Of a DNA stretch of 32,000 bases, positions 1-32,000 are shown piece after piece (the first letter of the stretch is position 1; each line of letters opens with the position of its first letter). The stretch comes from Zymomonas mobilis subsp. mobilis ATCC 10988 (GTDB lineage: Bacteria > Pseudomonadota > Alphaproteobacteria > Sphingomonadales > Sphingomonadaceae), in the NCBI RefSeq assembly GCF_000175255.2, contig NC_017262.1, forward strand, positions 630,001 to 662,000, read 5' to 3'. A program made the translations under genes and the position numbers. The notes under the pieces are model-generated. The model saw only the letters and a list, made by a program, of their open reading frames with translations, had not been told where the DNA came from and searched no databases.

Positions 1-548
1 AATATTTTTTATTTTTTGGTGCAGTAGAGCCTAAAAAAAATATTGCTAGAATTATTGCTGCTCATAAAGAAAGTAAAACTAAACTACCATTAGTTCTTGT
101 TGTTTCACAAGGGTGGGGATGTGATGATGTATGGGAAGAAATAAATAATTACTCTAATGATGGATCAAGGCGTTGTATTGTAATCAAATATTTACAACGA
201 GATGATTTAATTAACATAATTTCGCATGCTAAAGCGCTCATTTTTCCTTCTTTATATGAAGGCTTTGGTTTACCAGCTCTCGAAGCTATGGCATTGGGAA
301 CCCCCGTGGTTGGGTCAACAGAAGGCAGTCTTCCAGAAATTATTGGCCAAGCTGGAATATTAGTAAATCCTTTAAGTGTCGAAGAATTGAAAAATGCTAT
401 AATACAGCTAGAATATAATCCAGAACTCACAAAAAAACTTATACAAGCAGGGAAAGATCGTGCGATCTTTTTCTCTAATAGCGCTTATTGTAAGCGTTTG
501 TCTTCTGCCTTAGACCTTTGCAGTGCGAAATTACATAAATTAAAATAA
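1..548 (+). CDS. Glycosyltransferase, GT-B fold ('group 1'/GT4-like), C-terminal part; 5' end lies outside the window
   Basis: The frame is open from the window edge (codon phase from nt 3) to TAA at 546-548. The translation ...HAKALIFPSLYEGFGLPALEAMALGTPVVGSTEGSLPEIIGQAGILVNP... carries the E-x7-E type C-terminal signature of group-1 glycosyltransferases. Track ORF 288..548 is only the tail from an internal Met. Confidence 0.85.
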   Translation, partial: YFLFFGAVEPKKNIARIIAAHKESKTKLPLVLVVSQGWGCDDVWEEINNYSNDGSRRCIVIKYLQRDDLINIISHAKALIFPSLYEGFGLPALEAMALGTPVVGSTEGSLPEIIGQAGILVNPLSVEELKNAIIQLEYNPELTKKLIQAGKDRAIFFSNSAYCKRLSSALDLCSAKLHKLK

Positions 549-596
549 AATAACATTAAAATTCAAAACTATTCATACAATAGAAAGGATTGTTTA

Positions 597-1580
597 ATGC
601 GCTATCTTGTCACTGGCGGCGCAGGTTTTGTTGGAAGCCATACTGTTTTGGCTCTTCTAGATGCTGGCCACGAAGTTGTTGTTCTTGATAATTTAAGTAC
701 TGGACACATCCAAGCTGTTCCTAAAAGTGTTGAATTTCATCATGTTGATTTACTAGACAAAACAGCCATAGCAAACGTAATCGCTAACCGTGCATGGGAT
801 GGAGTTTTTCATTTTGCGGCACTTTCTCAAGTCGCAGAAAGCATGAGAAAACCATTAAAATACTTTTACCATAATTATCTTACAGCTTTTAATCTTATTC
901 AGACTTGTATTGAAAATAACATAAATAAGCTGGTATTCTCTTCTACAGCTGCATTATTCGGGGGAGAGAATAGAGTTGATCCAATCTCCGAAACTGATCT
1001 CATTCAGCCAGGATCGCCATATGGCGAGAGTAAATACATGATCGAACGGATTCTATATTGGGCTGATAGAATATATCATTTGCACAGTGCATGTTTACGA
1101 TATTTTAATGCAGCTGGGGCAGATCACTTAGGGCGAGCTGGAGAAGATCATCGACCAGAAACACATCTTATTCCTTTAACAATAGATTCGGCTTTAGGAC
1201 GGCGACCTACATTAAAATTATTCGGAACTGACTATCCAACCCGAGACGGATCTTGTATCCGCGATTATGTTCATGTTTCTGATCTTGCAAACGCCCATTT
1301 ACGCGCAATTGATCAAATCAATGATCGGAGCGTTGTATATAACGTTGGGAATGGACAAGGATATTCTAATTTAGAAGTTATAGAGTCTGTCGAACGAGTA
1401 AGTGGTCAAAAAGTTTCATGGGAACCAGCCCCACGTCGACAAGGTGATCCTGCAGTATTAGTAGCAGATTCTACAGCTCTGCAAAAAGATACTGGCTGGA
1501 TGACAAATTTTGGCAGTATCGACAAAATTGTTGAAACAGCCTTATTATGGCGTGAAAAACATCCACAAGGATATATTTAA
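597..1580 (+). CDS. galE: UDP-glucose (or UDP-hexose/HexNAc) 4-epimerase, extended SDR family
   Basis: 327 aa. It has the N-terminal Rossmann motif VTGGAGFVGSH, the catalytic YGESK (YxxxK), LRYFNAAGA, and GalE-like length and order of motifs. AAAGGA lies upstream of the ATG. Confidence 0.85.
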   Translation: MRYLVTGGAGFVGSHTVLALLDAGHEVVVLDNLSTGHIQAVPKSVEFHHVDLLDKTAIANVIANRAWDGVFHFAALSQVAESMRKPLKYFYHNYLTAFNLIQTCIENNINKLVFSSTAALFGGENRVDPISETDLIQPGSPYGESKYMIERILYWADRIYHLHSACLRYFNAAGADHLGRAGEDHRPETHLIPLTIDSALGRRPTLKLFGTDYPTRDGSCIRDYVHVSDLANAHLRAIDQINDRSVVYNVGNGQGYSNLEVIESVERVSGQKVSWEPAPRRQGDPAVLVADSTALQKDTGWMTNFGSIDKIVETALLWREKHPQGYI

Positions 1581-1666
1581 GATAAATCTTATAATAAATT
1601 ATAATAGTATTAATTTTTACAACAATTGATGGATTCTATTGTCATCAATAAAGGTATCTTTTAAAA

Positions 1667-1948
1667 ATGAGCGATCTAAAAGAAAAATTAGATTTTTCAA
1701 TATATCGAGATAAAAATACGCCTACATTGTTAGCGTATAAAGATTTAGAAAATTCTTTTATTACTTTTTACCAAAGAAATCTTCGACTAAAAAGTTCTCT
1801 TTCGTGGAAAATTACTTTCCCAATAAGAAGAATTCGTCAGTTTGTCTATCGCTGGAGAGATCGTTTCAGTAAATTATTTTTAGCCTTCCAGCATAATTGT
1901 ATTATAATAGGTTGCAAAAAAAAAAGTTATCTCGCTTTCGTGGGCTAA
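1667..1948 (+). CDS. Probable N-terminal fragment (93 codons) of the downstream GT2 gene, separated from it by a frame break in an A10 run
   Basis: ATG-initiated ORF in frame 2. It contains SLSWKITFPIRR, a motif I recall from N-termini of large polysaccharide GT2 enzymes. It ends 21 nt after the A10 tract, while frame 1 is open across the same tract. Confidence 0.5.
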   Translation: MSDLKEKLDFSIYRDKNTPTLLAYKDLENSFITFYQRNLRLKSSLSWKITFPIRRIRQFVYRWRDRFSKLFLAFQHNCIIIGCKKKSYLAFVG

Positions 1949-3852
1949 CTAAAATTGATTTAGCTTACCATAATTGGCGACAAAATAATCCATTGCCTCG
2001 GCTAAAAGACAAAGAGATTGTACCATTACGGATACTAGCCCTTCTTAGTCCAAATGTAATTCAATCTCCTGATTATTTTGATTGTATAGCTAGTTTACAG
2101 TCTCAGCGAGGTTGTACAGTTGAGACTGTATCTTTGCCTCTTTCTCAATTTTCTGTAGTTTCTGAACCATATGATGTCGTTTTTTGGATACGAATGGCAA
2201 CGATTTTTGAAGAGGATTATGGACAAATTGCATATCAAAAATTATCTGAAGGATACAGTTTATTTTACGCAGACCATGATACAAAGCTTAGCTCTATTCT
2301 GCATGAATGCCCATTTTTTAAACCTGATTTTTCTCCAGAACTTCTTAATACGGTAGATTATCTTGCAGCAGGTTGCGCCTTTAGGCCTTATTGGATGGAC
2401 GGCCAAATTAACATAGATGATAATTTCATTTACGAAAAAATTAAGCATTTATCTCGCGCTAAAGTTAAACATTTACCATTATGCCTAAGTCACCTTACCT
2501 GCCCCAACACAGATCAATTTTTTCCACCACAATCTCCAATTAAGTTTTCAATAAATGAATTTATAAAAGACAAAAAAATTACTATTATTATACCTACTGC
2601 TTTTTATGGATCTTATTTGAAAAATCTATTGAAGAGTCTGCATTTAACAACAAAAGAATTTTCTAATAAAATAGAAATTGTAATCATCACCAATTGTAGT
2701 CCATCGAAATCTGAAGAATTTTTGAAAAATTGCCCGATACGACATAAAGTAATTTATTATAAAAATGATTTTAATTACTCTGGTGTTAATAATAAAGCCG
2801 TTCGTGAAACTGATGGCGAAATACTAATTTTTCTTAATGATGACATTGAATTACAGGATTCTCATTGGCTTCCCGATATGCTTATGCTTCTTCAGCGGCC
2901 AAAATCTGGAGCAGTAGGAAGTTTACTACGTTATCCTGATAACACTATACAACATGCAGGATGCCTAATTGGTATGAATGGAGGAGTCGGGCATATCGGT
3001 GTCGGACTTCCCGTAGATTCAAATACTTACCATGGAATTATAACAGCCCAAAGAGAAGTATCTGCAGTTACTGGAGCTTGTCTAGCTATACGTCGAGATG
3101 TTTTCTTAGAAGTTGGTATGTTCGACGAAAATTTACCGTTTTCTTTCAACGACATTGCTCTTTGTCTACAGTTAAAAGATTTAGGCTATACTAACTATAT
3201 TACAACCCGTAGTCACATTATTCATCATGAGTCTCGCTCCCGTGGTTATGATACGACAGCGCATAAATATCAAACTAACCGCGAATACTTTTTATATGCC
3301 CGTTCTAAATATCCTAGTTTAAGAGAATCTGACCCTTATTATAATCCGAATCTTGATCTTTCATCTGTTTATATGGGATATGCATCACTTTCTGAAATGC
3401 AACGGAAACATTTTCTGTATCCTAGAACTCAAGGTTGTTTAGTGATCATTGCACAAAGAATGGATTATGATCAATCCGCCCCTATTATTCTCGATACATT
3501 AGCACAACTAGTTTCTTGCGGAAAAACGCGAGTGGTCATTGCCGGCGAGAATGAAACATATTTTTCACGGAAGTGTCATGATATGTTAAGTCCATCCTCT
3601 GTTCTAATTAAATCTATTAATAATTTACAAAACATTCTATTGAATGCGCCAGAATATACGTTACTTCTTGATTTAAATTTACTAGAATTAACAGATGGAT
3701 TGCCATCTTCTTTACCAGTAATTATTTTTTACATCCAAAATAAAAAAATTTTTTTTATAGATTATTTTGGGCGCCGCACATTACAATGGCAATCATTAAA
3801 TATACAAGATATAAATCTAAATAGTCTAGTATTCCCTGATAAGGGTTTTTAA
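1897..3852 (+). CDS. Large multidomain family-2 glycosyltransferase (GT-A fold); the 5' end is uncertain and is probably continuous with ORF 1667..1948
   Basis: The central domain has GT2 hallmarks: ITIIIPTAFYGSYLKNLL..., IEIVIITNCS, LIFLNDDIEL (DxD-like), and HHESRSRG near its end. The track start is a TTG with no Shine-Dalgarno, and the first in-frame ATG is about codon 100. Confidence 0.8.
   Translation: MYYNRLQKKKLSRFRGLTKIDLAYHNWRQNNPLPRLKDKEIVPLRILALLSPNVIQSPDYFDCIASLQSQRGCTVETVSLPLSQFSVVSEPYDVVFWIRMATIFEEDYGQIAYQKLSEGYSLFYADHDTKLSSILHECPFFKPDFSPELLNTVDYLAAGCAFRPYWMDGQINIDDNFIYEKIKHLSRAKVKHLPLCLSHLTCPNTDQFFPPQSPIKFSINEFIKDKKITIIIPTAFYGSYLKNLLKSLHLTTKEFSNKIEIVIITNCSPSKSEEFLKNCPIRHKVIYYKNDFNYSGVNNKAVRETDGEILIFLNDDIELQDSHWLPDMLMLLQRPKSGAVGSLLRYPDNTIQHAGCLIGMNGGVGHIGVGLPVDSNTYHGIITAQREVSAVTGACLAIRRDVFLEVGMFDENLPFSFNDIALCLQLKDLGYTNYITTRSHIIHHESRSRGYDTTAHKYQTNREYFLYARSKYPSLRESDPYYNPNLDLSSVYMGYASLSEMQRKHFLYPRTQGCLVIIAQRMDYDQSAPIILDTLAQLVSCGKTRVVIAGENETYFSRKCHDMLSPSSVLIKSINNLQNILLNAPEYTLLLDLNLLELTDGLPSSLPVIIFYIQNKKIFFIDYFGRRTLQWQSLNIQDINLNSLVFPDKGF
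1916..1925 (+). repeat. Homopolymeric A10 tract at the junction of two overlapping reading frames
   Basis: Direct read: ggt tgc AAA AAA AAA Agt. It is the longest homopolymer I noticed in the window. Both frame 2 (upstream ORF) and frame 1 (downstream ORF) are open through it. Confidence 0.95.
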
Positions 3853-3938
3853 ATATTTAAGTATTGTAAAATTTTTATAATCATGTAAGAAGCCTCATAT
3901 CTAGTGAATGCTTATTTCATCAAAGAGTAAAATCAATA

Positions 3939-5483
3939 ATGAATAATCATGAAATAAAAATTTCGTTTATTGTTCCGGCGTATAATGTAAAAAGCTACCT
4001 TGGAAAATGTTTAACCTCACTACAACAGCAATCTCTCGATAACTTTGAGATTATTGTAGTCGAGGACTGTTCAACAGATGGCACCTTATCCAAAGCGCGG
4101 CAATACGCAAGAAAAGATCCAAGAATTCAAATCATTTGTCACAAAGAAAATCAGGGTCTAGGTCCTGCTCGCAATACAGGTATGGAATATGCGCGTGGGA
4201 AATATATCTGTTTCGTTGATTCCGATGATTGGGTTGACCCTGGTTATGGTGAAGCCTTTTATCTAGAGGCAGAGCGCACCTCTGCAGATATGGTAGTTGG
4301 GACGTTTTATGCTGTGTTCTCACAAGGCGCACGTATAGTTTCACATTTTGTTGATCCTGCAGTACGTTATGCATCGCTTCCATTTGATGCACAGACTTGT
4401 CCTGCTGTGTTATCTATGCCGACTCCAGTTTGGGATAAATGTTATAGGCGAGAATTTTTAAAAAATTATAACATTCGTTTCCCAGCTTTAATTGGAGAAG
4501 ATATCCCTTTTCAATGGGAAGCAATGACACAAGCAAAACGTATATCAGTCGTTGGAGAGCCCTTTTATTATTACCGTATCAGAGATACTAAGAAAAATCG
4601 TTCTCTTACTGCTGGACGTGATATTTTTGCAGATGTCTTTTTGGCTCAAGAAAAAGCCTTAGCTTTTTTGAATGATAGTGGTCATTATGAAAAGCTTAAG
4701 AGCATTTGGTGGGAGCGTATGATTAAAGAGCTTCTCCATTTAACTGACAAGTCTGGTGACACGCTGGTTTCAGACAATTTTGTAGCTAAAGTATTTCATA
4801 CAATGTTGCGAAAATCTTTAGAACCAGTAGATTTTTCTTCTCTTAATCGTGCATATATACCAGAACATGTTCTGTTTATGGCTATGTTTGCGCAAAAATG
4901 CTCCTCATGGAAAGAATTCCAAGAATTGGTAGCTCGATCTCATCCCAGCAATCATCAACCACGTCCTCGATTTATAGGTCTAAATAAACTGCAAATGGTG
5001 TTGACTAGGTATGATCTTGATGTAGATGAAAACAAAATATCTCATCAATTAAAAATTTCTAATCATAATATTAGCATGCCTTATTATCCAGATCTTCTAG
5101 ATTATAAAGCTATTATATATGAAAACAATCGCATTATAATTTTACCCCCAGCTCATGATCCCAACATGGAACCAGCGCGAATTAATATTAACTTTGAAGG
5201 CCATGGATGCTCTAAAATTTGGTACTTCCTCTCATGCTATCAAGAAGGTCGATCTTCTGAACTTTGCATCAGCCAGATTCTTCTAGATAAGAACAAAAGA
5301 ATACTTATAGATAAAAAAACAATTCTTCATATTGGAGAAAAAATAGTTCTTTCTTTTTTAGAAATTCCTAAAGATATTTCATTCAATGAATGTAGTTTTG
5401 AATTTTCTGTAAAATGTCTTTCTGGTTTTCCTGCATGGGAATCAGATGTAACTATTTCAAATTTTTATGGGGAAGGTTTATGA
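3939..5483 (+). CDS. Family-2 glycosyltransferase with an unassigned C-terminal domain of about 185 aa
   Basis: N-terminus ISFIVPAYNVKSYLGKCLTSLQQQSLDNFEIIVVEDCSTDGT...FVDSDDW is a classic GT2 (GT-A, DxD) signature. Residues from about 330 to 514 match no family I recognise. Confidence 0.85.
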   Translation: MNNHEIKISFIVPAYNVKSYLGKCLTSLQQQSLDNFEIIVVEDCSTDGTLSKARQYARKDPRIQIICHKENQGLGPARNTGMEYARGKYICFVDSDDWVDPGYGEAFYLEAERTSADMVVGTFYAVFSQGARIVSHFVDPAVRYASLPFDAQTCPAVLSMPTPVWDKCYRREFLKNYNIRFPALIGEDIPFQWEAMTQAKRISVVGEPFYYYRIRDTKKNRSLTAGRDIFADVFLAQEKALAFLNDSGHYEKLKSIWWERMIKELLHLTDKSGDTLVSDNFVAKVFHTMLRKSLEPVDFSSLNRAYIPEHVLFMAMFAQKCSSWKEFQELVARSHPSNHQPRPRFIGLNKLQMVLTRYDLDVDENKISHQLKISNHNISMPYYPDLLDYKAIIYENNRIIILPPAHDPNMEPARININFEGHGCSKIWYFLSCYQEGRSSELCISQILLDKNKRILIDKKTILHIGEKIVLSFLEIPKDISFNECSFEFSVKCLSGFPAWESDVTISNFYGEGL

Positions 5484-6400
5484 AAAAACGTGTCCAAATC
5501 TACTTGTGCACAAATGGCTTTTTTGATCTTCCTAAAAAAGCGCCTTTTATTCCTATTCAAGGCGGAGCAGCTATAAATCAGCGCCTCCCGGGCGTTATAG
5601 GGGATGATACTGGTGAAAATATTTCAAAACTGAACCCAATGTTTTGTGAAATGACTGCTATGTATTGGGCGTGGAAAAATGCGCCAAAAACAGATTATAT
5701 CGGTTTTTTTCATTACCGAAGATTATTTAATTTTGGCCGTCCACCTGCTCCTGAACGACATTGGTCCGAACGTATTTTTTCTGATTTCAAACCTGAAACT
5801 ATGAAAAGGTTTGGTTGGGATTATGAAACTATTTTAAATACTATCGATGGTGCTGACATTATTTTACCTCATATTGAAGATGTTCAACGCCCACCATTAT
5901 GGGATCAACCTGGAACGCTTTACGAGCATTACCGGAACTGCCATGTTTCCCGAGATATCAACCTTACAATAAAAGTAATAAAAGATCTGTACCCAGAAGA
6001 TACTCTGTTAACTGATAAAGTCATGAATTCAACACATGGGTATTTCTGTCATATGTTTATTATGAAATGGGATATATTTCAAGAATATATGAAATGGGTC
6101 TTTGATATTACTTTATCTGTTACGGATAAAATTGATTTAAATGCGCCTATATACAAATACAACCCTCAGGAACGTCGAGTATCTGGTTTTATCGGTGAAC
6201 GTATTATTAATATTTTTGTTGAAAAAAAACGTCGACAAGGTGCAAAAATTATGGAGATGGAGCGAATTTTAGGGAATCTCCCTAAAGAAGGATTTCTTCA
6301 ATCTAAGGGAGAAAATCGTAAAAAATTCTTTATAAAGAAGCTTAATCGAGCGATAACAATGCGTTTAGGTAATCATCAGTTTACCCTAGGTGCAGGATAA
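5480..6400 (+). CDS. DUF4422-type putative glycosyltransferase (candidate galactofuranosyltransferase)
   Basis: MKKRVQIYLCTN...IPIQGGAA...GDDTGENISKLNPMFCEMTAMYWAWKN...DYIGFFHYRRLF matches my recollection of the DUF4422 (PF14393) N-terminal pattern. ATG 5480 overlaps the upstream TGA (ATGA) and is preceded by GGGGAAGG. The track's 5414 start would only add an overlapping leader. Confidence 0.75.
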   Translation: MKKRVQIYLCTNGFFDLPKKAPFIPIQGGAAINQRLPGVIGDDTGENISKLNPMFCEMTAMYWAWKNAPKTDYIGFFHYRRLFNFGRPPAPERHWSERIFSDFKPETMKRFGWDYETILNTIDGADIILPHIEDVQRPPLWDQPGTLYEHYRNCHVSRDINLTIKVIKDLYPEDTLLTDKVMNSTHGYFCHMFIMKWDIFQEYMKWVFDITLSVTDKIDLNAPIYKYNPQERRVSGFIGERIINIFVEKKRRQGAKIMEMERILGNLPKEGFLQSKGENRKKFFIKKLNRAITMRLGNHQFTLGAG

Positions 6401-6513
6401 TATTTTTTGGGAATTACATTAATATTCATAGTATATATTTAATTTTTTAAAAAAATACTTGTATATAATATAATAATTTTTAAATTTTAGTTTTCCACTT
6501 ATAAGGAAGAATT

Positions 6514-7659
6514 ATGCGATTTTGTGTTGTTGGGGCTGGCTTTAGTGGAGCAATAATAGCTCGCCATTTGTCAGACAAAGGATACAAAGTACTTTTACTA
6601 GATGAAAGAAAACATATTGCAGGCAACTGCCATACAGAACGAGATACATCTACTGGTATCATGGTACATCGCTATGGCCCTCATATTTTTCATACCGCAG
6701 ATAAGCGTGTATGGGATTATGTGCAACAATTCGGTAAATTTAGACCATACATTAATCGAGTAAAAGCAGTTTCAAAAAATTGTGTATATACACTTCCAGT
6801 TAATTTATTGACAATCAATCAATTTTTTAAGACAACATTTTCACCAAAAGAAGCACGCCTTTTCATTGAACAAAATGCTAATAAATTAATTATTGATCCC
6901 CAAACTTTTGAAGAGCAAGCCTTATCAATGATTGGCTCTGATCTTTATAAGGCATTTTTTGAAGGCTATACAAAAAAACAATGGGGAATAGATCCAAAAA
7001 ACCTTCCTTCTTCAATCCTAAAGCGTTTGCCATTACGATTTAATTATGATGATAACTATTTTAATCATCCTTATCAAGGAATGCCAGAAAACGGCTATAC
7101 AGCTATAATTGAAAATATTTTGAAATCAAAAAATATAGAAATTTGTCTACAAACAAAATTTGAAGATATCGAAGAAAATTTTTCTCACATTTTTTATACA
7201 GGCCCTATTGATCGATATTTCAAATTTTCACTTGGACACTTAGGGTATCGTACACTTGATTTTATACGTATAGATGCAGAGGGAGATTACCAAGGAACAG
7301 CAGTAATTAATTACTGTGATTATGATATTCCATTTACCCGGATTTCAGAACATAAGCACTTTGCACCTTGGGAAGCGGATAATTTTAAAAATACTGTAGC
7401 ATTTAAAGAATATAGTCGACTAGCTGGGAAAGAAGATACTCCGTATTATCCAATTAGGCTTGTTGGAGAAAAAAAATTACTTGAAAATTATGTAGAATTA
7501 GCAAAAAATACATCAAATGTTTCTTTCCTAGGCCGTCTTGGTACGTATCGTTATCTTGATATGGATGTAACTATTTCTGAAGCACTTAATGTATGTGACC
7601 AAATTGATAAATCTTTAGGCATATCAGAACTGCCATCATTTTTTGTTGATCCATTATAG
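6514..7659 (+). CDS. glf: UDP-galactopyranose mutase
   Basis: 381 aa. It has the FAD-binding VVGAGFSGA motif, then HIAGNCHT...VHRYGPHIFHT, EQALSMIGSDLYKAFFEGYTKKQWG, RISEHKHF and PYYPI, all in the order of E. coli Glf as I remember it. AAGGAAG lies 7 nt before the ATG. Confidence 0.9.
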   Translation: MRFCVVGAGFSGAIIARHLSDKGYKVLLLDERKHIAGNCHTERDTSTGIMVHRYGPHIFHTADKRVWDYVQQFGKFRPYINRVKAVSKNCVYTLPVNLLTINQFFKTTFSPKEARLFIEQNANKLIIDPQTFEEQALSMIGSDLYKAFFEGYTKKQWGIDPKNLPSSILKRLPLRFNYDDNYFNHPYQGMPENGYTAIIENILKSKNIEICLQTKFEDIEENFSHIFYTGPIDRYFKFSLGHLGYRTLDFIRIDAEGDYQGTAVINYCDYDIPFTRISEHKHFAPWEADNFKNTVAFKEYSRLAGKEDTPYYPIRLVGEKKLLENYVELAKNTSNVSFLGRLGTYRYLDMDVTISEALNVCDQIDKSLGISELPSFFVDPL

Positions 7660-7855
7660 TTGATCATTAAAAGGTAAGGTTTTATTATTTTTTAAATTTA
7701 ATCAGCTGATATTATTACGTCAATAGCTATCCACCGTATAACTTAAAGCAATTTTCTCTGGACCTTGTCTGTTCCAAAATAGGAAAAAACAAAATCAGCT
7801 CCAACGAAAGATTACTTTATCCCAAAATGATATTATTTACTTTATCGAAAGCAGC

Positions 7856-8656
7856 CTAAAATCTTTTACTGATTCCCAAATAGATTTGCTCGGCAGGCGT
7901 ATCCCTATTCAAACCGACATTGGCACCAATATCTAACTGAATTGTCTGGGTTAGGGCATAGACAAGCGCACTATCGGCGGAATATTGGGTTGTTTTTCCT
8001 GATGGATCAAAATTGGTCGCCGACCATAATTCACCAATCAAGGTCAAACGATTGGTTAACGGACGCGCCAGATTAAAGACATTCTGCATCGCCGCATGCA
8101 TACCGTTATTATCATCATTCAAAACGATATCGACTTCTGGTGCCAAGGTAAGCAAAAATCCGGCTGGCAATTTGATATTGGCCGCCGCGACCATGCCCCC
8201 TTCCCAATGACGATTACCGATTTTATGACCCGCCGCAGGTGCTTTTACATAGGGGATAACGGCTAAACTAAAACGGTCATCTTCATAATATCGGGTTTTC
8301 CAACGCATAATAACATCGCCCGACCCACCATAATTATGTTTTTCATGGGTAACGCGATCCTGCGTCCAAATTTGGCTATAAGGAACCCAGTTAACCTGAA
8401 AATCCATATAGCTGTTAATGCCATATTTCAAAGTCGGGTTTGTTGCCAAAAGCGTTTGACTATTCAAATTGCCGGAACGGGATTCACTATAATTGGTGAC
8501 ATCCGCCTCTATTTGCCAATGCCCTTTGGGGACAGTGCAAGCCGCCGATGATTTAGTTGGGCGATCGGTGCAGATCGCTCCCAAAGGATCGCTATCCTGT
8601 AAAATATTACCCGTTTCAGCATGGAGCGGCGCTATCATGGCGAGGCTGCCAGCCAA
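7856..8656 (-). CDS. Outer-membrane beta-barrel protein, 'MetA-pathway of phenol degradation'-like transporter family; the true start is probably upstream at a non-canonical codon
   Basis: TDRPT motif near the N-terminus, alternating beta-strand pattern, and C-terminal ...YLGISKRF (terminal Phe). The TTG at 8656 leaves only a signal peptide of about 13 aa. The frame stays open upstream to 8704 and encodes IFLNKSFYYLSSF (see finding). Confidence 0.7.
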   Translation of the reverse strand: MAGSLAMIAPLHAETGNILQDSDPLGAICTDRPTKSSAACTVPKGHWQIEADVTNYSESRSGNLNSQTLLATNPTLKYGINSYMDFQVNWVPYSQIWTQDRVTHEKHNYGGSGDVIMRWKTRYYEDDRFSLAVIPYVKAPAAGHKIGNRHWEGGMVAAANIKLPAGFLLTLAPEVDIVLNDDNNGMHAAMQNVFNLARPLTNRLTLIGELWSATNFDPSGKTTQYSADSALVYALTQTIQLDIGANVGLNRDTPAEQIYLGISKRF

Positions 8657-8814
8657 AAAGCTCGACAGATAATAAAAAGATTTATTCAGAAAAATGGCGC
8701 GTCCCTATCTATCATTGCAAGGTAAACACGCCATTTCACTATTGAATAAATCCCGCTTGTAAAAGTAATTTAACGCAACATTCACAAGAATATAAAGAGT
8801 GTAGCCTGTATCCG

Positions 8815-10404
8815 TTACCGCCTTTCACGGGTAGCCAAGAAACGAATATCGCTATTGCGTTCGGAAACGTAATTCAATTCCCAGCCATCTTTTGCCATAA
8901 AGATCGGGGCTTTATCACGGTCTTCCGCAATAGAAGACTGATGCGTCGCGATAAAATTAGCCAATATCTTTGGATCATCACAAGCTAGCCAGCGCGCCGT
9001 CTGCCATGGCGACGGTTCCAACGCCGCAGCCACCCGATATTCGGCATCTAATCGGGAAATAAAGACTTCCAACTGCAACTGCCCAACAACACCGATAATC
9101 CACTGCCCACCGATTACTGGATGAAAGACGCGAATAATGCCTTCTTCCGCCATATCATCCAGCGCTTTTCGTAATTGCTTGGATTTTGTCGGATCAGACA
9201 AGACAACACGCCGCAAAATTTCAGGTGCAAAGTCAGGCAACCCCGTAAAGGTCAAATCCTGACTATTCTCGCTCAAGGTATCGCCCACCCGCAAGGTGCC
9301 ATGGTTAGGAATACCGATAATATCCCCCGGAAAGGCCTCATCGGCAACTTCTCGATTCTGGGCAAAAAACAAAATCGGGCTGTGAATGGAAATCGCTTTC
9401 CCTGTTCCGATCTGGTTTAACTTCATACCACGGCGGAACCGACCAGAACAAAGCCGCATAAAGGCCACACGATCCCGATGTGCCGGATTCATATTGGCCT
9501 GCACTTTAAAGATAAAACCATTAACAGAGGGATCATCGGGATTCACTGGCTCTGGGTCAGCAGGCTGTGGCCGAGGGCCCGGTGCATGACGTGCAATGGC
9601 TGAAATCAACTGTTCAACACCGAAATCTTTCAAAGCCGACCCGAAATAAACCGGCGTCAAATCGCCAGATTGATAGGCTTTTTCGTCAAATTCGGCATAA
9701 CCGACTTCCGCTAACTCAACTTCTTCTTTTAAATTCTGGCGGGCATTTTCTGAAATAAGGCTTTCCAATTTGGGATCATCCAAACCAGAAATAACCGTCG
9801 CATCCCCGCGATAGGCATGATTATCTTCTTTTGAAGGCTTTAACAGCTTCTTATGCTCGATATCATAAAGCCCTTCAAACAGGCCGCCCATACCGACAGG
9901 CCAAACCATTGGGCTGACATCCAAAGCCAACTGATCGGCAATCTCATCAAGCAATTCAAAGATAGGCCGTCCTTCCCGATCCACTTTATTGATAAAAGTG
10001 ATAATCGGCACCGACCGCAGACGGCAAACCTCGAATAATTTACGGGTCTGGGCTTCAATACCACGGGCAGCATCAATCACCATGACCGCAGAATCGACCG
10101 CCGTCAAAGTGCGATAAGTATCCTCGGAAAAATCTTCATGCCCCGGCGTGTCCAATAGATTGAAGGTCAAACCATCATATTCAAAGGTCATCACCGAAGA
10201 GGTAACCGAAATACCGCGTTGCTGTTCGATTTTCATCCAGTCCGAACGCGCGCGGCGATTATCGCCACGGGCTTTCACCTCACCGGCCAGATGGATAGCA
10301 CCACCGAAATACAGCAATTTTTCGGTAAGCGTTGTTTTACCGGCATCAGGATGGGAAATAATAGCGAATGTGCGTCTATCTGGGCGTGAAGAATGAGCAG
10401 TCAT
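8815..10404 (-). CDS. prfC: Peptide chain release factor 3 (translational GTPase)
   Basis: G-domain motifs AIISHPDAGKTTLTEKLL, DTPGHEDF and NKVDR, with RF3-like length from Met36 of the track ORF (ATG 10404). The 35 upstream codons of the track ORF look non-coding. Confidence 0.9.
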   Translation of the reverse strand: MTAHSSRPDRRTFAIISHPDAGKTTLTEKLLYFGGAIHLAGEVKARGDNRRARSDWMKIEQQRGISVTSSVMTFEYDGLTFNLLDTPGHEDFSEDTYRTLTAVDSAVMVIDAARGIEAQTRKLFEVCRLRSVPIITFINKVDREGRPIFELLDEIADQLALDVSPMVWPVGMGGLFEGLYDIEHKKLLKPSKEDNHAYRGDATVISGLDDPKLESLISENARQNLKEEVELAEVGYAEFDEKAYQSGDLTPVYFGSALKDFGVEQLISAIARHAPGPRPQPADPEPVNPDDPSVNGFIFKVQANMNPAHRDRVAFMRLCSGRFRRGMKLNQIGTGKAISIHSPILFFAQNREVADEAFPGDIIGIPNHGTLRVGDTLSENSQDLTFTGLPDFAPEILRRVVLSDPTKSKQLRKALDDMAEEGIIRVFHPVIGGQWIIGVVGQLQLEVFISRLDAEYRVAAALEPSPWQTARWLACDDPKILANFIATHQSSIAEDRDKAPIFMAKDGWELNYVSERNSDIRFLATRERR

Positions 10405-10734
10405 GAAACCTGAATCAAAAAGAAGCCTGTTGGGAAAATCCATCGCTATAAACGATAGTCGGGTCAGGACAGCTTGATCTCCTGACCTTGTCACGCATGA
10501 CATGAACAAAAATCATCTTTTTAGCAAGCAAAAGGCCAAAATCCGCGACAAAATGAATGCTGCTTCTATATCATCCCCAGATCAGAAGAAAATGATTCCA
10601 CCCTTCACCAACCAAAATCCTAAAATAAAATATCCTAAAACGGGGAAAGGCGCCGGTTAACGAAACCGACGCCCAAGGAATTTAGGGATAAGGGTGAAAT
10701 TATAGGATATAAGCTATATGAGTATTGTCGGACG

Positions 10735-11007
10735 TTATTTCGTCTTTTTCTCGACAGATTCTTTAATATCTTCAAATTTTTCCTGTGCGCTTTCTTTCAG
10801 GTCTTCCAAAGCGTCTTTGGCTTTATCAACACCATCGCTGATAGCTTCCTTGGCATTGCCGAAAGCCTTCGAGGCCGCACCCTGAGCTTGCTCAAGAATA
10901 CCCTTGCTCTGCAATTCAGGATCGTCAATCGCCTTACCAAGTTCTTCTTTCCCGGCGCCGACGGCTTTCTGTGCAGTCCCTTTAATTTTATTGTAGGTGC
11001 CTGACAT
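10735..11007 (-). CDS. CsbD-like general stress protein with a charged helical C-terminal tail
   Basis: MSGTYNKIKGTAQKAVGAGKEELGKAIDDPELQSKGILEQAQG... fits the CsbD pattern (K-x-KG...Gk...d..l..eGk..q..G). A strong SD, GGAGGAGG, lies 5 nt before ATG 11007. An EcfG-type promoter lies upstream. Confidence 0.75.
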   Translation of the reverse strand: MSGTYNKIKGTAQKAVGAGKEELGKAIDDPELQSKGILEQAQGAASKAFGNAKEAISDGVDKAKDALEDLKESAQEKFEDIKESVEKKTK

Positions 11008-11104
11008 ATCTACCTCCTCCATTCAATTAAGACACTTAAACACGACTTAAAATAAAGCCGTTTTTCTTTAAGTGAAACCATCAACATTCGATCTATACTT
11101 CACC

Positions 11105-11130
11105 AACGAAGGAGAAGAGGAATAGGTTCC
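11105..11130 (-). promoter_or_regulatory. EcfG (sigma ECF15, alphaproteobacterial general stress response)-type promoter for the CsbD-like gene
   Basis: The minus strand reads GGAAC-ctattcctcttctcctt-CGTT. This matches the published GGAAC-N16/17-CGTT consensus exactly with a 17-nt spacer, about 100 nt upstream of ATG 11007. Confidence 0.55.
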
Positions 11131-11169
11131 CAGAAATATAAAAATTTTTACCGAAAAGGCTTTTTACAA

Positions 11170-11198
11170 TTTACAGGAAAATTTAACAAATTTATGAT
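11170..11198 (+). promoter_or_regulatory. Candidate sigma70-type promoter for the ABM-domain gene
   Basis: TTTACA (11170-11175), a 17-nt spacer, then TATGAT (11193-11198). It is followed by GGGAG (11216-11220) and ATG 11228. This is motif-level evidence only. Confidence 0.3.
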
Positions 11199-11227
11199 TC
11201 TTTGCTAAAGAGATTGGGAGTTGTTGT

Positions 11228-11524
11228 ATGATTTATGAATTCTTGCAGATATCTATTAAGGAAAATTCAGAAGATTCTTTTATCGCCGCAGTTGAAAAGG
11301 CGAAACCGTTATTTCTCAATTCACCGGGTTGCGAAGGCATGACTCTGACCCGCTCTCACGAACATAAAGGCCGCTTTTGTCTGGTTATCCGTTGGGAATC
11401 GATAGAAGCCCATGTCGAAGGCTTCCGCAAATCAGATGCCCTGCCGCAATGGCGCGCTTTGGTAAATGAATATTTTTCGGAACCACCCAAAGGCGAACAT
11501 CTTATTCCGGTTTTTGAAGCCTGA
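11228..11524 (+). CDS. Antibiotic-biosynthesis-monooxygenase (ABM, ferredoxin-like) domain protein
   Basis: 98 aa, the typical ABM size. The pattern ...GCEGMTLTRSHEHKGRFCLVIRWESIEAHVEGFRKSDALPQWRAL... resembles the ABM fold signature (..l..w.s.eah..f..s..f..). Confidence 0.7.
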   Translation: MIYEFLQISIKENSEDSFIAAVEKAKPLFLNSPGCEGMTLTRSHEHKGRFCLVIRWESIEAHVEGFRKSDALPQWRALVNEYFSEPPKGEHLIPVFEA

Positions 11525-11540
11525 AACCCATCCCGAAAAG

Positions 11541-11565
11541 AAAAGCAGGCCAAAAGCCTGCTTTT
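11541..11565. terminator. Bidirectional intrinsic terminator between convergent genes
   Basis: aaaaGCAGGC-caaaa-GCCTGCtttt. A GC stem is flanked by an A-run and a T-run, so either strand reads stem plus U-tract. It sits between stop 11524 (+) and stop 11591 (-). Confidence 0.6.
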
Positions 11566-11590
11566 CCTGTTTTTGATTCTAATGGGATAA

Positions 11591-12586
11591 CTAGATCAAA
11601 CCTGCCAACGGACTAGACGGATCCGCATACATCCGTTTTCCCATACGTCCAGCCAGATAGGCCATACGACCGGCTTCAACGGCGGATTTCATTGCCTGTG
11701 CCATCAACACCGGATTTTTAGCTTCGGCAATGGCCGTATTCATCAAAACGGCATCACAGCCCAATTCCAAGGCAACCGCAGCATCAGAAGCGGTGCCGAC
11801 ACCAGCATCGACCAGAACAGGCACCTTCGCAGCTTCAACAATCAGACGCAGCATGACCGGATTTTGTAAACCCAGACCGGAACCGATAGGCGCCCCCAAA
11901 GGCATAATGGCAACAGCTCCTGCATCTTCAAGACGCTTCGCCATAATCGGATCATCGCTACAATAAACCATCGGCTGAAAACCTTCTTTCACAAGGATTT
12001 CAGTCGCCTTCAACGTCTCGACCATATCGGGATAAAGGGTGCGGGCTTCGCCTAAAACTTCCAACTTCACCAAAGTCCAGCCACCGGCTTCCCGTGCTAA
12101 ACGCAAGGTTCTCACGGCTTCTTCTGCATTAAAGCAACCGGCCGTATTGGGGAGAAAACAATATTCTTTCGGGTCGATATAATCGGTCAACATCGGGGCA
12201 GATGTATCAGTCAGATTAACCCGACGCACAGCCACAGTCACGATTTCAGCCCCTGCGGCTTTTACCGCTGCCGCATTCTGGGCATAATCTTTATATTTAC
12301 CGGTGCCGACAATTAAGCGGGATTTGAAGGTATGGCCTGCTACAGACCAGCTATCATCAGACATTAAATTATCACCTCCGCCAACAAAATGGACGATTTC
12401 CAATTGATCGCCCGATTCAATGGTTACATTGCCGAGTTCAGAGCGCGGCACGATTTCGAGATTGCGTTCAACAGCCACCTTGGCCGGATTCAAGCCCAAT
12501 GATTGCGCCAAAGCCGCAATCGTTATTCCGGCTTTCACCTGATGAGGTTCACCATTTAGCTTGATATTGATGAGACTATCACTCAT
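11591..12586 (-). CDS. thiG: ThiS-ThiG in-frame fusion (sulfur-carrier beta-grasp domain plus thiazole synthase)
   Basis: Residues 1-71 are ThiS-like and end in EIVHFVGGG. Residues from about 75 to 331 are ThiG ([34 protein letters not shown]). An internal SD (GGAGGTGA) and ATG 12364 lie at the domain junction. Confidence 0.85.
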
Positions 12587-12664
12587 GAAAAGCTGCCTTT
12601 GCCTAAGAAATCTAACCTGTTCTATAAAGAGCCTTTACCCCTACTCGCAACCGGAAGTAACATC

Positions 12665-13105
12665 ATGGCCAAAAAGCCGACCATATTTATTCTAAACGGG
12701 CCTAATCTTAATCTCTTGGGATTACGCGAACCGACAATCTACGGGCATCAAACGCTAGAAGACATTGCTAACAAATTAAAACTTCAAGCAGAAAAACTTG
12801 ATGTTACCGTCGAGATAAGACAATCTAATCACGAAGGGGCATTAATTGATTGGCTACAGGAGGCTCAAGCTGTAAAGGCAAAGGCCGTTATCTTGAACGC
12901 AGCGGCCTATACGCATACGTCCGTTGCGATCTATGATGCGATCAGAGCTATAACGGTGCCGGTGATTGAAGTGCATCTTTCCAATCCCCATGCCCGCGAG
13001 GCTTTTCGTCATAAAAGCTATGTCGGAGAGGCCGCATTGGGGACAATTTCCGGATTTGGCGCAGAAAGTTACTCTCTTGCGCTGGACGCTGCCGCCAAGC
13101 TCTGA
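12665..13105 (+). CDS. aroQ: 3-dehydroquinate dehydratase, type II
   Basis: MAKKPTIFILNGPNLNLLGLREPTIYG...HLSNPHAREAFRH is the type II DHQase signature. I chose ATG 12665 over the track's longer 12599 start on homolog-like N-terminus and length (146 aa). Confidence 0.9.
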   Translation: MAKKPTIFILNGPNLNLLGLREPTIYGHQTLEDIANKLKLQAEKLDVTVEIRQSNHEGALIDWLQEAQAVKAKAVILNAAAYTHTSVAIYDAIRAITVPVIEVHLSNPHAREAFRHKSYVGEAALGTISGFGAESYSLALDAAAKL

Positions 13106-13201
13106 CATGGCAGAAACCGTAATAACTATCCGGTTATTACAGTTTATGCCTTAACAATTAATAAATGCCGGATAGCCGGAATAATTTTCGTGAGCGTAAG
13201 A

Positions 13202-13684
13202 ATGACAGAAAAACACAAAGAAGCCATGCAAGTCGATCCCGAATTAGTGAATCAACTCGCAACTTTATTGGATGCGACGAACCTGACTGAAATTGAAGTG
13301 CAGGATGGCGACCGCCGTATTCGTGTCGTTCGCAACGCTACCGTCTATGCCCAGCCACAGACTATTCCTGTTGCCCCGATGCAGCAGGCACCGATGAACA
13401 CAGCATCGGCAGCGCCTGCGGTAGCACCTGTTGCCGAAGCTGCGAATCATCCTGGCACAGTCTATTCGCCTATGGTTGGCACGGCTTATCTGGCACCGGA
13501 ACCCGGCGCTTCCAATTTTGTCCATGTCGGTGACAAGGTCGAAAAAGGCACAATCCTGCTCATTGTCGAAGCCATGAAAGTGATGAATCCGATTGTGGCG
13601 CCCAAAAGCGGGATCATCTCATCAATTATGGTTGAAAACGCCCAGCCGGTCGAATTCGATCAGCCGCTGGTGGTAATAGAGTAA
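13202..13684 (+). CDS. accB: Acetyl-CoA carboxylase biotin carboxyl carrier protein
   Basis: It has an Ala/Pro-rich linker and the C-terminal biotinyl domain with the EAMKVMN lysine motif. The start could be ATG 13202 or GTG 13190. It sits in the conserved aroQ-accB-accC order. Confidence 0.9.
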
Positions 13685-13688
13685 TTCC

Positions 13689-15047
13689 GTGGCCATCAAA
13701 AAAATTCTTATCGCCAATCGCGGTGAAATCGCCCTTCGTATCCATCGTGCCTGTCATGAAATGGGGATTAAAACGGTAGCGGTTCACTCAACCGCCGATG
13801 ACGATGCCATGCATGTTCGTTTGGCGGATGAAACTGTCTGCATCGGCCCCGCTCCCGCGGGTGAAAGTTATCTTAATATCCCGAATATCATCGCCGCTGC
13901 CGAGATTTCCGGTGCCGATGCTGTTCATCCGGGATATGGCTTTTTGTCTGAAAATGCCCGTTTTGCGGAAATCGTCGAAAGCCATGAACTGATCTGGATT
14001 GGGCCCAAGCCGGAACATATCCGTATTATGGGTGACAAGGTAGAAGCCAAGCGGACGGCAGGTAAACTCGGCCTGCCGCTGGTTCCCGGATCAGACGGCC
14101 CCCTTCACGAGATCAGAGAAGCCAAAGCTGTCGCGGCAGAAATCGGCTATCCCGTGCTGATTAAGGCGGCTTCCGGTGGTGGTGGTCGCGGGATGAAAGT
14201 CGTCCAAAGTGAAGACGAACTCGAAAGCCTGATGGCACAAGCCAAATCCGAGGCCAAAGCCGCCTTTGGTGACGACACCATTTATATGGAAAAATATCTG
14301 GCCGCCCCGCGCCATATTGAATTCCAGATTTTTGGTGACGGTGAAGGTCAGGCCATCCATTTGGGTGAACGTGATTGTTCTTTACAACGCCGCCATCAAA
14401 AGGTGCTGGAAGAAGCCCCCTCACCCGTTATCTCTGCAGAACAGCGCGAAGAAATGGGTGGGATCGTCGCCAAGGCCATGTCCGATATGCAGTATCGCGG
14501 CGCAGGCACGATTGAATTTTTATACGAAAACGGGCAATTCTATTTCATCGAAATGAATACCCGTCTTCAGGTCGAACATCCAGTCACAGAAGCGATCACT
14601 GGCTTGGACTTGGTGCGCGAACAAATCCGCGTTGCTGATGGTCAGGGTCTGTCCCGTACACAGGAACAGATTACGTTATCCGGCCATGCCATTGAATGTC
14701 GTATCAATGCCGAGGACCCTGATAATTTCACGCCTTCACCGGGCAAGGTGAAAAATTATCATGCTCCGGGTGGTTTCGGGGTTCGGGTCGATAGCGGCCT
14801 TTATAGCGGTTATGCGATTCCGCCTTACTATGATAGCATGATTGGCAAGCTGATCGTGCATGGTGAAACAAGACAAGAAGCAATCAACCGCCTTTCCCGT
14901 TCTCTGGAAGAATTTATCATTGACGGGATTAAAACGACTATTCCTTTGCAGCGATCACTTCTCGCCAAAGAAGAATTTGTGGATGGCGATTATACGATCA
15001 AATCGCTTGAAGCTTGGTTGGAAGAAAAGAGCTTGAAAAAGATCTGA
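13689..15047 (+). CDS. accC: Acetyl-CoA carboxylase biotin carboxylase subunit
   Basis: 452 aa with [14 protein letters not shown], the ATP-grasp glycine loop GGGGRGM, and [14 protein letters not shown]. The GTG start lies 4 nt after the accB stop. Confidence 0.95.
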
Positions 15048-15074
15048 TGTCATAGACCAAAGATATAACGAAAA

Positions 15075-15102
15075 AGAGCCGGAATTTTCCGGCTCTTTTT
15101 TT
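15075..15102. terminator. Bidirectional intrinsic terminator (accC / cysQ-like convergent pair)
   Basis: AGAGCCGG-aatttt-CCGGCTCT followed by a T-run (15096-15102) and preceded by an A-run. It lies between stop 15047 (+) and stop 15107 (-). Confidence 0.7.
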
Positions 15103-15106
15103 ATGC

Positions 15107-15925
15107 TTATTTTTCTACAGGTAAAGGCGGCTGCTCCGATCCATAGGCGATAAAACCGGGGTTGCGATAACCCGGTTTCCCATAGGTCAGATTTTCACCC
15201 GTCTCGTCGATCACATTACCCCCTGCGGCCAAAAGAATGGCATGACCCGCAGCCGTATCCCATTCATGGGTAGGCGATAATCGGGGATAGATGTCCGCTT
15301 TTCCTTCTGCCAATAAACATAATTTCAAAGAAGAACCGGCCTTAATCCGATTTTCGATCGGTAATTGCTTCAAATAGGCCTCGGTTGCAGGGTTATTATG
15401 GGAAAAAGAGGTCATTACATCCCATTTCTTACCCGCTTCACGGATTTGAATGCTATTCCGGTTTTCAATCTGGAAATCTTCAGTCGTATCAGCGGCCCAT
15501 GCCGTTTTAGCCAACACATCGCCGACATAAAGGCGGTTGATTGCCGGCGCATAGATCACACCTAAAATAGGATAGGCCTTTTTAATCAGGGCAATATTGA
15601 CCGTGAATTCATCACGCTTATTCACAAATTCCTGCGTGCCATCAATGGGATCAACCAAGAAAAAGCTGTCGGTATTATACCCCTTCTTGGTTTTGGCGTA
15701 TTCTTCTTCTGCGATGACGGCAACACCGGGTTGCAGCTTTTTCAATCCCTGTAAAATAATCGCTTCAGCTTCCCGATCCGCCTGCGTTACGGGGCTATCG
15801 TCATCTTTCTTCATCACGGTGAAATCACCATGATAAATTTCGAGCGCCCGTTTTCCGGCCTGTAGCGCAATTTGTACCAGACCTTCTAATAACGCAGCCT
15901 GCGGCGAAAGTGATGATAAAAGCAT
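15107..15925 (-). CDS. cysQ: Inositol monophosphatase-family phosphatase, CysQ-like 3'(2'),5'-bisphosphate nucleotidase
   Basis: Motifs SPVTQADREAE, AEEE, LVDPIDGTQEF and WDTAAGHAIL. I preferred ATG 15925 because GGGAGA lies 4 nt upstream; the track's ATG 15937 is the alternative. Confidence 0.75.
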   Translation of the reverse strand: MLLSSLSPQAALLEGLVQIALQAGKRALEIYHGDFTVMKKDDDSPVTQADREAEAIILQGLKKLQPGVAVIAEEEYAKTKKGYNTDSFFLVDPIDGTQEFVNKRDEFTVNIALIKKAYPILGVIYAPAINRLYVGDVLAKTAWAADTTEDFQIENRNSIQIREAGKKWDVMTSFSHNNPATEAYLKQLPIENRIKAGSSLKLCLLAEGKADIYPRLSPTHEWDTAAGHAILLAAGGNVIDETGENLTYGKPGYRNPGFIAYGSEQPPLPVEK

Positions 15926-16122
15926 AATGTCTCCCATAAGGCGGAAGGCTTTTTACAAAAAAACCTTTTTTTCTATTTAAAGCATTTTAGAAACAGATCG
16001 TAGTTTTTTTAAACGACTCTGAAAATAACAATTTCAAAGCTTTTTATGGGCATCAAAATGGCGGTCATCTTTTCTTGTAGAAAAATCTAAGCCCCTTTTT
16101 GAACCAAGGTTACCTTCAATTT

Positions 16123-16593
16123 ATGCCCCAGACGCCTTTCATATCTCGGATCAGAAAATCAAATTCTGGCGATGGGCAGCGTGTTATGGAAATCTGGCGC
16201 GATGCGGTGCAAGAAACACATCTTTTTCTAAAAGCAAAAGATCGTTTTGAAATAGAAAAGTCGCTCTCTGATTTTTTGCCCATGGCATCCTTATGGCTCG
16301 CTGTCGATGACAGCGATAACGCGATAGGATTTATGCTATGCTCTCACAATCATCTTGAAGCGCTTTTTATTGATCCTCATTTTATGGGGCAAGGCATCGG
16401 ACGTAGGCTTGTGCAACAGGCTATTTCTTTTTGTAACGATATCCTGTCCGTTGATGTCAACGAAGAAAATAGCCAAGCTCTTGGCTTCTATCGTCATTTA
16501 GGTTTTATCGAGACAGGCCGATCCAAAACAGATCGCCAAGGCTATCCCTATCCCCTGATTTTTATGCATTTACCTCGAAATATATTAAAATAG
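16123..16593 (+). CDS. GNAT-family N-acetyltransferase
   Basis: It has the acetyl-CoA binding motif FMGQGIGRRLV (Q/R-x-x-G-x-G/A) and then ALGFYRHLGF. I preferred ATG 16123 over the track's TTG 16099. Confidence 0.75.
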   Translation: MPQTPFISRIRKSNSGDGQRVMEIWRDAVQETHLFLKAKDRFEIEKSLSDFLPMASLWLAVDDSDNAIGFMLCSHNHLEALFIDPHFMGQGIGRRLVQQAISFCNDILSVDVNEENSQALGFYRHLGFIETGRSKTDRQGYPYPLIFMHLPRNILK

Positions 16594-16663
16594 ATATCAG
16601 AAGGCAGATATTCGCTTCTGCCTTGAAAGATGGCTTGAATAAACGGCCTCTCTACCAAGCAAT

Positions 16664-16700
16664 AAAAAAGGCAGCGCTTTTTGGAGCGCTGCCTTTTTTT
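16664..16700. terminator. Bidirectional intrinsic terminator (GNAT gene / rpoC convergent pair)
   Basis: aaaaaAGGCAGCGCT-ttttgg-AGCGCTGCCTttttttt. A 10-bp GC-rich stem sits between an A-run and a T-run, 22 nt from the rpoC stop. A second hairpin without a U-tract lies at 16601-16624. Confidence 0.7.
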
Positions 16701-16721
16701 AAAAGAAAGAATAATCAGAAA

Positions 16722-19700
16722 TTATTCAGCTGCATCCGGTGTATCCGTGTTGTCGCTTTCGATAGCGATAGTCGGCTGTTCAAAATTAACCGCCTTATTC
16801 GCAGCCCGTAAAGCAGCATCACGGCTGTTAGCTGTCACACGAAGACGCTTCATGGCAGCACCCGTTCCGGCTGGGATCAAACGACCCACAATGACGTTTT
16901 CTTTCAGACCGCTTAAGGTATCAATTTTACCCTGAACAGCGGCTTCCGTCAGAACACGCGTTGTTTCTTGGAAAGATGCGGCAGAAATGAAGCTGCGGGT
17001 CTGCAAGGATGCCTTGGTAATACCCAGCAAGATCGGCGTTGCCTGTGCTGGTTCCTGACCTTGGCTTTCCAATTTAGCATTGACCGCTTCAAAGTCTTCT
17101 TTTTCGACCTGTTCACCCGGCAAGAAGATGCTGTCACCCGCATGGGTAATTTCAACTTTCAGCAACATCTGACGAACAATCGTTTCGATATGCTTATCGT
17201 TGATTTTCACACCCTGCAGACGATACACTTCCTGAATTTCCGAAACCAGATATTCAGCCAAGGCTTCAACACCCAAGACCTCAAGAATATCATGCGGATC
17301 AGGGCTACCGCTAATCAGGTTATCACCCCGTTTAACGTGATCGCCTTCCTGCGCGTCAATAACCTTGGATTTCGGGACCAGATATTCAATCGGTTCCGAA
17401 CCATCATCCGGACGAATGATAACTTTCCGCTTGGCCTTGTAATCCTTACCGAATTCAACGCGACCGGATACTTTCGCAATGATCGCATTTTCTTTCGGCT
17501 TACGGGCTTCAAACAATTCAGCCACACGCGGAAGACCACCGGTAATATCACGGGTCTTGGCCGATTCACGGCTGACACGGGCAAGAACCGTACCGGCCAG
17601 AACTTCCTGACCATCGTCAACGGAAATAACCGTTCCTGGTGACAACATGTAACGGGCAGTCTCGCCAGAATCGCCATTCATCAAGGTCAAACGCGGACGT
17701 AAATCTTCCTTACCACGCGGGGCGCGATATTCGATAACGACACGCTGAGAAATACCGGTGGCTTCGTCAACCTGTTCGGTCAAGGTCTGGTTTTCAACCA
17801 AATCCTGATATTTAACGATACCGGCGCTTTCCGTGATAACCGGAATGGTGAACGGATCCCATTCAGCCAAACGGTCGCCCTTCTTGACCATATCACCATC
17901 GTTATGAAGGAGATGAGCACCCAAGAGAATACGGCTGGAAGCCAGCTCGCGTCCATCAGTGCCGACCAACACAACTTCACCCGTCCGGCTCAAAGCAATT
18001 TGCTTACCCTGCGGATCAATGATCGTGCGAAGATCACGGAACTGCAAACGACCGTCGGTAACGGCTTCCAAATGGGACTGTTCATTCAACTGAGCAGCAC
18101 CACCGATATGGAAGGTACGCATCGTCAACTGGGTTCCCGGTTCACCGATAGACTGGGCGGCGATAACACCGACCGCTTCACCGATATTCACCGGCGTACC
18201 ACGGGCAAGGTCACGACCATAGCAAGCGGCACAAACACCACCATGTGATTCACAGACCAATGGGCTGCGAATTTTCACAGACTGGATACCGATTTTTTCG
18301 ATAACTGCGATATGGGCTTCATCCAACAGGGTGCCGATCGGAATGGCGACCTGACCATCGGTTCCCATGATATCTTCGGCCAAAGTCCGACCCAAAATAC
18401 GTTCACCCAAGGAGGCGATAACATTACCCCCTTGCGTAATCGCTTTCATTTCAAGGGCGCGCTCGGTGCCGCAATCATCTTCAACAACAACGCAATCCTG
18501 ACTGACGTCAACCAAACGACGGGTCAGATAACCAGAGTTCGCGGTTTTCAGAGCCGTATCAGCCAGACCCTTACGGGCACCATGGGTCGAGTTAAAGTAT
18601 TCAAGGACGGTCAAACCTTCCTTAAAGTTCGAAATGATCGGGGTTTCAATGATTTCACCTGACGGTTTTGCCATCAAACCACGCATACCAGCCAGCTGTT
18701 TAATCTGGGCGGCAGAACCACGAGCACCCGAATGCGCCATCATGTAAATGGCGTTAACCGGTAATTCGCGTCCATCCGGTCCTTTATGAACCATCTGGAT
18801 TTCTTTCATCATTTCACCGGCCACGCGATCACCACAACGGGACCAAGCGTCGATGACCTTGTTGTATTTTTCCTGCTGCGTAATCAGACCATCCTGATAT
18901 TGCTGCTCGAAATCCTGAACAAGGGCGCGGGTTTCTTCGACCAAGGCTTCTTTCGCAGCCGGAACGATCATATCATCCTTACCAAAGGAGATACCGGCCT
19001 TACAGGCGTATTTAAAGCCCAAGGACATAATCGCATCAGCAAAAAGAACCGTGTCTTTCTGACCGGTGTGACGATAAACGGTATCGATAACGTCAGCGAT
19101 ATCTTTTTTCGTCAACAGACGGTTGATGGTTTCAAAAGGAACCTTGTAATTCTGCGGCAGGGTTTCACCCAACAGCATCCGACCCGGCGTGGTTTCGACC
19201 CGTTTCATATAGGTCTCGCCCTGCTCATTGACCTGCGGGACACGGCTGATAATCTTGCTGTGCAAGGTAACCGCACCCACATTCAAGGCCTGATGCACTT
19301 CCGTCATATTGGAAAGGCGCATCCCCTCACCCGGTTCATTTTCTTTCAACATTGAAAGATAATAAATACCGAGAACCATATCCTGCGACGGCACGATAAT
19401 CGGCTTACCGTTTGCCGGAGACAGAATATTGTTGGTGGACATCATCAGAACGCGGGCTTCAAGCTGCGCTTCAAGGGACAAAGGCACGTGAACGGCCATC
19501 TGGTCACCATCAAAGTCAGCATTAAAGGCCGAGCAAACCAAAGGATGAAGCTGGATAGCCTTACCTTCGATCAAAACCGGTTCAAAGGCCTGAATACCCA
19601 GACGATGCAAGGTCGGAGCGCGGTTCAACATCACCGGATGTTCGCGGATGACCTCTTCAAGGATATCCCAAACTTCTTTCCGCTCTTTTTCGACCCATTT

Positions 19701-20897
19701 CTTCGCCTGTTTCAGGGTCATTGACAGACCCTTCGCATCCAGACGCGAATAGATAAACGGCTTGAACAGCTCAAGCGCCATCTTCTTCGGCAAACCGCAC
19801 TGATGCAGTTTCAGTTCTGGGCCCGTCGTAATAACGGAACGACCGGAATAATCGACGCGTTTACCCAAAAGGTTCTGACGGAAACGACCCTGCTTCCCTT
19901 TCAGCATATCAGAAAGAGATTTCAAAGGACGCTTGTTACCGCCGGTAATCGTGCGACCACGCCGCCCGTTATCGAACAGAGCATCAACGGCTTCCTGCAA
20001 CATCCGCTTTTCGTTGCGGACGATGATATCAGGTGCCCGCAAATCCATCAGACGTTTCAGACGGTTGTTACGGTTAATAACGCGACGATAAAGATCGTTC
20101 AAATCGGAAGTCGCAAAACGACCCCCATCCAACGGCACCAAAGGACGTAATTCAGGCGGAATAACCGGAATAACTTCCAAAATCATCCATTCAGGACGGT
20201 TGCCGGATTCGATAAAGCTCTCAACGACCTTCAGTCGTTTAATGATCTTTTTCGGCTTTAATTCGGATTTGGTATGCTTCAGTTCTTCAAGCAGATCTTC
20301 GCGTTCTGTTTCAAGATCCAAGGCTTCCAAAAGCTTTTTAACCGCCTCAGCACCAATACCAGCCGAGAAGGAATCTTCGCCATATTGATCTTGCGCTTCA
20401 AGCAATTCATCTTCGGTCAGAAGCTGGAATTTCTTTAAAGGCGTCAGACCCGGCTCAATAACAATATAGCTTTCGAAATACAGCACGCGTTCAAGCTGCT
20501 TCAACTGCATATCAAGCAGAAGACCGATGCGGCTTGGCAGTGATTTCAAAAACCAAATATGGGCAACAGGCGCTGCCAATTCGATATGGCCCATCCGCTC
20601 ACGGCGCACCTTGGAAACGGTGACTTCAACGCCGCATTTTTCGCAGACAATGCCTTTATATTTCATCCGCTTGTACTTACCGCACAAGCATTCGTAATCT
20701 TTGATAGGCCCAAAAATACGAGCGCAGAAAAGACCATCCCGTTCCGGTTTAAAGGTGCGGTAATTGATCGTTTCAGGTTTCTTAATCTCGCCAAAAGACC
20801 ATGAACGGATCCGCTCGGGAGAGGCCAGACTGATCTGGATATGATCGAAATGCTCTGTACTGGCAAGCGGATTGGCAAAATTAGCTAATTCGTTCAT
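16722..20897 (-). CDS. rpoC: DNA-directed RNA polymerase subunit beta-prime
   Basis: 1391 aa with the zinc-binding CLCGKYK...CEKCGVEV, the catalytic NADFDGD, and collinear RpoC sequence throughout. Confidence 0.98.
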
Positions 20898-20979
20898 TCT
20901 TCATCCCTCAGAAAGGGTCAACAAATAAGGCAGCCTTCTGCGGTGCAGTCGAAACCGCACCGCATCAAAAGACCAGCCT

Positions 20980-23900
20980 CTATTCAGCGGCTACCTGAAA
21001 ACTGCTATCGTCTTCGTCTTTTGCCTTGGAGGTTTTCAGCTCGACATTCAGACCCAGACTATGCATTTCCTTGACAAGCACGTTGAAGCTTTCAGGAATA
21101 CCGGCCTCGAAAGTATCATCACCCTTGACGATAGCTTCGTAAACCTTGGTACGACCGACAACGTCATCTGACTTAACGGTCAACATTTCCTGCAAGGTAT
21201 AAGCAGCACCATAAGCCTGCAATGCCCAGACTTCCATTTCACCAAAGCGCTGACCACCGAACTGTGCTTTACCGCCCAACGGCTGCTGGGTGACAAGGCT
21301 GTAGGGGCCGATGGAACGAGCATGGATTTTGTCATCAACCAAATGGTGCAATTTCAGCATATAAATATAGCCGACAGTCACCTTTCGATCGAATTGCTCA
21401 CCCGTCCGTCCATCATATAATTCAACCTGTCCAGAGTCATCCAGACCAGCCAAATTCAGCATTTCAGAAATATCTTCCGGCTTGGCACCATCAAAGACTG
21501 GCGTTGCCATCGGCACACCATTTCTTAACAGACCCGCCATTTCGACGATTTCTCTGTCTTCACGGCTCTTGATGTCTTCGGCATATTTTTCGCCATAGAC
21601 TTCAATCATCCGTTCTCTGACAACTTCTGGTGGTGAGAAATCCCATTCATAGCGGTCGACATTAGCTTCGCGCCATTCTTCCAAAGCTGTCCGGACTTTC
21701 GCCCCAAGACCACGCGCAGCCCAACCTAAATGCGTCTCGAATATCTGTCCGATATTCATACGGCTAGGCACACCTAACGGGTTCAGAACGATATCAACCG
21801 GCGTTCCATCAGCAAGGAACGGCATGTCTTCGGCAGGCAGAATACGACTGATAACACCCTTGTTACCATGACGACCGGCCATCTTATCACCTGGCTGAAG
21901 CTTACGCTTCACGGCAACAAAGACCTTGACCATTTTCAAGACGCCTGGCGGTAACTCGTCACCACGCTGTGCTTTTTCAACGCGATCTTCAAAGCGCTTC
22001 CGAATAGCTTCATCTGCACTGTCATACTGGTTCTTGATCGCTTCCAATTCTGCCTGGCGGGCATCATCTTCAACAGCGAATTTGAACCATTTATGCGGTT
22101 CGACAGAAGCCAGCGTCTCGATATCGATTCTGGCACCCTTAACGATATGCTTATAAGGCGCAGCGGCTACCGTCTGACCAAGCAGTTTTTCCTGAAGCTG
22201 AGCATAGGTTGCCCGATTTAGAATAGCCCGCTCGTCTTCACGATCTTTCGTCAGACGCTCGATTTCTTCGCGCTCAATAGCCATGGCGCGTTCGTCTTTG
22301 TCGACACCATGACGGTTAAAGACGCGAACATCAACAATCGTCCCAGCAACACCCGGAGGCAGACGCAAAGAGGTATCACGAACATCCGAGGCTTTTTCAC
22401 CAAAGATCGCCCGCAACAACTTTTCTTCCGGCGTCATCGGGCTTTCACCCTTTGGCGTGATCTTACCGACCAAAATGTCGCCCGGCTGAACTTCTGCACC
22501 GATGTAAACGATACCCGCTTCATCCAAATTGCGGAGAGCATCCTCACCGACATTCGGAATATCACGTGTGATATCTTCCGGCCCCAGCTTGGTATCACGA
22601 GCCATCACTTCGAATTCATCAATATGAATCGAGGTAAAGACGTCGTCTTTCACAATCCGTTCGGAAATCAGGATGGAATCTTCGTAGTTGTAACCATTCC
22701 ACGGCATAAAGGCGACGAGTACGTTCCGCCCCAATGCCAGTTCACCCAATTCCGTGGACGGGCCATCAGCCAAAACGTCACCGGCATTCACATAGTCACC
22801 GACGCTGACCAACGGACGCTGGTTAATGCAGGTTGACTGGTTAGAACGCTGGAATTTCATCAAGCGATAAATATCGACACCGGGTTTACCGGCTTCGATT
22901 TCACCCGTGGTGCGGATAACAATACGAGAAGCATCGACCTGATCGACGATACCAGCACGGCGTGCCGAAATCGCAGCTCCAGAATCGCGAGCAACCGTTT
23001 CTTCCATACCGGTGCCAACAAACGGCGCTTCAGCACGTACCAAAGGCACGGCCTGACGTTGCATGTTGGAACCCATCAAAGCGCGGTTAGCGTCATCGTT
23101 TTCAAGGAATGGGATCAAGGAGGCAGCGACCGAAACCAACTGTTTCGGGCTAACGTCCATCAAAGTGATCTGTTCGCGAGGTGCCATCAAAAATTCACCG
23201 GCTTCACGAGCAGAAACCAGTTCTTCGACGAAATGACCTTCTGCGTCCAATTCTGCGTTGGCCTGAGCCACCGTATAGCGGCTTTCTTCCATCGCAGAGA
23301 GGTAGATAACTTCATTTGTTACCTTGTGATCGACAACCTTACGATAAGGCGTTTCGATAAAACCGTATTTGTTAATACGGCTAAAGGTAGCAAGAGAGTT
23401 AATCAGACCAATATTCGGGCCTTCAGGCGTTTCAATTGGGCAGATACGACCATAATGGGTCGGATGGACATCTCGGACTTCAAAGCCTGCACGCTCACGG
23501 GTAAGACCACCCGGGCCCAAAGCCGAAACACGACGCTTATGCGTGACTTCGGAAAGGGGATTGGTCTGATCCATAAACTGGGACAGCTGCGAAGAACCGA
23601 AGAATTCGCGAACCGCAGCCACCGCCGGTTTGGCGTTGATCAGATCATTTGGCATGACGGTCGAAACGTCAACAGAGGACATACGCTCTTTAACAGCGCG
23701 TTCCATCCGCAACAGACCAACACGATACTGATTTTCTAACAGCTCACCGACTGAACGGACGCGACGGTTACCAAGGTTATCGATATCATCGACTTCGCCC
23801 TTGCCGTCTTTCAGATCGACCAGCGTTTTCACAACGGCCAGAATATCTTCTGCTCGCAAGGTCGTAACCGTATCAGGACAATCGAGATCAAGGCGCATAT

Positions 23901-25152
23901 TCAGCTTGACGCGACCGACAGCCGAAAGGTCATAGCGTTCTGGATCAAAGAACAAGCCATAGAAAAGCGCTTCTGCGGTTTCCTTCGTTGGCGGCTCACC
24001 AGGACGCATTACCCGATAGATTTCAGCCAAAGCATGATCGCGATCTTCAGCTTTATCGGCTTTCAAAGTGTTACGGATCCAAGGACCGGTGGAAACATGG
24101 TCGATATCCAACAACTCAAGCGTTGCGACACCGGCATTATCCAGCAATTCCAGATTTTCTGGCGTTACTTCGTCGCCCGCTTCAATCCAGATACGACCCG
24201 TTGATTCATCGATAACATCATAAGCGGCATAATGACCGTAGATTTCTTCAGTCGGAATCAGCAAGGTTTCCAGGCCATCGCGGCCAGCCTTATTGGCAGC
24301 GCGGGGCGAAATCTTCTGTCCGGCAGGGAAAACAACTTCACCGGTATCGCCATTGATGATGTCAAAGAACGGCTTCCGTCCACGCCAGCTTTCAGCGACA
24401 TAAGGCACTTTCCAGCCGCCATCACCACGCACAAAAGTGATCGTGTTATAGAAATGGTGCAGGATTTGTTCGGCATTCAAACCCAAAGCATAAAGCAGGG
24501 TCGTGACCGGCAATTTGCGTTTACGGTCGATACGAACATTGACGATATCTTTCGCGTCAAATTCGAAATCCAACCATGAACCACGATAAGGAATAACGCG
24601 CGCGGCAAACAGGAATTTACCGGAAGAATGGGTTTTGCCTTTATCATGGTCAAACAGAACACCCGGACTACGGTGCATCTGGCTGACGATAACGCGCTCG
24701 GTACCATTGATAAAGAAGGTGCCGTTCCGCGTCATGAGCGGCATGTCGCCCATATAGACATCCTGCTCTTTAATATCGAGAACAGAACGCGTTTCCGTGT
24801 CAGGATCAACTTCAAATACGATCAGACGCAAGGTAACCCGCATCGGAGCCGCATAGGTAATGCCCCGCTGACGGCATTCATCGACGTCAAACTTTGGTTC
24901 TTCCAACTCATACTGGACAAAATCCAGTTCTGCTACACCGCCGAAATCACGGATCGGAAAAACAGAACGCAGAGTTTTTTCCAACCCTGAAACATATCCG
25001 TCCTCAGGGCGAGAACGCAGAAAGTTTTCGTAACTATCACGCTGAACTTCGATAAGGTTCGGCATATCCACAACTTCATGGATATTACCAAACATTTTGC
25101 GAATACGTTTTTTTACACTCGCGTGGCCGATAGCAGATGCCTTGGTCGCCAT
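20980..25152 (-). CDS. rpoB: DNA-directed RNA polymerase subunit beta
   Basis: Collinear RpoB sequence (rifampicin-cluster region ...[32 protein letters not shown]...). I chose ATG 25152 (MATKAS...) because it is preceded by GAGGA; the track's 25185 start adds 11 unlikely codons. Confidence 0.97.
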
Positions 25153-25590
25153 ATAATCCTCACGCTTCACAACCAGCCGCCCCATAGGGGCAGATTCCAG
25201 CCGATAAAAAATTCTTGTTCAGAGTGAATAAAAATATTTTTACCGGTTTTGGCCGAATGCCTTATGCACATTACTATAGACAACAAAAAGCCGCGACACA
25301 TCTTCGGTATCGCAGCTGTCAGCGTCATTTTCCTGATGTTTTCTATTCTGAGATCCCTGCGCAACTTGGATCCTGTCCCGAAAAACAAGCAGGTAGCCTC
25401 GCCTTTTCAAGGTAGAGGCTTTTTAGATGGGATAAATATAGGGATGTTGTTGGAAATTGTCGAGAGCCAAAAACAATTTTTTAAAAACAATCTATCAGAT
25501 CATTTCAATAGCGAATTTGATCAAGTTTCCACTCAAAGAAATACTGTAACCAGATACCGCTCAAACCATCATAAACGCCCCTGCCCCAAA

Positions 25591-25621
25591 CAAAAAAAGG
25601 CGGCCATAAAAGACCGCCTTC
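25591..25621 (-). terminator. Hairpin plus U-tract just downstream of rplL: candidate partial terminator/attenuator ahead of rpoBC
   Basis: The minus strand reads AAGGCGG-tcttttatgg-CCGCCTT-TTTTTTG, about 27 nt after the rplL stop. An attenuator in the rplL-rpoB spacer is established for E. coli. Confidence 0.55.
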
Positions 25622-25647
25622 TTTACCAAAGAAACTTTTAAAAAAGC

Positions 25648-26019
25648 TTACTTCAGTTCAACCGTTGCACCGGCTGCTTCAAGCTGCTTTTTCAGCTTTT
25701 CAGCTTCGTCTTTAGCAACGCCTTCTTTGACGGGCTTCGGAGCACCTTCAACAAGGGCTTTAGCATCCGTCAGGCCAAGACCGGTGATGGCGCGGATTTC
25801 TTTAATGACGTTGATTTTCTTGCCACCGTCGCCGGTGAGGATGACGTCAAATTCGGTCTTTTCTTCAGCGGCAGCGCCACCAGCAGCAGGAGCAGCAGCA
25901 ACTGCAACAGCGGCAGAAGCGGAAACGCCCCATTTTTCTTCCAACAGCTTGGAAAGTTCAGCTGCTTCAAGAACGGTCAGCGCAGACAGATCTTCAACGA
26001 TTTTTGCTAAATCAGCCAT
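25648..26019 (-). CDS. rplL: 50S ribosomal protein L7/L12
   Basis: 123 aa with an Ala-rich hinge and a C-terminal domain ...[34 protein letters not shown]... Confidence 0.97.
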
Positions 26020-26076
26020 GATTAACTCCGTAACGGGACAACATATCCCGTGGTTTCAGTTGTTTACTCAAAAAAA

Positions 26077-26592
26077 TTAAGCCGCGTCTTTGGCAGCATA
26101 TGCACCAAATACACGAGCGAGCTGTCCGGCCGGAGCCTGAATGGTCTGCGCGATTTTGGTTGCAGGTGCACTGATAAGACCCACAATTTTGCCACGCAGC
26201 TCGTCCAGAGACGGCAGTTCAGCTAATGCTTGCACACCAGCAATGTCGAGGAGGGTGGTACCCATGACCGCGCCGACGATTTCCAACTTTTTGTTGGTCT
26301 TCGCAAATTCGACAGCTACTTTAGCAGCAGCTACCGGATCGGCGGACGTGGCAATTGCCGTCGGACCCGTCAGTAAATCACTGAGAGGAGCCTGCGGCGT
26401 TCCTTCGACTGCAATGCGGGTGAGCTTGTTCTTAGCTACTTTGAAGCTAGCACCGGCTTCGCGCATTTTTGACCGAAGCACAGTGGACTGTGCAACCGTC
26501 AGGCCGAGGTTGCGGGTGACAACAATGACACCTGCTTCGGCAAACGCACTTTTAAGACCGGCAACCAGCTCAACTTTTTGAGCTCGTTCCAT
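26077..26592 (-). CDS. rplJ: 50S ribosomal protein L10
   Basis: 171 aa, with an L10-like N-terminus [17 protein letters not shown]... It sits immediately upstream of rplL. Confidence 0.97.
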
Positions 26593-26856
26593 GCCTCACT
26601 CCTTATACGTTACCTTAATGACCATCCATTAAGGCATTAAAGTTCACAGATAAAATACGCTATCTGCTCCCTTTTGTCCGTGGGGCTCGGCAACCAATCC
26701 TTTACAGGTTGGTAAACACTGAAACCCCGTCTATGCGGGCGATTAAGATAGAATAACTATCTCCCGCAGTCTCGGACGGCACTGGTTCCGGATAGAAAGC
26801 CTATCCGGAACAAACTTTAAATTCGAACAGGTCTTTAATCAAAGACTTGTCAAAGA
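26593..26856 (-). promoter_or_regulatory. rplA-rplJ spacer: probable rplJL promoter and L10 autoregulatory leader region
   Basis: A 264-nt non-coding spacer with several stems, including a perfect 11-bp hairpin at 26785-26811. L10(L12)4 feedback on an rplJ leader is established in other bacteria. I have not folded or matched this to a covariance model. Confidence 0.4.
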
Positions 26857-27558
26857 TCAAGCCGCTGCAGGCAGGTCAGCAATATCAATGCTGACACCCG
26901 GGCCCATCGTGGAAGAAATAGCGACTTTCTTCACATAACGACCTTTGGCGCCGGCTGGTTTAGCCTTCAGCAGAGCATCAATCAAAGCGTCGAAATTGGC
27001 GCGGATATCTTCAGCAGAGAAGCTAGCCTTGCCAATACCGCTGTGGATGATACCGGTGCGATCAACACGATATTCAACCTGACCACCCTTGGCTGCTTTA
27101 ACAGCGTCAGCAACATTCATCGTTACCGTGCCAAGTTTCGGGTTCGGCATCATGCCTTTCGGGCCCAGGATTTTACCCAGACGACCGACAACACCCATCA
27201 TGTCCGGCGTTGCAATACAACGATCGAAATCAATGCTGCCGCCCTGAATGGCTTCCATCAGGTCTTCTGCACCGACAACTTCTGCACCAGCAGCCTTAGC
27301 TTCTTCAGCTTTCGGGCCACGGGCGAAAACACCGACGCGAACATTTTTACCGGTGCCCTTCGGCAAGGTAACAACACCACGAACCATCTGATCAGCGTGA
27401 CGCGGATCAACACCCAAATTGACGGCCAGTTCAATGGTTTCGTCAAATTTGGAGGTCGCATATTCGCGAACCAGAGCGATAGCTTCAGCTACAGTGTAGA
27501 GCTTGTTCTTATCGACAGCGGCTGCAATAGCCTTCGCTTTTTTCGAGAGTTTAGCCAT
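26857..27558 (-). CDS. rplA: 50S ribosomal protein L1
   Basis: 233 aa, with an L1-like sequence (…[23 protein letters not shown]…). It starts 4 nt after rplK. Confidence 0.97.
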
Positions 27559-27562
27559 GTGA

Positions 27563-27994
27563 TTAGCCCTCCACTACTTCGAGGCCCATTGCACGGGCAG
27601 AACCTTCGATGATGCGCGTAGCTGCTTCAACATCATTGGCATTAAGATCAGGCATTTTGGTGTTGGCGATTTCGACGATCTGAGAACGCTTGATCTTACC
27701 AGCAACAGCCTTACCGGGTTCTTTCGAACCAGATTTCAGGTTGATCGCTTTTTTCAAAAGGTAAGAAACTGGCGGCATCTTGCTTTCGAAAGAGAAAGAA
27801 CGATCAGCATAAACGGTGATGATCGTCGGCAACGGGGTGCCCGGTTCCATGCCCTGCGATTTAGCATTAAATGCCTTGCAGAATTCCATGATGTTGACAC
27901 CGCGCTGACCCAAAGCCGGGCCGATTGGCGGACTTGGATTAGCTTTACCTGCCGGCACTTGCAGCTTGATATAGCCGGTAATTTTTTTTGCCAT
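27563..27994 (-). CDS. rplK: 50S ribosomal protein L11
   Basis: 143 aa; [44 protein letters not shown] is the L11 signature. Confidence 0.97.
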
Positions 27995-28080
27995 TTTATC
28001 ACCCTTTTCAGGTTAAGCGGTTGACGATGACCCCCATGGCCACCTCCCGCAACAGGTCTTTATAAAAAAACCTGAATTAC

Positions 28081-28620
28081 TTATTCGGCGCGTTCTACCT
28101 GCTCGAATTCTAATTCAACAGGGGTTGCACGACCAAAAATAGAAACGGAAACTTTAACTCTGGCACGATCAAAATCGAGATCTTCAACAACGCCATTAAA
28201 GCTGGCGAAGGGACCTTCCAAAACTTTGACCTGATCGCCGATTTCAAAATCGACTTTAATCTGTGCTTTTTTACCCGCAACTTCGGCTTCAGCCTTGCGG
28301 TTCAAGATATGCTCGGCTTCGGCATCGCTAATCGGTTGTGGCTTACCAGAAAAGCCAAGAAACCCCGTAACTTTCGGGGTGTTTTTAACCAAGTGATAAA
28401 CGTCTTCGTTCATATTCAGCTTGGCAAGGACATATCCCGGGAAGCATTTGCGCTCAACAGCCACTTTTTTACCACGACGGACTTCAACAGCCTGCTCGGT
28501 TGGAACTTCAATAGCTTCCACCAACGGCTGGAGCCCAAGACGTTCAGCTTCGGCAGCAACAGCTTCTTTTACTTTATTTTCAAAACCGGAATAAGCGTGA
28601 ATAATATACCAGCGAGACAT
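28081..28620 (-). CDS. nusG: Transcription termination/antitermination factor NusG
   Basis: 179 aa with the NGN domain WYIIHAYSGFENKV and the C-terminal KOW FEIGDQVKVLEGPFASFNGVV. Confidence 0.97.
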   Translation of the reverse strand: MSRWYIIHAYSGFENKVKEAVAAEAERLGLQPLVEAIEVPTEQAVEVRRGKKVAVERKCFPGYVLAKLNMNEDVYHLVKNTPKVTGFLGFSGKPQPISDAEAEHILNRKAEAEVAGKKAQIKVDFEIGDQVKVLEGPFASFNGVVEDLDFDRARVKVSVSIFGRATPVELEFEQVERAE

Positions 28621-28635
28621 GAAACCAAAAATCCT

Positions 28636-28833
28636 TTAAGCCAGAAGCGACAGGAGAAGTCGAACAACATGGCTGAAAGCTGCGTCGACAGCAAAGAAAA
28701 AGACACCAAGCAAAATAGCCATGATAGCTACCATGACAGCGGTCATGACCGTTTCACGTCTGCTTGGCCATACTACTTTAGCAGTTTCGGCCCGAACCTG
28801 CCGAAAGAATTCGGCCGGTGTTATTTTGGCCAT
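28636..28833 (-). CDS. secE: Preprotein translocase subunit SecE
   Basis: 65 aa with a single C-terminal TM helix and a KVVWPSRRE motif. It lies in the canonical position between tRNA-Trp and nusG. Confidence 0.9.
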   Translation of the reverse strand: MAKITPAEFFRQVRAETAKVVWPSRRETVMTAVMVAIMAILLGVFFFAVDAAFSHVVRLLLSLLA

Positions 28834-28932
28834 CTATGCCTCCAGGCTGAAAATCCGTTTATTTGACGCAGTTGGCTAGATTTCAAATCAGCCTTGCCTA
28901 AATTTTGTCGCGTTACCTAGACTACCGAAAAA

Positions 28933-29008
28933 TGGCAGGAGCGGAGGGACTCGAACCCACGGCCCTCGGTTTTGGAGACCGATGCTCTACCAACTGAGCT
29001 ACACTCCT
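28933..29008 (-). tRNA. trnW: tRNA-Trp (anticodon CCA), 76 nt, with the 3' CCA encoded
   Basis: The reverse complement AGGAGTGTAGCTCAGTTGGTAGAGCATCGGTCTCCAAAACCGAGGGCCGTGGGTTCGAGTCCCTCCGCTCCTGCCA folds by hand into a cloverleaf. It has a 7-bp acceptor stem, a 4-bp D stem, a 5-bp anticodon stem with loop CT-CCA-AA, and a T arm with the TTCGAGT loop. Confidence 0.95.
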
Positions 29009-29234
29009 AGGGTAACGGAGGTCGCGTAATAACCGGACAAAATAATAAAAGCAAGAGTCTATTCAAAAAATCCCTGCCAAATTATTATCTGAAGCCGTTT
29101 CAAAAGAACCAAACCTCTTTTTAGGCTCTTTTAAAGCAAACTCCAAATCACATCCTGTCCATCAAAAGCGATCTTACGCTTGATAGCAAGCTTTTTCCAA
29201 CTTTGCAGAAAGCCTTTTTCATCTCACAAGACAT

Positions 29235-29268
29235 AAAAAAGCCGATGCAACAAGGCACCGGCTTTTTT
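29235..29268. terminator. Intrinsic terminator downstream of the M13 peptidase gene (symmetric A-run/T-run flanks)
   Basis: aaaaaaGCCGATGC-aacaag-GCACCGGCtttttt. The stem is 8 bp with one mismatch, 25 nt beyond the stop at 29293. Confidence 0.6.
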
Positions 29269-29292
29269 GTTATCATAAGGCTTTAAAAAGGC

Positions 29293-31338
29293 TTACCAAA
29301 TCCGAACACGATCCTTCGGGGTCAGATAAAGTTTAGTGCCTTCTTTGACATTAAAGCTGTTATACCAAGGATCGAGATTGCGGACGGTCGCAACACGATA
29401 TTGCGAAGGTGAATGCGGATCAGTCAACAACTGACGACGTTCAGCTTCATCGCGCTGTTTAACGCGCCAAACCTGCGCCCACCCAAGGTAGAAACGCTGA
29501 TCGCCTGATAAACCATCCAGAATAGGCGCAACCTGATTACCAAGGCTGGCGTGATAGGCATCATAAGACAAGGTCAGACCGGCTAAATCGGCAATATTCT
29601 CCCCCAAGGTCAAACGACCCTGAACATGGAATCCCGGAATGGGTTCATATTGGTCATATTGCTTAACCAGTTTGTCGGTCAACGCATTGAAGTTTTCGAC
29701 ATCAGACGGCAGCCACCATTGTGCCAAAGCGCCCTTCTCGTCATATTTTGCGCCCTGGTCATCAAAATGATGGCTCAATTCATGTCCGATAACGGAACCA
29801 ATACCCCCATAGTTAACGGCAGCATCCGCATGCGGATCAAAGAAAGGTGGCTGCAAAATAGCGGCTGGGAAGACAATTTCATTCATCGTCGGATTGGCAT
29901 AGGCATTGACCGTCATCGGGGTCATTTCCCATGCACCGCGATCAACAGGCTTGCCCAATTTATTCAGGCTAAACTGATATTCGAACATATTTGACCGTCT
30001 GACATTGCCAGCCAAATCATCACGAATAATCGTCAAACCGGTATAGTCGCGCCATTTATCAGGATAGCCGATTTTCGGGGTAAAAGAAGCCATTTTCAAA
30101 TGGGCTCTTTTCTTCGATTCCGGCGACATCCAAGTCAAATTATCAATCCGGCGATTCATCGCTGCCATGATATTTTTGACCAACTGGTCAGCCGCAGCCT
30201 TGGTCTCTGGCGGGAAGTAACGGGCAACATAGGTTTTACCGATATCTTCACCCAAGGCCGTATCGACCAAACCGACGGCTTTTTTCCAGCGCGGCAATTC
30301 TTTAGGCTGTCCGGTCAAAGCCTGACCATGGAAAGCAAAATGCGCATCAGAGAAAGGCTGCGAAAGATAGGGTGCCATCTGGTCAAGAAGATGAACCAGC
30401 AGATAATCTTTCAACGTCTGAATGGGCGTTTTCGAGATATTCAGAGCCATACCCGCAAAAGCGCTAGGTTCACCGACCAAAAATTCAGACTGATTATTGA
30501 TCTGGGCAGAAGTCAGGAAAGCATTCCAGTCGAAATTCGGGGCTTTCTTTTCAAAATCGGCACGCTGCCATTTGTTATAGGTGCGGTCGATATTGCGAAG
30601 GTCTGCCCTTGCCCACTGAACAGTCGCCAAATTGGTCTCGAAAGCCATCAAATTGGCAGCACGCTGTTCGGCATAAGCCTCACCTGAAAGCTGTAACAGC
30701 TTGGTCAGATAAGCGACATAAGCCTGACGGATGCTTTCAAGCTTGGGGTCTTTATTCAAATAATAGTCACGGTCAGGCAGTCCCAGACCGGATTGCTGGA
30801 AATTGATAATATAGCGATCCGGCTGACGATCATCCTGCGCAACCCCAAAAGCAAAAGGTGCATCGCCACCGATCGGCAACATCGCGCCCAACTGGCGAGC
30901 AAAATCATGCTGATTTTTGACCGCTTTAATGGCATTAATCGTCGGTTTTAAAGGGCTAAGGCCTTTTTGATTGATCGTTTTTTGATCCATATAGCTGGCA
31001 TAGAGATCACCGCTTCTATTGCCCGGCGTTTTAACCGCTTCGTCTAAAATGTCTTTCATCCGCTGAAGCGAAAGATCAGCCAACTGGGTGAACATACCAT
31101 AACGGGCACGGTCATCAGGAATAGGGGTTTTCTGATCCCATCCGCCATTTGCAAAATCATAGAAGCTGTCACCCGGATTGACCGAACGGTTCATACCGCT
31201 TTCATCAAAACCGAACAGGCCAATGGCCGGTTTATTGGGTAAAAGCGTCTCACCGGCTGCCAAAGCCGGAACAGCGACTGATGCCATAGCGGCCATCGCC
31301 ACAAATGCCCGTCCGATAGAAAAACGAGGATGTTTCAC
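29293..31338 (-). CDS. pepO: M13-family zinc metallopeptidase (PepO / endothelin-converting-enzyme-like), secreted or periplasmic
   Basis: 681 aa with zinc motif HELSHHFD (HExxH), downstream GENIADLAG (ENxADxGG), a C-terminal ...RVRIW, and an N-terminal signal peptide MKHPRFSIGRAFVAMAAMASVAVPALAAG. Confidence 0.9.
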   Translation of the reverse strand: MKHPRFSIGRAFVAMAAMASVAVPALAAGETLLPNKPAIGLFGFDESGMNRSVNPGDSFYDFANGGWDQKTPIPDDRARYGMFTQLADLSLQRMKDILDEAVKTPGNRSGDLYASYMDQKTINQKGLSPLKPTINAIKAVKNQHDFARQLGAMLPIGGDAPFAFGVAQDDRQPDRYIINFQQSGLGLPDRDYYLNKDPKLESIRQAYVAYLTKLLQLSGEAYAEQRAANLMAFETNLATVQWARADLRNIDRTYNKWQRADFEKKAPNFDWNAFLTSAQINNQSEFLVGEPSAFAGMALNISKTPIQTLKDYLLVHLLDQMAPYLSQPFSDAHFAFHGQALTGQPKELPRWKKAVGLVDTALGEDIGKTYVARYFPPETKAAADQLVKNIMAAMNRRIDNLTWMSPESKKRAHLKMASFTPKIGYPDKWRDYTGLTIIRDDLAGNVRRSNMFEYQFSLNKLGKPVDRGAWEMTPMTVNAYANPTMNEIVFPAAILQPPFFDPHADAAVNYGGIGSVIGHELSHHFDDQGAKYDEKGALAQWWLPSDVENFNALTDKLVKQYDQYEPIPGFHVQGRLTLGENIADLAGLTLSYDAYHASLGNQVAPILDGLSGDQRFYLGWAQVWRVKQRDEAERRQLLTDPHSPSQYRVATVRNLDPWYNSFNVKEGTKLYLTPKDRVRIW

Positions 31339-31532
31339 AAAAAACCTTCCTTAAGAAAACCAGACTATTGTCTTTGTCTTTTTTTCAAAAAACGGAGCCT
31401 ACCACACTTTAGACGCAAGGATAAAATAAAAAGAAGCAATTTATTTCCCGCAAAAATCTGTAAAATTACCAAAAGATAATCACTTGCAGATAAGGGACAG
31501 CTTCTTTTTTTGTTAAGAGTGATAGAATATTA

Positions 31533-32000
31533 TCACCCTTTATCCCGTAACAGCCTTGCCTGATCGCGTTTCCAATCCCGTTCTTTGATCGTAGCACGCT
31601 TATCATGGGTCTTTTTACCACGTGCTATAGCCAACTCCAGCTTGGCTTTCCCCTTGTTGTTAAAATACAAACTGACCGGAATAACGGTCATCCCTTCACG
31701 AGAGACGGCTGTCTGCATCTTACGGATTTCCCGTTCATGAAGCAGCAATTTTCTGGGTCGTTTTGGTTCATGATTGAACCGGTTGCCATGACTAAATTCC
31801 GGAATATTGGCATTAATCAGCGTTACTTCGCCATTTTTAACCTCGGCATAGCTTTCAGCAATCGACCCCTGCCCGAAACGTAAAGATTTCACTTCGGTTC
31901 CGGTCAAAGCAAGACCAGCCTCGTAAAAATCTTCAAAAGCATATTCGTAACGGGCGCGCCGGTTCTCGGCGAGTATCTTTGATTTTTTAAACTGAGGTGG
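31533..32000 (-). CDS. smpB: SsrA(tmRNA)-binding protein SmpB; the N-terminus lies beyond the window end
   Basis: The frame is open from nt 32000: [41 protein letters not shown]...KLLLHEREI...[10 protein letters not shown] is the SmpB signature. The track ORF 31533..31907 starts only at an internal TTG. Confidence 0.9.

Follow-up and report, generated by a model that had tools for sequence, protein, structure and literature searches.

This locus of Zymomonas mobilis subsp. mobilis ATCC 10988 raises the question of whether a large GT2 glycosyltransferase gene that is interrupted at a run of ten A residues is switched, recoded, made in two parts or simply broken. The window, that is the whole stretch of DNA analysed, is 32 kb long, and all coordinates below refer to it. 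Direct reading of the sequence placed the homopolymer at 1916-1925 of the + strand (context ggttgc AAAAAAAAAA gtta; letters covering the run, ggttgcAAAAAAAAAAgtta), with the zero-frame codons TGC AAA AAA AAA AGT. As the preliminary description had reported, the run lies inside the 52-nt overlap of two ORFs, 1667-1948 (ATG start, 93 aa) and 1897-3852 (TTG start, 651 aa). Its proposal that one extra A would fuse the two was borne out by in silico substitution of A11 for A10, which gave a single 728-codon frame reading ...IIGCKKKKLSRFRGLTKIDLAYHNWRQ... (the junction is also given as ...IIGCKKKKLSRFRGLTK...). Among the A7 to A13 versions translated, A8 likewise restored the frame (727 codons) and A7, A9, A10, A12 and A13 met a stop within approximately 12 codons after the tract, so that +1 and -2 were the only length changes giving the frame back.

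The whole disrupted gene (1667..3852, + strand; GC content 33%) would encode a 728-codon multidomain GT2 glycosyltransferase if one A were added. Codons 1-86 of the upstream ORF (1667..1948, + strand) are the true N-terminus of the transferase and carry the conserved motif AY.DLE..F.TF..RN.RLK.SLSW..T.P.R; the final seven codons (SYLAFVG) are an out-of-frame run to TAA at 1946-1948. The rest of the coding sequence (1926..3852, + strand, frame 1) shows homology to intact relatives that begins with the codon directly after the tract. The frame break is the only lesion across the 2.2-kb gene. The A10 is also the only homopolymer of at least 9 nt within the 32-kb window; its treatment as a statistical oddity was rejected, as 58 of 100 dinucleotide shuffles of the window contained at least one A10 or T10. 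The non-random point is that the A10 coincides with the sole frame break of a gene that is unbroken in homologs.

Six intact single-polypeptide homologs of 723-762 aa, all from Acetobacteraceae (Gluconacetobacter sacchari, Gluconobacter cerinus, Acidomonas methanolica and three uncultured), span both ORFs. Five full-length database homologs showed 49-59% identity over 94-99% of the fused protein, the 93-aa part included, and the intact gene of A. methanolica (745 aa) covered residues 14-722 with 51% identity over the best segment. Because single polypeptides align over both ORFs, the two ORFs are, on the evidence of these alignments, the halves of one ancestral GT2 gene that was split in Zymomonas. 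The initial suggestion of one large GT2 gene split exactly at the A run was therefore upheld, since these single-polypeptide homologs cover the 93-aa peptide; homologs starting only at the 651-aa ORF, with no counterpart of that peptide, were not found upon alignment. The order of N-terminal motifs given in the preliminary description also proved real: SLSW..T.P.R at residues 44-54 and YH.W at 101-104 are family-invariant, with S44, L45, S46, W47, T50, P52, R54, Y101, H102 and W104 unchanged in all six homologs. A similar motif, S-x-S-W-[RK]-x-T-x-P, precedes the GT2 domain in 11 of 123 matches, and no curated family model in Pfam or NCBIfam covers it.

The homolog DNA at the site of the tract reads CAT AAA AAA TCA or AAC AAA AAT AAA AAT. 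All six homologs have A6 or interrupted runs and are without a frameshift or a long A run. A profile search of genome contigs with the family alignment gave, among the matches listed, one close relative, that of Acidomonas, which is intact, and no Z. mobilis representative. The A11 reading aligned locally without gaps to the G. cerinus protein (C-K-K-K-K-L-S-R-F versus C-H-K-K-S-L-S-A-F), which would fit a history in which substitutions lengthened an A6 run to A11 before one A was lost.

Domain content was assigned to the fused protein by profile search. Pfam PF00535 (GT2) matched residues 306-480 (E = 3.8e-16; 59.9 bits against a cut-off of 23.3), and N391 and D393 of a DXD-type acidic motif (FLNDDIE) were invariant over 63 sequences. 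No Pfam match, at E up to 10, was obtained for the first 284 or the last 142 aa. NCBIfam models matched the full protein in the GT2 domain only (303-536), every match falling under the curated cut-offs, and a search of the family profile against PDB sequences gave no match. An AlphaFold model of the fused protein, built from a 63-sequence alignment (pLDDT 86, pTM 0.84), predicted an N-terminal helical hairpin at 19-82 (helices 19-43 and 45-82), a loop at 83-98, a degenerate GT-A-like domain at 121-280, the catalytic GT2 domain at 305-550 and a C-terminal alpha/beta domain at 588-700. Foldseek matched the model to GT-A enzymes with probability 1.00 (K4CP, LH3, ppGalNAc-T and GlfT2); the matches include two-domain polymerases (K4CP chondroitin polymerase, heparosan synthase 2, LH3) and a galactofuranosyltransferase, GlfT2.

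Start sites were assessed by their match to a Shine-Dalgarno sequence. ATG 1667 has an AAAGG match (-4.0 kcal/mol); of four neighbouring gene starts tested, three lay at -5.4 to -7.1 kcal/mol and that of the second GT2 gene at -2.4 kcal/mol. TTG 1897 and TTG 1912 have no such match (duplex energies +1.2 and +0.8 kcal/mol), and the downstream ORF reaches its first in-frame ATG at codon 100 (2194); both points agree with what had been described. On these figures the 642 codons after the break lack a credible start. Public annotations nevertheless start the downstream part at TTG 1912 (RefSeq, 646 aa) or at ATG 2194 (GenBank and JGI, 552 aa). Three assemblies of Z. mobilis list the 93-aa ORF as a hypothetical protein (TQL28017, TQL29952 and TWD59701), and the downstream ORF is 100% identical to Z. 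mobilis WP_141916804 and WP_141933255.

A further reading is that the gene works as two separate polypeptides, or that the downstream part suffices as a protein of 646-651 aa from TTG 1912/1897 or of 552 aa from ATG 2194. Besides the fact that proteins of this kind are called in public annotations, the structural model offers this reading some room. At residues 83-87, the frame break lies within the predicted loop just past helix 2, between the helical hairpin and the first globular domain, so a two-piece protein is structurally not absurd. Against it, ATG 2194 corresponds to residue 177, within the first GT-A-like domain of the model, and the N-terminal module is fused in all homologs. Among 1.84 billion representative proteins the 93-aa peptide had no stand-alone relative but itself, which weighs against a naturally split architecture. 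Given the position of ATG 2194, the lack of a Shine-Dalgarno match at the TTG codons and the lack of a stand-alone relative, it is unlikely that the pieces work independently, and the two-part reading as a whole is judged improbable.

The A10 was then considered as a possible sequencing or assembly artefact, in which case the true genome would have A11 and the gene would be intact. Homopolymers are the commonest sites of indel errors, and the gene itself shows a discordance: a second homopolymer pair, A7T8, lies near its 3' end (3742..3756, + strand), and the PacBio assembly of the mutagenised strain uvs51 is discordant there, with A6T7, giving an altered C-terminus and a 636-aa variant. At 1916-1925, however, A10 was present in every retrievable copy, in five independent datasets from at least three platforms and from different laboratories and strains. 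These were uvs51 (VFOI01, PacBio), CP1 (VIVG01, PacBio), NRRL B-1960 (CP021053) and two Logan assemblies of the SRA runs SRR066225 and SRR3925454. The B-1960 assembly was made from Nanopore and approximately 1,400x Illumina reads and was polished with Pilon (PMC5532819). The window showed no difference from the SRR066225 or SRR3925454 contigs, nor from uvs51, homopolymer indels excepted. Look-ups of the neighbouring epimerase, the 514-aa GT2 protein, glf and the 646-aa protein gave A10 in every locus among the matches listed. An assembly error, which the preliminary description had offered as one alternative, is therefore very unlikely.

The five datasets represent three natural isolates and two phylogroups. 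Strain uvs51 derives from the type strain ATCC 10988, which was isolated from agave sap in Mexico in 1924; CP1 came from Brazilian sugarcane juice and B-1960 from spoiled beer in the UK, and the ATCC 10988 lineage, CP1 and B-1960 fall into two 99%-ANI groups (PMC8088579). The A10 was also retained through acridine-orange and MNNG mutagenesis in ATCC 10988 derivatives.

The age of the allele was approached through the surrounding genomic island, which is low in GC (approximately 30-40%, against 44-51% beyond 7.8 kb). Its first gene is the 3' part of a GT4 glycosyltransferase (1..548, + strand; 418 aa in full) with an EpsE/HpsO-like GT4 C-terminus, followed by a GalE-like NAD-dependent sugar epimerase of 327 aa (597..1580, + strand; PF01370, E = 1.6e-55). 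Downstream of the split gene are a second, intact GT2 glycosyltransferase of 514 aa (3939..5483, + strand), conserved together with the split gene across the homolog clusters; an intact, likewise co-conserved DUF4422 protein of 306 aa (5480..6400, + strand; PF14393, E = 9.5e-62); and the UDP-galactopyranose mutase Glf, a supplier of UDP-galactofuranose, of 381 aa (6514..7659, + strand; PF03275, E = 2.9e-76). DUF4422 is the domain family of WbbM-type galactosyltransferases. The intact homologs are accompanied by the same set (the 514-aa GT2 protein, DUF4422, glf, epimerase and GT4), together with Poly_export and ABC-transporter genes and, in one cluster, KpsC/S-like genes. The set in these clusters indicates an ABC-transporter-dependent, galactofuranose-containing capsule or O-polysaccharide. 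Within the window and its flanks, no export genes were seen in the Zymomonas island.

Between the two lineages the island diverges by approximately 0.1%, against 1.25-1.5% in both flanks. The island has thus been exchanged recently, and the A10 is common by descent rather than independently gained. No SNPs separate the lineages in the 2.2-kb gene; approximately 2 would be expected from the rest of the island, so the deficit is not significant. An SNP-based test of selection between the lineages was set aside, as it is impossible with 0 substitutions in the gene. The upstream ORF shows no sign of decay: homolog identity was 0.51 both for this ORF and for the intact P0006, from which the lesion would be either young or tolerated. 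No degenerative second lesions were found in the gene, although the elapsed time, with 0 SNPs, is too short to judge constraint. Set against the usual marks of a pseudogene, the frame is broken relative to intact orthologs, but neither further lesions nor relaxed constraint were seen.

Classical phase variation was weighed against this record. Under that reading the A tract would be a contingency locus at which replication slippage frequently toggles A10 and A11, and in subpopulations the transferase, and hence the surface glycan, would be switched with it. In its favour, the tract is of sufficient length, its placement switches the frame, which returns only by +1 or -2, and a surface-glycan gene is the classic setting. 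Homopolymer tracts occur in phase-variable lipopolysaccharide and capsule glycosyltransferase genes of Campylobacter, Haemophilus, Neisseria and Helicobacter. The present locus resembles these in having a homopolymer inside the ORF of a surface-glycan transferase, where a one-base change switches the frame. Tract-length polymorphism within or between strains defines those genes and none was seen here; their tracts are also commonly poly-G/C, and the host here is highly polyploid. The tract was A10 in all strains compared, covering five datasets, three natural isolates and several laboratory derivatives. No A9, A11, A8 or other tract length was present in public assemblies or protein sets, and neither a 727/728-aa protein nor a variant of the 93-aa ORF, hence no in-frame allele, was present in a collection of approximately 15 billion proteins. 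An exact scan of JGI metagenome contigs with the left flank for tract variants gave 0 matches, and a protein-based metagenome scan gave none that could be confirmed. Both Logan contigs are unbroken across the tract, which argues weakly against mixed populations. Up to 100 genome copies per cell may be present in Z. mobilis (PMC8088579), which would blur switching at the level of the cell. The suggestion that production of the transferase is switchable was not upheld by these searches, and phase variation is considered unlikely.

The closest precedent comes from the same species. In strain ZM4, bcsA (ZMO1082/ZMO1083) is split by a T8 to T9 change into a 67-aa ORF and a main ORF (PMC8088579; bioRxiv 10.1101/2021.06.18.448934), whereas ZM401 and 12 other strains have T8 (PMC8088579); this difference between ZM4 and ZM401, with its flocculation phenotype, is a point in favour of phase variation. 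The authors of those studies suggested RNA polymerase or ribosome slippage as the source of residual flocculation in ZM4 (PMC8088579; bioRxiv 10.1101/2021.06.18.448934). The two cases share the species, a GT2-family polysaccharide gene, a one-base change in a 9-10-nt homopolymer and a short N-terminal ORF (67 aa in bcsA, 93 aa here) followed by a long one, the in-frame length giving the full enzyme. They differ in that both tract lengths and a flocculation phenotype are known for bcsA, whereas here only the out-of-frame length is found and there is no known phenotype. Unlike membrane-bound BcsA, moreover, the protein described here is predicted to be a soluble multidomain GT-A protein within a galactofuranose-glycan island.

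A programmed and selected recoding would make the A10 itself the functional genotype: a set fraction of transcripts would gain +1 A, or ribosomes would slip -1, giving a low dose of full-length enzyme together with the 93-aa peptide. The A10 lies exactly within the ORF overlap, and the +1 A required is the favoured product of slippage. The allele has been kept in two phylogroups and on three continents with no second lesion and an undecayed upstream ORF; the Zymomonas copies are identical (0 SNPs), however, so that this conservation carries no weight. The zero-frame heptamer A AAA AAA, in the frame of ORF 1667, fits the slippery pattern X XXY YYZ, and a -1 slip there would give GCKKKKLSR, identical to the A11 product. 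The slippery heptamer of dnaX is A AAA AAG, and the heptamer here is not of that form. In E. coli systems ribosome sliding is slight at A9/A10 and robust at A11 (PMC4363877). By this measure little sliding would be expected at A10, and an in-frame A11 could itself be costly.

Stimulatory elements for ribosomal frameshifting were sought on both sides of the tract. The best RNA fold in 1926-2005 had -14.7 kcal/mol (z = -0.9), and 28 of 200 shuffles folded equally well; the idea of a -1 frameshift stimulator was dropped, as the hairpin was no better than shuffles. Reading of the sequence by eye revealed no SD-like element upstream of the tract. A run of at least 9 is present at the ORF junction, as in transcriptional slippage, but the two-ORF layout and the long run are missing in 6/6 homologs, so conservation of both in diverged homologs is not seen. 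As the homologs are without a frameshift or a long A run and no stimulatory structure follows the tract, the tract is, by these comparisons, not a conserved or ancestral recoding site. The -1 programmed frameshifting proposed at the outset was thus disfavoured by heptamer, hairpin and homologs alike, and programmed recoding in either form is rather unlikely.

Runs of 9 A or T nt are productive slippage sites in bacteria, as in IS elements, mxiE and Thermus dnaX (PMC1088944). The present arrangement is like that of Shigella flexneri mxiE, of IS orfA-orfB on A9-A10 and of Thermus thermophilus dnaX (PMC1088944) in that overlapping ORFs are joined by an added base, and as in mxiE the longer product requires the slip. 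In those systems, unlike here, the run and the two-ORF layout are conserved; the present homologs are single ORFs without the run. The poly(A) frameshifts of Buchnera and Blochmannia, where transcriptional slippage rescues the genes (cited in PMC5009743), are similar in affecting an otherwise intact gene, with partial RNA-level rescue being what is expected here. They differ in that the genomes are AT-rich and reduced and hold many tracts, whereas here the bacterium is free-living, only one tract is involved and the rescue is only a candidate.

The reading considered probable is that the mutable tract carries a young frameshift allele, which would be leaky through transcriptional slippage and reversible through replication slippage. 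The allele is a genuine one-base frameshift in a single 728-codon GT2 gene, the change most likely having been A11 to A10, and at the DNA level all known carriers are 'off'. Ribosomes starting at ATG 1667 would translate the 86 N-terminal codons, pass over the A run and stop seven codons further on at TAA 1946-1948. Full-length protein could still arise by three routes. The most likely would be addition of one untemplated A by RNA polymerase on the A10, presumably at a low level of per-cent order; the others would be an infrequent -1 slip of the ribosome on A AAA AAA, and replication slippage that gives back A11 in some genome copies. Insertions during transcription cluster in A/T runs, are mostly single-base and rise exponentially with run length (PMC5574713). 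Since insertion is the favoured slippage error and +1 A is what the frame needs, some full-length product would be expected as a by-product. The possibility of a fresh pseudogene, which the preliminary description had listed as an alternative to switching, is thus the one that fits best, with the addition that some transcriptional +1 A rescue is expected at the A10. Taken together, the earlier interpretation was partly supported.

There is no sign of a programme or of selection behind the arrangement. The retention of A10 in isolates from Mexico, Brazil and the UK, and through mutagenesis of the ATCC 10988 derivatives, could nevertheless mean that the A10 state is selected, and a functional gene that depends on slippage would likewise be expected to keep its upstream ORF undecayed. 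In that case the out-of-frame A10 would be the selected genotype and would provide a low dose of full-length enzyme, through RNA polymerase slippage or through a minority of A11 copies in each polyploid cell, and A11 would be disfavoured through ribosome sliding and transcript heterogeneity. This is regarded as doubtful. If it were true, this would be a chromosomal glycosyltransferase with slippage-dependent expression, in which polyploidy makes a phase-variation tract into a dosage control.

If instead, as is held probable, the allele is a young and leaky frameshift, it would join bcsA as a second polysaccharide synthase gene broken by a homopolymer frameshift in this polyploid species, and it raises the question of how homopolymer tracts behave in cells with dozens of genome copies. 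Z. mobilis is an industrial ethanologen, and surface polysaccharides influence flocculation, biofilm formation and stress tolerance. In the lineages of the type strain ATCC 10988 and of CP1/B-1960, a frameshifted 728-codon gene is masked by current annotations, which list either a TTG-initiated transferase of 646 aa or a transferase of 552 aa preceded by a 93-aa hypothetical protein. What the galactofuranose island makes could be learned in a simple manner from a one-base repair, either to A11 or to an in-frame sequence recoded to be AAG-rich. The chief practical value of the finding lies in the correction of the annotation and in this one-base handle on an uncharacterised galactofuranose-glycan island.

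Start sites called for the split GT2 gene conflict among public annotations (window 1897-2196). RefSeq begins a 646-aa protein at TTG 1912, and GenBank and JGI a 552-aa protein at ATG 2194. The 93-aa ORF was listed as a "hypothetical protein" in both GenBank and JGI, and a frameshift was marked in none of the three annotations of the gene (RefSeq, GenBank, JGI).

Residues 42-55 of the same gene (window 1790-1830) carry a short sequence motif, S-x-S-W-[RK]-x-T-x-P-[ILV]-R, located where a long predicted helix ends. This motif was found N-terminal to the GT2 domains of otherwise distant large glycosyltransferases (database proteins P0008, P0017, P0019, P0024, P0081 and P0091); neither Pfam nor NCBIfam has a model for it.

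An A7T8 homopolymer pair lies close to the gene's 3' end (window 3742-3756; around 6040-6060 of genomic locus L001). The assembly of uvs51, a strain obtained by acridine-orange and MNNG mutagenesis, reads A6T7 at this position, and the database protein P0001 is therefore a 636-aa variant with an altered C-terminus. Either PacBio miscalled the homopolymers here, or uvs51 carries two genuine indels.

The DUF4422 gene begins before the second GT2 gene has ended (window 5414-5483), and both ATG 5480 (306 aa) and ATG 5414 (328 aa) are in use as its start across public annotations. ATG 5480, which leaves a 4-nt ATGA overlap with the second GT2 gene, is the likely start.

Every Acetobacteraceae cluster encodes a conserved protein of approximately 460-530 aa directly upstream of its intact transferase gene (L085 6445-7986; L087 6549-7958; L088 6598-7986; L005 1528-3123). 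It has no Pfam match. Poly_export and ABC-transporter genes lie near the transferase gene in these clusters; neither they nor the conserved protein were present in the Zymomonas island, in the window or its flanks, so the Zymomonas pathway may be incomplete.

Divergence of the low-GC polysaccharide island (window 1-7700) was compared with that of its flanks using loci L093 and L097/L098. The ATCC 10988 and CP1/B-1960 lineages differ by an indel of approximately 128 bp shortly after the glf gene (around window 7760). Core genes on both sides of the island are 1.25-1.5% divergent between these lineages, whereas the island is only ~0.1% divergent, which on sequence comparison indicates that the entire island was laterally exchanged in the recent past.
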